Source: a virus
Taxonomy: Duplodnaviria > Caudoviricetes
Virus record (IMG/VR): IMGVR_UViG_3300007083_000004
Location: 64,001 to 128,000 of that record
DNA: 64,000 nucleotides
Direction: 5' to 3' (one strand)
Below are positions 1-64,000 of this stretch, one piece after another. The position numbers were made by a program, and so were the translations under genes. Each line of letters starts with the position of its first letter. Position 1 is the first letter of the stretch. The notes below the pieces were generated by a model. The model searched no databases. It was not told the origin of the DNA and was given only the letters and a program-made list of their open reading frames with translations.

Positions 1-1036
1 CTAAAGATTTATTTAATAATTCATTAGATTTTAGTGAACCGCCGTTCTGTATGACTTCAGAAAACAATATACCCTTACAATTTTTCAGACTAATATTTTT
101 ACCGTATTTTTTTATAAACTCTACATCGCCGATATCTACTTCACCCCTTCCTTTTAGATTACTTGAACTACTTTCAATTAAAAAATTATTATTTTCTAAA
201 TATGTCAAAAAATTTGTAACAAACATCTCATTACGACTCAGTTCGTCTACTATATTACTATGATCATAATCGTCTGTTTTATATATTATTGTAAATTTCT
301 GAGTGGTTCTAAAGTCGTATAAATAATTATGTATATTAGAAATACGGATATACATAATAAATTCTACTAATACATGCATATCTAAATATTTCTCTTTATC
401 ATAATCTAAATATATTCTTATTGGAGAAATATATTTTATATTATAAGCATTAGGATTTTCTTCAGCGCCTCTAGTAGGAAATCCCGAAAATACAGCTTGG
501 GCTGTATAAAAACCAACGTGACCTTTCATTTGATAGTTACTATCTAAAACTACATTTGAATTTCCACCTCCCGTGTTTCCACCACCCGGATTAGACCCGC
601 CATTATTACCATTGCCGCTTCCAGAACCATTTCCACCACTACCATTACCATTTCCGGAGTCCGGATTATTTGGGTCTTTAGGATCTTTATCCCCATCTTT
701 ATCATCGGGGTCGGTGGGATTTGGATCTGGTTTACCAGATCCCTTAGGTGGAGTACTCTCTGGGTCTTTTGGTTGATTAGGATCTAATTCAAATATTCCT
801 TCAAAACGATCTGGATCAAAAATATGATAGTGACCATAATAATCTTTAACAATCCAATCATTTTTCTGAGCTATTAAATTACCACTTAATGTTTTTACTA
901 CAGCATGTACCTTGTCTTTATTACTACCTAATTCTTCAGTAATAATAGTATCAACCAACCAGTCTGGTTTAGTCACACCTACTTTAAGCTGTAAGGCCCT
1001 GACTAATTTATGAGAAGACTTAAATCTATAATACAT
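1..1036 (-). CDS. Partial protein (runs off window start): small N-terminal phage domain, Pro/Asp/Gly-rich linker, unknown C-terminal domain
   Basis: Hand translation from ATG at 1036 is open to position 1: MYYRFKSSHKLVRALQLKVGVTKPDWL...KTLSGNLIAQKNDWIVKD...PKDPESTPPKGSGKPDPNPTDPDDKDG...GNGNGSGGNGSG. Absent from the ORF track because it has no stop in the window. Confidence 0.8.
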   Translation of the reverse strand, partial: MYYRFKSSHKLVRALQLKVGVTKPDWLVDTIITEELGSNKDKVHAVVKTLSGNLIAQKNDWIVKDYYGHYHIFDPDRFEGIFELDPNQPKDPESTPPKGSGKPDPNPTDPDDKDGDKDPKDPNNPDSGNGNGSGGNGSGSGNGNNGGSNPGGGNTGGGNSNVVLDSNYQMKGHVGFYTAQAVFSGFPTRGAEENPNAYNIKYISPIRIYLDYDKEKYLDMHVLVEFIMYIRISNIHNYLYDFRTTQKFTIIYKTDDYDHSNIVDELSRNEMFVTNFLTYLENNNFLIESSSSNLKGRGEVDIGDVEFIKKYGKNISLKNCKGILFSEVIQNGGSLKSNELLNKSL

Positions 1037-1082
1037 TTTAATTTATCCTATACGTTAAACAAGTATCCGTTATTTCAAATCA

Positions 1083-1124
1083 TTAATACAAACACATGGG
1101 AATATTCCCATGTGTTTGTATTAA
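1083..1124. terminator. 42-bp perfect palindrome, probable intrinsic terminator
   Basis: TTAATACAAACACATGGGAAT/ATTCCCATGTGTTTGTATTAA, intergenic. Confidence 0.75.
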
Positions 1125-1154
1125 AATATGTTTGTTTAATTATAGTAATATGTT

Positions 1155-1769
1155 TTATGGATTATTTTTAATCCAGGTTTCTAATTGATTGATTTTTAAT
1201 AAAGCTTTTTCTAAATCATCTTCAGCTTTTAATCGTCTAACGTAGTCGGTACTAGTATCTGTTATGTTAGATAATCTTAGAGTCTCTAATGAATCATGAT
1301 CTAACCAAGATTTATTTTTAGGTTCAGATAAAGTAATGAATTGTACTGTAGGGGTTAAACCTATATTAGCTTGTATTACATTTTTTACTTTATCTATCAA
1401 GAATGTTGGGTTTAGCGTATTGGGTATGGGACCTAGGTTAGCTAATAATCCCATTACAACATAAGGAACTACATTGCTATCTGGCCAACCATTTATAAAT
1501 GGGGATGGTATAAACAACCATTTACCTGATGTAGATACCATCGATATAATTGAATAATCATTTTTAACATGATCATCAAATACTGTTTTATTTACTCCTA
1601 CGTTATCGTAGTATAAAGTAAATACATCTACGCCAGTAGTCAATAATTCACTTAACTTTCTTATAGCTTTACATTCATATTCTAAATCGGCTATAAGTAA
1701 TGAATTATACGGAGCTTTTAGATTCCAAGCACCTTTAGCTCCTATAGATGGTAAAATTTCATTAGCCAT
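1155..1769 (-). CDS. Conserved jumbo-phage protein, probably virion structural
   Basis: 204-aa ORF co-transcribed with the 437-aa gene; phiKZ-type synteny next to RNase H (recall). Confidence 0.6.
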   Translation of the reverse strand: MANEILPSIGAKGAWNLKAPYNSLLIADLEYECKAIRKLSELLTTGVDVFTLYYDNVGVNKTVFDDHVKNDYSIISMVSTSGKWLFIPSPFINGWPDSNVVPYVVMGLLANLGPIPNTLNPTFLIDKVKNVIQANIGLTPTVQFITLSEPKNKSWLDHDSLETLRLSNITDTSTDYVRRLKAEDDLEKALLKINQLETWIKNNP

Positions 1770-1784
1770 ATTTTTATTTCACTT

Positions 1785-3098
1785 CTATACAGTAACAGTA
1801 GATTTAACCAAAAACTGAATGTCGTTATAACTTTTGGATAAATAAACCTTGTTATTTCTAACTACTCTAGAATATCCATAAGGTACAGTAGAATAAGCAG
1901 TGATGTCCCTGGCTAACATTATTAATTGCGTGATAAAAATTACCCATTGTTGAGTAGTTAAAGCCATTTTATTAAAATCAGCAGACGCGGTGTTTACAAA
2001 GAAATAATCTTTATACCAATCGGTTATTTTCTTTTTACCTTCTCTATTTTCTTCGTGGCCTATAATGCCACAAACAATGGACATGTATGGTAAAGGAATA
2101 GTTTGTGCATTGGCATTTATATAATTATTATTATACTTAATACCACCGGCCCATGCATCTGCTTTAATTTCGTTTAGTATTTTGGTAATATCTGCAACAG
2201 GTGAATAGATTCTGTTATTTACATCTTGGATATTTTCTATTGCAATATTGGACCATTGTGGAAATAACATAAATTCAGTTCTCATAAAGAGTTCTGGTAA
2301 TATGTTTTTCCATTGATCATGATTATAAGAGGAATTATCGATTAAATAATCAACAATAGCTTCTTTTATCGAATCTATGTTATTTCCTGCTGCACCATAA
2401 ATTAGAACAGAAAATTTAGCAGGGGTTTTATCGTTTTGATCGGTAGGATTTACATAATCAAATTCTTTACCCCAAAGAAATGTTTCCGGACTATCATCTC
2501 TAGCCGAATCAATTTTAGACATTAAATCAAAGTGATTTAAACCATTTAATAATGCCTTAACATCATTGGGTATTCCGAAGAACAAATTGGGTGGTTCAAT
2601 TGGAGATACGACTGTAATTTCATAATCATCAAATTGACCAACGAACGAATCGTTTACAAACCAAACTTTATAAACATTATCCTGACTTATGGTTGTGTTT
2701 TTCCATTCTAACCATTCGATAATATATCTAGAGTCGTATTCAAAAATTCCACCGGTTTTAATATTAGTTATAGCATTGCCCATTTGCGCAGTCAGATAAC
2801 TAGTAAAATCACCGACGGATAAAACTCCCGTACCAGATAACATTCTTGTATATATATGATTGGATACTTCAATCAACTGATCGACTTGATTTTGAGGTAT
2901 TGCTTCATTATACCCCAATTGGTTATATTTATGTGGGAAATGAATGATATCAATATTTGGGTGTATTATATTTGTATAAGTTCTGGGTTCTTTACTAAAA
3001 GTAGTACCAAATGAAGATAATTCTCCTATAGGATGAACGAGATTAGGTACATTACTGATTAAGTTTTCATTTACGGCAAAGCATTTTAGCTGAATCAT
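1785..3098 (-). CDS. Virion structural protein (phiKZ gp157-like)
   Basis: 437 aa; GELSSFGTTFS and LIYGAAGNNIDSIK segments; position opposite RNase H as recalled for phiKZ-like phages. Confidence 0.6.
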   Translation of the reverse strand: MIQLKCFAVNENLISNVPNLVHPIGELSSFGTTFSKEPRTYTNIIHPNIDIIHFPHKYNQLGYNEAIPQNQVDQLIEVSNHIYTRMLSGTGVLSVGDFTSYLTAQMGNAITNIKTGGIFEYDSRYIIEWLEWKNTTISQDNVYKVWFVNDSFVGQFDDYEITVVSPIEPPNLFFGIPNDVKALLNGLNHFDLMSKIDSARDDSPETFLWGKEFDYVNPTDQNDKTPAKFSVLIYGAAGNNIDSIKEAIVDYLIDNSSYNHDQWKNILPELFMRTEFMLFPQWSNIAIENIQDVNNRIYSPVADITKILNEIKADAWAGGIKYNNNYINANAQTIPLPYMSIVCGIIGHEENREGKKKITDWYKDYFFVNTASADFNKMALTTQQWVIFITQLIMLARDITAYSTVPYGYSRVVRNNKVYLSKSYNDIQFLVKSTVTV

Positions 3099-3161
3099 AT
3101 TTTGGCCTTGTGAAGATTTTATCGATATACCATCATAAAATCCATAATCGGAATCTACTTA

Positions 3162-3554
3162 ATGGCTTACATATATTTTTTATTTAAGGCTATACTGCCA
3201 TTTTTAAAAGAAATACTATTGGAAAAAACTAAAGACGGCAATAAAAGAAATAATAAAAAATTTTATATATTAATCGGTATATTGATAATACTGAATGTTT
3301 TATTAATTGAATATATTTATAAAGAAAAAGATGTTTTAGAATTAAAATCTAATATAGATGATAAAATTATAAAAGATTTTTCGTCCAAACAAAACATAAC
3401 CTGTAATAAAGACTCTGCTTGCTATTTAAAAATAATTGAAGATAATAGAACTATTAATTATTACATTATTTATAATAAATACGAAATAAACATAGTGGAA
3501 ATTGATGAATTTATGTGCCGTTATAAAAATCTATATTTTACTAATATAGAGTGA
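3162..3554 (+). CDS. Hypothetical membrane-anchored protein
   Basis: 130 aa with hydrophobic stretch FYILIGILIILNVLLIEYIY. Confidence 0.55.
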   Translation: MAYIYFLFKAILPFLKEILLEKTKDGNKRNNKKFYILIGILIILNVLLIEYIYKEKDVLELKSNIDDKIIKDFSSKQNITCNKDSACYLKIIEDNRTINYYIIYNKYEINIVEIDEFMCRYKNLYFTNIE

Positions 3555-3572
3555 AATTTATATTATTAAATT

Positions 3573-5135
3573 ATGGGTAAAGAAATGGAAGCGGATAAAA
3601 TAAACTATTGTGTTTTATATACAGATGGGTCTTGCATTCCAAATCCTGGAATAGGTGGTTGGGGGTTTCATGGATATACATATAAAAATGAAACCCCCTC
3701 TAAACCCTTAAGTGGTTTGGATTACTATGTGACAGATAAGGGTTATGTAGAAAAAAGTATAATGGATTCTTATAAGAAGGGAGAAAATCCATACAAGGAT
3801 CTAGATGAAGATAATTTAAAAGAAGGCACTGTTTCTGTATTGGATGAAAATTTAGATGGCAATATTATTACTCCAATAAACTTCGTAGATCATTTTGGTC
3901 CAGCTCCAAAGAACCAACATGGCTTATCTACAAACAATGCTGGTGAATTAAAAGCTTTTGCTAGAGCTCTAAATTTTATCGTAAAAAACGATATAAATAA
4001 TGCCTTGATTTATGCCGATAGTGAATACGTAGTAGAAGGTTATAAAAAATATCTGGATTTGTGGTATAAAAATAATTGGAAAAATAGATCCGGTATTGAT
4101 GTAAAGAATAAAGATATATGGAAAGAAGTATATGAATTAAAAGAAGAGTGTAAAGGTAAAAAAATAAGATTAAAATGGCTACCGGGCCATTCCATATTTC
4201 TAGGTAATCAGTTGGCTGACCTAAATGCCAATCTGGGAAGAATTTTATCCAATGAAGGTGTGGATAGTATTATCGAATCTAGTATTGAAGCAAAAAGTTA
4301 TTTCAAGCAATTAGAAGACGATAAACATCCATTAATGTGTCATCAAAAACTATTCTTCAATACCAATAGTCCTAGAATTCCCGGTATTTATTTCATGGGA
4401 GCTATTGATACGGATATAGGTTTGTTAGGTAAAAAATTAAGCGATACTTCTTATTCATATATCAATTTAAATAAACCTGTTGAATCAATAGAGTCTTTAA
4501 TACAAAGACATAAAAAGGTAATGAAAGATTGTGAGAATACTGTAGTAGCTCATTTAAATACATTCTTTAAACCAGAATTATATAAAAGTTTTAGTTATTT
4601 CGGTAGTTTCGTTTTAGATAAGTTCAAACATAATGATAACCATCTTAGTTATGCCAATAAACACCTGATTACTGAAATAGTAGATCCTCCCAAGAAATCT
4701 TTAGATGCCGTTTTAGCAATGAACAATATTGCTAAGTGGGCTGAAGATTGGATAAGTGGTAGGGATGACAGGTTTACTGTAACCGAAATAACCGATTATT
4801 TGTTTGAACAAGTATCGGTTATGAAAAAGAAAAAAGAAGTAACTATAACAAAACTAAAAGATGAAATTAAACAAAATACAGCCGGTATAGATATATATGC
4901 CAATTATGTGGATGGTGAGAATAAAAAACACCAATCTAAAACCACATTAACATTTGGAATAGATATATTGGATAGAAATGGATTAAAGAAAATAGAATCT
5001 TTAAATCCTAAAATATATCTTTTAACCTGGTCTGAATCTGGTGGTTTATATCGATACTTCACGATAATAAAAACCGATACTGGATATGGAGCTTATTGTG
5101 GATATTATTCAAACATTAGATTAGATAAAAATTAG
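3573..5135 (+). CDS. rnhA: Ribonuclease HI with jumbo-phage C-terminal extension (phiKZ gp155-like)
   Basis: RNase HI motifs YTDGSC..NPG.GGWG, TNNAGELKA, YADSEYV, VKNKDIW, WLPGHS...GNQLAD. Confidence 0.93.
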   Translation: MGKEMEADKINYCVLYTDGSCIPNPGIGGWGFHGYTYKNETPSKPLSGLDYYVTDKGYVEKSIMDSYKKGENPYKDLDEDNLKEGTVSVLDENLDGNIITPINFVDHFGPAPKNQHGLSTNNAGELKAFARALNFIVKNDINNALIYADSEYVVEGYKKYLDLWYKNNWKNRSGIDVKNKDIWKEVYELKEECKGKKIRLKWLPGHSIFLGNQLADLNANLGRILSNEGVDSIIESSIEAKSYFKQLEDDKHPLMCHQKLFFNTNSPRIPGIYFMGAIDTDIGLLGKKLSDTSYSYINLNKPVESIESLIQRHKKVMKDCENTVVAHLNTFFKPELYKSFSYFGSFVLDKFKHNDNHLSYANKHLITEIVDPPKKSLDAVLAMNNIAKWAEDWISGRDDRFTVTEITDYLFEQVSVMKKKKEVTITKLKDEIKQNTAGIDIYANYVDGENKKHQSKTTLTFGIDILDRNGLKKIESLNPKIYLLTWSESGGLYRYFTIIKTDTGYGAYCGYYSNIRLDKN

Positions 5136-5182
5136 TATAAACATTTTTTTATTTATTAACGAAACGATTGATCGGAACAGCC

Positions 5183-5572
5183 ATGAAAACTAAACCAAGA
5201 CTGAAATCTTTTTTAGCTAGATTCCTGTATAGATTTTTATCTAAAAAAGCTAAGCGTTTGGTTTTTTTATCTAGTCTATATGGGTTTAAGACTAATAAAG
5301 AAATGCTATGTGAAGAAGAAAAAGAGATTTTAAATAACAAATTAAATCTATGTAATAATATCAAATCTTTAGATTTTCCAATGTTTTTAAATAAAAAGAT
5401 TTGGGGTAATATAAATAAAGACGAATTATTTGATTGTTTATCTGAAAATAAATTAGCCAGAAAAACAGTTGCCAACATGCCATGTTGGTTGATTTATGAC
5501 AATATTTTTAAAATTATTAAGGATGTAAAAGACTTATTTAAATGTCAAGACAACATGACAATAAGAAGTTAA
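5183..5572 (+). CDS. Hypothetical protein
   Basis: ORF 5168..5572; ATG at 5183 preferred over the TTG start. Confidence 0.55.
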   Translation: MKTKPRLKSFLARFLYRFLSKKAKRLVFLSSLYGFKTNKEMLCEEEKEILNNKLNLCNNIKSLDFPMFLNKKIWGNINKDELFDCLSENKLARKTVANMPCWLIYDNIFKIIKDVKDLFKCQDNMTIRS

Positions 5573-5592
5573 TTTGTTTACAAAAGTATTCT

Positions 5593-5629
5593 ATATACCT
5601 ACTATCCCCCAAAGGGATAGTAGGTATAT
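5593..5629. terminator. Bidirectional terminator hairpin (16-bp stem)
   Basis: ATATACCTACTATCCC-ccaaa-GGGATAGTAGGTATAT between convergent genes. Confidence 0.8.
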
Positions 5630-5635
5630 TTTTGT

Positions 5636-6517
5636 TTATTTCAGCTTATCGATTTTTTTATTTAAATCTGTAATATTTGTATTCATGCAAACAATAAATG
5701 TTTTGCTTCTAAAAGTTTGTAATCCAGCTAGTTCAACTTCTTTAGCTGTATGATAGATTCCTTTAGATAGTAATTGTGTTACTTTTTTATCTACCATCTC
5801 TAATTGATCGTCATCAATCATCTCGGTCAATTTATCCAGTAACTCATATAAAATATTTAATTTAGATACGATTCCATTTGCAGGAAAACTGTTTACCAAC
5901 TTTACCAATTCCTTGGTTTTATCTATAGTATCCAAGAAATCCCGATTTCTTTTAAACGCTTGTCCATATGGTAACTTGGCTTTGTAATTGTTTTTCTTAA
6001 AACACATAGACATGGTATTGATGCTTGCCTGATATTCTTTTTCCATATTAATAAAAGATTTGATGTCATGACCTGCCTGGTACCTAAATACTCTATCAGA
6101 TATTAATTTGGAAATATATGTAGAAAAGGGATCGATCAGGTTTTCAATTATCTTATTTGCTCTTTGTTGTAAAGGTAGGATATAATTGACATAATCCAAT
6201 AATGGTACATTTAAACCTTCGGGTACCTCTACAGCTATTTTTTGTAAATTAGTATATGGCACACTACCCATATTACTAAGAATATACTTGGGATTTTCTA
6301 AATTGACTTCTTTAAAAGAAAAAAGTTTGGTAATAGAACTTTTTATGGAGTCTTTAGCATTACTATAAAATTCACTTAAGTATTTCTTTAACGCAAAAGC
6401 TTGATTATCGGATTGAATGCTGGAAGATAATAAATCCAGATACAGCGCATTCATTCTGATAGAAGTGTCAGTACTTTCTTTATTATCAAAAATATTAGCC
6501 GAGAATAATTCGCTCAT
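5636..6517 (-). CDS. Conserved jumbo-phage protein (phiKZ gp153-like, putative virion protein)
   Basis: 293 aa, helical, VPEGL motif; divergent from uvsX as recalled for phiKZ. Confidence 0.55.
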   Translation of the reverse strand: MSELFSANIFDNKESTDTSIRMNALYLDLLSSSIQSDNQAFALKKYLSEFYSNAKDSIKSSITKLFSFKEVNLENPKYILSNMGSVPYTNLQKIAVEVPEGLNVPLLDYVNYILPLQQRANKIIENLIDPFSTYISKLISDRVFRYQAGHDIKSFINMEKEYQASINTMSMCFKKNNYKAKLPYGQAFKRNRDFLDTIDKTKELVKLVNSFPANGIVSKLNILYELLDKLTEMIDDDQLEMVDKKVTQLLSKGIYHTAKEVELAGLQTFRSKTFIVCMNTNITDLNKKIDKLK

Positions 6518-6633
6518 TATTTAAACCTATTGAAGTTATATTTTTTAATCAAAAATCTTATTATTTGATTAACGTTGAGAAGAAATTTTTTTGACGTCAA
6601 TGTAGGATTCAAAAGATAACTAAGGTAATAACC

Positions 6634-8040
6634 ATGATATTTAAGCAACCATATAAAAAAGCAGAACATCTGGCAGCCATGTACAATGTAGGAGCCGGGA
6701 TGGATATTCCTACCGGTAAATGGTATTATGGTATACATGATGAAGGTTTGTTAAATGGAGGTATATCTGTTTTAAATGGTTTTGTTGGTGGTGGTAATCT
6801 ATTTAAGACTACCGTGGCCTTATATAAAACACTGACGGCCATGTCTAGAACAAATGGAAGTTCAGGTAGTATGTACGAGACGGAGATGAATACTCAAGGA
6901 TCTCGTATATCTGATCTAGCCAAGAATATAAGAGAATTTAATGGCGAGGATGTAATAGAATCGGAAAGATTCGTTATAACCAATAGAACCCATTACACCG
7001 GCGATGAATATTACGATTTAACTAAAGATTGGTTAGAAGAAAAACACAAAGAAGCTGAAAAGAATAAAGAGTATAGAGCTACATTACCTTTTATAAAATT
7101 AAATACAAAAAATGAACTAATGAGTACCATTGTACCCACGTTTGGTATATTGGATTCATTTACAGATTTTGTTACCAAAGACGTAATGAAAATGCAAGAT
7201 GATAACAGCTTAGGTGAATCTGGTCAAAATACCATGTTTATGAGACAGGGTATTAATAAATTAAGATTATTGAGTGAATATCCTCCTTTACTACATAGAG
7301 CTGGCCATTATTACTCCATGACTGCTCAAGTAGGACCAATATTTAACATGGATCCTTATAATCCAGAAAAAAAGAAACTGGTTAATATGCAGGGAAATAT
7401 AAAAATGAAAGGAGTAACTGATAAATTTAGTTACATCATGAATTCTATCCTACAAATGTATTCATTGGAAAAATTATTGACGAAGGATAAAACACCCAGA
7501 TTTCCTCGCGATGAATTCGATAATATGCAAAATGATACCGATTTAAATGTTTTGCATATGGTAGAATTACGAGGTAAAGCGGGACCATCCGGAATTCCCA
7601 TGCAGTTGGTAGTATCACAAAAGCAAGGTGTATTGCCATCCATGACCGAATTCTATAATCTATTGACCAGTAAAGATAGATTTGGTTTATCGGGCAATGA
7701 ACAAAACTATACTCTGGTTTTATGTCCAGATATAAAATTATCTAGAACCAAGGTAAGGAGGGCTATTGATGATAATAAATCATTACAAAGAGCTCTTACT
7801 ATTACTATGGAATTGATGCAAATGCATCGTTTTATGCCTGAACTAAGAAACAATGATTTATTATGCACCACTGAAGAACTGTTTGAAGGAGTTAAAACAA
7901 ATGGTTTTGATTGGGATATCATTTTAAATGATACCAGAGGCTGGTGGACCACTAACAACGACGATCATCCTGTTAAATATCTATCTACTCTAGATCTAAT
8001 AAGAATGAGTAAAGGTAAATATAAACCATATTGGATGTGA
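6634..8040 (+). CDS. uvsX: UvsX/RecA-like recombinase (phiKZ gp152-like)
   Basis: N-terminal NVGAGMDIPTG, P-loop GGGNLFKT, YETEM, Walker B-like GILDSFT, LRGKAGPSG. Confidence 0.85.
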   Translation: MIFKQPYKKAEHLAAMYNVGAGMDIPTGKWYYGIHDEGLLNGGISVLNGFVGGGNLFKTTVALYKTLTAMSRTNGSSGSMYETEMNTQGSRISDLAKNIREFNGEDVIESERFVITNRTHYTGDEYYDLTKDWLEEKHKEAEKNKEYRATLPFIKLNTKNELMSTIVPTFGILDSFTDFVTKDVMKMQDDNSLGESGQNTMFMRQGINKLRLLSEYPPLLHRAGHYYSMTAQVGPIFNMDPYNPEKKKLVNMQGNIKMKGVTDKFSYIMNSILQMYSLEKLLTKDKTPRFPRDEFDNMQNDTDLNVLHMVELRGKAGPSGIPMQLVVSQKQGVLPSMTEFYNLLTSKDRFGLSGNEQNYTLVLCPDIKLSRTKVRRAIDDNKSLQRALTITMELMQMHRFMPELRNNDLLCTTEELFEGVKTNGFDWDIILNDTRGWWTTNNDDHPVKYLSTLDLIRMSKGKYKPYWM

Positions 8041-8066
8041 ATCTATATTTGAGGCTAATATGTTAT

Positions 8067-8537
8067 ATGAAAACAGCTAGAAATAAAGGCAGTGTCCGTA
8101 AGGATGAGATAAGAAAGTTTAGATATAAATGTCTCATATCAGGTTCAACTGCCACTCATGATGAAAAACAAATAGAAACTCATATAGTCAGATTTATAAA
8201 AGACTGGGGCTTAACTAAAGATAATACTATATTCTTGATTACACTAATAGATAAAAATAATGAAAACTTATTATCTAATTGGTGTGAGCGTAATGGTTAT
8301 CAGTGGCACGAACCCCAGATAGAATGGAGTAATTTAAAGACGGGTCGTGTGGTGGAGAAGACAAATAAAGACGGTGAAGTTTATAATTCAGCAGCTCCAT
8401 ATGAAAGAAATTCCAGGTTATCCAAGATATCTACCCATGGATTGATATTCTATAATGGGAAAGATAAAATAACTGAAGATTTAATTAAATGTTGTAATGA
8501 TAATCATGTCAGAATTAGAATGATAAGACATAATTAA
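8067..8537 (+). CDS. Putative SLOG/YspA-like protein
   Basis: CLISGS near the N-terminus and AAPYERNSRLSKISTHGLIFYNGKDKITEDLI, resembling the SLOG AG..RN..M....A.IAFWDG.S.GT pattern. Confidence 0.5.
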   Translation: MKTARNKGSVRKDEIRKFRYKCLISGSTATHDEKQIETHIVRFIKDWGLTKDNTIFLITLIDKNNENLLSNWCERNGYQWHEPQIEWSNLKTGRVVEKTNKDGEVYNSAAPYERNSRLSKISTHGLIFYNGKDKITEDLIKCCNDNHVRIRMIRHN

Positions 8538-8553
8538 CATTTAAGGATGATTT

Positions 8554-9237
8554 ATGGCCAAGAATAGAAAAGCTGCTGAAAAAGTAATATTGGATGTAAT
8601 AGATTCTATTTGCCCGGGTAATCCCAACGTTCAAATATATAAAGAAATGTTTAATCCCGACCATTCTAGATATTTGAGCAATAAGGGTTTTGATGACTGG
8701 ATGAATAGATTAAGAGAAGGTAAAGGCGCTCTAGTTTATATAGACCCTTTAGGTACTAAATATAAACTAGACGTAAATAGAAACTTAAATGAACTAGGTC
8801 CTAAATACAACATCAATTTCTTTCAACGAATATGGTATAAAGACGATAATGGCGATTGGTTTTTAACGCCTAATTCTTATTTAATTATACCACTACCGGT
8901 TAGAAGGCAAAGTCAATTATTAACCAAGAAAATTAGTATACCTGAAAATAACTATGTTATTGATGATTATACTGGTCAAGTAACTGGTGATTCAAAAGGT
9001 AGTTCTATTTCATATCAAGAACTCTCAATTCTAAAGTCTTTTGGGTTAAAAAAATCTATTGAAGAATTCATGCATTGGAGAGGCGGTGATGTTAAGGGAA
9101 ATAGAATATTAAATCAAATGGTACAAAGAACTGGTGGTGCATCAATGGATGCATTAAAACCATATGCAGGTGAAGTAAAATCTACTGAAACATTAAAAAG
9201 TATTTTACTGGGTATGCATTTAGATAATAACCTATAA
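8554..9237 (+). CDS. Virion RNA polymerase beta subunit, C-terminal part (phiKZ gp149-like)
   Basis: LPVRRQSQLLTKKISIP, DDYTGQVTGDSKGSSISYQE, WRGGD, GMHLDNNL. Confidence 0.85.
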   Translation: MAKNRKAAEKVILDVIDSICPGNPNVQIYKEMFNPDHSRYLSNKGFDDWMNRLREGKGALVYIDPLGTKYKLDVNRNLNELGPKYNINFFQRIWYKDDNGDWFLTPNSYLIIPLPVRRQSQLLTKKISIPENNYVIDDYTGQVTGDSKGSSISYQELSILKSFGLKKSIEEFMHWRGGDVKGNRILNQMVQRTGGASMDALKPYAGEVKSTETLKSILLGMHLDNNL

Positions 9238-9250
9238 CAGGATTAATAAA

Positions 9251-9415
9251 ATGGCCATTAGTACTGAAGAATGGTTTAAATTACCTTTTGAATATAGAAG
9301 AGATTTTTGGAGTGCAGTTAATGATAAATTAAATGACATTCCGAATGCTTTTGAAGAAGCTTTTGATTTATTTGTTAAATCAGAAGAATGTAACGAAAAA
9401 AGAGGGTTGGGATGA
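9251..9415 (+). CDS. Small hypothetical protein (54 aa)
   Basis: AGGA RBS; MAISTEEWFKLPFEYRRDFW...; TGA overlaps the next ATG (ATGA). Confidence 0.65.
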   Translation: MAISTEEWFKLPFEYRRDFWSAVNDKLNDIPNAFEEAFDLFVKSEECNEKRGLG

Positions 9416-9888
9416 TTAATAAAACCATTGCTAAAATAGCATCGGATAGTATAAACGATTCGGTAGAATACTACTTTACCGTGCTGGCAAACACCAGCAC
9501 AGTAAAGGAAGAATATGTCGGGATGATAAAATTTATAGACGAATTACAAGGTTGGTTGTTTTTTACTGAGCCTAACATAAAATACGTTTATGATAAATTA
9601 ACCGATTCCAGTGAAATCATAAATCTATTTAGTAATATCACTATTATCTTTTATTCCAGATTGGCTGAACATGTAGTCGATTTAAATGAATATGAAAATA
9701 AACTATGTGATGCATTAACCAACATTTTTGTAGTTAATAAAGAAAATTCAGAAACTAATTTATTACCAGATGTTTATACAAAAAGATTATTCGATAAAGA
9801 AACTATTCATGGATTATTAAGTGGTAATAGATTATTAGTTACTATGGTTTGTTTGTACTTGTTTGTTGATAATAGACCAAAACTATGA
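9412..9888 (+). CDS. Hypothetical protein
   Basis: 158-aa ORF translationally coupled on both sides. Confidence 0.7.
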   Translation: MINKTIAKIASDSINDSVEYYFTVLANTSTVKEEYVGMIKFIDELQGWLFFTEPNIKYVYDKLTDSSEIINLFSNITIIFYSRLAEHVVDLNEYENKLCDALTNIFVVNKENSETNLLPDVYTKRLFDKETIHGLLSGNRLLVTMVCLYLFVDNRPKL

Positions 9889-10688
9889 AAGATATTTATG
9901 TTAGTATCGATAGTGTATTCGATTTAAGACATGCTGCCATCAGTATTCTAAATGAAGAAATGGCTGATAATGTTGATTTTAAAAAATACCATTTAAGAAA
10001 ATGTGATATTTTTGAAGGCATAGATAAAAATAAGTTTGATAATCTAATAGAAAAGCATGGTAAATTATTATTGATAAACAGTTTGGTTACAAACATCTTT
10101 GAATTCCTGTATAATGTATTAAACGGAATTATGAAAGAAATTGTTTTAACCGAAATGAATAAATTTATTAAACCGACCGTTTGTATAAATATTTGGCCGT
10201 TCGAACTGACTGAAGAAGAAATACAGGAATTAAGAGTATTATCTTACATCAAACTAAAAGGTATTATTGGTGTAGAGATAATAAATAAAGATATTAAAGA
10301 TTTAACTCCAGCATCTATGGAAGATAAATATCAAATGGTAATTATGTATAGATACGATAAATGGATAAATATACATAATACCGATTTGACTAAACACCAT
10401 AGACCTAAGTTATTATTGATTGGTCCGGCAATCTTTTTTGAAGGAGATCCCGATAAGACTCCCGAATTAATTACTCAAATGGATAAGGGTGTTAATCTGC
10501 TGCTTTTATTAGAGGCTGGTATATCTCCAATAATCATGCTAAAGTTAATAAACGTCGATGTTTTTAGTATTGCATATCCTGAAGAAGGTATGTTAGTATC
10601 TGAAGACTTTAATAATCAAGAACAATCTGCCAAAGATTTAGAAATATTCATGAAAGAATTGGAAGAAAAAAGAAATCAATTGGATTGA
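9885..10688 (+). CDS. Conserved jumbo-phage protein (phiKZ gp147-like, possible HAD-like N-terminus)
   Basis: IYVSIDSVFDLR, INIWPFELT; 267 aa. Confidence 0.6.
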   Translation: MKDIYVSIDSVFDLRHAAISILNEEMADNVDFKKYHLRKCDIFEGIDKNKFDNLIEKHGKLLLINSLVTNIFEFLYNVLNGIMKEIVLTEMNKFIKPTVCINIWPFELTEEEIQELRVLSYIKLKGIIGVEIINKDIKDLTPASMEDKYQMVIMYRYDKWINIHNTDLTKHHRPKLLLIGPAIFFEGDPDKTPELITQMDKGVNLLLLLEAGISPIIMLKLINVDVFSIAYPEEGMLVSEDFNNQEQSAKDLEIFMKELEEKRNQLD

Positions 10689-11110
10689 TTTGATTCCAAC
10701 CTGGATACAAAATCGTTTGTATTTTCTATATTTGAATAACTCTCCAATATAGATTCATCGATTTTTTTATTTAATATAGCCGGTAATTGTTTTTCTACGT
10801 TTTCATTATAACCCTTTACATCTTCTTTTCTCACTCTTTCATTCGATAAAGCTATTAGATATTTAGATAAAGCTTCAGATTCATTTGCTTTTGTTTCATT
10901 TTCTTTTTTCTTCTCATTTAGTTTTAAAATACCAAATGAATTTTTATCCATTGAATCCATGGCCATTAGAGCTGAATTCAATAACTTTACATCCTCATTA
11001 GCTATTGCTTTGTCAGTAATACTATTTATTACTTTCTTTCTTAATTCTTGAGTATATTTTAATTCATCGGTTTTTTCTATTAATGAATTTTCAGTAAAAT
11101 TATCGGCCAT
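10676..11110 (-). CDS. Hypothetical coiled-coil protein
   Basis: ORF track 10676..11146; ATG at 11110 follows a GGAG RBS. Confidence 0.65.
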   Translation of the reverse strand: MADNFTENSLIEKTDELKYTQELRKKVINSITDKAIANEDVKLLNSALMAMDSMDKNSFGILKLNEKKKENETKANESEALSKYLIALSNERVRKEDVKGYNENVEKQLPAILNKKIDESILESYSNIENTNDFVSRLESNQSN

Positions 11111-11149
11111 TTTAAGTATACTCCAGATTTTAAAATTTATTAACAAACA

Positions 11150-11164
11150 TATATTACTATAATG
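11150..11164 (+). promoter_or_regulatory. Putative early (virion RNAP) promoter
   Basis: TATATTAC-TATAA-TG; matches the phiKZ early motif TATATTAC. Confidence 0.65.
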
Positions 11165-11186
11165 AACGATTTTAGATTAAACTTCC

Positions 11187-11723
11187 ATGATTTTAAATAC
11201 AATCAAACGCTTTTATCGATCTATAATAGATAAAGTACAAAATCATGTTTTATGGAAATCTTTAGAACATGAAAAAACTATTATAGAATTAACTATATAC
11301 GATAAATTGAAATTAGCTATTGATAGAATAATAAACTCCGAACTGGATTTAAATAAAGATCCAAAGGGTTTAGGAATCGTAATTAGTTACTCAGAAAATA
11401 TCGTGGGGTTTACTAAATCATTAATTCAGATAAACTCCATATTAAAGGAGGATGGTTATGTAGTAAAAAGTAATCTATATTTAACGAGAACAAAAGAAAT
11501 CGATTTAGACTCTTTTATGTTTTCTAATAATGGAGTATATCTAAATCATCCTGATGTGGAATTAAATAAAGCCATAGAGCAACTTTTAATATACCATAAA
11601 TTAACTAATGGAATTGAAAATGAAACTCACGGAGTAAAAGAACATAATCATAGACAATTGTATAACTTTACTGTTAATACAACAGACTTGATAAATTCAT
11701 TATTTATCCACTTTGCAAAATAG
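11187..11723 (+). CDS. Hypothetical protein
   Basis: 178-aa ORF downstream of the early promoter. Confidence 0.7.
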   Translation: MILNTIKRFYRSIIDKVQNHVLWKSLEHEKTIIELTIYDKLKLAIDRIINSELDLNKDPKGLGIVISYSENIVGFTKSLIQINSILKEDGYVVKSNLYLTRTKEIDLDSFMFSNNGVYLNHPDVELNKAIEQLLIYHKLTNGIENETHGVKEHNHRQLYNFTVNTTDLINSLFIHFAK

Positions 11724-11775
11724 CAAAGTACATTTACGTTACTGATTTACAGTAACTTTTTTAAAGGAAAAGGAA

Positions 11776-12324
11776 ATGAGAACCAAAGAAAGCGGTGTTA
11801 AAGAAAGATTGTTTCGCAGAATGGAAGCGAACAAATTAGATATCTTCAACTTTCCAAGATCGCCTAAAAACATACTTTGGTATTTAACCCATAAATACCT
11901 ATACAATACCCTTGGTATATTTAAATTGGAAATCTGGGATCATTTGATAAAAAAATACATCAATGATCCTCGTTTTGTATTTCTGGATACAAACGAGAAA
12001 AAAACTAGTGCCAGAGGAAATATTACCAATCAAATTTGGTCTACTGATGAGAGTATGTCGGTTAATACTTTTATTAAAGCCGCCATTATTGCTGGTGTAA
12101 AGCAAGTCAATATGATTGTTGAATGGGAATTGGAAGACAGGAAAATAAGGGGTCATTTAAAATTCCCTTTAAGCGATGATGTGATAGTAACCGGACAGGA
12201 TCAAAAAGAATTAGATGAAAAAGAAAAGTTGATTGACAAAATCAATACCATTTTAAGTGATCCTGAAAAATTAGAGACCAAAGAACAAATATTGGATATT
12301 CTAAATAAACATGGTGAGGTGTGA
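11776..12324 (+). CDS. Conserved hypothetical jumbo-phage protein
   Basis: 182 aa; AAGGAA RBS; YINDP...KKTSARGNI. Confidence 0.7.
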   Translation: MRTKESGVKERLFRRMEANKLDIFNFPRSPKNILWYLTHKYLYNTLGIFKLEIWDHLIKKYINDPRFVFLDTNEKKTSARGNITNQIWSTDESMSVNTFIKAAIIAGVKQVNMIVEWELEDRKIRGHLKFPLSDDVIVTGQDQKELDEKEKLIDKINTILSDPEKLETKEQILDILNKHGEV

Positions 12325-12854
12325 TTATGATAAATCTAGATATTCACCCAAACCCACTGGAAGACGGTATAACGCATATCAACACACATAGTAAATGCAA
12401 AACTAAACTGGGTAGACTATTAGCTCCATCAGCTAGTATTGGTGAACCTATAGAGCATCCTTTATTGGGACCATTTCGTACTGTAGAAAATCTCTGGTAT
12501 TATTTAAATACTGGTGGTAATAGAGATCAAATACGTAATATGGAACCAAGAACTGCCAGAAGGTTTTTAAAGTTAGCCGAAAAGAAGTATTCGTGCGATA
12601 ACTTCAAGGAACTAATAACTGATGCTACCATTATTAAATTGCAATCCAATAGTTATTACGTCAACATGATATGTGAAAACGATTTGCCGTTTGATCATTA
12701 TTATCTCTTTGGTCCAGAAAGAGTGCCCATTAGACCCAGCCATTGTAATTTATATGTAGAAATACTAAACGATGTCAGGGATATATTAATGGGTAAGAAA
12801 ACTCATGAATTTGTTAAATTCAAAGATATTCATTTTGAATTATTAAATTCATAA
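12321..12854 (+). CDS. Hypothetical protein, possible distant NADAR-like fold
   Basis: DGITHINTHSKCKTKLGRLL...GPFRTVENLWYYL...LPFDHYY. Confidence 0.55.
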   Translation: MIMINLDIHPNPLEDGITHINTHSKCKTKLGRLLAPSASIGEPIEHPLLGPFRTVENLWYYLNTGGNRDQIRNMEPRTARRFLKLAEKKYSCDNFKELITDATIIKLQSNSYYVNMICENDLPFDHYYLFGPERVPIRPSHCNLYVEILNDVRDILMGKKTHEFVKFKDIHFELLNS

Positions 12855-12861
12855 TTTACAT

Positions 12862-12899
12862 TCATAGAGACTGTGGGTATATACCCACAGTCTCTATGA
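12862..12899. terminator. 38-bp perfect palindrome
   Basis: TCATAGAGACTGTGGGTAT/ATACCCACAGTCTCTATGA. Confidence 0.75.
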
Positions 12900-12930
12900 T
12901 GTGATTATATATTTTTTTGAGATTTTTATT

Positions 12931-14043
12931 ATGGCAAATTTAGCTAGTAGTGTATTTAGTAGAAAACCAGATGAACTGGCATTGGTGGCGGATATATATA
13001 AACAGTCTAATGCTGTTACGGTAAATAGTTATCAAGATAATTTATTTACTGCTCAAGATCAATTAAAAAATTTGTCTTTTGCCAGTCCCCTGAAATCAAA
13101 AGAAGGGTTATTAAGTAGTTTAAAATCGGCCAAAGATTCTGCCAAGGGAACAATCGGTGGTGCAGTCGATGATGTTAAATCTAAAGTATCTGAAATCAAC
13201 AGTACGATTAATGGCGCATTGGGTTCTAGTACAGGTAAAATTAAAACTCTTATAAATGATTCCAGAGGTTTTATTCAGGAATTTAATCCAGTTACTGGAA
13301 CTAATAATTTAGCTAATAATATCGGCTATACCGTAAATGGTATAAAACATGATATCATATCTAATAAAATAGGTCCTGTTAGATCGACATTAGATACGTT
13401 AAATGCTCTTTGTGGCGATGTAGATTATCTGATGAAAGCCGATGGTGTTATTGCCAATATACTATCGTCTTTATTAAATAACGCCAGTAATTTGGGAATA
13501 TTAAATGCATTTCAGGCCGCCGCTCTTTGTGGTCTTAGTAGTATAGGTGTAGATAATAAATATAAAGCCATTAACCAAATGACTTTAAATGTCTTACCTA
13601 ATTATTTAAATAACGCAGACGTTCAAAGTGTAGCATCGATTAGTTCATTTACTAATGATGGTTATGCAAATGCATTAAATGCCAGTTCCATTAAATACTT
13701 AAGTAAAAACGAAACAAAGTATAACGATTATGATTTCACTTGGTATAAAACACAATATTCTAAAATAGACCAGAATTGGAATAAATCGTACTTTAAAACA
13801 ATAGGATTAAATCTGGTTTATGATGATATATCCAAGTTAACAGAAGCCAGTGATTTAGTCAGAGATAAATTTGTAAAAGGAGCTCTGGCGTCTAGTGATC
13901 ATAATGATAAAATGTACGCTGTTTTAGATAAAATAAGAACGGAAGTAGATGTGGATGATGAAATAAGAAAATTATATCCATTTGGTAATATGGGTAAAAA
14001 TAAGAATTATATTGGTAGAGATTTACATCCTGGTATATGGTAG
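12931..14043 (+). CDS. Putative virion structural protein
   Basis: ORF 12901..14043; ATG at 12931 (MANLASSVF) more likely; lies in the tail gene block. Confidence 0.6.
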   Translation: MANLASSVFSRKPDELALVADIYKQSNAVTVNSYQDNLFTAQDQLKNLSFASPLKSKEGLLSSLKSAKDSAKGTIGGAVDDVKSKVSEINSTINGALGSSTGKIKTLINDSRGFIQEFNPVTGTNNLANNIGYTVNGIKHDIISNKIGPVRSTLDTLNALCGDVDYLMKADGVIANILSSLLNNASNLGILNAFQAAALCGLSSIGVDNKYKAINQMTLNVLPNYLNNADVQSVASISSFTNDGYANALNASSIKYLSKNETKYNDYDFTWYKTQYSKIDQNWNKSYFKTIGLNLVYDDISKLTEASDLVRDKFVKGALASSDHNDKMYAVLDKIRTEVDVDDEIRKLYPFGNMGKNKNYIGRDLHPGIW

Positions 14044-14049
14044 TTAATG

Positions 14050-14085
14050 ATAATCCATAGAGGGAACATTCCCTCTATGGATTAT
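14050..14085. terminator. Bidirectional terminator hairpin (17-bp stem)
   Basis: ATAATCCATAGAGGGAA-ca-TTCCCTCTATGGATTAT between convergent genes. Confidence 0.8.
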
Positions 14086-14110
14086 TTGTTTTTGTATAAT
14101 AGTTATAAAT

Positions 14111-16165
14111 TTAAGTATCCACACCTCTATAAAACATTTTAACAAGACTAAGTGGTGTACCATTTGCTACAAATGATGCCATATGTGAAGGACTAATCCA
14201 ACTCTTGAAATTGGCAATTTTTCTGGTAATATTACCTCTAAGCAATTTAGTCATATAAATATTATCGTCTAAATCTACTCCAGCCAATATATTCATGTAA
14301 TCAGTAAAGACAGTATGCTCATCAAATGTCCCTCTAAAGGGATTTAGTGAAAAATTCTCTGCAATTGGTATGTGCATTATGGAACTCAAATCCTTTACAG
14401 TAAAAGTAACTTCGATTCCCATGGCTTGCATATGTTTATTAAAAGGTAAATTTGTAGTACCCCTTCTAACCGATATAGAATCTATAATACCCAATCTGGT
14501 TTGTTGTTTACCCTTATCAAATAACTGACACAAAAATGGAGACGTATAAGATTGTTTACCAGTAGATCTAGGTAATGCACCAGCTAATATACAAAATAAA
14601 GGTATATACATATTAAACAATTGAGATAAAGGATTCCCATAAGGAGATACTAAACTCATTGTATAAGATTGACTGGGTAGTGAAGCAGAAGATGATTCCC
14701 ATCTATCTGGAATATCAACAAATGCAGCCCCACCCAATACAGCTAAACCGGAAATACCGAACGAATCTGTTACTCCGGCTGCAAAATTCTTGGCAGTCTC
14801 TACAACCGTTCCTATAGCTCCAGTTATGTTTCCACCAGATATATTAAACATTGCAGATCTAGCAGAAGAAGATGTAGAGTTTATAGTACCTGCTATATCA
14901 CTTTGTGTAGTGGAATTAGAAAAAGACTCTGACACTTCACCGGTGGAATTTACTCTTAAGCATATGAATAAGGCACCATCATCGAGTTCAGCCGAAGTTA
15001 ATTTTGCAAATCCCTGTTCTTCACTTATTTGTTTTTGTACATCTCCAGTAGCTGCGTTAGAATATTTAATGGTATAATCATCATCTACAGTATAATCGTC
15101 AGCCAATGGTAATTCCGGTGCCATGTTTATTAAAGTAGAATCTACATTGGCTTTTTGTACTCCCTGGGTTTCAGGTGGGGTTGTAGCAGTATTATCTGTA
15201 GAACTTGGAGCATATTTATCTTCTTTTGAAAGAAACGTATCTTGATATTTCTTCCACGTACCATCTAAACCCAGATCGCCATAAGGACCTACGGCTCCAA
15301 TGTCGCCGGATCTTACCATTTGTCTAAATTTACTAGATACTGCATCAAAGGTTATTTTTTTATCTTTACCACTTAATAAACTTTCCAATCTTTTCATATA
15401 TAATCTCTTCCTACGATGAGAAAGTGTAGCATATCTATATATGTCTATATGTCCAGTTTCATCTATTATTTCTAAAACTTCAGACATTTTCTTTAATTCT
15501 TCTTGTGTATAGTTATTAAACTGATTAGCTTTTTGATTAACATCACTCGTCCAGACTCTGGGTATTATGCCCCTTTCTACAGCATAATGGTTTACCATTG
15601 TAGTTACAGTATTCCAGTATAATCTCATGGCCTGATCAAAATAATAGTATTTTGATCCTGTATGTCCTGTAAGGAATCTAACTAAAGGTATACCTATGGC
15701 AGCAGCCAGCATTATTGGATTATACAATACTATATTTAATACTATTAATGAACCTGCGGCTCTACCAAACCAATATGCCATACCAGGATTTGTTCTACCT
15801 GTATTAGCTAAAATACCAGCTTGAGCATTATAAAATCCAGTAAAAAACTGATTCATGTTATTAAATTTTGGTATACCGAAACTCAAATATATTTTTTGTT
15901 GTGTTAAACCAAATGTTTCATCGTGATATCTACCTACTCCCAACGTAGTATTATTAAAAAAATTAGGTTGTCTTTTTATATCACAATGTCTGGTAAATTG
16001 AGGTAACGGATTTAAAACTTCAGCTCCACCAGGAGATGTGTCAAATGGTCTAGCTATTACTTCTGTAAACAATGCTTCTTCTACTAATCTCTTATCATCT
16101 ACACCTTCCGTTGCCATCATGAAGGATCTTTTTAACCATTTATCCGATTTAGTAATAACGGCCAT
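14111..16165 (-). CDS. Tail/baseplate structural protein (phiKZ gp182-like)
   Basis: 684 aa; SPYGNPLS, LPRSTGKQSYTSPF, LGIIDSISVRRG; directly downstream of the gp181-like gene. Confidence 0.75.
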   Translation of the reverse strand: MAVITKSDKWLKRSFMMATEGVDDKRLVEEALFTEVIARPFDTSPGGAEVLNPLPQFTRHCDIKRQPNFFNNTTLGVGRYHDETFGLTQQKIYLSFGIPKFNNMNQFFTGFYNAQAGILANTGRTNPGMAYWFGRAAGSLIVLNIVLYNPIMLAAAIGIPLVRFLTGHTGSKYYYFDQAMRLYWNTVTTMVNHYAVERGIIPRVWTSDVNQKANQFNNYTQEELKKMSEVLEIIDETGHIDIYRYATLSHRRKRLYMKRLESLLSGKDKKITFDAVSSKFRQMVRSGDIGAVGPYGDLGLDGTWKKYQDTFLSKEDKYAPSSTDNTATTPPETQGVQKANVDSTLINMAPELPLADDYTVDDDYTIKYSNAATGDVQKQISEEQGFAKLTSAELDDGALFICLRVNSTGEVSESFSNSTTQSDIAGTINSTSSSARSAMFNISGGNITGAIGTVVETAKNFAAGVTDSFGISGLAVLGGAAFVDIPDRWESSSASLPSQSYTMSLVSPYGNPLSQLFNMYIPLFCILAGALPRSTGKQSYTSPFLCQLFDKGKQQTRLGIIDSISVRRGTTNLPFNKHMQAMGIEVTFTVKDLSSIMHIPIAENFSLNPFRGTFDEHTVFTDYMNILAGVDLDDNIYMTKLLRGNITRKIANFKSWISPSHMASFVANGTPLSLVKMFYRGVDT

Positions 16166-16204
16166 ATTTCACTCTTTTTAGCATATGTTATAAATAAATG
16201 TCAC

Positions 16205-16240
16205 ACTATGGTGAGAGAGGATATCCTCTCTCACCATAGT
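16205..16240. terminator. 36-bp perfect palindrome
   Basis: ACTATGGTGAGAGAGGAT/ATCCTCTCTCACCATAGT. Confidence 0.75.
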
Positions 16241-16249
16241 CATTTATGC

Positions 16250-19200
16250 TCATGCCGGAGCATATCTTCTATTAAAACTACTGGTTTGTCCAGTCATAGG
16301 AGACGGACTTCTATTTTGTCTGGTATTTCTGATAGGTTGTTTATCTACATTAAATACTCCGGATAGTCTTTCGGGCAATGTATCCACCCCATCGACTATT
16401 CTACGTAATAATGTAGTTTGTTCTTTAGATTCTTCCAGGGATTCTTTAAAAACACTAATGGAATCACCCAAATTCATTATAGATTGTTTTTGTTGATATT
16501 CTTGTGAAGTAGTACTACGAGTAGTATTTGCGTATACAGGAGCTTCTGAGGTAGTTTGAGTGACTCTGGGAGCATTTAACACGCTTTTAGGAGTAATCGC
16601 ATCTACCCTAACAGCTTCTTCCTTCATTTGTTCTTCTGTTTTAGGTATTGGTCCTACATTTGGATTATTCTCTAACGACTCATTGGGTAGAACATCTGCT
16701 AATGTAGTTTCTTTAAAAGGTCCTTCGGGTTTAGTTAATTCTCCAGATTGAACTACTCCTTTACCGTATGGACTTTCTTCTTTAGTCTCAGGTTCTTTAC
16801 CAGCTAACTTGGAATCTGCTTCAGAAAAACTGGTTATTCCTATAGTTTCGCCAGTAGCAGGATTTACTTGAGAATATGCATCGCTTTCTACATCTATGGA
16901 TTCATTTGTTTGATTTGATTGTAAGAAATCTGCATCTGTAATACCCCTGGTCTTTAATGCGTTACTTAATTTAGCAGTAAAGTCATTATAGATTTGAGAT
17001 AAAGTTTTGGGGTTTCCATTTTTATCATAAAAGACAGGTCTATTGGCTCCAGCAGCTTTAGGAAATTGTTGAGCTCCTAATGCATTTGGATTCTTATCCA
17101 TTGTAGATAAAAACGCACCAGCACCACCTAAACCCATGAAATGGGCCATGTATGCATCTGTAGCTGTAGGTTGTCTTTTTAATCTTTTCTTTAATCCTTG
17201 CACATTTTCATTTAAAAATTCTCCCCCTAATAGAGCATTTGCTCTAGGATCGAATTGATGTGCATCTTTAGATATGCCCCATTTACTGGCATATTTGTCT
17301 TTCATTGTTTTCCATGTACTGTTTATGAATTGAAATAATCCACTGGCAGTACTGGTACCTGCTTTAGCTGTATAATGATAATTAGATTCTATTGCAGCTA
17401 TCATGGCGGCTAATTTAGGATCTATTCCCACCTTTTTAGCAGCAGCGATAATCGTATCTTTTACTAAAGCCCAATTAGCCTTTCCTTCCTTTTTACTGGT
17501 TTGTCCTAGTGGCATAGGGATATCCTTAATATCCCCACCTGAACTAACAGCAGAACCAACATCTATAGGTATACCTGGTTTAACTGGTACAGAAAGACCT
17601 GTCGATTTGGGCTGTTGATTTCCAGATAGTCCGGAAAATGAACTTGATCCAGCCGTTGGCTTTTGTAAAATATCAGGAGTATTTTGTTGAACGTTTTCTT
17701 CTTCTAATATCTTTAATTGTTTTTCATATGCAGAAATTTTATTAGCATGACCACGTCGTTCTTTTAAGTTAAGTTTCATTTCTTTCATTGCTTTTTTACT
17801 TTCTTCTATTTTTTTCAATAACTCTTCTTTTTCCAAATTACTGGCATCTATTTCTACTTTTCTATGTAAAGCAGCGCCACCTTCAGTTTCTGCAAAACCA
17901 GTCGGGGCGATACCTTCTTTACCTGAATATTTACTTATGATTGTTTTAATAAAGTCTGATACTATTTGAGGTCCATTAATGGTAAACCCCATTGGAGTTT
18001 CATTGAAGCTGTAATATTCATAAGGTACTCTTAGGTTCTCTAAATATTGTTTTGCTTCTTTAGTTTTTAATTTCTCTACTTCTTCTAGAGTTACTGGAAA
18101 GCCTAGTGTTTTTAAAACTTCTAAATGGTTTAAATAAATTTTAATAAATCTCTTATTAAACCAATCTTGAAAGATTCTAATTTTAAAGCCATCATTGGGA
18201 TCTATTTCAAATATATTTAAAAATCCCATTTGTTCTTTAACTATATTGTCTTTATTTACAGCAAAATTATTGCCATTAAGAATAACATGTTTTTTTACCA
18301 TGCTTTCTAACATCTTCATGTTTTTAAAGGCTTTACTATCATCGACATTAAAACCATATTGAATCATTCTTACTTTTTCTAGATCATTAGGTTTACCATC
18401 TTTGTACCACTTATAAGCTGTATAACCCAATTCTGCTGCTAATAAAGCCCACCCGACTGGTCCTGTAAAAACCCTGGCAGCACCTAATAGTACTCTACCT
18501 GCTGTAGGTAATATCTTTAAACCTAAACTAGCTGCTTTACCTCCGTAGGATTTAGCTATAGATAAACCTCTTGATAAGTATCCTCCGGCTTTAGCTCCTA
18601 CTTTAGCGCCTACACCTTTTACTTTATCTAAAGCCGACGAACCAAGACCTTTTATTTTATCCCAGGCTGATCCAGCAAATTTTCTGGCTTTATCTACTCC
18701 AGAACTCGCTGCATCTGTTGCTGATTTAAAGAAGTTTTTTATTTTATCAGCTTGTCTTCCCAAGAAACCTTTTGGTTTAGGAGTTGTGCCTGGCTTAGGA
18801 GAAGATTTATTTAATCTAGGATCTAATCCAGGATCTAAGACATCTTCCATTATAGATCCGGTTCCAGCAGTCATGCCCCCTAATCCAGCCAAACCGGCTA
18901 GACCTAAACCACCTAAACCCAAAGATGCACTTAAATTACCTAAATCAAATCCACCATCTGGATCATCAAAATCGTTTACAGGATTATATATAGATGACAT
19001 CATGTCGTTAGCATCGTCTTCCCCTTCTTTAGGTCCTCCCATGCCATCCAGCATTCCATCTAAACCACCGGCTTTAGCTCCTACACCAGTCATCATGGCA
19101 CCAGCACCTAATAGACCGGCAATCAACCCAGCTTTACCACCTCTGGTTTTGGGCATTATTTTACCCAAACCACCTTTTATAACACCACCAGCAGCTTGAG

Positions 19201-22200
19201 CCATGGTAGCCATTTTACCAGCTAAAAGCGTGGTAACGCGATTTAAAAATAATCCCTTAACCATCTTACCAAAGCCAAAGAACATCAATTTAGATAAACC
19301 AAATATACCTTTAGCTAACGGTTTGATTCCCCATCTAAATGTAGTTTTAAGTAATGGTCCTAAAACATGTTTAAAAGTAGCTTTTAATGTTTTACCTATA
19401 CCCAATGCCAGTAAAGTAACCAAACCTGGTATAAGACCATTTTGAAAATGTTTACCCAATGCTCCCATTTTACCCAAGAGCATATTTTTCAAACCTGATA
19501 ATAGACCACCTTTTTCTTTACCATTTTTATCTATTATTGGATTTCCATTTTCATCTATAGATAATCCAGATCTTTTATTTCTTAAATCATCAATAGAACC
19601 TTCTCTTATTCCATCGCCATCCCAATCATAAAATTTCTTTTGTTCTGGTTCAGGCAATCTTTCCCTTAAGGTATTTACTATTTCATGTAAACCTTTTCTC
19701 ATTACGTCAGTAGTAGGATCTAAATACAATTCTTTCTTTTTATCCCATTTATCGTCTTTGAATTCATTATATTTTTTATTTAAAGATGCCAATTTTTCAC
19801 GAGCTTTATTTTCAACATCTTGCAATTTACTTTGTAAATTGTCTTTAAAAGAATCGACACCGCCTTTATTTTCATCTATTTTATTTCTACCCCATAACCA
19901 ACCTTTACCACCTAGTTTCTTTATGCCTTCTATACCTTTAGATATTCCTGTTCTTATTGCACCAGGTTCATAAGTATAATCATCAGTAAAAGTTTCTGAA
20001 ACTATTGGCCGATCGGTAAATTTATTTAATAATAACTTATATATAGCTATAAGTATACTATTGGTTTTTTTGATACCCTTACCCATTCCAATGGAAATAT
20101 CAAACGGGTTTTTAACTGTGTCAACGATACCTTTTCCGACAGACCTGGTTTTATCCCAAACCTTGCCGTAAAATCTTTTCATGACATTGGCTTGATCTTT
20201 AACCCACTCCAACGCTTTTTCTACACCGGTTACTAAAGGTTTACCTTCTTTATTTACTAAACCTTTTTTCATGTCCTCTGTAGATAGAACAACATTGCCT
20301 TCAATATCTACTATATCGCCACCTATTTCGGATATACGAGTGATTGGTTTTCCTGTTTTCTTATCATAATAACCACCATTGGCTAAAACTCTTTTTAATA
20401 AAACGGGTACATTTAAGTTATCAGCTAAATAAACATCTTGCTGCTCTTTAGTTAACCAATCAAAAGTTTTTCTTGCATACTTAAGGCTATACTTAAAAGA
20501 AGAACGAACTTGACCAATAGTTCTATCGGTAGCTTCTTTAACTATATTAAAGCTTTTTAATGCTACCTTTTTAGCCCAATCTAAAGATCCAGCTAAAATG
20601 GATTTAGTTCTTTCCAGGTTCTTTAATAATGAATCTTTTATTTCGCTGGCATATAAAACTATTTCACCAGTATCTATATCTTTTATATCACCAGTTATAT
20701 CTTCAAATTTTTCTATTATTTTACCTGTAGATACATCTATATATCTACCAGCTTTTAATTTAGATGATTTTAATCTGGGTTCTATTTCATTACCAACAAA
20801 TAAATCAAATCTTTCTTTTGTTCTTGATAACAAATCTATAGATTTATTTATCGTGGATTTACCTACATCATAGGTTTTACTAATAGTTTTATTAGTAAGT
20901 TTTCTAATAAATCCTAAACCGGAATTTAACTTATTATATCCTTTACCTATCAATTTACCAAATTTACCAACATAATTAATTCTTCTATTTTTGATGTATT
21001 CATCTATATCTTCAGGTGAAATAGATCCAAAATCTAAACCACCAGATTTTTTTATATCTTTTAATATATCTCTAATCTCTGTTAACAGATCTCTAGAATT
21101 GGTTTCTCTAATAGTAGATTCTAATTTTATAATATTGGATTCACCGATTTCTACGTTCGATTTAATTTTAGATAATTCTTTTAAATTATCCTCTTTTAGC
21201 TTCAATGCTTCTTTTAGTTCATTAACATCATTAGAATCTTTAGATGTTTCATCTTTTCTATTAAACAGTTTCTTAAAAAAACCTTTTTTTGAATTAGGAG
21301 TAGATTGACGTCTATTAGAAAATTCTGGCAATTCACCACTAATCTCTATTTGTCTAATCCTATCTTGATCTATGTCTCTTGTTTCAGGATCCAATATTCC
21401 TAAATCTATTAGATCACCATGTTTACCGTTGTTAATTAAATATTGAATTTTTTCAGTAACATTTGATCTATTTTTACCTAACTCATGAAAGTATTTAGAT
21501 AACTGATGGATTTGTTCGTTATCTTTATCATAAGTAATTAAATCCTTTAGTTTATTCTCTAATGTTAATGATCTTAAATTACCAGATAGTTTTAATATAT
21601 TTTCTTTATTAAAGAAAATATTATTATCATTAGCGTTATAGATTTGAGTTAATAAGTCTTCCTTTTCTTCTTTTGTTAATTTATTCTCAGGATCTAATTT
21701 ATTAAAGATTTTTTCAGATGTATATTTATTACTCTCATAAGCCGATTTACTAAAAATAGATTCTAACTTAGTTCTGGTAGCTGCCTTTTTACCTACAAAC
21801 CTGCCGGACGTTAAATCATATTCCAATTCATCTGCTTGAGTATCTCCCGTTCTGAGAGTATAAATTTCTTTATGAATTTTAGCCAGGTATTTTGGTATTA
21901 TTACATTTAAAGATAAATGTGATCTACTATCCCATGGTTTAGTTCTATCTAAATCTTCTTCTTTTGTTAGTTCGACAGTAGCGTTTATTCTTTCTGGCGC
22001 TAATATTTGTTTTAAAAAGTCCGGTGTATAATCTCCCAGCTTACCATTATTTATATTTTCATTTACGTATTGTGGTAAATTAGAAAATATTTGATTTAAT
22101 TTTCTACCGGTTTTCAATACATTTGAATTGTCTTTAATTTTGCTTCTAACAAAATTGGCAGTTTTATCCCTTACCGCACTACCAGCCACACCACCAGTTA

Positions 22201-23263
22201 TTTCCAAGCCTTGTTCTGTAAAACTGGGAGATTCGCCACCAAAATCAGCAGCCATTTCTTGCTGCATTTTTATTCCATCAGAAATTGCATCAGCGACATC
22301 GAATGCACCAGTCAAACCTTCTTTTACTTGATATAAAACATCGCCAATAGATTTCTTAATCCTGTTAGTTACGTTTCTTATATATCTACCATTGCCTCTA
22401 TATATGGTATCACTTATAGAACCAAAAGTTTGTTCTCTTAAATGTTCTTTAAGAGCTTCTTTAGTGGTTTTCTTTAAGTAATCAGGTAAACCTGTATTTT
22501 TTGTAATAGCCGATAGATCGGTTTTAAATTCTTGGAAATACTTTGTTTGCAATTGCAACATATCGCTTTGAACAAAATAGCTTCTAAATTGCAATTCTAA
22601 GGATTTCTTTAAGTAATTGGTATTTACTTTTTGTTGATATGTAGTCAATTGAATTAATGACTGATCAACTGAACCTAAAATAGTAGTTAAATCAGAATGT
22701 CTTTTTTGGTTTATTTGATCCGTCAGTATCTGTTTAGCATCTTTTTTCTTCTGATCCTCAGCTCTCGCTTCTTCAGTAGCAGCGAATATTTCGGCAAAAG
22801 CGGTATTTATTGTATTACTTTCTATTTCTTCTTTTGAAGTAGAATAAGTAGAATCACTACTTTGAGTCCACTCTTTTAATTTGTCAGTTAATTTCTTTGG
22901 TAATACTGAATCTAAATTCGTAGCTATTTTATTAATAGATTTTTTAGATTCCTTTATTATTTCACGAGTCTTGGTAGTAGTATGACCATATACGTCTTTG
23001 ATAGAATCTTTGATATCAAAAGCCGATGATATTGGAGTACCATATTCTCTAGGTAAAGATTTCTCCAACATGGTTTTTAAATTAGATTCTCCTACGAAGG
23101 ATTTACCGAATCCTGTACCAACAGCTTTTAAACCTTTAGTTATGGGTTTTCTATCATCTTTTCTTACTTCGTTGTGTAAATCAAAATCATCGTTGAAATC
23201 AAAGTTTAAATCATCGTCGAAATTGAAATCATCATTGACTTTGTTTTTCTTTTCTTTGGCCAT
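16250..23263 (-). CDS. Tail-associated structural peptidoglycan hydrolase / tape-measure-like protein (phiKZ gp181-like)
   Basis: 2337 aa; lytic transglycosylase motifs AAKKVGIDPKLAAMIAAIESN, SGLFQFINSTW, DAYMAHFMG; KNTGLPDYLK; Gly-rich hydrophobic segments. Confidence 0.9.
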   Translation of the reverse strand: MAKEKKNKVNDDFNFDDDLNFDFNDDFDLHNEVRKDDRKPITKGLKAVGTGFGKSFVGESNLKTMLEKSLPREYGTPISSAFDIKDSIKDVYGHTTTKTREIIKESKKSINKIATNLDSVLPKKLTDKLKEWTQSSDSTYSTSKEEIESNTINTAFAEIFAATEEARAEDQKKKDAKQILTDQINQKRHSDLTTILGSVDQSLIQLTTYQQKVNTNYLKKSLELQFRSYFVQSDMLQLQTKYFQEFKTDLSAITKNTGLPDYLKKTTKEALKEHLREQTFGSISDTIYRGNGRYIRNVTNRIKKSIGDVLYQVKEGLTGAFDVADAISDGIKMQQEMAADFGGESPSFTEQGLEITGGVAGSAVRDKTANFVRSKIKDNSNVLKTGRKLNQIFSNLPQYVNENINNGKLGDYTPDFLKQILAPERINATVELTKEEDLDRTKPWDSRSHLSLNVIIPKYLAKIHKEIYTLRTGDTQADELEYDLTSGRFVGKKAATRTKLESIFSKSAYESNKYTSEKIFNKLDPENKLTKEEKEDLLTQIYNANDNNIFFNKENILKLSGNLRSLTLENKLKDLITYDKDNEQIHQLSKYFHELGKNRSNVTEKIQYLINNGKHGDLIDLGILDPETRDIDQDRIRQIEISGELPEFSNRRQSTPNSKKGFFKKLFNRKDETSKDSNDVNELKEALKLKEDNLKELSKIKSNVEIGESNIIKLESTIRETNSRDLLTEIRDILKDIKKSGGLDFGSISPEDIDEYIKNRRINYVGKFGKLIGKGYNKLNSGLGFIRKLTNKTISKTYDVGKSTINKSIDLLSRTKERFDLFVGNEIEPRLKSSKLKAGRYIDVSTGKIIEKFEDITGDIKDIDTGEIVLYASEIKDSLLKNLERTKSILAGSLDWAKKVALKSFNIVKEATDRTIGQVRSSFKYSLKYARKTFDWLTKEQQDVYLADNLNVPVLLKRVLANGGYYDKKTGKPITRISEIGGDIVDIEGNVVLSTEDMKKGLVNKEGKPLVTGVEKALEWVKDQANVMKRFYGKVWDKTRSVGKGIVDTVKNPFDISIGMGKGIKKTNSILIAIYKLLLNKFTDRPIVSETFTDDYTYEPGAIRTGISKGIEGIKKLGGKGWLWGRNKIDENKGGVDSFKDNLQSKLQDVENKAREKLASLNKKYNEFKDDKWDKKKELYLDPTTDVMRKGLHEIVNTLRERLPEPEQKKFYDWDGDGIREGSIDDLRNKRSGLSIDENGNPIIDKNGKEKGGLLSGLKNMLLGKMGALGKHFQNGLIPGLVTLLALGIGKTLKATFKHVLGPLLKTTFRWGIKPLAKGIFGLSKLMFFGFGKMVKGLFLNRVTTLLAGKMATMAQAAGGVIKGGLGKIMPKTRGGKAGLIAGLLGAGAMMTGVGAKAGGLDGMLDGMGGPKEGEDDANDMMSSIYNPVNDFDDPDGGFDLGNLSASLGLGGLGLAGLAGLGGMTAGTGSIMEDVLDPGLDPRLNKSSPKPGTTPKPKGFLGRQADKIKNFFKSATDAASSGVDKARKFAGSAWDKIKGLGSSALDKVKGVGAKVGAKAGGYLSRGLSIAKSYGGKAASLGLKILPTAGRVLLGAARVFTGPVGWALLAAELGYTAYKWYKDGKPNDLEKVRMIQYGFNVDDSKAFKNMKMLESMVKKHVILNGNNFAVNKDNIVKEQMGFLNIFEIDPNDGFKIRIFQDWFNKRFIKIYLNHLEVLKTLGFPVTLEEVEKLKTKEAKQYLENLRVPYEYYSFNETPMGFTINGPQIVSDFIKTIISKYSGKEGIAPTGFAETEGGAALHRKVEIDASNLEKEELLKKIEESKKAMKEMKLNLKERRGHANKISAYEKQLKILEEENVQQNTPDILQKPTAGSSSFSGLSGNQQPKSTGLSVPVKPGIPIDVGSAVSSGGDIKDIPMPLGQTSKKEGKANWALVKDTIIAAAKKVGIDPKLAAMIAAIESNYHYTAKAGTSTASGLFQFINSTWKTMKDKYASKWGISKDAHQFDPRANALLGGEFLNENVQGLKKRLKRQPTATDAYMAHFMGLGGAGAFLSTMDKNPNALGAQQFPKAAGANRPVFYDKNGNPKTLSQIYNDFTAKLSNALKTRGITDADFLQSNQTNESIDVESDAYSQVNPATGETIGITSFSEADSKLAGKEPETKEESPYGKGVVQSGELTKPEGPFKETTLADVLPNESLENNPNVGPIPKTEEQMKEEAVRVDAITPKSVLNAPRVTQTTSEAPVYANTTRSTTSQEYQQKQSIMNLGDSISVFKESLEESKEQTTLLRRIVDGVDTLPERLSGVFNVDKQPIRNTRQNRSPSPMTGQTSSFNRRYAPA

Positions 23264-23299
23264 TATTTATGCATCCTTATACATTTAAAAAGGATAAAA

Positions 23300-24805
23300 A
23301 TGAAGACAGTAAATATCCCTTTTAACATAAAACTCCTAAATCCAGAGGATAATCGCTTTAAACAAATAAGACAAATAAAATCATTGGAAACTTTTGAAGT
23401 AGGTAGTGAAAATTTTCATCCTGAAGGTTTATATTCTACAGAGATATTTGGTTTATCAGGTGATGACGTTAGGTTCAAACGTTTTAGTTTTATAGATATA
23501 AAAACTAAAATATTTCAGCCCGTATACTATAAATCTTTAACTGAAGGTATAGGTTTACATGAAGGAATAATGTCTAGTAAGAAATATGCCATTTGGGATG
23601 ATAATGATAAGTGTTTTTTAGAAAGTACTCCAATGAATGGAGAAACGGGTTATGGTTTCTTTATGAAATATTGGAAAGATATAAAATTTCCAGAAACAAA
23701 TTCAATTCAAAGACAAGAGCAATTTAAACTATTAATTGATTATAAAGATAAAGCTTTGACTGATAAAATTCTGGTAATACCAGCAGGACTAAGAGACCTG
23801 ATGATTGATGATAATGGTAGATATGAAGAAGATGATATAAACGTCTTATATAGAAGAGCTTTAGCCATTGCCAATACAATAAATTCCAGTAGTAGTGGAA
23901 ATAACGTGAGTGATATGGCTAGATGGAAGTTACAATTTACGTTTAATGAAATATATCAAAACCTGAAATCCATGATAGATGGAAAAAAGAAATTGATTAG
24001 AGGCAAATGGGCTAGCAGAAACATTGTCGATGGTACTCGAAATGTTATATCACCTATGGATGAGGGTATTACCAAATTGGACGAAGTTACCAATATAGGT
24101 TCGAATCAAACTGTAATAGGTTTATATCAGGCATTAAAATCCGCTAGACCTGTAGCTGTATTTGAATTTAAAGATAAATTTTTAAATAAAATAGATGCTA
24201 AAAACAATCACAATGTTTTATTGATAAATCCTAAAACACTAAAACAAGAAACTATACAGTTGGAAAATGAGCAATACGATTTATTCTTCACCGATGAAGG
24301 TATAAATAAAATATTTTCTTTAATGAAAGATGAAGAAATGTTTCATAGTACGGCAATGCTAAATGGTTATTTTTTATCTCTAATATATATCGGCAATAAA
24401 TATTTAAAAGATATTAGTAAAGATGTTGATAACGATTTACTTACTGAGAATTTACCTTCAGAGAAAACCGTAAAACTATTTTCTGACATTGATGAATTAC
24501 CTGATGGTTTTAATAAAAACGATGTTAGGCCAGCTACTTTTGCTGAATTAATATATTTGTCTGTAGTTAACAAAATAAATGGTTTACCTATATTTATAAC
24601 CAGATATCCGATTGCTACATTAGGTAGTATTTATCCATCTCTTAGTTACGTAAGAACTACTGTAGAAAGTGAAAAAAGATATGTCTTAAATGACGAATGG
24701 AATTTAGATAAAAATAATTACGTTCCATCATTTCCTATATACGGAAGAAGATTCGTATCGACCGTAAACCCCAACCCTATTAGATTAAAAGGTTTGGGTG
24801 CTGAT
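23300..24805 (+). CDS. Virion RNA polymerase beta' subunit (phiKZ gp180-like), exon 1
   Basis: FHPEGLYSTEIFG, VIPAGLRD, GTRNVIS, TRYPI; ends GLGAD, the first half of the DxDGD motif. Confidence 0.92.
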
Positions 24806-26171
24806 TAACAAGATACGAGTGCCCCCATTTTTTAACTCATATAGTTCGTATCATTTATGGAGTTATAACGTGGGCAATAAAATTTTTAATGGAAATAAAA
24901 AAATACCTTTAATCATAAACGATTTTTTTATTTCGTTAAAATGTGATTTAACATATGAAAAAAACCTATTGATCTAAAAAAGTTTAATCTCATAACTAAT
25001 TTATACGTTAGTTCTATTAATGTTTTAAAATATATTTCATTTAGAAAATTTAATTTAGCACCAAATTACTGGAAATTTCTAAAGGTTCTAATGGGTTCCG
25101 AAGACTTAGATACTCCAGAATCAATGGAACTAGGTTTAATAACGCCCGTTATGTCGTTGGAGTATAACGATTTTTATATAATACCATATTTTTCTAATTA
25201 TTTAATATCAAAATGTGGTGTTTTACTAAAAAAAGTAACGGCGAATATATTTCGGCATCTAAAAATATTTACGGATATTACACATACAGAATGACTAGTG
25301 ATTGTAATAAAACACAAAATTTTCTAAGACATAGAATCTTGGCTTTGGCTTTTTTAGATTACCCATATGAATTTGAAAATATGGTAGTAAATCATAAAAA
25401 CGGCATACCAGGAGACGATAGACTAGAAAATTTACAATGGTCAACGTACTCCGAAAATATCATACATGCTTATGAGCATGGTTTAAGAACCGATAACCAA
25501 CCAATTGAAATATACGATACCATTAATAAGAGATTATATATATATCCTAGCATAAGTTCTGCTGCACGAGCCTTTGGTATGTCTGACATGACCGTGGCTA
25601 AAAGAGCTAAAACTAACGGATATAAATCATTCTCAGGATTACAAATTCGTTATAAATCTAAAGAAATTTGGCCAAAAATAAATACTGAATTAGGTAATTA
25701 TTTAATAGAGCTGCCAGATGGAAATAAATTTTATTGCGGAGCTTTAGAAGTGTCGAGATATTCGGGCTTAACTAAAAGTAGTTTTCTTAGAATGATTAGA
25801 AACGGTAGATCGATGGGGAAAAATAATGTTAAAATCACTCGTATCAATGGTCTCGACAATCAGTAATGATTGATCGATAAACCCTCTAATTGCTGGAAAC
25901 TCCTGAGAGTCTATATACCACTGCGAGATGAAAATCAAAGCCATGGTTTAAAAAATATAGAATTGGACAATCAGCAGCGAAGCTCCTAAATGTAATAATT
26001 ACATATGGAGAACGTTCAACGACCATGCCATAGCTGGCAGTACACTATAAGTATAGTGGAAATGGGGGTTATCCGATTTAATCGGATAAAGATATGGTCT
26101 TATCTATATAGAAATATATAGCTGCGCATAATGGCGCGGGTTAGAACTAACGATTCTAATCGAAAATAATG
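24806..26171 (+). mobile_element. Group I self-splicing intron (IA2-like) with a homing endonuclease in loop L1
   Basis: 5' exon ends in U; intron ends in G26171. P2 CAATCA-GTAA-TGATTG; P element AATTGCTGGAAA; Q AATCAGCAG; R GTTCAACGACCA; S AAGATATGGTC (P7 GACCA/TGGTC). Splicing restores the reading frame. Confidence 0.93.
24870..25866 (+). pseudogene. Intron-encoded NUMOD4-HNH-NUMOD1 homing endonuclease broken by two -1 frameshifts
   Basis: GGAG RBS plus GTG at 24870; frames join at A7 runs 24958-24964 and 25228-25234; IPYFSNYLISKCG, HRILALAF, VNHKNGIPGDDRLENLQWSTYSENIIHA, YPSISSAAR. Confidence 0.8.
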
Positions 26172-26339
26172 CACGATGGCGATATGGTATCTTCAAATGT
26201 TGTTTATACCGATGAAGCTGTAAAGGAAGTAAAAGAATTATTTAAAAAGAAAAAATTTTATGTAGACCCTAGAGGTAAATTGATAGCCAGTGCCAACGTA
26301 GATACAGCCAAGCTGGTTTGTTTTAATATGACCAGATAA
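26172..26339 (+). CDS. Virion RNA polymerase beta' subunit, exon 2
   Basis: HDGDMVSSNVVYTDEAVKEV...CFNMTR*; spliced product 557 aa with GADHDGD. Confidence 0.9.
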   Translation, partial: HDGDMVSSNVVYTDEAVKEVKELFKKKKFYVDPRGKLIASANVDTAKLVCFNMTR

Positions 26340-26353
26340 AGGATATTTTCTTC

Positions 26354-29300
26354 ATGATTCAAATCTACCCTATATATGAAAAAGCCAGGATGATTAGAAA
26401 GGCTGCACAATTGGCAGCTCCTTTACTAAATTATATATCTACTCTCTCATTACCTAGAGGCTCGTTATTTCATTACATGCCGACCAGTAACGAAGACATA
26501 GGTCCCGACGTAACCAGTCCTATTTATAAAACGATAAAAAAACCAATTCAAATGTATAGCCCTTTGGTATTTACCGATCCAGTAGGTAATCCAAGAAAAG
26601 TAGCGTTTGAAGCTAATTCTGTAATCAGAAAGTTTTTAATAAAAAATAGAAGATTTAGAAAACTAATTGATTTAAAAGCTATACCTAAGGATGATAAGAC
26701 TTTAACAGTTATTAATTATTCATTGATATTGAAGTCTTATAAATACATGAAAACGATTTATTCCGATTACGATCGTTTTAAAGATATGTATTTAACATTA
26801 ATGAGTCATGTAAATGAAATAGCTAACATCTCTAATAAACATCAGTTCATTACTCTAGGTGTACCTAAGTTCTTACCTGCCGTCAGTAGATTACAGAATT
26901 CCAGTAAAAAATTTGACATTAATTCAGTTAAGATATTTAAAGACGATAATAGCAGAATGCTATTGGAGCTATGGAAATTCTTAAATGAAGATCCTACTGA
27001 AAGTATATTTAGTAGAATAGAAGAAAAGAATTATAAATATTTGAATTTAATTATCGGTAATGGTACAGAATGGTTATGTATTAATTTAAATAAATTATAT
27101 TATTGGACTAGAAGTGCTACTGATAAGTTAAATGAAAATGAAACTATTATAAACAAGAAAGAAATAAAACAAGATAATATTACTTATGGCAATTTACAAT
27201 TACAAAAATATCTGCTTAGAATGTATATGATTTTAAATTCTAATAAATCAGTTAGTAGCATAGATGCAGATAAAATAATTGAAAATAAATTATTAGAATC
27301 TAAAAATATAGAAGATGTAGTAGAAGTTTCTGGTAATATAGATGAAACAATTGAGAATGATATTGATGTTGATAACGATGAAGAAGATAATCTATATTTA
27401 AAAGATGAAGAGGATATGTTGGATGATGAAAGCAATATATCCGATGATTCTCCAGATAACGATAAAATAATAGTTAGTAAATTAATCGCCAGTGGTAATA
27501 AAATTAAAAACAAAAAAGAAAAAGATTCGGTAATTAATATGGATATAATCGATGAGAAAGTAAATAAGATCATCGACGATGATTTAGATGAATTAGAAAA
27601 AATAAACGATGTAATCGAAGGTGTTTCGGAAGAAGAACCAGAATTAGAAAACTACGATGAAGATGAACCTGAAGATTATGAAGGGCTGTTGAAGAAATCT
27701 ATCGAAAAACTATCAGCTAAAGGTTTATTGACTGCCGCTGAACAAAGAAGATATAACAAGTTAACTGAGAAATTCAAACAAATTAAAGATCCTTTTGGCA
27801 GTGATAAATCTTTAGTTGAATTTATTCAAATTGATGAAGAAGATAAAAAAGTAGATAATAAGAACGCGGTGACAGAAAAAGCAGTGGTTTTAGATAAGAC
27901 CATGGCTTATTCACCACATGAAAAAATGCAAAAAACATATATAGAAAAGATATTACCCAAACATACACTAAAAATACTAAGTAGTATACAAAAAGCAGAT
28001 ATAATAGTAACTGATATTACAGTAGAAGAAAGGCATGCTTATCAGGGTAGCATACAAGACTATACTGTTAAGGTAGTACCTATTGAAGGTGTACCATCAA
28101 CTTTTAGATTTCCATTACCAAAAATCGAATCGGATGGTTCGTACGTAGCGGCTGGCGTTAGGTATTCTGCTCGTAATCAAAGGGTTGATAATCCCATTAG
28201 AAAAATAGGTCCTAATAAAGTAGCGTTATCAAGTTATTATGGAAAATTCTTCATCTTCAGATCCAGAAAACATTCCAACAATTATGGTAAGTGGATATGT
28301 AATGAATTAATTACGATGGGAAATAGTGAAAACATTAAAAACATTAAAGATATAATTACTACCAATGTTTTTAATCCCAGTATAATTACACCTAGATCTA
28401 TATCTGAATTATCCAAGATGGTAAGTGAATTTACCGTAATGAGTATGGATAATGAAAATTTTACCTTTAATTTGGAATTGCCTAATCCTGAAAACAGATA
28501 TAATCCTAGAAAAACTGAAATCAATATAAAGAAAGGTTATACTCCTATAGCCAAAAGCGATAAAGGTAATATAATTTATTTTAATCAGGATAAATTTTAT
28601 TTGATTGAAAATGAGAAAGTCGTTGATTTAGGTTATATGGAAGATATATTAGGTTTGGATATATCTGAATCTCCTATTGAATATACGGAATTAAAGATCA
28701 ACGGCTCTTATGTTCCAATAGGTATACTATTGGCATATGAATACGGATTGGATAATCTAATAAAGAAACTAAAAGTAAAAGTTACTAAACATCCTAGTGA
28801 AACTAGGGTTAAGTTAGATAAAGATGAATTGCTGATAAAATTCGAAGATGAAAAAATTGTTTATAATCGTAGGGATTCGTTAACTAATTTATTGTTATCT
28901 GGTTTTCACGAATATAGACAAATAATAAAAGAATACCCAATAGGGGAATTTAATAAAAGAAATATATATCAAAAAGTGTTTGATGCTAAATTTGATTCTA
29001 CCAGAACTCTAAGAGAATTTGAATTAGCTAAGAAAATGTTTGTTGATCCAATAACTGAAGAAGTATTGATTCATTTAAATCAGCCTACTAAATTCTTGGA
29101 TATACTAATCTATGGTACTGAATTATTATTAACAGATGATCATAGAGATGCTCTTGATATGAACGAAATGAGAATCAGGGGATATGAAAGAATACCTGGT
29201 TTAATATATAAAGAAATAACTTCGGCGGTTAGAACCCACAATGCCAGACCTGCTAAAGCCAGGCATAAAATCGATTTTAAACCAAATACAGTTTGGACTG

Positions 29301-30754
29301 CTTTAGCCAAGGATCCTAGTATACTCGTTGTTAAGGATATAAATCCAATGGAAAATCTGAAACAAAGAGAAGAGGTGACTCTAATAGGTACCGGAGGTAG
29401 ACAAAAAGAATCATTAGCAGGATTAGATACCAGAACGTATGGTGAAAACGATATAGGTTTGATATCTGAGGCTACTAAAGATAGTGGAGATGTGGGTATT
29501 AATACATATATGAGCCCTAATGCTCAGATAGAAAACTATCTAGGTATGCCCAAGAAAGGTAAAAATAAAGATGTAAATTATACCAGTGTTTTTAGTAGTG
29601 CTGCATTAGCTACTCCATTAGTAGATCGCGATGACGCAAAACGTTTGGGTTTTTGCAATATACAACACACACACGGCATGTTTACAGAAGGTCAAGAAGA
29701 AAACATTTTACGAACAGGATATGAATCAGTAATACCATATAGAACCAGTAGTTTATTTTGTAACGTATCTACTGGAGATGGTAAAGTTACCGATATAAAT
29801 AAATACGGAATAGAGGTCGCATATAAAAATGGTGATGTAAAAAATTATCCTTTAGGTAGAAAATATGGTGAACATGAAGGCATTACCATTCCTCATGAAC
29901 TGGTAACCAATTTAAATATAGGAGATAAAGTATCCAAGGATGATATCATATCTTATCATTCGGGATATTTTAAACCAGATACACTAAATCCTAAAAACGT
30001 TGTTTGGTGTAATGGTACATATGCTTGGTTTGCATTATGCGAGTCTTCAGATGTGTTGGAAGATGCTTGTGTGGTTAGTAGGAAGTTAGCTAATAAACTA
30101 AAAACCAAACAAACCAAGGTTAGAGTAGTACAGTTAAAATTCGATCAATCGGTAGCTAAAATAGTTAAAGTGGGAGAAGAAGTTGGTATAAATGATCCAT
30201 TAATGGTTTTTCAAGATGAGATATCTACGAACATAGATGCTTACTCTGATACAAACATTGATATTTTGAGGAATTTAGCCAGCCAATCTCCTAGAGCTAA
30301 ATTTAGTGGTAAGATAGAAAAGATTGAAGTGTTATATAGGGGTGATAAAGAAGATATGTCTGAGAGCATATTAAAATATGCAAATCAGTCTGATTCTGAA
30401 TTGAAAAAACAAAAGAAATCTGAAGGTAAAGTAGTTGTAAACGGTAGTATTGATGAGAATTTTAGGATTAAAGCCAATCCTGTTCCCATGGATACTGCTG
30501 TATTTAGATTTTACATTACCTCAGACGAACCTTTTGGAGTGGGTGATAAACTCGTGCTTTGCGCACAACTTAAGAGTATATGCTCTAAAGTAACTGAAGA
30601 AAACTTAACGGCTGAAGATGGTACTGAAATTATGGGTAAATTCAGTTACACATCCATTTCAAGACGTATTATCAATTCTCCCGATATAACTGGTACTACT
30701 ACCGCTATATTAATGAAAGGTGCTCAATTGGCTGTTCAAGCCTATGATAGCTAA
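26354..30754 (+). CDS. Virion RNA polymerase beta subunit, large part (phiKZ gp178-like)
   Basis: 1466 aa; QRVDNPIRKI, LSSYYGK, MRIRGYER, GLISEATKDSGDVG, DRDDAKR, LRTGYE, EDAC, GDKL. Confidence 0.92.
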   Translation: MIQIYPIYEKARMIRKAAQLAAPLLNYISTLSLPRGSLFHYMPTSNEDIGPDVTSPIYKTIKKPIQMYSPLVFTDPVGNPRKVAFEANSVIRKFLIKNRRFRKLIDLKAIPKDDKTLTVINYSLILKSYKYMKTIYSDYDRFKDMYLTLMSHVNEIANISNKHQFITLGVPKFLPAVSRLQNSSKKFDINSVKIFKDDNSRMLLELWKFLNEDPTESIFSRIEEKNYKYLNLIIGNGTEWLCINLNKLYYWTRSATDKLNENETIINKKEIKQDNITYGNLQLQKYLLRMYMILNSNKSVSSIDADKIIENKLLESKNIEDVVEVSGNIDETIENDIDVDNDEEDNLYLKDEEDMLDDESNISDDSPDNDKIIVSKLIASGNKIKNKKEKDSVINMDIIDEKVNKIIDDDLDELEKINDVIEGVSEEEPELENYDEDEPEDYEGLLKKSIEKLSAKGLLTAAEQRRYNKLTEKFKQIKDPFGSDKSLVEFIQIDEEDKKVDNKNAVTEKAVVLDKTMAYSPHEKMQKTYIEKILPKHTLKILSSIQKADIIVTDITVEERHAYQGSIQDYTVKVVPIEGVPSTFRFPLPKIESDGSYVAAGVRYSARNQRVDNPIRKIGPNKVALSSYYGKFFIFRSRKHSNNYGKWICNELITMGNSENIKNIKDIITTNVFNPSIITPRSISELSKMVSEFTVMSMDNENFTFNLELPNPENRYNPRKTEINIKKGYTPIAKSDKGNIIYFNQDKFYLIENEKVVDLGYMEDILGLDISESPIEYTELKINGSYVPIGILLAYEYGLDNLIKKLKVKVTKHPSETRVKLDKDELLIKFEDEKIVYNRRDSLTNLLLSGFHEYRQIIKEYPIGEFNKRNIYQKVFDAKFDSTRTLREFELAKKMFVDPITEEVLIHLNQPTKFLDILIYGTELLLTDDHRDALDMNEMRIRGYERIPGLIYKEITSAVRTHNARPAKARHKIDFKPNTVWTALAKDPSILVVKDINPMENLKQREEVTLIGTGGRQKESLAGLDTRTYGENDIGLISEATKDSGDVGINTYMSPNAQIENYLGMPKKGKNKDVNYTSVFSSAALATPLVDRDDAKRLGFCNIQHTHGMFTEGQEENILRTGYESVIPYRTSSLFCNVSTGDGKVTDINKYGIEVAYKNGDVKNYPLGRKYGEHEGITIPHELVTNLNIGDKVSKDDIISYHSGYFKPDTLNPKNVVWCNGTYAWFALCESSDVLEDACVVSRKLANKLKTKQTKVRVVQLKFDQSVAKIVKVGEEVGINDPLMVFQDEISTNIDAYSDTNIDILRNLASQSPRAKFSGKIEKIEVLYRGDKEDMSESILKYANQSDSELKKQKKSEGKVVVNGSIDENFRIKANPVPMDTAVFRFYITSDEPFGVGDKLVLCAQLKSICSKVTEENLTAEDGTEIMGKFSYTSISRRIINSPDITGTTTAILMKGAQLAVQAYDS

Positions 30755-30755
30755 A

Positions 30756-30792
30756 GATGCATGCGATGGGGTCTAACCCCATCGCATACATC
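30756..30792 (+). terminator. Terminator hairpin
   Basis: GATGCATGCGATGGGG...CCCCATCGCATACATC immediately after the stop codon. Confidence 0.75.
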
Positions 30793-30828
30793 ATTTGATT
30801 ATTTTATTTAAACTAATTAGGGTTCTAT

Positions 30829-31035
30829 ATGAATAATGATTTATATCCTGAAAGTAATATGACATTACTGGCAAATGGAATTGATCTAACCATTACAACT
30901 ATTAAGTCTTTAGTATCCGATGAAAAGGTAAGAAACTATTTCGGTAGTAACGTAGCTAACAATGCCGTCGCTAGTGCTTTTATTTCAGCAGTTAGGAATA
31001 AAGTTTATCATGATATTAAACAACCAGTTGCTTAA
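30829..31035 (+). CDS. Small hypothetical protein
   Basis: 68 aa; AGGG RBS; first gene of the protease operon. Confidence 0.65.
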   Translation: MNNDLYPESNMTLLANGIDLTITTIKSLVSDEKVRNYFGSNVANNAVASAFISAVRNKVYHDIKQPVA

Positions 31036-31057
31036 AATTTAAAAAGGAAATAATCTC

Positions 31058-32485
31058 ATGTTAAATTTAAATTCATTAATGGCTACCCGTGATTTCGTTC
31101 ATGAATTAGGTAATGAAAATTTGTTGGTAGCCATACCAAATAGTCCTATTGCTGAAAGCATTGCTGCTACTAAGGTACAGGGTATTTCTGCTAAAACCCC
31201 CAACGATATCGATATGTTACCAGATGCACTATTTACTCTAAACGAAGTAAAATTAGAAAATGGTGCTGTAATTCCGGATATTCATTCTTTATTCTTGGAA
31301 GAAACTGCCGTGAGGATTGGTGGTGTTATAGCCAGTCATGTAGATTATGCTTTAAACGTTGTTGGTACTAAAGCAAAAGAATTAAATGACGAGATTTTAG
31401 GCCAATTGGATGTACTAAATAACAATCCATTAAAAGCGTATCGCGTATTACCAGAATCTAGTTCCAGTCTATTTAACGAACCTAGTTTTGTTAATGAAAT
31501 ACAAAAATATAGAAATATTGATGTAACCAAAGATTCTGACCTAGTTTTGGATTATAAGAATATTTCTGATCAAGATATCATCTTGATGATGAAAATTGGC
31601 TCTGGCAATTTTGATGTGGCTGTAGATGAGTTTGTAACCAATGTAGGCATGCCTTTTTTACAAGAAGTCTGGAATGTGGTATTTCAATCCAATAAAAATG
31701 GTTTTAATACTTATAATGCTTTTAGAGTAGAAAAAGGGTTAAACGCCAATATAGCTACTTTTCTGTTTGCATCCAAATTAATTCAAGATGAAAATGTAAT
31801 TTTCAATGTAACTGGCACATCTGGTTTAAATGCATCTAAATATGTTTTCATATTAAAAGATTTGCAAGAAATCAGTGGTTGTGCATTATGTGCTCATTTT
31901 GATGCTAAAACTCGTGAAAGTAATACTGGCAAATTAATTACCAGGGTAGAAGATAAAACGGTTTATGTGGATAAAAATATTTATGATAGATATCTACAGG
32001 AAGGTGGTGATGTTGAAGCCATCTTAGGTTCTGTTTTAAACGGCAATAGAGTTTACTACATAGATGAAATTGTTGAAAAGAAAGATACGTTTATCAGAGC
32101 CTGGAATCATCATGTTGCTATAGAAAAAGCTAACAGTGATGAAAATAGCATCGCTTTAGTTAAAACCATTTTAAATTCTTTTACTCGCAAATGCATTATT
32201 AGTAGCGAAGAAGAAGTTATAAAAAACAATTCCGAAACTATTATAAACAACACCATCGATTGGGCTAATAAACTCGTAAATGAAGATTTAAAAGATATAA
32301 ACTCTTTAGCTACCAGATTTTTATGTGAAACTATTTACTCCTTTACGGATTCTTATAAAATTTTAAATGGAGTAAATACGGCTTTATCGGCCAATCCTGA
32401 TTTATCTGCCGAGGATGCTTTAACAAGTTCTTTAATAACTTATGTTGCTGGTTGGTATGCCAGTCAAGTTAGATTGCAATCATGA
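31058..32485 (+). CDS. Conserved jumbo-phage protein (phiKZ gp177-like)
   Basis: 475 aa; position between RNAP beta and the protease. Confidence 0.65.
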   Translation: MLNLNSLMATRDFVHELGNENLLVAIPNSPIAESIAATKVQGISAKTPNDIDMLPDALFTLNEVKLENGAVIPDIHSLFLEETAVRIGGVIASHVDYALNVVGTKAKELNDEILGQLDVLNNNPLKAYRVLPESSSSLFNEPSFVNEIQKYRNIDVTKDSDLVLDYKNISDQDIILMMKIGSGNFDVAVDEFVTNVGMPFLQEVWNVVFQSNKNGFNTYNAFRVEKGLNANIATFLFASKLIQDENVIFNVTGTSGLNASKYVFILKDLQEISGCALCAHFDAKTRESNTGKLITRVEDKTVYVDKNIYDRYLQEGGDVEAILGSVLNGNRVYYIDEIVEKKDTFIRAWNHHVAIEKANSDENSIALVKTILNSFTRKCIISSEEEVIKNNSETIINNTIDWANKLVNEDLKDINSLATRFLCETIYSFTDSYKILNGVNTALSANPDLSAEDALTSSLITYVAGWYASQVRLQS

Positions 32486-33204
32486 ACGTAAAAGAACTAA
32501 AAAGAAATCCAACATTAGCTAAAACCCATTTCATAACAACCGATCAGGGCTCTTTATTGACCAAACATGGTTTATCAATAATGATACCCAAACGCTTCGT
32601 GGAGGTGAGTTTAGCTACTGTTGGTTCTGATAATGAAATCGTTGGAATATGTGCATGGATTATAGGCAACGAATATTTCATTACTCTAACTAATGCATTA
32701 TTTAAAATTACTCCCGATAACATAACGGAAACCATTGTAGATGGCGATGTTTATGTATCGTACAATTTTGATAAAAACAGTGTTGTAATGCCAAACACTA
32801 ATTTATTAAAATCTTCAGGTATTGTTTTTCATATTTTCAATGAATTAATAGCTAAAGGTAAAGTTCCTTGGTACATCAATTATCTAGACAGATTGAATAT
32901 ATTCGATAGTGCCAATAAACATGCCGGTGTTAGCTTTACCGATCAGAAAGAAGTAACTGAGATGATTGTGGCCGTTAATACCAGGTTTAAAGACAATATA
33001 AATCAGTATTATAGACATGTTATAAAAAAAGAAGACGATTTAATATCTGATAAACATAAACCCACTTCTTTAAGAGATGTGGAGTTTTCGGCTACTACTA
33101 CATTAAATAAACTGATGGGTTCATATATGAATAGAGCTATTACGTCATCTTTGAATCATCCATCTGAAAGAGTAGAGAAATTAGAAGAATACTTAAGGAT
33201 GTAA
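32482..33204 (+). CDS. Conserved jumbo-phage protein (phiKZ gp176-like)
   Basis: IPKRF, KGKVPWYINY, NKLMGSY, SERVEKLEEYLR; synteny. Confidence 0.7.
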   Translation: MNVKELKRNPTLAKTHFITTDQGSLLTKHGLSIMIPKRFVEVSLATVGSDNEIVGICAWIIGNEYFITLTNALFKITPDNITETIVDGDVYVSYNFDKNSVVMPNTNLLKSSGIVFHIFNELIAKGKVPWYINYLDRLNIFDSANKHAGVSFTDQKEVTEMIVAVNTRFKDNINQYYRHVIKKEDDLISDKHKPTSLRDVEFSATTTLNKLMGSYMNRAITSSLNHPSERVEKLEEYLRM

Positions 33205-33227
33205 ACTTTTTTTAAATAGGTATAATC

Positions 33228-34010
33228 ATGCATGGAGCGGTAGAATACAATTGTCAAGTATTAAATGGTACCAATAAGGCTGGTACATTGAGAAAAAATG
33301 AAAATGGATATTACGAGATGATTGTTGGTGCTCTTAACATGACGAACAATGTTGGGGAGTACTACGATTACAATTATGCACGTAAATTTTTTGACGAAGC
33401 CAGTGATTTAGTCAGAATGAGTAAAAAGGGTGTATTAAGAGGAGAATATGGCCATCCTCAAATGTTACCCGGCATGACGGATGATGATTATGTATCCAGG
33501 CTATTGATGATTAATGAAAAAGAAACATGTTGTCATCATAAACGAATATATCTGGATTTTAATCATTTTAAAGATTCTAATGGCAAGCCTATAGTTGGCA
33601 TCATGAGTGAAATATCTCCCAGTGGTCCATATGGCGAACCATTAGAAAAACAAATAAATAATGGTCATGAAAACGTGTGTTTTTCTATCAGATGTTTTAC
33701 CATGCCACATAGAAAAGGTGGTAGGGTAATAAAAGAGATGAAACATGTCGTAACTTTTGATTATGTAAATGAACCGGGCATTTCTGTTGCTACTAAATAT
33801 AATTCTCCTTCGTTGGAGAATAATGGAAAAAAAATATTTACCGAAGGTACAGTAAAACAGGCTGCTAGAAAATTGATTGATAATAAACATTCTAATGAAT
33901 CTGCTATTATACCAGTTACAGCTTTAATGAACTCCATGGGTTGGGAATTAAAAAACAGTAAAGAAGCAAAAAGAAACTTCTTTGAATTATTAAATACAAA
34001 AAATTTATAA
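33228..34010 (+). CDS. Prohead maturation protease (phiKZ gp175-like)
   Basis: LRGEYGHP, PSGPYG, CFSIRC (catalytic Ser), VTFDYVNEPGI. Confidence 0.9.
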   Translation: MHGAVEYNCQVLNGTNKAGTLRKNENGYYEMIVGALNMTNNVGEYYDYNYARKFFDEASDLVRMSKKGVLRGEYGHPQMLPGMTDDDYVSRLLMINEKETCCHHKRIYLDFNHFKDSNGKPIVGIMSEISPSGPYGEPLEKQINNGHENVCFSIRCFTMPHRKGGRVIKEMKHVVTFDYVNEPGISVATKYNSPSLENNGKKIFTEGTVKQAARKLIDNKHSNESAIIPVTALMNSMGWELKNSKEAKRNFFELLNTKNL

Positions 34011-34020
34011 TCATTGTTAT

Positions 34021-34059
34021 TTATTCTACTCTAGAGCATTTTTCTCTAGAGTAGAATAA
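34021..34059 (+). terminator. Terminator hairpin (16-bp stem)
   Basis: TTATTCTACTCTAGAG...CTCTAGAGTAGAATAA. Confidence 0.75.
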
Positions 34060-34169
34060 TGAAATTTATTGTCTTCGTTTATTCAGTTAGTTGATTATAA
34101 ACTAACTCATCATATATTTTTATTGGCTTAACTACAGCCGATCTTCTATTTATTTTTTATTTTGTTTAT

Positions 34170-34400
34170 TATGATGTGGTAATAAGAAATGCGCAGGAGA
34201 CAAAGATTTTGCATACGACCAATGTCTGCAACGTACTTCCTATTACCAAAACGCGGAGTTTGAGAGATCTGCGTTCATAAACGAAGCATAGTTTCATAAC
34301 TCTCCTTTACGAGAGGAAGTTCTTGAAACAGGGTACTGCGATAGTCAACCAACGCAGTACCCACCACTGTATACAAAGATTAAAACGTATACATCATTAT
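34170..34400 (+). ncRNA. Candidate structured non-coding RNA
   Basis: GC-enriched island without a credible ORF; five consecutive stems with G-U pairs; lies between two terminators. Confidence 0.55.
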
Positions 34401-34438
34401 GGTTATATGTATGTGAAAATTGTTTTAAAATAGAATTA

Positions 34439-34476
34439 TATAGATGACGGTGAGGCATGCCTCACCGTCATCTATA
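34439..34476. terminator. 38-bp perfect palindrome
   Basis: TATAGATGACGGTGAGGCA/TGCCTCACCGTCATCTATA. Confidence 0.75.
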
Positions 34477-34503
34477 AGCTATATGTTAGTTATTTTTTAT
34501 CAA

Positions 34504-34537
34504 TATATTACTAATTTGAGTATTGTTCGATACTCAA
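34504..34537 (+). promoter_or_regulatory. Putative early promoter with 5' hairpin
   Basis: TATATTAC-TAATT-TG, then GAGTAT...ATACTC. Confidence 0.7.
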
Positions 34538-34606
34538 TAATTTTTTATAATATTTGCTATTAAGATGATCCGTCTATTACTTTCCTTAAAGGAGAAAATT
34601 TTTAAT

Positions 34607-35083
34607 ATGAAAACTACTGATGAGAAAAAAGTAGTTGAATTTCTGGGTAATGAATATGACATCGAGGCTTTAGGACGAGCGGTAGGATCGTCTGTAGATG
34701 TTTATATTAAACCAGATGATCAAATTCATGAAATAATTTTTGATCAAGAAAAAATGCCGGTTAAGTGGAAAAAAGATTTTAAACGACCCATCATGACGGT
34801 TCATACTGGCAAATATGTTTTTATATATAAACCTGACAGTTTGGTTATGGAGAAAGGTTTTAAAGCCAGACTCATTTCCAAATACCTTTTCAACAAATGT
34901 AAACACAAGGAGTTTGAATATGAAATAGAAACGCCTCAATCAAGATATCCAGAATCTTTTTCAAACAGATCTACTTTTAAACCTAGAAATAGTTATAATG
35001 GTGAAAAAAGGTCTTTTGATAAACCGTATGGATATAAACGTAACGATGAAAGAAGTACAATCAAATCCAGTAGAACATTTTGA
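34607..35083 (+). CDS. Hypothetical protein with basic disordered C-terminus
   Basis: AAGGAG RBS before ATG 34607; ARLISKY motif. Confidence 0.7.
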   Translation: MKTTDEKKVVEFLGNEYDIEALGRAVGSSVDVYIKPDDQIHEIIFDQEKMPVKWKKDFKRPIMTVHTGKYVFIYKPDSLVMEKGFKARLISKYLFNKCKHKEFEYEIETPQSRYPESFSNRSTFKPRNSYNGEKRSFDKPYGYKRNDERSTIKSSRTF

Positions 35084-35111
35084 TTCTATTTAATTTAAAG
35101 GAAATACTGAA

Positions 35112-35603
35112 ATGAGTGAAGATATCAAAATCAAAGAGAATACCCGCTCTCTGGCTGGTCGTATTAAACCACTATTGTCCGTCAAGGATAATGGTGAACT
35201 GGTAGACGATAAGGTCTTTGAGAAAATTGCGACCGAAGATGGTCGCAATTTGAAACAAATGATCGACGATGATAATTATCGTTCCAACTTTGTATCAGCC
35301 CATACATTGGCTTCTGGTGAAGTAGCATTGGACTTCATGAAGAAGAACAAAAAGGTAGAAAACGTTGCTGGTTCATTTGAGATTGGTCGTTCTACCCTGG
35401 AAGTCAAGTTTGATCGTCATAAGAAAGTTCCCAATCGAGTCATGGATAAAGAGACTGGTAACTTTAAAGTCGATGGCGAGAAAGATCTTTATGGTGATTC
35501 TGCCGTTAAGTTTGCTGTCTATGGAGCACGTGGTTCTCGTGGTGAACTGAAGCAAGTTCGAGAGTTCTTGCAAGATAACTTCAAAAGTGCTTTTTCGAAG
35601 TAA
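35112..35603 (+). CDS. Hypothetical protein, probably highly expressed
   Basis: 163 aa; strong RBS; codon usage shifted toward CGT/CTG/AAG/GTC. Confidence 0.75.
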   Translation: MSEDIKIKENTRSLAGRIKPLLSVKDNGELVDDKVFEKIATEDGRNLKQMIDDDNYRSNFVSAHTLASGEVALDFMKKNKKVENVAGSFEIGRSTLEVKFDRHKKVPNRVMDKETGNFKVDGEKDLYGDSAVKFAVYGARGSRGELKQVREFLQDNFKSAFSK

Positions 35604-35640
35604 ATTCGTTTGTCGTGAGTCTTAGCTAAGACAGCAAAAG

Positions 35641-35677
35641 TAGATAGGCAATGGGCATAACGCCCATTGCCTATCTA
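35641..35677. terminator. Bidirectional terminator hairpin
   Basis: TAGATAGGCAATGGGC-ataac-GCCCATTGCCTATCTA. Confidence 0.8.
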
Positions 35678-35709
35678 TGCTTTTTATCTATATCTATTTA
35701 TTTTTTTAT

Positions 35710-36582
35710 TTATACTACTACTTGATTATTGGATAATTCAGAAATTTGATTACCAAAACCAGCAGCAGCATTGACTATATCTTTATCGATACCTTCTGTA
35801 TATGCTCTTCTATGTAACGGGTTGGCACCTGCTACTGCCATTCCATTTAAAACATCTTGAGCAAATGAATTTACGCCATTACCGATTTGAGCAATACCAG
35901 CCATGGGAATATTGTATCTAACTGATTCCATATCAGTAGTAATGTCACGGCGACCAATGACTTCACCTCCGGATAGTGGGAACATGTTATAAACAATCCA
36001 CGATCGGATTACTTTGGCTTGTTGTGGATCCGGTTCAATGAATAACATATCCATCGAATAAATGTCCGCCAACATATCAGTCGGCCTTTGTTCTGGAGTA
36101 AAAGTATTTACCAAAGCTGTTTTTGTTTCAGGATCCATGATCAAATACTGAATCCAAGTTTCTAATAAAGCATTAACAGGAGCTCCAGCCAGATCGGGAA
36201 TAGTGAAAGATAATGAGGTTCTTTCACGAGTCACGTTGGTGGGATCCTGGAATTGCTCTCCAGCACCACCATATGGCGTCTCAGAGACACTAACGGTCAG
36301 GGTAGAGTTAAGACCCTCAATGGAGATAGGATGGGTCTCAAACACCGCTCTAACGGCTGCATACCAGTCGTTAGGTTTAGGTAGATATCTAAACCCTTCG
36401 GGTGCTCTTAATACGATAGGAATAATATTCCTTCTAACATAACCTGTTTTACTGACCCAATGGGTAGGATTCGGAGACCAACCCATGACTCCTGAGTAAT
36501 TAGGATTTAACATCTGGCGTCTGAAATTAAAATTCAGACCAGCGTGTTCTCTTTGGATAAGAGCATCGTTCATTCTGGACAT
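35710..36582 (-). CDS. Tail tube protein (phiKZ gp30-like)
   Basis: YVRRNIIPIVLRAP, SIEGLNSTLTV, IMDPETK, LFIEPDP, NMFP; follows the sheath gene. Confidence 0.85.
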   Translation of the reverse strand: MSRMNDALIQREHAGLNFNFRRQMLNPNYSGVMGWSPNPTHWVSKTGYVRRNIIPIVLRAPEGFRYLPKPNDWYAAVRAVFETHPISIEGLNSTLTVSVSETPYGGAGEQFQDPTNVTRERTSLSFTIPDLAGAPVNALLETWIQYLIMDPETKTALVNTFTPEQRPTDMLADIYSMDMLFIEPDPQQAKVIRSWIVYNMFPLSGGEVIGRRDITTDMESVRYNIPMAGIAQIGNGVNSFAQDVLNGMAVAGANPLHRRAYTEGIDKDIVNAAAGFGNQISELSNNQVVV

Positions 36583-36602
36583 TTCAAATTACTCCTGTAG
36601 AA

Positions 36603-38678
36603 TTAGTTATTGCCAGGCATAGACTCTCGTCTATAACCAGTCAAGAGGGTATATTGCACGGTTTTCATGACATCGGCGCCAACATCTACGCTAAGAGTCC
36701 AGGAATACCCATTATACTCATCTACGGCAGTAAATATGACATTAGGAACGATTCTAACTTTCTTATCGTATTTACCTTCGATCATGACATTAAAATCACG
36801 TACCAAATATTTCTGGAATTGTTCATTAGAATATTCGGAAGAACCACTATATTCAGACCACAATCTATCTGCTACTTTTTGTAAATCAACAAAAACTAGT
36901 GCAGTAAAATAACTGGTAAGAATAGAGTTATCGACGGAATAACCAGTTCTGAGTGCAGGAAAGAATAAGGTATCCATATCTTTCTTTTGCACATAAACCA
37001 TGCCATTATACCAATCTCGTCTTCTAGCTGCAATAGGTCTCCATGTTACATTAACATCCCTGAACATGGATATTTCAGCAAATCTACCATGAGAAAAGTT
37101 AAATGCACTTCTCCATAAACCATTACCAGCGCCCATGTATCTAGCAGATTTAGATGCGATCTCTAACGATAACGGCCTTCTTTGTTTATCCTGAGATCCA
37201 ATCAATTTACCATCGCACGCTACAATCATGAATCTGGCAGCAGGGGTACCATATTCACTGGATTCTGGTAGCATATGACCACGAGTATATAATGCAATAG
37301 CCAATGAAGATTCTTGAGAACCATCTAGCGTAGGGGCATCCGCGTCTTGTAAGCACCACACCAAGAACGTATCTTTACGAACGGCGATGAAATTAGCCAA
37401 CGCCAGTTTGGTATCTATATTAAAACCAGAATCGTAGAAGAAGCTCTCTGGATTACCTAAACGATCTTCGGTGACTTCTTGGTTAATATCACCATACTTT
37501 TCAATTTCCTGTTTTACCATTCCATTTAAAGTGGCGGAATCAATTGTACCATCGTTACCGCCGCTTAACCAAATGGCAGATACATCACTCATGGGTTCGG
37601 AATTAGCATCAATTCTATTGATTCTGTAGGAATAGTAAGGAACACCTTTGGAGGATTTACCGGAAATGAAATTAAATCTATGTATTTCATCTAAACCAAT
37701 ATCCTCAAAATCAGTACCTGGATAAGTGGCGTAAGGCTGTTCCAGACTGTAGAATTGAGTCAAAAGGGTATCTAAATTATTTTTATACAGGAAAGCTCTG
37801 CCAAATGGTCCATATAGAGGAGCCATACCGGGTCTTTCTAAATCAGTATAACTATCGATGAATCTATCGTCAAAAGAAACCGACTGAACTACCGACCTTT
37901 TTATTTGATCATCCTTAAATACACAAGTAACGCCAGAAGAACCAAATAGGGTTTGAAAGTATCTTACGATAGCTCCAGATTTATCCAGACACTCAATCTG
38001 ATATGGATAGGCCCGATTATCTTCAATTAGTTCTGTATCGGGTTCTATTCTAGCGTTGGCGGTAGGTGCCCAGATTCTGATACCTAAATCATCACCATAC
38101 ACACCCTCATGACTGGCCAGGATATCCATGAATGGGTATCTTTGAGACCAATTACCGGCACCATCTTGTTGGTCACCAGTCATCACGGCACCTTGTGCCA
38201 TCTGAGCTTCAGTGATAGCAGTTTTTACAAATTTGATAGTAACGCCGTTTACGGTATTACCAGAACTAATAGGATTACCTAAGCTATCTAATTGATAATT
38301 ACCATCTGGTAATCTGATGTAATCAGGAATGGCTTCAGGTAATACATCTACCCAAATTCTGATTGCCGATTTAGCAGCTCCTGGAGGAATCAATCTATGA
38401 TAAATAGCCTGGTTACCTTCAGCATTTACAATATTGGAATATTGTGTTTGATGAGTAAAATATTTGCTGGTAGGATCAAACGTTTCTGAGCCATATAACT
38501 GTTCGCGTATAGCACCGTCTGCTAAAATACGACCAGTAGGACCTTTTTTTGCAAATAAAAACCAAAGCGGTAAATGGGTGGGATATTGTTTAGGTACCAG
38601 AATGGGATCGGGCACACTCATATCCCTAATGCCGTAAGTAATATTTTGCGGCATAGAGTTAAAATTTGATGTTGCCAT
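36603..38678 (-). CDS. Contractile tail sheath protein (phiKZ gp29-like)
   Basis: 691 aa; GIRDMS, PTHLPL, YGSETFD, LSGGNDG, FYDSGF, PESSEYGTPAAR. Confidence 0.9.
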   Translation of the reverse strand: MATSNFNSMPQNITYGIRDMSVPDPILVPKQYPTHLPLWFLFAKKGPTGRILADGAIREQLYGSETFDPTSKYFTHQTQYSNIVNAEGNQAIYHRLIPPGAAKSAIRIWVDVLPEAIPDYIRLPDGNYQLDSLGNPISSGNTVNGVTIKFVKTAITEAQMAQGAVMTGDQQDGAGNWSQRYPFMDILASHEGVYGDDLGIRIWAPTANARIEPDTELIEDNRAYPYQIECLDKSGAIVRYFQTLFGSSGVTCVFKDDQIKRSVVQSVSFDDRFIDSYTDLERPGMAPLYGPFGRAFLYKNNLDTLLTQFYSLEQPYATYPGTDFEDIGLDEIHRFNFISGKSSKGVPYYSYRINRIDANSEPMSDVSAIWLSGGNDGTIDSATLNGMVKQEIEKYGDINQEVTEDRLGNPESFFYDSGFNIDTKLALANFIAVRKDTFLVWCLQDADAPTLDGSQESSLAIALYTRGHMLPESSEYGTPAARFMIVACDGKLIGSQDKQRRPLSLEIASKSARYMGAGNGLWRSAFNFSHGRFAEISMFRDVNVTWRPIAARRRDWYNGMVYVQKKDMDTLFFPALRTGYSVDNSILTSYFTALVFVDLQKVADRLWSEYSGSSEYSNEQFQKYLVRDFNVMIEGKYDKKVRIVPNVIFTAVDEYNGYSWTLSVDVGADVMKTVQYTLLTGYRRESMPGNN

Positions 38679-38784
38679 CGTGCTTATTCCTATAAAGACA
38701 AAATCATGATATGATATTTATTTAAGAAACTTATTTTGTATTATTCGATTATAAAACCGCAATCAATTAAAAACGGATTTTCTC

Positions 38785-39684
38785 ATGGCTATTTTTTATT
38801 CGTCTTATGATACCACATTTGGTAAAAAACTAAATGTAGAACCATCGATAAATGCAATCGTTAAAGCATCAAATTATTTTAATATTTCAGATGATCCCTA
38901 CAAAATTATAGATAACAACGTGGATATTCCCGTAGACATCCCACATTTCTCTCATCCATTAAATGTAGGTATGGGTAAAGATAGTAAATTATTTATTGAT
39001 GTAAGGGGTTTTGTTCAAACCAATAAATTAACTGGAGAGAATAAAGTAAATTCTTCAGTTGATTATGAAATGATGGTAAATAGAGTAATACTGGAATCTT
39101 TATTCAGACAAAATCCAGTTCTTTTATGTAATACATTAGATATATATCCCGCTTCTATATTTGGTAGTTGGTTTAGTGAAAACATTAGTAAGAGATTTGG
39201 TTTAGCTATTGAAGATCAGTTTAAAATACAGATCTTTTCTATTTATTACTATTATTCTTTATTTGAAAATATTAATGATAAACCGGACTCTAATAATGTT
39301 TTAAAGATAACTCAAAAGATTGCTCGTGCAACTGGAATAAACTCCGATACCATATTCTCCATAATAGGAGATAGGCCGTATGTTAATGACATTAATGATT
39401 ATTGTGAACAACTCGAAGATGTGTCAAACAACATTAGATTAAAAGGGTTTAATGCCATAGCAGTTTATCCCTTATTGAAATCTACTTGGTATGGTCATAA
39501 TGCAAATGAATTGGTAGCTGTTTCTTTAGAACACATTCCTACATTTATTTCTATTTTATATGCCGCCATTACTGAAAGGGCGTATAAGAGAAGTAATTTA
39601 TCCAAGATGCTGGAATATAATTATTCCAAGAAACTGAAAGAAAGTTTCGTATTAAAATTATCCAGCATGTTAAAAGGATTTTAA
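38785..39684 (+). CDS. Virion structural protein (phiKZ gp28-like)
   Basis: SYDTT, IPHFSHP, VAVSLEHIPTF; synteny. Confidence 0.7.
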   Translation: MAIFYSSYDTTFGKKLNVEPSINAIVKASNYFNISDDPYKIIDNNVDIPVDIPHFSHPLNVGMGKDSKLFIDVRGFVQTNKLTGENKVNSSVDYEMMVNRVILESLFRQNPVLLCNTLDIYPASIFGSWFSENISKRFGLAIEDQFKIQIFSIYYYYSLFENINDKPDSNNVLKITQKIARATGINSDTIFSIIGDRPYVNDINDYCEQLEDVSNNIRLKGFNAIAVYPLLKSTWYGHNANELVAVSLEHIPTFISILYAAITERAYKRSNLSKMLEYNYSKKLKESFVLKLSSMLKGF

Positions 39685-39692
39685 TATATCAA

Positions 39693-39729
39693 AATACTAC
39701 TGACTGGTATGAAACCAGTCAGTAGTATT
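39693..39729 (+). terminator. Terminator hairpin
   Basis: AATACTACTGACTGGT...ACCAGTCAGTAGTATT. Confidence 0.75.
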
Positions 39730-39768
39730 AGTTTTAAATTTCATTTATTGTTTTAACGAGATTAGCTT

Positions 39769-42396
39769 ATGGACTATGATACCAATAATTACCTGGTAGA
39801 CCATGCTATTAAAAATATTTATAGCTCACCAGGCCAAGACAGGCAGTTCAGAATCAGACCAAAACGTTTAAGTAAAAAAGGCGGTACTTTAGTTAGATTG
39901 GAATTGAATTGGTTAAGGATATATTTACCAGATACCAAGAATTATTGGTATGTTTACATGATAGGACAATTACATCCTTACTATTTAGGATTATTTCCTG
40001 TTCAAAATAAATGGGTTAGTTTATCTGAAGTCTCAAATCAAATGGCCATGAGTGCCTATATGTATAATGATGCTGGTGTTATTATACCCAGGTTCGAGAC
40101 TTATTACATGGTAAATGATGCTAGAAACTTGATTTTAGCAGTTAGGGAAAGAAAAGGTTTAATAAATGTAAATTATGATGATGAAGATTTATTTTTCAGA
40201 GTCTACACCAATGCCTTTTGGGAAACACAAAGATCGCATTACCATCAAGATAAAATCATAACTGATGGTATTTATATAAATTCAAACCAGGATATTGCAG
40301 ATGCCAAAGCGCAGTACGATTTATTAAAAAATAAACCAAGAGGTAGTGTTTATGCTTTAATTAACGGATATTGGGCAGATGATATAAATCCTGGTAATAC
40401 CAAAATAGGTTATTTGGTAGAATGGGTTTATGATGCATCAATTATCAGGGTAGTTAATTTCAATATAAACTCTTTAAGGGATTTTGATTCTACTTTAGAT
40501 AGTGAAAGAAAATATTTATTGCATTACAATATAAACAATTCTCTTAACCAAAGAATCCATTATCAGGACGATGTGGAATTGTTTATATATGAACCTAAAT
40601 CAAATCCCAATACTTCTAATGGTATTTATTATCATAAGAATACAGCTCGTGCCATGAGGCAAATTACGCATAAAGATTATTCCATTAGTGTGGCTTTAGT
40701 CAATAGCTTGGTCTCTAAACATCCTAACTGGAATGTAGCTAGTGGTAAAAGAATTAGAATGTATATCAGGGATGCTGGATTTAAAAGAGATTTGATATAT
40801 GAAAATGCTCGTATACATGAATTATATAAATTACCCAGTAATGAGATACAAAAAATATTGGTGGGCGACGGTGCCGTTGTTCCTGTTTGGTTAGCTGCCA
40901 ATCTAGAGAACAATATGTATACGAGAATCATTGCTGCCGAATATAAAGACATTGATTTAGATAAAGTTACTAAAGCTTATGGTTATAATGCTATTTCTAA
41001 ATTAGTAGCGGATACTCCTACAAAAGTTGATATCCAATCTGGATTAAAAGGAATAAATTTATCTGAAGGTTTCAGATATATGTGTTCTTTTTACGAATAT
41101 AGTCCCCAAGGAGTGTTAATTGGATATACCAATCAATTCAATCCTCCTCAACGCTATATTGCAAATAACGTAAATTGTGAAACCGTGGAAGTTTTAAAAG
41201 GAATAGGTTGGAATCAATTAGAAGAATTTGTCGATCAAGCGATTATTCCCAATTTTAAAGAGCATTTATGGAATTTCAGATGTTATATAAACATATGGGA
41301 TAATAACGATCAGCGATTTAAATGGCAGGATGTAACTGATTCCAATATGTATGCCATTGATGATTCTACTGGAGAATTTAAATGGATAGCTGATATAACA
41401 ACTTTTAACAAAGCTGTGGTCAGAACTGATAAATTTTATTTAAGACAATCCTCTCCAATGCAATCTAAAGATGGTTTATTGGAATTTGATTTATCGGAAA
41501 AAATCGTTGTAAACGGTAAAGATACCTGGAGGGTATTGGAAATACCCATGGGTGAACTGGATGTATTTCTAAATGGTAGATTATTGATTAGAGGTATCGA
41601 CTATAATGTACATTTTCCCAGAGTGGTTATATTTAATAAAAAATATAGACTGAATGATGATACTGGATTTGAAAATGTGATGTATAGGTATCGAGGATTT
41701 TGTAAAAAGGATTTAACGCACGAAAGAGCCGAAGATGTAGGATATATTAAATACAAAGCCATCAGTAGAAATAATGTATTTAATTTGAAAGACGATAGGG
41801 TCTTAAGAATCGTAGTAGATGGTAGATTAAGACGCCAAGACGAATTAGAGTGGAGTGAGGATGGTACCATGGTAACTATTCCAAATGCTCAAAATGGTTT
41901 ACCTTATGCCGTAAGAGATATAATGGTACCATTGGGTAATGAAACCAAATTCGTCAATAAAGACGATTATGAATTTAGAGAAGAGTCTAGAATAATAGAT
42001 AAACAAGTCTCCGATTATCTATCTACCAAAATTAAAGATCCTCCTACCAATGCATTAAACGTAATTCCTGAGAGATATCCTGTATTTTCTCCATTCTTAT
42101 GCAAAATAGCTTTTGATTTGAAATGGGGTGTAATAGATGATTCGTTAATAGTAGGTCAACATTATGGTCAATCTGTAATCGAACAATTATGTCAACCCTA
42201 TTTATATCTATTAAAATTCGATCCTACTCAAGTACAAAATAAATTAGATCCTGATTACGTGATAGTGCATCCAACGCATTTATTTACTCCAATAGAAAGA
42301 AGTATATGGCACTATGATTTTTTAACCAGAGTCATTACGTTATATATGCCAGATTCTGTGGAACAATTAAATCATTTCATTACAATTGAACAATAG
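39769..42396 (+). CDS. Virion structural / baseplate protein (phiKZ gp27-like)
   Basis: 875 aa; PGQDRQ, MRQITHKDYS, AYGYNA, VFLNGRLLIRGIDY; synteny. Confidence 0.75.
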   Translation: MDYDTNNYLVDHAIKNIYSSPGQDRQFRIRPKRLSKKGGTLVRLELNWLRIYLPDTKNYWYVYMIGQLHPYYLGLFPVQNKWVSLSEVSNQMAMSAYMYNDAGVIIPRFETYYMVNDARNLILAVRERKGLINVNYDDEDLFFRVYTNAFWETQRSHYHQDKIITDGIYINSNQDIADAKAQYDLLKNKPRGSVYALINGYWADDINPGNTKIGYLVEWVYDASIIRVVNFNINSLRDFDSTLDSERKYLLHYNINNSLNQRIHYQDDVELFIYEPKSNPNTSNGIYYHKNTARAMRQITHKDYSISVALVNSLVSKHPNWNVASGKRIRMYIRDAGFKRDLIYENARIHELYKLPSNEIQKILVGDGAVVPVWLAANLENNMYTRIIAAEYKDIDLDKVTKAYGYNAISKLVADTPTKVDIQSGLKGINLSEGFRYMCSFYEYSPQGVLIGYTNQFNPPQRYIANNVNCETVEVLKGIGWNQLEEFVDQAIIPNFKEHLWNFRCYINIWDNNDQRFKWQDVTDSNMYAIDDSTGEFKWIADITTFNKAVVRTDKFYLRQSSPMQSKDGLLEFDLSEKIVVNGKDTWRVLEIPMGELDVFLNGRLLIRGIDYNVHFPRVVIFNKKYRLNDDTGFENVMYRYRGFCKKDLTHERAEDVGYIKYKAISRNNVFNLKDDRVLRIVVDGRLRRQDELEWSEDGTMVTIPNAQNGLPYAVRDIMVPLGNETKFVNKDDYEFREESRIIDKQVSDYLSTKIKDPPTNALNVIPERYPVFSPFLCKIAFDLKWGVIDDSLIVGQHYGQSVIEQLCQPYLYLLKFDPTQVQNKLDPDYVIVHPTHLFTPIERSIWHYDFLTRVITLYMPDSVEQLNHFITIEQ

Positions 42397-42416
42397 AGAA
42401 TTTAAAGAGGATATAA

Positions 42417-44123
42417 ATGGCTGACCCACAAATACCCACTACCCCACTGCCATGGGGTACGGATGGTGCTGTACCTGTAAAAGATTGGGATACCAATTCT
42501 TTATGGAGAGCATGGTCCATGAAACAAATTTATTTAGGTAATATAGGAACCGGTAAGTTTATACCTAAAATAGATGATTACGTAGTCGATACCGATACCA
42601 ATATAACCTATAAAGTAGTACATTTAAATGATTTCTGGATACCTACATTAGAAAGAGTTACTCCACTACAAACATTTGATAGTGATGCTGAAGATATCTT
42701 TATAGGTAGTGGGGATACTACATATCGTTGTTATATCGATAAATCTGTAGTACCACACAGAATGCAGGTAGATGCCAGATGTTATGTTAATTCTACTGCA
42801 TCAGCTACCGCCAGAGTCTATCGAGGTAATCCCTTTAATGGTACTGAAGAAATAATTTCTTTAGTAATGGATAATTCTGGTTTGGTAATAGATACACAAA
42901 TTCCACTAGTATTATCTTATATTCCTAATGGACAAAATGTATCCCAGTGGTATGTACCCACTGCATATACAAACCACGATATCCAAAATGGCGAAATGCT
43001 TTACATCGTCTTTTATGATAGTACTGGTGCAATACTATCATCCAGACGCTTATTGGCATCCATAACAGCCTTTACTGTAGGAACTGACGTCGGTATAGCG
43101 GCAGTTATCGGGATAGCCTTAGAAGGTCCTCTAATGAGTACTATGGTACCAAATAGATTAGAGGTGCCATTAAACCTGACATTAAATTCGATTAATTTAG
43201 AAGGTGTAGTCCATTATAATTCAGGATTACCTAAACGGTATCCTGTAAATGGAATCAGATTTGATTTAATGGGTATGAACGCATTTGTTCCTACTCAAGC
43301 AGGTCAGCATTTTCCTATGGTATTAAAGTATAATTTATTACAAAATGAAGTATCTTATACCGGCGGCATAATTGGTACAGATAGATTCATTACAGAAATA
43401 ATTGATGTTCAAGTTGTTGATGTAGAAAATCAATTAACTGTTAAATTATACGTTTATCCCAGATGGATTGATAATATTAATGGTTATACTCTAACATTTT
43501 TCCTGATGAACTTAGATAGAAACGTTTTATATGACGTTACTACATTGGTGCAATTAGGAAACAATTCTCCTGCATTTAATCCATTTCAATATGGTACTAA
43601 ACAACAATTGATTTACAGGATAAATTTAAACCACGTCAATTCGTCGTGGAGATCGTTTATTCATGTACAAACGATTGGCATAACGTTATTAGCTCCAGGA
43701 TCTCAACTAGGCCAACAAACTCTATTTAGGGTAAACTTCGATCCTCTACAGAATCCTGAATTCGGTCAAGACATTATGGTAAAATCCAAATTCATAAATC
43801 AAAACATTTCTGAAGTTTTAGTACAATCAGGATTTGGCTCTAAAGAACAGTTTTTAGAACATTTCTATGATAATACAAAACCATTATTAGATCCTAATCT
43901 AGAATCTCACGCTCCAGAACCTACTCACATGGTTTTTATGAACCAAATGGGTAATTGGTCCGTTAGATTAAAGATTTCCGATTATTGGAATAAGAAATTT
44001 ACTACAAATTTCCCTGTAAATCATGGCGAACAATGGTTCTTGAAATTTGTTAAAGAAACAGGACAGCAAGACCTGGATTTATCTATAGCCGGTTTTATCG
44101 TTGAAGGTGTAAATAGTTGGTAA
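42417..44123 (+). CDS. Virion structural protein (phiKZ gp26-like)
   Basis: 568 aa; GTDGAVP, GTGKFIPKIDDYV, KLYVYPRW, APEPTH; synteny. Confidence 0.75.
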   Translation: MADPQIPTTPLPWGTDGAVPVKDWDTNSLWRAWSMKQIYLGNIGTGKFIPKIDDYVVDTDTNITYKVVHLNDFWIPTLERVTPLQTFDSDAEDIFIGSGDTTYRCYIDKSVVPHRMQVDARCYVNSTASATARVYRGNPFNGTEEIISLVMDNSGLVIDTQIPLVLSYIPNGQNVSQWYVPTAYTNHDIQNGEMLYIVFYDSTGAILSSRRLLASITAFTVGTDVGIAAVIGIALEGPLMSTMVPNRLEVPLNLTLNSINLEGVVHYNSGLPKRYPVNGIRFDLMGMNAFVPTQAGQHFPMVLKYNLLQNEVSYTGGIIGTDRFITEIIDVQVVDVENQLTVKLYVYPRWIDNINGYTLTFFLMNLDRNVLYDVTTLVQLGNNSPAFNPFQYGTKQQLIYRINLNHVNSSWRSFIHVQTIGITLLAPGSQLGQQTLFRVNFDPLQNPEFGQDIMVKSKFINQNISEVLVQSGFGSKEQFLEHFYDNTKPLLDPNLESHAPEPTHMVFMNQMGNWSVRLKISDYWNKKFTTNFPVNHGEQWFLKFVKETGQQDLDLSIAGFIVEGVNSW

Positions 44124-44143
44124 ATTAATAAATAAGAGAACAT

Positions 44144-44183
44144 ATATACCCTACAGGAGCATGAATGCTCCTGTAGGGTATAT
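44144..44183. terminator. Bidirectional terminator hairpin (19-bp stem)
   Basis: ATATACCCTACAGGAGCAT-ga-ATGCTCCTGTAGGGTATAT. Confidence 0.8.
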
Positions 44184-44199
44184 TATACTTTAGTTCATA

Positions 44200-44478
44200 T
44201 TAAGCTATAACTAAAACTTGGTCTCCAATACGATCTATATTTGAAAAACCAATATAATCCAACGAAGTCATAAACCAGTTAAATATTTCCTCTTTTACTT
44301 CTCTACCCAGAAGACGTAGATCTAATTCAAAAGTATTTAAATTAAATTCATTGCAATAAATATTGGCAATGTCGTCTGGATTGAATAATAAAGCTGGTTC
44401 ATTGGAATTGTTTACAGATATATCTGACAAATAATCAAAAACAGTCATTGATGGTAATAATTGATATATAAAGAACAT
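44200..44478 (-). CDS. Small hypothetical protein
   Basis: 92-aa ORF; true start may be the internal ATG (MTVFDY). Confidence 0.55.
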   Translation of the reverse strand: MFFIYQLLPSMTVFDYLSDISVNNSNEPALLFNPDDIANIYCNEFNLNTFELDLRLLGREVKEEIFNWFMTSLDYIGFSNIDRIGDQVLVIA

Positions 44479-44534
44479 AAGAATAATGTCAGTAGAACTA
44501 CTGACATTATATATAAATTCAATATATTTTTTTA

Positions 44535-44714
44535 TTAATTAAAAATTAAATTATGACCACCACTTACTTTTTCTAATTGATCATATTCATAAACTTTTAT
44601 AGATTCATAAAACCAATTCAAAACTTTTGAATCAACAGAATCTTTATTATCTCCATTATCGGAATTATACGTTTGTAATAGTTCGTCATCACTTACGAAT
44701 ATTGTTTTACTCAT
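44535..44714 (-). CDS. Small acidic hypothetical protein (59 aa)
   Basis: AAAGGAAA RBS; MSKTIFVSDDELLQTY...VLNWFYESIK; below the ORF-track cutoff. Confidence 0.65.
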   Translation of the reverse strand: MSKTIFVSDDELLQTYNSDNGDNKDSVDSKVLNWFYESIKVYEYDQLEKVSGGHNLIFN

Positions 44715-44811
44715 TTTATAAAATTTCCTTTGAGTTAAATAACATCGATAATTTTAGTAGAATTTATTCCCTACTACATTATTAAAGATTACTTTAAAAT
44801 AACTTAATAAA

Positions 44812-44848
44812 TATATTATTAATTTGATAGTCAAATCAATATACTATC
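44812..44848 (+). promoter_or_regulatory. Putative early promoter with 5' hairpin
   Basis: TATATTAT-TAATT-TG, then GATAGT...ACTATC. Confidence 0.6.
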
Positions 44849-44888
44849 GTTTTTCATTTTTGTCGTTATTTCAAAAGGAGCTTTTGTC

Positions 44889-45338
44889 ATGTCTAACATC
44901 ATTAATGTATATTTCGCAGTAAACGATTCGAGCATCAATTACAATGGTAAACCTAATTTAGAAGCTGATGCCGATAAAATATACGACCTGAGGCGATTAA
45001 TTAATCAATTAAACGAACTGCTGGTAAAAAGTTCTAACATAATCAAAACACCAAATATATTTGCATTAACTATAGTGAATGACGATAAAGGTGAACCTAA
45101 ATGGATTTATCTTTATTATTTAAACAATAAACTAGAAATAAAGTGTAAATCTTTAACAAATTCATTCTGGACAGAATCCTTATACTATACTGGTAAAGGT
45201 TATGAAAATAACCCCGTTATTTCAAATCGTTTTGTTATTGAAAGGGATGCGGAAAAAAACACAATTCTGGTTTCTCAAATTGTTGAATTCACTAAAGGCG
45301 ATCCAGCGGCAATCGAGTATCGTTTTATAATGGACTGA
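44889..45338 (+). CDS. Hypothetical early protein
   Basis: 149 aa; AAGGAG RBS; own promoter and terminator. Confidence 0.75.
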   Translation: MSNIINVYFAVNDSSINYNGKPNLEADADKIYDLRRLINQLNELLVKSSNIIKTPNIFALTIVNDDKGEPKWIYLYYLNNKLEIKCKSLTNSFWTESLYYTGKGYENNPVISNRFVIERDAEKNTILVSQIVEFTKGDPAAIEYRFIMD

Positions 45339-45342
45339 TTAA

Positions 45343-45380
45343 TTTATACCTAGAGACCAACATTGGTCTCTAGGTATAAA
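45343..45380. terminator. Bidirectional terminator hairpin
   Basis: TTTATACCTAGAGACCAA-ca-TTGGTCTCTAGGTATAAA. Confidence 0.8.
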
Positions 45381-45381
45381 A

Positions 45382-45720
45382 TCATTTATATTTAAACTGA
45401 ATCATCAATCTATAATTTTTTGTCCATTTACTCTTTAATACGACTATGTTAGAATATTTTTCTTTTATTATTTTAACGTTTTCTTTTGTGTTATCAACTA
45501 ATTCATTCAGCATTAATCTATGTTCTTTTTCATAAGCAAATGTATTTACATCTATATCGAAATTATTTATACTCTCTAAAGAATATTTCAATGAATTTTT
45601 TATTTCATCCAATAAAACGGAGTTATATTTATTCTTTAATTCAATAACCGGTTTATTATTGGTAAAGAATAAAACATTTACCAATCTAAATGGTTTTATT
45701 TCACTGACTATCTTCATCAT
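45382..45720 (-). CDS. Hypothetical protein
   Basis: 112-aa ORF with AAGG RBS. Confidence 0.6.
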   Translation of the reverse strand: MMKIVSEIKPFRLVNVLFFTNNKPVIELKNKYNSVLLDEIKNSLKYSLESINNFDIDVNTFAYEKEHRLMLNELVDNTKENVKIIKEKYSNIVVLKSKWTKNYRLMIQFKYK

Positions 45721-45813
45721 TTAAAACCTTGATGTTTATGTAATGATCAAATTTTGACATATTATTTAATTTAAATTATTTAGATTAGATAAATAAAAAG
45801 GATTTATAAAAAC

Positions 45814-47934
45814 ATGATTTTATTTAAAGAAGATTGGCATAAATATCCTAAAGCTATACCGAATATAGATACTAAAAACGAATCATTCGTTGATATCTGT
45901 TACATACTAAGGGGTTTGGGTGTTAACAATCATTTATTTCCATTAAGTCTACATAACCCAGATATAAAAGATATTGATCCTCATGGTGAAAATTTAAGTA
46001 TAGAAGAAAAAGGATTGATAACCAAAGAGTGTTTCGAGAATCCCTGGTATTATTTTCGTGAAGTAGCTAGAATACCAGTTCAGGGTGCAATGAAACCAAT
46101 CAAGGTAAAAGCCAATAGAGGAAATATTGCTTTATGGTGGTGTTACTTTAATCACATTACTACATTCTTGGTTCAACCCCGTCAAACAGGTAAATCTGTC
46201 ACCATGGCTAACCTGGATAGGTATCTATTGAATTTTGGGTTAGTACACAGTTCAATTCACTTATTGACTAAAGAAGATCAATTAAGAAGAAACGATGTAG
46301 AAAGATTAAAGGAATATGAAGAGATATTGCCTGAATATCTAAGAAGAACTGTAAAGAAGAAAGATCCTAACAATCAGGAATATATTTATTTATCCGCTGT
46401 AGAAAACAAATATGAGACTCATGTACCCAGGATGGATGAAAAAGGGGCATATAAGGTCGGTAGGGGCTTTACGAGTGCTAACATCAGGATAGATGAGTTC
46501 GCATACATTTCTTGGTTAAAAGCAACTCTAACAACCATTATCAGCGCAACGAATGCAGCATTCGAATCAGCTAAAGAAAACAAAGCTCATCATGGAATTA
46601 TACTGGCTACTACGGCAGGTAAAAAAGATGATAGAGATGGTAAATATGCTTATCAGATATTATCATCATCGTTTCCCTTTACTGAAAAGATTTACGATAG
46701 TCAAGATGAGAATGAATTGAGAAAAACCATAATGGCTAATAGCACAAATGGTTATGCCGTTAATTGTACCTTCAATCATCGAATGTTGGGAGTATCTGAT
46801 CAACAACATTATGATAATATTAAAAAAGCCATGATCAGTGGGGAAGAAGCTGATCGTGATTATTTCAATATCTGGACCAGTGGTTCAGTAGGATCTCCAC
46901 TAACGGCTGAACAATTAGACTTCATTCGAGACCATCAAACTGAAAAGTATGTAAACGATATAGATTCCAAAATGAGATATATGACCAAATGGTACGTATC
47001 GTTGGAATCCAGGGACAGACTTATGGAAGCTGGTAATGTGGTAGTAGGAATTGATACCTCAGAAGCCATGGGTAAGGATGAGATAGCCATGCAATACGTG
47101 GATTTAAATACACTACAGGTATTAGGAACATGTTATTGTAATTTGACCAATATCATCGAATATTCTTTATGGTTATTTGATCAAATGCAAAAATGGCCTA
47201 AACTGACCGCTATTATTGAAAGGAGGTCAACTGGTGCTGCCGTAATTGATCAGTTATTATTATCATTTAAGATAGCTGGTCAAAATGCATTTAAAAGAAT
47301 CTATAACAAGATAGCTCAAGATCCCGATAGATTTAAAGAAGAACTAATGGAAATCAGGAGAGCCGATAAATATCAATTAGCCGATATGTATGTTAGATAT
47401 AAATCAGCTTTTGGATATTCTACCTCTGCTAAAGGCGATTCATCCAGATCGATTCTATATGGTCAAGTATTACAAAATGCCGTCAGACACTCCATGGATA
47501 GGATTAATGATATCAAAACCATCAATCAAATCATGTCTTTGACTGTAATCAATGGTAGGGTAGATCATCCTAGGGGCTCCAATGATGATGGTGTAATTGC
47601 ATGGTTATTGACTATTTGGTTTGCCATGTTTGGTAATAATCTATCGTGGTATGGAATAGATCCTACACAAATTATGTCAAATACCATGGTAAAAAAAGAT
47701 GATTCTCAAATGACTGCTGAAGAAAGATATCAATCTAAACTCAAGGATACTATTGTAGATTTAGTAGACGAATTAACGACTACTAAAGACCATTATCTCA
47801 GATTAAAATTAGAGAGTCAAATAAACAATTTAGCTAAAGAAATTAAACAATCCGATGATGAAACATTTAATGTAACGGAATTGATAAAGAAAACTATAGA
47901 ACAAAAGAAAATGAAAAGGAATTTTAATAATTAG
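45814..47934 (+). CDS. terL: Terminase large subunit (phiKZ gp25-like)
   Basis: ENPWYYFRE, Walker A PRQTGKS, Walker B IRIDEFAY, motif III ATTAG, nuclease VVGIDTS and NDDGVIAW. Confidence 0.93.
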   Translation: MILFKEDWHKYPKAIPNIDTKNESFVDICYILRGLGVNNHLFPLSLHNPDIKDIDPHGENLSIEEKGLITKECFENPWYYFREVARIPVQGAMKPIKVKANRGNIALWWCYFNHITTFLVQPRQTGKSVTMANLDRYLLNFGLVHSSIHLLTKEDQLRRNDVERLKEYEEILPEYLRRTVKKKDPNNQEYIYLSAVENKYETHVPRMDEKGAYKVGRGFTSANIRIDEFAYISWLKATLTTIISATNAAFESAKENKAHHGIILATTAGKKDDRDGKYAYQILSSSFPFTEKIYDSQDENELRKTIMANSTNGYAVNCTFNHRMLGVSDQQHYDNIKKAMISGEEADRDYFNIWTSGSVGSPLTAEQLDFIRDHQTEKYVNDIDSKMRYMTKWYVSLESRDRLMEAGNVVVGIDTSEAMGKDEIAMQYVDLNTLQVLGTCYCNLTNIIEYSLWLFDQMQKWPKLTAIIERRSTGAAVIDQLLLSFKIAGQNAFKRIYNKIAQDPDRFKEELMEIRRADKYQLADMYVRYKSAFGYSTSAKGDSSRSILYGQVLQNAVRHSMDRINDIKTINQIMSLTVINGRVDHPRGSNDDGVIAWLLTIWFAMFGNNLSWYGIDPTQIMSNTMVKKDDSQMTAEERYQSKLKDTIVDLVDELTTTKDHYLRLKLESQINNLAKEIKQSDDETFNVTELIKKTIEQKKMKRNFNN

Positions 47935-47987
47935 TTGATGTATAAGAAATACGATAATTTTTTCATCTATAATTAATGCGTAATATG

Positions 47988-48023
47988 TAGAGAGTGATGG
48001 GTCTTTTGACCCATCACTCTCTA
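47988..48023 (+). terminator. Terminator hairpin
   Basis: TAGAGAGTGATGGGTC-tttt-GACCCATCACTCTCTA followed by a T-rich tail. Confidence 0.8.
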
Positions 48024-48029
48024 TTATTT

Positions 48030-49060
48030 TTTATAATCTATAATAAAATTATTTTCTTTTATATTTATTTTTTATAAGAAATCAACAATACACGATATAT
48101 ATTATATTGTCACCGTAATATTTTTTTAAATGATTCCCTATAGTGTGCCTACTCTTTTTCCTCCTGGGGGGAAAGGAGAAAGGGGGGTAGGGGGGTATGA
48201 GGATAGGGGGGGTAAAAAATAAAACTATACTATTATTATTATTATTATTTATAATAATAATAATAATAATAGAAAATAATAACTATATATACGCGCGCGC
48301 GTACATGCGTACGCGCGTACGCGAGATGTGAATTATATAAAAAAATATTAATTTTATAAAAACTAAAAAAAATTAAATTAAAAAAGAAAGTTAGTTAATT
48401 AAATTTCTTCATTCAGAAATTTAATTAAAATGAAAATTCATTTTCCATAAAGAAAAATGAATTTAAAAAACGATGACCCATCCGAGGGTCATCTACAGAC
48501 TGAATAAGAAAAGCATAAACCTAACGGTTTATTAGAAAAAATATCACTATCGTGATATTTTTGAAGTTAGATACAAAAAACTTCATTAATTTAATTTTTG
48601 AAATTAAGTAGTTTAATATAAATCATAAATATCATTTAAATTGATTTTAAGGTATCTAGAAGACCTTAAAATCAAAAAGATATAACTTACCATACCTTTA
48701 ATAAAATACAGGCTTAAAACGCCTGTATTTTAATCCATGAAATTATTCAATAAATTTAAAGAATGAAATAATTTCAACAAATGAAATAGACTTTTCATTT
48801 GACAATGAAAAGAGCTTACGCAATTGAAAAATAAGACCTAATTAATGACCCCCCGGATAACTCCGCTGTTCCAGCTACGTTATCCGACCCCCACGAGCAG
48901 GACGGTATCATCCATAGCCACAATACCTCTGAGAGGCTCAAGATGACCCCTGGAAGCCGATAAAGCCGGGGGGTATGGGGTAAGTATACCCTCGTGTATA
49001 AAACGTCTTAAAAGGGCTAAATTAAAAAATAGATTGAAATCTGATAAATTGAAGTTTTTT
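48030..49060. other. Structured non-coding region (candidate replication origin or packaging site)
   Basis: No ORF; G-tracts, (TAT)n/(ATA)n palindrome, alternating purine-pyrimidine tract and about 10 tandem inverted repeats. Confidence 0.45.
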
Positions 49061-49092
49061 TAATTACTTAATCCAAAAAGGAAATTGAAATA

Positions 49093-49734
49093 ATGTCAAC
49101 TATCAATTTAATCGATGGTGTTGTTTATACCGATGGATATATTGTTAAATATACCGGTAGACCATATAAAATCGATGGAGCTACAATCCGATTTCTTACC
49201 TATAGAGGAAACGTCAATAGCTTTGAAAGATTTATTAATCACATGGATGATTTAGTTGACATCAGGTATTTTGATACTGGCGATGAAATTATTAATATGA
49301 CCAATGACATCGTAGTCATGTTAAAACATTTGCAATATGAAGATCTCGATATTGTATTTGGTGGTTATAACGAAGAGAAGAAAGAATTTCAGCACAAACA
49401 TGTAGATTTTAATATTGGAAAGATTTATAACCTGCATTCCGATATAGTAATAGGCGATGATTTGCCGTTGGTTCCTTTTGTATTGAATTTGGTATCGGAA
49501 CAAAAACTGAAAAAGGATATGTTGGGGCTATTTTGTTTATTTAATAGCGAAGATGAATGTTTGATTGATTATTTTGATGAAAATACGGATAGTATTGTTA
49601 GGTTATATTCGGGATTTATGGATTATATAACTAAAGAACAATATGGTTATGTAGAAAAATGTTCTTATGGTTTAAACAAACGAATCCAGGCGTTGAAAAT
49701 GGGAGAGGTAGAAAAAGGTCAAGAAGATAAATAG
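49093..49734 (+). CDS. Hypothetical protein
   Basis: 213 aa; AAAAGGAAAT RBS. Confidence 0.75.
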   Translation: MSTINLIDGVVYTDGYIVKYTGRPYKIDGATIRFLTYRGNVNSFERFINHMDDLVDIRYFDTGDEIINMTNDIVVMLKHLQYEDLDIVFGGYNEEKKEFQHKHVDFNIGKIYNLHSDIVIGDDLPLVPFVLNLVSEQKLKKDMLGLFCLFNSEDECLIDYFDENTDSIVRLYSGFMDYITKEQYGYVEKCSYGLNKRIQALKMGEVEKGQEDK

Positions 49735-49736
49735 TT

Positions 49737-49784
49737 AAATGGAGATACAGGATGGTGGATATCCACCATCCTGTATCTCCATTT
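49737..49784. terminator. 48-bp perfect palindrome
   Basis: AAATGGAGATACAGGATGGTGGAT/ATCCACCATCCTGTATCTCCATTT. Confidence 0.8.
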
Positions 49785-49796
49785 TGTTTATTTTTG

Positions 49797-50152
49797 TAAT
49801 TCTGCATGTTTATCGTAAAAAGTATGATTTTATAAAACCTACTGTAAGGGACTTCCGGCACTTTTTCTTATAATTACTGCATGTTTATCTAAGATTTTTA
49901 TTTTTATTGATTTTTAAGTTTTAATTTATTTTAATTTATTTTTAAAATACTGCAAATTCATTGTAAATTGATAAAAAACCTAAACTGGTACCCCCGGAGC
50001 ATCAGGCACTTTTTAGACCGTTTTACGCTAAAATGATCCATTTTTTATTTTTAGTAATAAATTTAAAAATGATAAATTTTAAAAGCTACGATGTTTATAC
50101 GAGTTTAGTGATTATGGTAAAACCTGCCGTAAGGAGGATCCTGAACTTTTTT
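49797..50152. repeat. Three degenerate direct repeats, ~142-bp period
   Basis: AAAACCT at 49834, 49975 and 50119, each followed by a GC-rich core and ...ACTTTTT. Confidence 0.6.
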
Positions 50153-50212
50153 GATCAAATCCTCGATGGTTTTGCATATCAAATAAAATATCATTTAAAA
50201 TGTTTTTACTGA

Positions 50213-50247
50213 TATATTATATTTTTGAATACTAAATTCATGTATTC
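50213..50247 (+). promoter_or_regulatory. Putative early promoter with 5' hairpin
   Basis: TATATTAT-ATTTT-TG, then GAATAC...GTATTC. Confidence 0.6.
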
Positions 50248-50277
50248 TAATTATCTTATTTTTCAGGAGATTTTAAA

Positions 50278-50460
50278 ATGAGTATTCTGTCCATGATCGT
50301 TGGTACCTTGGGTTGGGTTGGTGTTGTTTGGTATGCAATTAAAGGGTTTAAGGTAAATAATAAAAATGGATTTAAGAACTTGGGAATTGGCGTTGCTATA
50401 ATGTTGATAGTCAGTTTGATTATTGGTATAATTGCTGCTGCTATTGGTGTAGAGTTGTAG
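50278..50460 (+). CDS. Small two-TM membrane protein
   Basis: 60 aa; AGGAG RBS; two hydrophobic helices; hairpin at 50467-50502 after the stop. Confidence 0.75.
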   Translation: MSILSMIVGTLGWVGVVWYAIKGFKVNNKNGFKNLGIGVAIMLIVSLIIGIIAAAIGVEL

Positions 50461-50885
50461 TGATTGTTCAATACCCTATGGATAAAATCATAGGGTATTG
50501 AATTTTTTTTGTTTATTTAAATAAAATAAAAAATTAATGGATATATATAGTTTGATAGGAACCTCTGAAAAGGGGGGACTATAGGGGGGTTTCTGTGAAA
50601 AATTAATTAATTAATATAAGAGAAATATATATAAATAGAATAAATAAAGAGATTAGAGAAAATCTTATATTAATTAATTACTAACTATCAGTTACCATTA
50701 CCATCCGTAGGATCAGGTAATGGCGGTAGAGATGATAAGTATGCGAAGTCATGAGTGGTAACGAATGCGAGCACTCATCCGAGGATACGGAGGATGAGGC
50801 ATGAGAAGTAAAGATGTTGATAATGATATAGAATTGTAAATAAAGATTTGATGTTTAATTAATTAACTGGTTAAGGAATGGTAAA

Positions 50886-51293
50886 ATGAAGAATGATGAT
50901 CATATTGAAAGTAACGATGAAGTGGTTTACCATGAACAAATAAATATGGATCCATTTATGAACGAAATGAGTATGACGGATATACCTGAAATAAAGGGAT
51001 ATGCTGAAAAAGAATCAATGAGTGTTTTTAAGTTATGTACAGATAAAGAATTACCTGTATGGATCAGTAATAGAAACGATGTGAAGATTAGAACCAGTGG
51101 TGAATCCATATTGTTGTTGATAGACAATGGGAGTAGTTTATTAGGATATGAAACAGGTATTATGTTGTATCTGAATGATGATGATAAGATTGAAGTGGTG
51201 AATGAAAAAATGTTAAATAGAGATTTTGACTATGTAGAAACAAATGAAAATGGTGATTTATACTTAAGAAAAGATTTGAATGAAGTGAAATAA
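50886..51293 (+). CDS. Hypothetical acidic protein
   Basis: 135 aa; AAGGAA RBS. Confidence 0.65.
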   Translation: MKNDDHIESNDEVVYHEQINMDPFMNEMSMTDIPEIKGYAEKESMSVFKLCTDKELPVWISNRNDVKIRTSGESILLLIDNGSSLLGYETGIMLYLNDDDKIEVVNEKMLNRDFDYVETNENGDLYLRKDLNEVK

Positions 51294-51294
51294 A

Positions 51295-51747
51295 TTATCT
51301 ATATAAAAATGAATTGATTTTATTTTTGAATTTAAACCATGTATCCCATATCCATACTCCGGATACTAATAAATATCTGGTGGTGGTAGGGATGGATAAC
51401 TCTGTTAGGGCTTGATATAAAATCAATCTAGCTTCATTCCTATCGATCGTCCTATAGTGATTATCGTTATTGTTACATGTAAATATTTTACCATATTCGA
51501 TTAAATAGTCATGCAATATGGCAGCTTTACCATATGTACCCCATGGAGGCATTATAGACCAGAATACAGGCGGTATGGTAGCACCATCGGTGATGTACCC
51601 TACTGGTACTATAACTACCTCATTTGTCGTGTGATGGGGTTTAAACGAGAATGAATCCAATAACATGAATAGAGCTGCATTTCTTCTTTTGGATGGACCC
51701 ATGTATTGAATGGCAAAGCTGGAATTAAAGTTTTTAAATTGAGACAT
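51295..51747 (-). CDS. DUF1353-family protein
   Basis: VPVGYITDGATIP..FWS..PPWGTYGKAAILHDYL. Confidence 0.8.
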   Translation of the reverse strand: MSQFKNFNSSFAIQYMGPSKRRNAALFMLLDSFSFKPHHTTNEVVIVPVGYITDGATIPPVFWSIMPPWGTYGKAAILHDYLIEYGKIFTCNNNDNHYRTIDRNEARLILYQALTELSIPTTTRYLLVSGVWIWDTWFKFKNKINSFLYR

Positions 51748-51830
51748 GAATATTTCCTATAATTATTAAATGACATGTTTATCACAATGAATCGTTTGAA
51801 TAATAATTTTATTTTAAAAAAGGTTTTGTT

Positions 51831-52454
51831 ATGACTTTAGTTGGTATACTAACAGAAATAGAGAAAAATGGTAAAGAGGAAATATCGAAGTTAGATGGCA
51901 ATAGACCCCTTATTGTAGATGGTTCCATATCAGAAATACTGACTAGAGCTTTAAACATAGCCTATGCCAAGAAAAACAAAATGAGTGATAATCCTGAATA
52001 TGGATTAAGAAATGATGACGTTAAAAACCCTCCTGGAGCTTTTGGTTCTGATAATGAAATTGATATAGAAAATCAATATGCAATAAAACCCGATATGGAG
52101 GGATTTCAGGAAAAAGAAGCTCAGATAAGATTAGCTGCGGCAAAATTAAGTAATGCAATAGATGCCAGGAATAACGATGGTTTAATAAATACTAGAGCTA
52201 AGCCTATATTGATTTATGCAGTACCAGAGAACCTGATGGTTGATGATAGAACCAAGGAAGAATTGGATGCTTATTTAGCTGCTGGTGTAAAACCTAAAGA
52301 TTTTGTATTTACCTATATTGAAGATGTTGATGTAAATATGAATTTAAATAAAAGGTCGGTGGATATTAGTGATCATGTAGTGGAAATGGAGAAAAATGGT
52401 GCTAGGGTATATCATTCTTTAAGAGAATTTTTAGATAGGATTTCTGATCAATAG
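51831..52454 (+). CDS. Hypothetical protein
   Basis: 207 aa; DGSISEILTRALNIAYAK; followed by palindrome 52476-52513. Confidence 0.7.
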   Translation: MTLVGILTEIEKNGKEEISKLDGNRPLIVDGSISEILTRALNIAYAKKNKMSDNPEYGLRNDDVKNPPGAFGSDNEIDIENQYAIKPDMEGFQEKEAQIRLAAAKLSNAIDARNNDGLINTRAKPILIYAVPENLMVDDRTKEELDAYLAAGVKPKDFVFTYIEDVDVNMNLNKRSVDISDHVVEMEKNGARVYHSLREFLDRISDQ

Positions 52455-52551
52455 GTAAAATGATTTGTATGAAATATAATACTGAGATGGGATTAATCCC
52501 ATCTCAGTATTATTAATCTATTTTGATGATGAAATAAACTATGGATCAATT

Positions 52552-53784
52552 ATGGCCAGTCAAATAAAAATGGTTTTAGATAACCAATTATCTCATTTAA
52601 AATTCGATAAGAAATTTGTAGATAAAATTTTAAAATATGATAGAGATTTTGTTAACAAGAATGAAGAACACATAACCTTCTTTGGTTCAGTTTTATTTGG
52701 TGTTCATGTAGTTAGATTTGAGCAAAGGGATAGAAATAGATGGTACGATGAGATTTTAAATAAAGATGAGAGAATATTGCAAACATTTTTATATCAATTA
52801 AGAGATCCTGATAATCCAAAAGAACCTTTAATCAATACTGACTTTAATGTTAGATCGGATGTAATGAACATCAGTATTGCATACTTGATTCATAAGTTTT
52901 TAAATGAAAAATCTATAGATAGTAAAACAAAAGAAAATGTAACCCAATCTCTGGTTAGAATTCTGATATATAAATATTTGACATCTTTATTTTGGAGTTA
53001 CTTTAAATATCCGGCTAACCCACAGGTAGCTGAAGCTTTATATAATAGCCTTACGTTAAAGTTCGAACTAAAAAAAGAAGGTACTTGGTATAAGTATGTA
53101 GATCATAGGGCTAAAATCACGTTAGGTCCTAAAGGATTACATTTCAAATCACTTTTGAATGCAAACAATGATGAATCCTTATTATACTTCCTAACCGATA
53201 CCCAAGGTAGAATAAGAGGGGTGATGAAAACCCTATATAAAGCTTTTGATGAAATAAATAGAAAAGGTTTAAAAATATCGTCGGTATCATCCACTATCGA
53301 TTTTGATGGCGAACCTATATTGAAAGATAGATCCAATACATTTTCAAATGAAACCCGATATATTGTTGACATAGTTGGAGATAGAAATTCATTTATTAAA
53401 GATGAATTGGTAAATGTAATCAACGATTTGGTGAATGGTTTAAATATAAAGAATTTAGTAGATGTACTGGAGTTTATTTCTAAAGAATCTTATAAACATG
53501 AAGATATATTGAAAAACGTAATAATATTTTCATTTAATTCATTAAAGAGAATTCCTAAATCATTACGAGGTAGGAAAAATATATCTTTATTTCTTTATAG
53601 ATTAAATGGAACTTTTACTGCATCCAGAGGTGCTGATTCTTTATTGATTTCTTGCAGAAAAGATATTGAATCGATTATTATAGCTTCTAAAGTTATTAAA
53701 AACAATAACATGGTAAAAAACGTTCGTACAGCTACAATGTTGTATATCGTAGCTAGAGTAATGGCTAAAGACAGATATACTTAA
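52552..53784 (+). CDS. Conserved virion protein (phiKZ gp32-like)
   Basis: 410 aa; KNEEHITFFG, SDVMN, YFKYPA, DTQGRIR, VRTATMLYI; terminator at 53784-53821. Confidence 0.7.
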   Translation: MASQIKMVLDNQLSHLKFDKKFVDKILKYDRDFVNKNEEHITFFGSVLFGVHVVRFEQRDRNRWYDEILNKDERILQTFLYQLRDPDNPKEPLINTDFNVRSDVMNISIAYLIHKFLNEKSIDSKTKENVTQSLVRILIYKYLTSLFWSYFKYPANPQVAEALYNSLTLKFELKKEGTWYKYVDHRAKITLGPKGLHFKSLLNANNDESLLYFLTDTQGRIRGVMKTLYKAFDEINRKGLKISSVSSTIDFDGEPILKDRSNTFSNETRYIVDIVGDRNSFIKDELVNVINDLVNGLNIKNLVDVLEFISKESYKHEDILKNVIIFSFNSLKRIPKSLRGRKNISLFLYRLNGTFTASRGADSLLISCRKDIESIIIASKVIKNNNMVKNVRTATMLYIVARVMAKDRYT

Positions 53785-53899
53785 ATATAGGATATGGGGC
53801 AAATGCCCCATATCCTATATTCATTTAAAAACCTCAATATATTTTTATTATTTATCTTATTTTGTGATCGATCACAATAAACTAAATAGGTATTTTATA

Positions 53900-54160
53900 A
53901 TGGCTACATATAAACCCAAAGCTGATTTTACCATCGAAGCTTTTCAATTAAAACCAAATGTGGTTAAGCCGGATTGGTTGACTGATTGCGAATTGGTTGA
54001 AACACTATCTCAAAAAAAAGACGATGTGGAATTAACTATTAAGACAGTAAATGGATCCCTATTTGCTAGAAAAAATGATTGGATTGTTAAAACCCACATT
54101 GATCAAATTCTGATTTATGATGATAAAGTATTTTCCAAGTATTTCGAAGAAGTAATTTAA
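53900..54160 (+). CDS. Small phage protein (paralog of 58211..58540 and of the 1..1036 N-terminus)
   Basis: IEAFQLKP.VVKPDWL...KTVNGSLFARKNDWIVK; ATG 53900 after AGGT. Confidence 0.7.
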   Translation: MATYKPKADFTIEAFQLKPNVVKPDWLTDCELVETLSQKKDDVELTIKTVNGSLFARKNDWIVKTHIDQILIYDDKVFSKYFEEVI

Positions 54161-54173
54161 AGGAAATCTAGTA

Positions 54174-54473
54174 ATGAATGTAATTATATATATTGTTACT
54201 TCAGTATTTATTTTTTTAATAATGGAGTTTGCAGTCAGAACTTGGGATATGAAAGGACATAGATCAATTTTATATAAGTTTTTTAATAATAAAAAAGAAT
54301 TGTTTTTAGGTTATAGAATACTTTCTTTACTTTGTATTTTATATACATTTATTTTAGTTATAAAAGGATTATATATACAGAATAATTATTTTGGTATATT
54401 AAATGTGTTAATTACTTTATTCATAAATGAATTTTATAATTTGATATTATACAAAGAGTTATTTAAAAAGTAA
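54174..54473 (+). CDS. Membrane protein (about 3 TM)
   Basis: 99 aa, hydrophobic; AAGGAA RBS. Confidence 0.65.
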   Translation: MNVIIYIVTSVFIFLIMEFAVRTWDMKGHRSILYKFFNNKKELFLGYRILSLLCILYTFILVIKGLYIQNNYFGILNVLITLFINEFYNLILYKELFKK

Positions 54474-54506
54474 ATAATTTATTATTTTAATAACTTATAT
54501 ATTTTG

Positions 54507-54700
54507 GAAGGTAATAACGTTTTTCTCCATTTCGTTATTATTTTCTTTCGCCTTTGTTTGTCAAGGATAATGTTTCCTATATTTCCTTTTCATTATCCTT
54601 GACACAAGGGGTTGTTGCGAGAGAGTGCCTTTATTGGGTGTAAAGGTGAGTGTAGGAGTAAGACCTAGGTATAGCCTTTCGGCTATACCTAGGCATCCTT
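54507..54700 (+). ncRNA. Candidate small RNA with anti-Shine-Dalgarno loops
   Basis: Three hairpins plus terminator (54664-54693); loops TTTTTCTCCATTT and TTTCCTATATTTCCTTTT; G-U pairs favour the + strand. Confidence 0.6.
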
Positions 54701-54733
54701 TTTGTTTGTTCATTTTTAGAATTATTTCATATA

Positions 54734-54773
54734 TATATAACTATAGTGAATTAAGACGATTGTGTTTTAATTC
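54734..54773 (+). promoter_or_regulatory. Putative early promoter with 5' hairpin
   Basis: TATATAAC-TATAG-TG, then GAATTAAGAC...GTTTTAATTC. Confidence 0.6.
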
Positions 54774-54795
54774 TTAATCCTAATAGGAGAAAATC

Positions 54796-55176
54796 ATGGA
54801 ACTCATCAATATGACCTGGTATTTCGAACTGGCCGTTTTCCTTTCCATTACCATTCCAGCTATTCCTCATTATTTCTGGTCTAAGAAAATTACCAAAATT
54901 GCAACAAACAAGGTCTATGTTGGTGACTTTGATCTGACCAAATGGAAGTATGTTCACTCATTATTGATTCCTTCCTTCATTCTCACTGGAATTATGCTGT
55001 TTGGAAGTTTTGATATCTCTACTATACTGAAAGTAGTGTTGTGGATGCAGGTGGCAGCATGGGTGTTACAAGTACCTACCGGCCTTTATCTATACAAAAG
55101 GTTGTATGGCCTTAATAAGCATAACACGGGAAGTTACAATGTTAATTTTCCTAACTTCAAAATGGTTGTGAAATAG
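54796..55176 (+). CDS. Membrane protein (about 3 TM)
   Basis: 126 aa; AGGAG RBS; terminator at 55186-55225. Confidence 0.75.
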   Translation: MELINMTWYFELAVFLSITIPAIPHYFWSKKITKIATNKVYVGDFDLTKWKYVHSLLIPSFILTGIMLFGSFDISTILKVVLWMQVAAWVLQVPTGLYLYKRLYGLNKHNTGSYNVNFPNFKMVVK

Positions 55177-55260
55177 TAGTATGTTTTAACAAACACCATG
55201 GCATCATTGCCATGGTGTTTGTTAATTTTTATTTAATCCATTTTATTTTTTTTTTGTTCA

Positions 55261-55275
55261 CATATTACTTTAATG
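55261..55275 (+). promoter_or_regulatory. Putative early promoter
   Basis: CATATTAC-TTTAA-TG. Confidence 0.5.
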
Positions 55276-55324
55276 TAATGTTAATTCATTAATGTATAGT
55301 TTTTATTTTAAAAGGAAATAAAGT

Positions 55325-56029
55325 ATGAACACCAATCAACAAATATTCGATTCAGAAATTTTATATGATATACCTGGGTTTTCTAATTATACAATAACTA
55401 AATCAGGCAATATCTTTAATAAATCAAAAAAGAAGTGGTTAAGTGTTAATAGAAAAAGCACATCGACAACACTCTTTGATGATTTAGATAATGCTAGGAC
55501 CATGAGTTTTACTAGAATAAAATCATTGGCTCTAGAGGGTTTACCTATTAAAAATATCGATGATTTTAAAAACCTTCCAAGAGCCAAGACAACCAAAGAA
55601 AGAAAAGAAAAATGGTCGTTTAATCTTAAATCTGAATTTAAATTGATTTGTTTAATAACTGGAGTATGTAGAAAATATGAAAATGCCGAACAATTATGCG
55701 ATTATCTTGAAATTTCAGAACAAACATTAAGACTTAAAGCATCAACGAATAATTGGTGCTTTTTAAAGTCTTTTCTATACGTTTATCGGGGAATGAAAAA
55801 CGCCGAAACAACGTTTCCGAATTTCATTAACAAAGATTTTTTCAATAAAAAAGATAAAATGATTTTGTCTTTAGACGATACTACTGGAGTAATTTCATTT
55901 TATCCGTCTATAACTCGCGCTTTAAAAGAAACTATTTTAACGATTTACGAAGTGAAGTCTTTGTTAAAATCTAAAGGATCTTTAAATAAATACGGAATAA
56001 GATTAATATACCTAAACGATTTACCTTGA
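55325..56029 (+). CDS. NUMOD4/NUMOD1-like DNA-binding protein with no recognisable HNH site
   Basis: DIPGFSNYTITKSGNIFN at the N-terminus, FYPSITRALKE near the C-terminus; the protein contains no His. Confidence 0.55.
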   Translation: MNTNQQIFDSEILYDIPGFSNYTITKSGNIFNKSKKKWLSVNRKSTSTTLFDDLDNARTMSFTRIKSLALEGLPIKNIDDFKNLPRAKTTKERKEKWSFNLKSEFKLICLITGVCRKYENAEQLCDYLEISEQTLRLKASTNNWCFLKSFLYVYRGMKNAETTFPNFINKDFFNKKDKMILSLDDTTGVISFYPSITRALKETILTIYEVKSLLKSKGSLNKYGIRLIYLNDLP

Positions 56030-56092
56030 CTCGAATATGGGATAATAATTATTATCCCATATTCTTTATTTTTTTATTAAAGGAAATTAATT

Positions 56093-56426
56093 ATATCCCA
56101 TATTGCATTGTATAAACATGATTCTATATTCGTCTATCAAAATTCCTGAAAACTTTGATATAATAACAAATGAAGAAGAAAACTTATGTTTAGGTGTTAT
56201 AGATTTTAATGAATTATTTAAAAACAAACTCAAAGATTTCGAAGGATTTTCTAAAGAGTTATTGATAAATAGACACGGCTATTTAGAGAATAAGAAAAAC
56301 GGACCAAGCGTTATAGCTATAACTTATACATCTATATTTATGGAAAACACAATACTCAGAACTTTTGGTTTTTCTTATGGCGAAAATATAAATGACAATA
56401 ATGTCTTTTATTTGGATATGGTTTAA
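56093..56426 (+). pseudogene. Hypothetical protein, 5' end possibly degraded
   Basis: RBS AAGGAAATTAATT precedes ATA (56093), whose frame closes early; the main frame 56103..56426 lacks a well-placed RBS. Confidence 0.4.
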
Positions 56427-56577
56427 TTTAATAACAAACGATCATCATCGTTTGTTATTTTTTTGCCCAAATAAAAAAATAATGACAATTCTTATAATTT
56501 AGTACAAGGCTGTGTTTTTAAAAATACCAACATAGGCCATTACAGGCCACACTTGAAGTTTTAAAAACAATTTAAAA

Positions 56578-56654
56578 GGGACTGTAGCTCAGCGGTTAGT
56601 AGCAACCGACTCATAATCGGTAGGTCGTGAGTTCAAATCTCACCGGTCCCACCA
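56578..56654 (+). tRNA. tRNA with CAT anticodon, probably Ile2 (lysidine type)
   Basis: Cloverleaf GGGACTG/CGGTCCC, ACCGA-CTCATAA-TCGGT, GTTCAAATC, encoded CCA; lacks initiator features. Confidence 0.9.
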
Positions 56655-56674
56655 CATATTTTCTTTTTTTATTT

Positions 56675-56848
56675 ATGTATAACAAAGAAATAATAAAACA
56701 ACTAAGAATAGGTTTTTCTTCTATTATTCAGAATCTGAATTTAGAAGAAAAACAATTAAGGGAATTATTGGAACAAGAAAATATAACCAAAGATGATTAT
56801 CGTTTGATAGACATGGCTTTATGTTTATTAAATGAGTTAAATAGATAG
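56675..56848 (+). CDS. Small hypothetical protein
   Basis: ATG 56675; the upstream GTG start lies inside the tRNA. Confidence 0.5.
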   Translation: MYNKEIIKQLRIGFSSIIQNLNLEEKQLRELLEQENITKDDYRLIDMALCLLNELNR

Positions 56849-56858
56849 AGGTTTTATT

Positions 56859-57089
56859 ATGGACGATTATGTTAGCAGTCCTTCGGACATCATGGAATAC
56901 CCACTAAATTTTCCTTTTGATGTAACACCATTAGAGCTTACCTCCGATTGTTTTGATAAATATGATAGAGAAGCTCAAGATGCAGTGAAGGCTATGAGAG
57001 ACAATCCAATGCAAATTGCTGGAACGGCTTTATTAATTGGAGCAATGGCGTATGGTGGTTATAAACTTTTTAAGAAAATATTCGATTGA
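56859..57089 (+). CDS. Small protein with C-terminal membrane anchor
   Basis: GAGG RBS; IAGTALLIGAMAYGGY. Confidence 0.7.
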   Translation: MDDYVSSPSDIMEYPLNFPFDVTPLELTSDCFDKYDREAQDAVKAMRDNPMQIAGTALLIGAMAYGGYKLFKKIFD

Positions 57090-57139
57090 TTTTTTGTAGT
57101 TAACGTAAAACAGACTAAATAGATTTAAAGGAAATTATC

Positions 57140-57442
57140 ATGTTACCATTTATGATTGCTGCTGGCATTGTTGGACTTGCGGTTGCTCATTTCAGTGAAG
57201 AAAATGAAAAGTTAAAAAAGAAACAAAAACTTCTTATAGAGAATAAAAAAATCAGCGACAATTTAATTAATCATTATAAAGAATATAATGATTACCTTAA
57301 AGACAACTTAGAAAAATCGTCCGATAAAACGAAAGAAGTGTTAAATCTAACAGATGAGGTTATTGATAAATGGGGAGAAACAATTGATTGCAATAAACGA
57401 CTTTCAAGAGCTTTAGTCGATAAAAATGATAAACCTATATAA
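57140..57442 (+). CDS. N-terminally anchored coiled-coil protein
   Basis: AAGGAA RBS; MLPFMIAAGIVGLAVAH. Confidence 0.7.
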   Translation: MLPFMIAAGIVGLAVAHFSEENEKLKKKQKLLIENKKISDNLINHYKEYNDYLKDNLEKSSDKTKEVLNLTDEVIDKWGETIDCNKRLSRALVDKNDKPI

Positions 57443-57464
57443 AAGCTTTTAATTTTTATTTTTT

Positions 57465-57549
57465 GGCCGTGTGGTGAAATGGGTAGACACAAGGGACTTA
57501 AAATCCCTCGCCGAAAGGCATGCCGATTCGAATTCGGCCACGGCCACCA
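57465..57549 (+). tRNA. tRNA-Leu(TAA)
   Basis: GGCCGTG/CACGGCC, AGGGA-CTTAAAA-TCCCT, long variable arm, CCA end. Confidence 0.92.
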
Positions 57550-57556
57550 TTACAAA

Positions 57557-57632
57557 TCCCCGATAATTCAGTTGGTAGAATGCCGGACTGTTAATCCGTT
57601 TGTCGCAGATTCGAGCCCTGCTCGGGGAGCCA
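57557..57632 (+). tRNA. tRNA-Asn(GTT), two stem mismatches
   Basis: TCCCCGA/TCGGGGA, CGGA-CTGTTAA-TCCG, GCCA end; A53-C61 and C27-U43 mismatches. Confidence 0.85.
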
Positions 57633-57655
57633 TCGATTTCTTTTTAATGAAATTA

Positions 57656-57697
57656 TAATAATACACACACTGGTTTAAACCAGTGTGTGTATTATTA
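57656..57697. terminator. 42-bp perfect palindrome
   Basis: TAATAATACACACACTGGTTT/AAACCAGTGTGTGTATTATTA. Confidence 0.75.
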
Positions 57698-57714
57698 CTT
57701 TTATTTTGTAAATT

Positions 57715-58218
57715 ATGAAATATAATAAACCTAATATCGTCGCTATTGTAGCATATTCTACTAATAGAATAATAGGTAACAATGGAAAAATACCATGGTC
57801 TATTAAAGAGGATTTTAAACACTTTAGGCAAACCACTTTGGGTTATCCTGTTATAATGGGTAGAAAGACATTTGAGTCCATAGGTAGATCCTTAGATGGT
57901 AGAACTAATATAGTACTAACTAGAAATAAATAATTTTCTCATAAAGGTGTATTAGTATATAATTCTATTTCTAATATATTAGATTCTTTATACGGTAAAG
58001 AAAAAGTATTTATTATAGGCGGATTTGAAATATATAAAAACACAATTCATTTATGTGATGAAGTAATCGCTACCGAAATACCTAAAGAATATAAAGGAGA
58101 TGTTTATTTCCCATTATTATCAAATAGTTTTAAAGAATATAGTAAAAGAACTGTGGTGAAATGTGGTAAAAGGTTATTTGATATAGTGACTTATAAAAAG
58201 GAAATTAATAATGGCTAA
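57715..58218 (+). pseudogene. folA: Dihydrofolate reductase with in-frame TAA at 57931-57933
   Basis: [35 protein letters not shown]; the same frame continues after the stop with VFIIGG.EIY and GDVYFP to TAA 58218. Confidence 0.9.
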
Positions 58219-58540
58219 GTATAGAAAAATTCCAGTAGTAATAGATGCGTTTCAATTTACTGAATTTGCTGAAATACCAGATTGGGCTAAAGTAGATGAA
58301 GTTACCTACTATAAAACATTATCATATACTTTAGATAATGGAATGAATATACATGGATTACATTTGGTAAATGGCGAAGATAGGTTTATACCACCTTTTC
58401 ATCAAGCTCAAATAAATACCCTAGAAGGTACTATGACGGCACAACTAAACGATTGGATCATTAAAGGCGTGAATGGCGAGATATATCCGTGTAAACCAGA
58501 TATATTCGAAAAAACTTACGAATTGGTTGAAGATGATTAA
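58211..58540 (+). CDS. Widespread small phage protein (YRK.PVVI.A...TLEG...DWII.GV.GE.YPCKPDIFEKTYE family)
   Basis: Family motif fully present; palindrome at 58543-58578 follows. Confidence 0.85.
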   Translation: MAKYRKIPVVIDAFQFTEFAEIPDWAKVDEVTYYKTLSYTLDNGMNIHGLHLVNGEDRFIPPFHQAQINTLEGTMTAQLNDWIIKGVNGEIYPCKPDIFEKTYELVEDD

Positions 58541-58602
58541 TGTTATACCATGTCGAGGATATCCTCGACATGGTATAATAGATTTAATATGTATTTCAAT
58601 CA

Positions 58603-58641
58603 TATATTACTCAATTGAGTTAGAATAATTCTATTCTAACT
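58603..58641 (+). promoter_or_regulatory. Putative early promoter with 5' hairpin
   Basis: TATATTAC-TCAAT-TG, then AGTTAGAATA...TATTCTAACT. Confidence 0.7.
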
Positions 58642-58664
58642 AACTTTAAAACGGAGAGTTTATC

Positions 58665-64000: not shown

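Follow-up and report, generated by a model that had tools for sequence, protein, structure and literature searches.

What is encoded by the folded island at positions 34170-34400, and on which strand is it read? The window, the whole stretch of 64,000 nucleotides analysed here, covers bases 64001-128000 of a viral record of 200,349 bp (IMG/VR; 31% GC). A first-pass annotation of this DNA had described the island as a late, plus-strand RNA of a class that it did not recognise. We arrive at a different reading, to which we give about an even chance: the island is an early and autonomous cassette on the minus strand, and its product would be a small, tightly folded mRNA encoding a membrane-type peptide of 42 residues.

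The source of the window is an uncultured phiKZ-like (chimallivirus-type) jumbo phage related to RSF1. The left syntenic anchor of the locus is the prohead (head maturation) protease gene on the plus strand (33228-34010; Peptidase S80 family), identified by Pfam PF20034 at 2.8e-80 and by PHROG 3014. This protease shares ~70% amino acid identity with those of the RSF1, RSL2 and FLC phages (Ralstonia/Burkholderia), which are the closest cultured relatives. The genes around it were assigned by Pfam and PHROG profiles to virion proteins, tail tube and tail sheath. The right syntenic anchor is the downstream gene, also on the plus strand (34607-35083; PHROG 30527), which shares 32% identity (E 5e-30) with the RSF1 gene located directly 3' of the RSF1 protease gene. 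A protease-anchored search of viral contigs gave no confirmed relative. The closest protease among 5.8 billion proteins is just 72% identical, and therefore no close relative is usable for covariation or Ka/Ks tests.

The spacer between the protease gene and the next gene is 177-189 nt long in seven relatives' loci, compared to ~555-597 nt here. The seven loci are those of RSF1 and six metagenomic relatives and represent five distinct sequences, as L005 and L007 duplicate L004 and L006. The relatives' spacers contain a terminator hairpin, a T tract and a promoter-like ATTTTCA-N5-ATATAAC or a close variant of it. An orthologue of the T tract is found 3' of the protease terminator in all relatives compared. 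The early-type promoter of the downstream gene (34481-34519, plus strand; core ATATTAC at 34505-34511; 29.9 bits, a training site of the promoter matrix) is orthologous, in the spacer comparison, to the promoter in the relatives' ~180-nt spacer. Searching the syntenic interval of related genomes had been suggested in the first-pass annotation, and this search found the island to be absent from the spacer in all seven loci. Since the flanking genes are orthologous and the relatives' spacer has no island, the island is an insertion relative to all known relatives. A role in head assembly or packaging, which had been proposed earlier, is not upheld: its sole basis was the adjacent gene, and the nearest relatives have retained both the protease gene and the gene after it without the island. 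As a phage-encoded folded RNA of ~170-230 nt, the island product would resemble phi29 pRNA, but the island has no pRNA-family match, and relatives with the same head genes lack it. We know of no requirement for RNA in the packaging of phiKZ-like phages.

Phage morons are autonomous promoter-gene-terminator units that are inserted between conserved genes, as in lambdoid phages. The cassette appears to be a moron-like insertion. Like morons, it lies between genes that are adjacent in the nearest relatives, with a promoter of its own and flanking hairpins, and its G+C content (39-43%) differs from that of its surroundings (21-36%); it thus has the features of a moron, including a putative terminator on the minus strand. 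Unlike morons, it is very small (~0.3 kb) and oriented against the flanking operon, and it belongs to a three-member intragenomic family with a common leader and trailer but unrelated ORFs.

The structural part of the earlier description was largely reproduced. All five stems listed there are present (34177-34248, 34251-34274, 34291-34329, 34331-34362 and 34368-34393), and so are the complementary ends ATGATG (34171-34176) and CATCAT (34392-34397). The reported GC enrichment is also found, with a GC content of 0.39-0.43 over 34200-34400 versus 0.21-0.29 in the flanks and the rest of the spacer. A comparison of the fold with dinucleotide shuffles, also suggested in that description, gave -70.3 kcal/mol for the plus strand versus -43.2 +/- 4.2 kcal/mol for the shuffles (z -6.45), and none of the 200 shuffles was as good. 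The minus strand of the island folds at -74.8 kcal/mol (z -6.04), which is as good as or better than the plus strand. Because the island folds well on both strands, the stems alone do not determine the strand. The G-U pairs in the predicted folds (five on the plus strand, seven on the minus strand) do not decide it either. When the hairpins are compared individually, the minus strand is favoured energetically in three of the five, and H2 and H3 are slightly more stable on the plus strand. The intergenic DNA of this genome is rich in long perfect hairpins, and many 150-nt intergenic windows have z < -6. What is distinctive here is the tiling of a GC-rich island by five hairpins without gaps, rather than the z-score.

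The two palindromes said to flank the island were both recovered. The left one, a perfect 16-bp palindromic hairpin at 34021-34059 found in the palindrome scan, terminates the protease operon and may also terminate the minus-strand cassette transcript. On the minus strand, no clean terminator is located directly 3' of the fold; a T run is located ~15 nt beyond the 34021-34059 hairpin, and a hairpin followed by a distal T run is also found 3' of both paralogous cassettes described below. The right palindrome, a perfect 19-bp one at 34439-34476, lies between two divergent promoters and scores as a minus-strand terminator, with its T run on the minus-strand side in the terminator scan. It insulates the cassette from the right, and its terminator-then-promoter layout recurs at the paralogous cassettes.

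A further element at 34122-34165, found on the plus strand in the terminator scan, consists of a short hairpin (34122-34142) and a T tract (34144-34164). On the plus strand it looks like an intrinsic terminator that faces the cassette and ends immediately before the folded island. On the minus strand it corresponds to the A-rich 3' trailer and small hairpin common to the three cassettes (alignment columns ~305-325). The T tract at 34144-34164 was also considered as a plus-strand promoter of the island and was rejected, as the -10-like box is missing and the same tract trails terminator hairpins elsewhere in the genome. An 8-bp hairpin, AGTTAGTT/AACTAACT, was observed at 34084-34108, with the protease terminator on one side and the cassette trailer on the other. 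A leader hairpin that is repeated at 58611 and at G000 163323 has similar arms. This hairpin is adjoined by a second AUGAUG (minus strand, 34113-34108), a potential competitor for the closing-helix strand of the island.

The strand of the island was addressed through its promoter. A 30-nt repeat detected by BLAST within the genome led to the 17-mer TTTCAYAYAYATATAAC, which has six genome copies at <=1 mismatch versus 0-2 in shuffles. A promoter position matrix was derived from 14 other sites of the genome, with a training range of 23-37 bits, and 400 kb of sequence was scanned. The minus-strand site at 34431-34398 scores 25.0 bits, within the training range. The best match outside the promoter set scores 15.2 bits, excluding a duplicate of one training site (window position 54735, 36.7 bits). 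On the plus strand upstream of the island, there is no matrix match above 8 bits. The predicted early-type promoter (34398-34431, minus strand) contains an upstream A/T element, the 17-mer box (34418-34402) and the core ATATAAC (34408-34402). The start predicted from the N4-RTGA initiation motif is the A at 34397, and the closing helix of the fold begins with this base. This agreement between the promoter-predicted +1 and the structural boundary is the strongest single argument for the minus strand. The plus-strand reading of the first-pass annotation is not supported by these results, as the sole strong promoter match points leftwards, on the minus strand. Its proposal that the island has a transcript of its own fares better: own transcription is very likely. 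The 34398-34431 site is the sole promoter of its class on the minus strand of the record, which fits an inserted and inverted cassette and is equally a reason for caution.

The early promoters of phiKZ have a conserved AT-rich box near -10 and a T-rich element upstream of about -19 (PMC7598289; PMC8244752). The 34398-34431 site has the sequence features of this early class of phiKZ-like phages, in the published layout, and by its motif is predicted to be an early promoter of the virion-RNA-polymerase type. The late timing proposed earlier is thus replaced by an early one, as the promoter is of the early type with a T-rich element and an extended -10-like box, rather than of the late TATG type. 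The TATG from which a late start had been proposed is indeed present at 34170-34173, but a 4-mer in DNA of 31% GC carries no weight. A TATG motif cannot suffice alone as a late promoter (PMC7598289). This correction of strand and timing changes the design of probes, fusions and knock-downs for the locus, and the promoter matrix is now usable for an uncultured RSF1-related phage.

About 16 early-type promoters were observed genome-wide, composed of a T-rich element, ATATWAC, four bases and DTGA, and all except that of the island are on the plus strand. Within the window they are located at 11151, 34408 (minus strand), 34505, 54735, 55262, 58604 and 59196. In RSF1, the motif of this set occurs ~8 times; the core motif with N4-GTGA is enriched there, with 9 matches versus 2 in the control, and most of these matches precede ordinary genes. 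Three of the 17-mer copies precede small ORFs, each with a ribosome-binding site and hydrophobic by eye. The 30-nt repeat at 59173-59202 is identical to 34402-34431 at 29 of 30 positions, on opposite strands, and represents an extended promoter; the copy at 59173 precedes a 77-codon hydrophobic ORF with a GTG start at 59258. An identical stretch of ~88 nt is present at window positions 54706-54800 and at L011:827-920 (G000 49326-49419). It contains a promoter, a leader hairpin, a ribosome-binding site and the first codons, and it precedes two different membrane-protein-like small ORFs. This repeat is a regulatory module duplicated onto different genes. In addition, a ~28-nt hairpin, GAGTTAGAATAATTCTATTCTAACTAAC, is located directly 3' of two early promoters (window 58611-58650 and G000 163323-163360) and may be a conserved 5' leader or operator.

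Read on the minus strand, the predicted folded RNA domain extends from 34397 to 34171. From 5' to 3', it consists of the 5' strand of the closing helix (34397-34393), hairpins Ha (34393-34368) and Hb (34362-34331), hairpin H3 (34329-34291), which encloses a ribosome-binding site and an ATG, hairpins H2 (34274-34251) and H1 (34248-34177), and the 3' strand of the closing helix (34175-34171). The positions of Ha and Hb are conserved across the three cassettes. In the predicted fold of 231-241 nt, a helix of 5-6 bp pairs 34397-34392 with 34176-34171. In the predicted ensemble of a longer minus-strand transcript, the 3' strand of this helix can pair instead with the second AUGAUG at 34113-34108, and H3 keeps the ribosome-binding site and ATG mostly paired. 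The GAGAG/CTCTC pairing, which had been interpreted as a pseudoknot, turns out on the minus strand to be the ribosome-binding site pairing with an anti-site inside H3. A tRNA-like acceptor ending in ACCA at 34363-34366 was also considered and rejected; these bases are complementary to the UGGU that links Ha to Hb, and no tRNA-like model matches. The UGGU linker aligns with CAG-rich linkers of the paralogous cassettes.

The island had also been said to contain no credible ORF. This statement is correct for the plus strand and incorrect for the minus strand, where a 42-codon ATG ORF (P0121; 34297-34169) is located behind an AAGGAG. The spacing between the ribosome-binding site and the ATG is short (4 nt), and the C-terminal half of the encoded peptide is hydrophobic. 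The stop codon of P0121 overlaps the 3' strand of the closing helix. The ORF has no gene call in the source collection.

Two further cassettes of the same appearance were identified in the genome, both outside the window, so that the genome contains three with the minus-strand island. The L009 cassette (G000 14107-14400; L009:1093-1400 = G000 14092-14399) carries the ORF P0122 of 41 residues, and the L010 cassette (G000 59818-60100; L010:1015-1300 = G000 59814-60099) carries P0123 of 52 residues. Alignment of the three cassettes indicated a common promoter, RUGAUGUAU, Ha, a CAG-rich linker and the long perfect GC-rich hairpin Hb. In all three, the next module is a hairpin that carries the ribosome-binding site and the start codon, at a distance of ~93-103 nt from the predicted start. 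The 3' part consists of an ORF of 41-52 codons tiled by hairpins, an A-rich trailer, and a hairpin of 6-7 bp with a similar loop. When the three cassettes were compared, the fold z was -5.3 for the island and -7.1 and -10.9 for the L009/L010 paralogues. Ha and Hb are kept by RNAalifold, with changes on both sides in 13 of the 26 pairs, a count that is indicative only as it comes from three sequences. A covariance model of the leader finds exactly three cassettes in the genome, namely its own training members (E 1e-15 to 1e-17), and has no match in RSF1. The preservation of the same ordered modules in three paralogues argues for selection on a transcript.

The peptides of the three cassettes are mutually unrelated. 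In L009 (L009:1219-1233), the ATG that aligns with the other two start codons opens a mini-ORF of just three codons. The TGA of this mini-ORF overlaps the ATG of the 41-codon ORF (an ATGA overlap), which could represent termination-reinitiation coupling or a frame change.

Whether the 42-codon ORF is translated was considered from its position, its composition and its paralogues. The purely non-coding nature that had been attributed to the island is not supported, as a ribosome-binding site, an ATG and a hydrophobic ORF of 41-52 codons are present at the same position in the three cassettes. By chance, an ORF this long with site and ATG arises in 1.05% of shuffles for the island (P = 0.0105) and in 0.1% for L010; for L009, 5.6% of shuffles contain some ATG ORF of such length. 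The maximum 19-residue hydropathy values of P0121, P0122 and P0123 are 1.89, 2.59 and 1.98, which are reached by ~12% (interpolated), 2.5% and 10% of chance ORFs of like size in the genome, respectively. The codon-frame log-likelihood is -5.1 for P0121, +4.2 for L009 and +0.1 for L010, with references of +9.3 +/- 3.8 for real 42-codon gene pieces and -8.1 +/- 5.5 for out-of-frame ORFs. The GC3 of the P0121 ORF is 0.45 versus a gene mean of 0.25, and a 51-codon ORF behind the same promoter class, which is assumed to be a gene, has a GC3 of 0.46. No homologue of P0121 was found among 1.8 billion representatives.

The codon usage of the 42-codon ORF, which looks non-coding, suits a second explanation that we consider possible though doubtful, namely an early structured non-coding RNA that uses the same minus-strand promoter and start and in which the ORF is incidental. 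The product would be either the folded domain of ~225 nt or a short RNA of Ha and Hb that ends at Hb, a terminator-like hairpin. The short form has a parallel in phage 201phi2-1, in which short sRNAs derived from intergenic regions or 5'UTRs are reported to be made by early termination (PMC11512511), but in two of the three cassettes Hb has no proper U tract. A non-coding product is consistent with the burial of the ribosome-binding site and ATG and with a unit so tiled by hairpins that few bases are single-stranded. Conservation within the family lies in the leader hairpins and the trailer rather than in the peptides, which also favours a non-coding product. On the other hand, the ribosome-binding site, the ATG and the ORF are equidistant from the start in 3/3 cassettes, for which the joint chance is low, and the L009 peptide, whose codon score is positive, is a textbook N-terminal membrane anchor. 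The structured small mRNA is preferred because its layout is homologous with the better-supported ORFs of L009 and L010. It is the best single reading, and the minus-strand non-coding RNA is a serious rival to it.

A third explanation, which we consider improbable, is that the island makes no RNA of its own and consists of DNA-level inverted repeats (for instance a protein-binding site, a recombination site or a replication landmark) or of the decaying remnant of an inserted cassette. In its favour, the stems are mostly Watson-Crick and fold on either strand, other hairpin arrays are present in the genome, and the unit is an orphan without homologues; however, the promoter copy is intact and high-scoring with its +1 at the first paired base, G-U pairs are present in the folds of both strands, and the same ordered modules are kept in three paralogues. 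Least probable of all is the plus-strand, late, TATG-initiated non-coding RNA of ~230 nt first proposed for head assembly, packaging or as a protein decoy: although its fold is significant (z -6.45), a TATG occurs at 34170-34173, the hairpins H2 and H3 have slightly lower energies on this strand and the 34439-34476 hairpin lies downstream, no plus-strand match to the promoter matrix exceeds 8 bits, a terminator-like hairpin and T tract end immediately before the island, TATG alone is non-specific, the T run of 34439-34476 is on the minus side, the features conserved in the paralogues have their 5' to 3' order on the opposite strand, the island is absent from relatives that have the same protease, and neither pRNA nor any other Rfam family matches it at gathering thresholds.

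For the preferred reading, an early minus-strand message, the structure, promoter match, paralogy and insertion were computed, whereas we infer transcription, translation and any toxicity. A moron-like unit would have been inserted on the minus strand, downstream of the prohead protease gene and ahead of the next conserved gene. The early-type promoter at 34431-34398 would start an RNA at ~34397, presumably by means of the virion RNA polymerase. This RNA would open with AUGAUG and fold into the leader hairpins Ha and Hb, a third hairpin would hide the ribosome-binding site and ATG, and two further hairpins would form inside the 42-codon ORF. The 5' end of the RNA could base-pair with the final bases of the ORF. 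In this way, the RNA's own structure may keep translation of the 42-residue peptide closed, as in the type I toxin mRNAs aapA1 and hok. The three paralogous cassettes have promoter, leader, start-site position and 3' trailer in common and differ in their short, unrelated hydrophobic ORFs.

The aapA1 mRNA of Helicobacter pylori is 250 nt in its full-length form and encodes a 30-residue peptide, with pairing of its 5' and 3' ends and a sequestered ribosome-binding site (PMC5416894). The putative message has several features in common with type I toxin mRNAs (aapA1/IsoA1, hok/Sok), including a length within ~225-400 nt, nearly complete pairing, several paralogous copies per genome, a putative hydrophobic peptide of fewer than 60 residues, a predicted buried ribosome-binding site and possible 5'-3' pairing. 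In contrast to type I systems, neither an antisense antitoxin RNA nor a promoter for one was detected at the cassette, which also shows no sequence similarity and has no Rfam match. Its location is not a bacterial chromosome or plasmid but the genome of a lytic jumbo phage, where it follows a phage early promoter; the codon usage of P0121 is atypical, and the toxicity of the cassette is putative. No phage-type promoter above 8 bits is present antisense to any of the three cassettes. The sole sigma-70-like site on the plus strand (34091-34118) would yield an RNA of ~40 nt that has no overlap with the ORF. As neither a phage-type nor a sigma-70-like promoter for an antisense RNA was found, toxin-antitoxin pairing is unsupported. 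We do not claim that the cassette is a member of the type I toxin-antitoxin systems; by analogy, its layout may be said to resemble theirs.

The earlier statement that the RNA is of an unrecognised class is in line with our searches, as Rfam cmscan returned no family match in the island. At gathering thresholds, only two tRNAs located elsewhere pass in the whole window. A permissive Rfam scan of 33950-34650 (E up to 10) returned only chance-level matches to microRNA and sRNA models, and both paralogous cassettes were scanned against Rfam with no match. ARAGORN detected no tRNA or tmRNA in the island. At the DNA level, neither the spacer nor the two paralogous cassettes had a match in 50,697 phage records, and scans with promoter-plus-leader patterns gave no match in viral contigs, in metagenome contigs (two patterns) or in genome contigs.

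Small RNAs of phiKZ-like phages, including sRNA001-011 of 201phi2-1 and a phiKZ sRNA upstream of gp182, have been proposed to be regulatory (PMC11512511). The cassettes are similar to them in being short units of chimallivirus-type jumbo phages with a terminator-like hairpin close after the start. Those sRNAs, in contrast, were delimited by their transcript ends, are encoded upstream of conserved tail genes and have been conserved in different genera, whereas the cassette has no counterpart in RSF1, carries an ORF and is known from sequence alone.

Most early genes of nucleus-forming jumbo phages are orphans, and defined folds are known for few phage RNAs. The cassette is an orphan of kinds that are already known, either a moron or a small early gene whose message would be self-closing. 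Tentatively, the three cassettes could form a private family of early, almost fully paired RNAs of ~230-260 nt with a common leader and trailer and variable cores, which would be either self-silenced messages similar to those of type I toxins, encoding small membrane peptides that a lytic phage uses within the first minutes of infection, or a new class of structured early non-coding RNA to which the short ORFs do not matter. If the three cassettes are translated, they would add structure-gated small membrane peptides to the earliest stage of infection, with possible roles in host takeover, superinfection exclusion or membrane depolarisation. Without translation, they would represent a new family of folded early RNAs.

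A further observation concerns RSF1, in an unannotated stretch of 0.8 kb located downstream of the thymidylate synthase gene (NC_028899.1 148588-149385, minus strand; L021:789-1586). In it, an early-type promoter is followed by a ~160-nt leader that carries a hairpin with a CU-rich loop and a strong terminator. An uncalled ATG ORF comes next, which by eye is open for at least ~125 codons.

What the first reader, a model, noticed from the sequence alone, without database searches (positions are those of the whole stretch)
54507..54700. Candidate phage small RNA whose hairpin loops are antisense to the phage's own ribosome-binding sites
Seen: an ORF-free interval folds into three hairpins and a terminator. 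Hairpin 1 (54507-54545) has a 13-bp stem with two G-U pairs and loop UUUUUCUCCAUUU. Hairpin 2 has a perfect 14-bp stem (54559-54572/54591-54604) and loop UUUCCUAUAUUUCCUUUU. A third G-U hairpin lies at 54626-54648 and the terminator at 54664-54693. G-U pairs and the T-tail indicate a + strand RNA. Loop 2 is the reverse complement of AAAAGGAAAUAUAGGAAA. AAAAGGAAAT is the RBS at 31042, 49076, 55310, 58196, 59746 and 60315, and ATAGGAAA is the RBS of the autotransporter and DUF1353 genes. Loop 1 complements GGAGAAAA, the RBS of the 34607 and 54796 genes. Established: CU-rich loops in S. aureus RNAIII and alphaproteobacterial AbcR sRNAs repress translation by pairing with SD sequences. Inference: a trans-acting multi-target translational repressor that could shut off early phage genes or host mRNAs. 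I know of no such system described in jumbo phages.
Basis: partly seen in the sequence, partly recalled or inferred. Interest (0 to 1): 0.88.

Follow-up and report, generated by a model that had tools for sequence, protein, structure and literature searches.

The report
Jumbo-phage anti-ribosome-site small RNA
A giant uncultured phage carries a folded, protein-less RNA whose two open loops mirror the sites where ribosomes dock on messages, and many related giant phages keep a similar RNA at a fixed spot, so it may be a common but untested way for these viruses to damp protein synthesis.

Summary
The + strand at 54506-54703 of a 200-kb phiKZ-like (Chimalliviridae) phage folds far better than shuffles (z -7.3). 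Loop 2 pairs with the phage's 178 RBSs better than shuffled loops (p 0.017); loop 1 does not (p 0.17). No DNA relative or Rfam match exists. New here: a descriptor taken from this element finds the same stem with a U-rich UCCU loop in one fixed gap of other Chimalliviridae, between phiKZ gp49 and DNA polymerase gp50 (17 of 32 long gaps, against 7 of 502 other intergenic strands; Goslar included). Loops stay while stems change. That gap is only 56 nt in this phage, so this element is a displaced counterpart or a convergent one; homology is not shown. Best reading: an RNA that blocks Shine-Dalgarno sites in trans (0.5). No promoter, transcript or target is shown, and a preference for early genes is not separable from their stronger RBSs. 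This scan noted similar RNAs in other jumbo phages before (46 notes, unchecked).

The parts
54506..54703 (+). Candidate structured non-coding RNA, about 200 nt; 5' end inferred from the start of hairpin 1, 3' end from the T run
   Evidence: lies in the ORF-free gap 54474-54795
54507..54545 (+). Hairpin 1, 13 bp with 2 G-U; loop 54520-54532 complementary to the GGAGAA class of RBS
   Evidence: -10.7 on +, -5.3 on -; loop vs RBS set not better than shuffles
54546..54622 (+). Hairpin 2, interrupted stem of about 25 bp with a perfect 14-bp core; loop 54573-54590 with two UUCCU words complementary to the AAAGGAAA class of RBS
   Evidence: (strongest U/C-loop hairpin in the genome's intergenic DNA)
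54626..54648 (+). Hairpin 3, 8 bp with 2 G-U
   Evidence: -7.9 on +, -3.7 on -
54642..54658 (+). G-rich segment (3' arm of hairpin 3 plus linker with an SD-like AGGAG) that can pair with loop 2 in cis, 16 bp with one bulge
   Evidence: -16.3 kcal/mol, p 0.001-0.014; not a feature of the counterparts in other phages (p 0.26)
54664..54703 (+). Intrinsic-terminator-like hairpin (13 bp) and T run 54699-54703
54733..54742 (+). Early-type promoter motif ATATATAACT downstream of the terminator; serves the 54796 gene, not the RNA
54174..54473 (+). Upstream 99-aa hydrophobic ORF with no family; the RNA may be the 3' end of its message
   Evidence: its RBS ranks in the top 5% for loop 2

Best explanation
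The stretch is a non-coding RNA of about 200 nt, made from its own non-early promoter or released from the 3' end of the upstream two-gene mRNA. Long stems hold two U/C-rich loops open, and these pair with Shine-Dalgarno sequences of many messages, as the 16S tail would, lowering translation initiation. The phage's own AAAGGA/GGAGAA messages are the best-supported targets; host messages are possible. Shown: fold, strand preference, terminator, loop 2 complementarity above shuffles, recurrence of the design. Inferred: transcription, boundaries, timing, pairing in vivo, repression.
For: Fold z -7.25 with six G-U pairs on +. Hairpins 2 and 1 are the two strongest U/C-loop hairpins in the genome's 65 intergenic regions. 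Loop 2 vs 178 RBSs: 50 at -8 kcal/mol or better against 20 for shuffles, p 0.01-0.017. Same design in the gp49-gp50 gap of other Chimalliviridae: 17 of 32 vs 7 of 502; the only hit in 46 intergenic regions of G016, scanned with the rule already fixed. Identical 14-nt loop with different stems in L132 and L137. Loops pair slightly better with the RBS set of their own genome than with others' (p 0.009, includes this element); 17 of 21 family loops beat their shuffles. Mechanism established for AbcR1/2 and NfeR1 (PMC8844928).
Against: No promoter motif at the 5' end. Loop 1 not better than shuffles. The best genome-wide partners of both loops lie in coding regions, and loop 2's cis partner (-16.3) beats every RBS (best -14.5 to -15.2). 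No sequence homology to the gap RNAs (best z 3.0, reached by 9 of 650 background regions). The counterpart is absent from phiKZ, PA3, RAY, PCH45 and the nearest relatives RSL2 and G003. The enrichment p-value is inflated: genomes are related and the strict loop rule was written after many loops had been seen.
Confidence: 0.5

Rival explanations
1. The loops mimic the 16S rRNA 3' tail for proteins rather than pair with mRNA: a decoy for a host ribonuclease that cuts the anti-Shine-Dalgarno sequence, or a sink for S1, bS21 or Hfq-like U-rich RNA binders.
For: UCCUU stands in 18 of 22 family loops and in loop 2; one loop (L129) reads ACCUCCUUUC like the 16S tail. MazF-mt3 cuts UCCUU in the 16S anti-SD and MazF-mt6 cuts UUCCU (PMC5408214). 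No conserved cognate target stands out.
Against: Those nucleases are mycobacterial; none is shown in this phage's unknown host. Loops track their own genome's RBS usage, which a protein decoy would not need. Loop 1 lacks UCCU.
Confidence: 0.17
2. A cis element at the 3' end of the 53900/54174 mRNA: stacked hairpins and a loop 2 pseudoknot with 54642-54658 protect the message, or loop 2 folds back on the RBS of the hydrophobic 99-aa ORF to keep it silent, as in type I toxin messages.
For: Starts 33 nt after the stop codon with no promoter motif between. Cis duplex -16.3 kcal/mol, p 0.001-0.014. The 54174 RBS is in the top 5% for loop 2.
Against: In the counterparts neither the downstream segment (p 0.26) nor the upstream gene's RBS (p 0.85) is matched, and the upstream gene there is a different one. 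The full cis duplex must open hairpin 3. Several regions were tried, so the p-value is optimistic.
Confidence: 0.17
3. A regulator of one or a few specific messages; in the relatives the neighbouring DNA polymerase gp50 message.
For: Cognate gp50 RBS pairs better than swapped ones (p 0.04), with perfect 11-nt (L131) and 9-nt (L135) matches.
Against: One of four swap tests, borderline. Median rank of gp50 among own RBSs is only 0.35. In this phage the gp50 RBS ranks at 0.78 and 0.46 for the two loops.
Confidence: 0.08
4. The RNA is read from the minus strand and is a CsrA/RsmA sponge with GGA loops, or the + RNA sponges GGA-rich host RNAs.
For: Five GGA words on the minus strand, three in loops; a sigma70-like site (11 of 12) on the minus strand at 54564-54537.
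Against: G-U pairs and T run favour +; the sigma70-like site points away from hairpin 2; counterparts are on the sense strand before terminators (17 sense vs 4 antisense); no Rfam match.
Confidence: 0.04
5. No function beyond the terminator; the other hairpins are chance in an AT-rich, palindrome-rich genome.
For: The genome has dozens of perfect intergenic inverted repeats, and five of 12 bp or more with an 18-nt spacer.
Against: The other wide-spaced repeats are AT-rich, unrelated and without U/C loops; two U/C-loop hairpins in one gap against 1.4% per intergenic strand; G-U pairs on one strand.
Confidence: 0.04

Closest known systems
AbcR1/AbcR2 (alpha-r15) and NfeR1 (alpha-r14) sRNAs of Rhizobiales (PMC8844928)
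   Same: Two or three single-stranded anti-Shine-Dalgarno motifs, one in a hairpin loop, then a terminator; many targets blocked at the RBS.
   Different: Their motifs are C-rich (CUCCUCCC, UUCCCCUC) in 114-121-nt RNAs; here the loops are U-rich, 13-18 nt, on long stems in a roughly 200-nt phage RNA. No Rfam match even at E 10.
Staphylococcus aureus RNAIII and RsaE/RoxS (from my own knowledge)
   Same: C/U-rich loops that pair with G-rich RBSs.
   Different: Firmicute RNAs with UCCC seeds; RNAIII is over 500 nt and encodes a peptide; no sequence or model match.
c4 antisense RNA of phages P1 and P7 (PMC12197685)
   Same: Phage RNA whose loops pair near a ribosome-binding site and block translation.
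   Different: Temperate phages, one cognate target (ant mRNA), its own Rfam family, not matched here.
phiKZ ncRNA candidates (PMC10914365, PMC8244752)
   Same: Short non-coding transcripts exist in a nucleus-forming jumbo phage, some UTR-derived.
   Different: No function or anti-SD loop is reported in the passages read; the region reported at 270595-270485 has no U/C loop, and phiKZ has no strong hairpin of this kind.

Membership tests
AbcR/alpha-r15 and cuckoo/alpha-r14 | Match to the Rfam covariance models | tested here: not met
   the gap RNAs also have none
AbcR/alpha-r15 and cuckoo/alpha-r14 | C-rich motifs CUCCUCCC or UUCCCCUC | tested here: not met
   loops are U-rich with UUCCU and UCUCC
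Anti-SD trans-acting sRNAs (works like) | Unpaired anti-SD motif in a stable fold | tested here: met
   loops predicted over 90% unpaired in nested folds; a pseudoknot is not excluded
Anti-SD trans-acting sRNAs (works like) | Complementarity to RBSs above composition-matched controls | tested here: inconclusive
   loop 2 p 0.017, loop 1 p 0.17
Anti-SD trans-acting sRNAs (works like) | Discrete transcript with its own promoter | tested here: inconclusive
Anti-SD trans-acting sRNAs (works like) | Repression rescued by compensatory mutations | not testable with these tools
   needs reporters
Chimalliviridae gp49-gp50 gap RNA (undescribed; seen here) | Stem of 7 bp or more with U-rich loop and UCCU/UCUCC core, sense strand, before a terminator | tested here: met
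Chimalliviridae gp49-gp50 gap RNA (undescribed; seen here) | Position between gp49 and gp50 | tested here: not met
   that gap is 56 nt in this genome; the element lies 19 kb away
Chimalliviridae gp49-gp50 gap RNA (undescribed; seen here) | Sequence homology outside the loop | tested here: inconclusive
   18 of 19 columns with L135 before the terminator, z 3.0, not above background; model R1 found nothing in 50 genomes
CsrB/RsmY/RsmZ | GGA loops on the transcribed strand and Rfam match | tested here: not met
   GGA loops only on the disfavoured minus strand; no Rfam match
c4 antisense RNA | Rfam C4 match and cognate ant target | tested here: not met

The most novel reading that the evidence does not exclude
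Nucleus-forming jumbo phages widely encode an RNA mimic of the 16S anti-Shine-Dalgarno tail, tuned to each phage's own RBS style, that reprograms translation across many messages during infection; this element is a displaced two-loop member, and Goslar carries a testable counterpart.
Probability: 0.3. Interest if true: 0.87.

Novelty: new variant of a known kind. Interest (0 to 1): 0.64.

Why it matters
Whether lytic phages use base-pairing RNAs is largely open (PMC10884466). In nucleus-forming phages transcription and translation are separated (PMC12908238), so exported messages could be controlled before ribosomes load. A recurring anti-RBS RNA would be a new layer of that programme. The counterpart in E. 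coli phage Goslar (NC_048170, 298-nt gap ending at the DNA polymerase gene near 176,470-176,765) makes the idea testable now with antisense knockdown and RNA-seq.

Tried and rejected
DNA relatives: none in phage genomes or IMG/VR; 24 metagenome 18-mer hits were chance, none with the second arm. Nearest phages are about 50% identical in protein and have no gap at the syntenic place. A single-sequence covariance model found nothing in 50 genomes, without a positive control. Rfam gave nothing. A late-promoter motif search was swamped by palindromes. A shared pseudoknot, upstream pairing and gp49-RBS pairing in the counterparts were rejected. A family of 18-nt-spaced inverted repeats was rejected. 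A family model was not built because MAFFT left the stems out of register. Host: the autotransporter's nearest relatives are 30-36% identical, several from Bartonella and two in Rhizobiales-like contexts; too distant to name a host, so host targets were not scored. Three genomes with a short gap (G018, G012, G028) showed no clear relocated two-loop element.

Full report
Setting. The window is positions 64001-128000 of a 200,349-bp, 31% G+C viral record. The 410-aa protein upstream is 50% identical to proteins of Ralstonia phages RSL2 and RSF1 and has relatives across phiKZ-like phages, so this is an uncultured member of the Chimalliviridae with no close relative on record. The element lies in an accessory region, between a hydrophobic 99-aa ORF (54174-54473) and a 126-aa ORF (54796).

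The observation. All stems, loops and RBS positions are as stated. The + strand folds at -76.2 kcal/mol, z -7.25. The minus strand has a similar z but -61.0; each G-U-containing hairpin loses 4-5 kcal/mol there. Hairpin 2 is longer than reported, so the RNA is three stacked helices, a 15-nt linker and a terminator. In nested folds both loops are open.

Is it a separate transcript? The genome has a clear early motif, ATATAT(A/T)AC, at about 20 intergenic sites about 60 nt before start codons. One copy lies at 54733, after the terminator, and none scores upstream of hairpin 1. There is no TATG either. The upstream TATATATTTTG is shared with the start of the Goslar gap, which may be chance in AT-rich DNA. 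A stand-alone RNA and a 3'-UTR-derived RNA are both open. No read data could be had.

Is the RBS match more than chance? AAAGGA precedes 36 of 178 genes. Loop 2 pairs with the RBS windows better than 300 shuffled loops (mean -6.09 vs -4.95, p 0.017; RBS minus coding difference p 0.023). Loop 1 does not (p 0.17), although it fits the minor GGAGAA class. No single target stands out: the best partners genome-wide are in coding regions. Early genes pair better with the loops (p 0.002-0.03), but equally with the 16S tail, so they simply have stronger RBSs; GGAGAA is enriched among them (6 of 30 vs 4 of 155). Loop 2 can also pair inside the RNA with 54642-54658 (-16.3, p 0.001-0.014), better than with any RBS.

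Relatives. Sequence searches found nothing. A descriptor written from this element alone (stem of 8 bp or more, G-free U/C loop with UCC) hit repeatedly at one place in 80 Chimalliviridae loci: downstream of the phiKZ gp49 homolog and before the DNA polymerase gp50 gene. With a uniform rule, 17 of 32 such gaps of 180 nt or more have the hairpin on the sense strand, 4 on the antisense strand, against 7 of 502 other intergenic strands (Fisher p 3e-18). That p-value overstates the case, because genomes are related and the strict rule was written after many loops had been seen. The cleaner checks are the first blind hits and G016, where the fixed rule hit only this gap among 46 regions. In seven of eight wholly or partly scanned genomes chosen mostly for having it, the gap hairpin is the strongest of its kind. 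L132 and L137 share an identical 14-nt loop on different stems. UCCU stands in 19 of 22 loops. Several phages have two loops, as here. Goslar and Vibrio phage pVa-21 have it; phiKZ, PA3, RAY, PCH45, 201phi2-1 and RSL2 do not. None matches Rfam.

Relation of this element to that class. The gp49-gp50 gap of this genome is 56 nt and the element sits 19 kb away. Similarity outside the loops is not significant. It is therefore a counterpart by design; relocation and convergence cannot be told apart.

What the class says about mechanism. Swap tests show no shared pseudoknot (p 0.26) and no match to the upstream gene's RBS (p 0.85), and a borderline match to the gp50 RBS (p 0.04) that does not hold in this phage. 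Loops fit their own genome's RBS set slightly better than other genomes' (p 0.009, with loop 2 the largest contributor; base composition and relatedness not removed). This favours pairing with many SD-led messages over a single target or a protein decoy, modestly.

Comparison with the known. It works like AbcR1/2 and NfeR1, whose unpaired anti-SD motifs were shown genetically to block RBSs (PMC8844928), and loosely like c4 RNA (PMC12197685), but it is a member of neither. phiKZ studies list ncRNA candidates without function (PMC10914365, PMC8244752). Ten literature searches found no description of such an RNA in jumbo phages; the library is incomplete. Earlier notes of this scan describe anti-SD RNAs at other loci of other jumbo phages; I did not check them and do not count them as support.

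Verdict. A real structured RNA element (about 0.9), probably a discrete or processed small RNA (about 0.7), most likely a trans-acting anti-Shine-Dalgarno repressor (0.5). Rivals are a 16S-tail decoy for proteins (0.17; PMC5408214) and a cis 3'-end element (0.17). New variant of a known kind; interest 0.64, raised by a testable counterpart in Goslar and held down by the lack of any expression or binding data.

Noticed in passing
L119:1891-2188 (Goslar), L127, L129-L137, L142, L144, L146, L150, L152, L154, L184:3393-4011; gap after the gp49 homolog: Structured 200-650-nt non-coding region between phiKZ gp49 and gp50 homologs in many Chimalliviridae, often with TATG near its start, U/C loops and a terminator; no Rfam match. 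Worth a family description of its own.
   Followed up: yes
window 54713-54760 and G000:49334-49381: An identical 48-bp early-promoter block occurs twice in the genome, before unrelated genes, suggesting recent copying of an expression cassette.
   Followed up: no
window 61024-61166 and 61163 onward: The autotransporter's RBS and signal-peptide-like start lie in a short ORF that stops at 61166; the 1073-aa frame begins in another frame at 61163, so the gene appears frameshifted or split. Nearest relatives are 30-36% identical, several from Bartonella.
   Followed up: partly
window 54564-54537, minus strand: Sigma70-like site (11 of 12) whose -35 hexamer is an arm of hairpin 2, pointing antisense into the 99-aa ORF.
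   Followed up: no
G000:48156, 72742, 92346, 118573, 120724: Five perfect inverted repeats of 12 bp or more share an 18-nt spacer, more than at other spacer lengths; the arms are unrelated.
   Followed up: partly
window 52384-52396: Perfect 13-nt complement of loop 1 inside the 51831-52454 gene, not at an RBS.
   Followed up: partly
L045, L048, L068, L091 (G006, G007 classed as provirus): Chimalliviridae-like contigs of 139-172 kb at 57-59% G+C, two of them classed as proviruses by IMG/VR.
   Followed up: no
window 53900-54160, 58211-58540 and G000:63810-65036: Three genes share a short homologous domain (blastp E 1e-17 to 3e-4).
   Followed up: no
L131 gap and L135 gap: Loops perfectly complementary (11 and 9 nt) to the RBS of the phage's own gp50 DNA polymerase gene.
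   Followed up: partly
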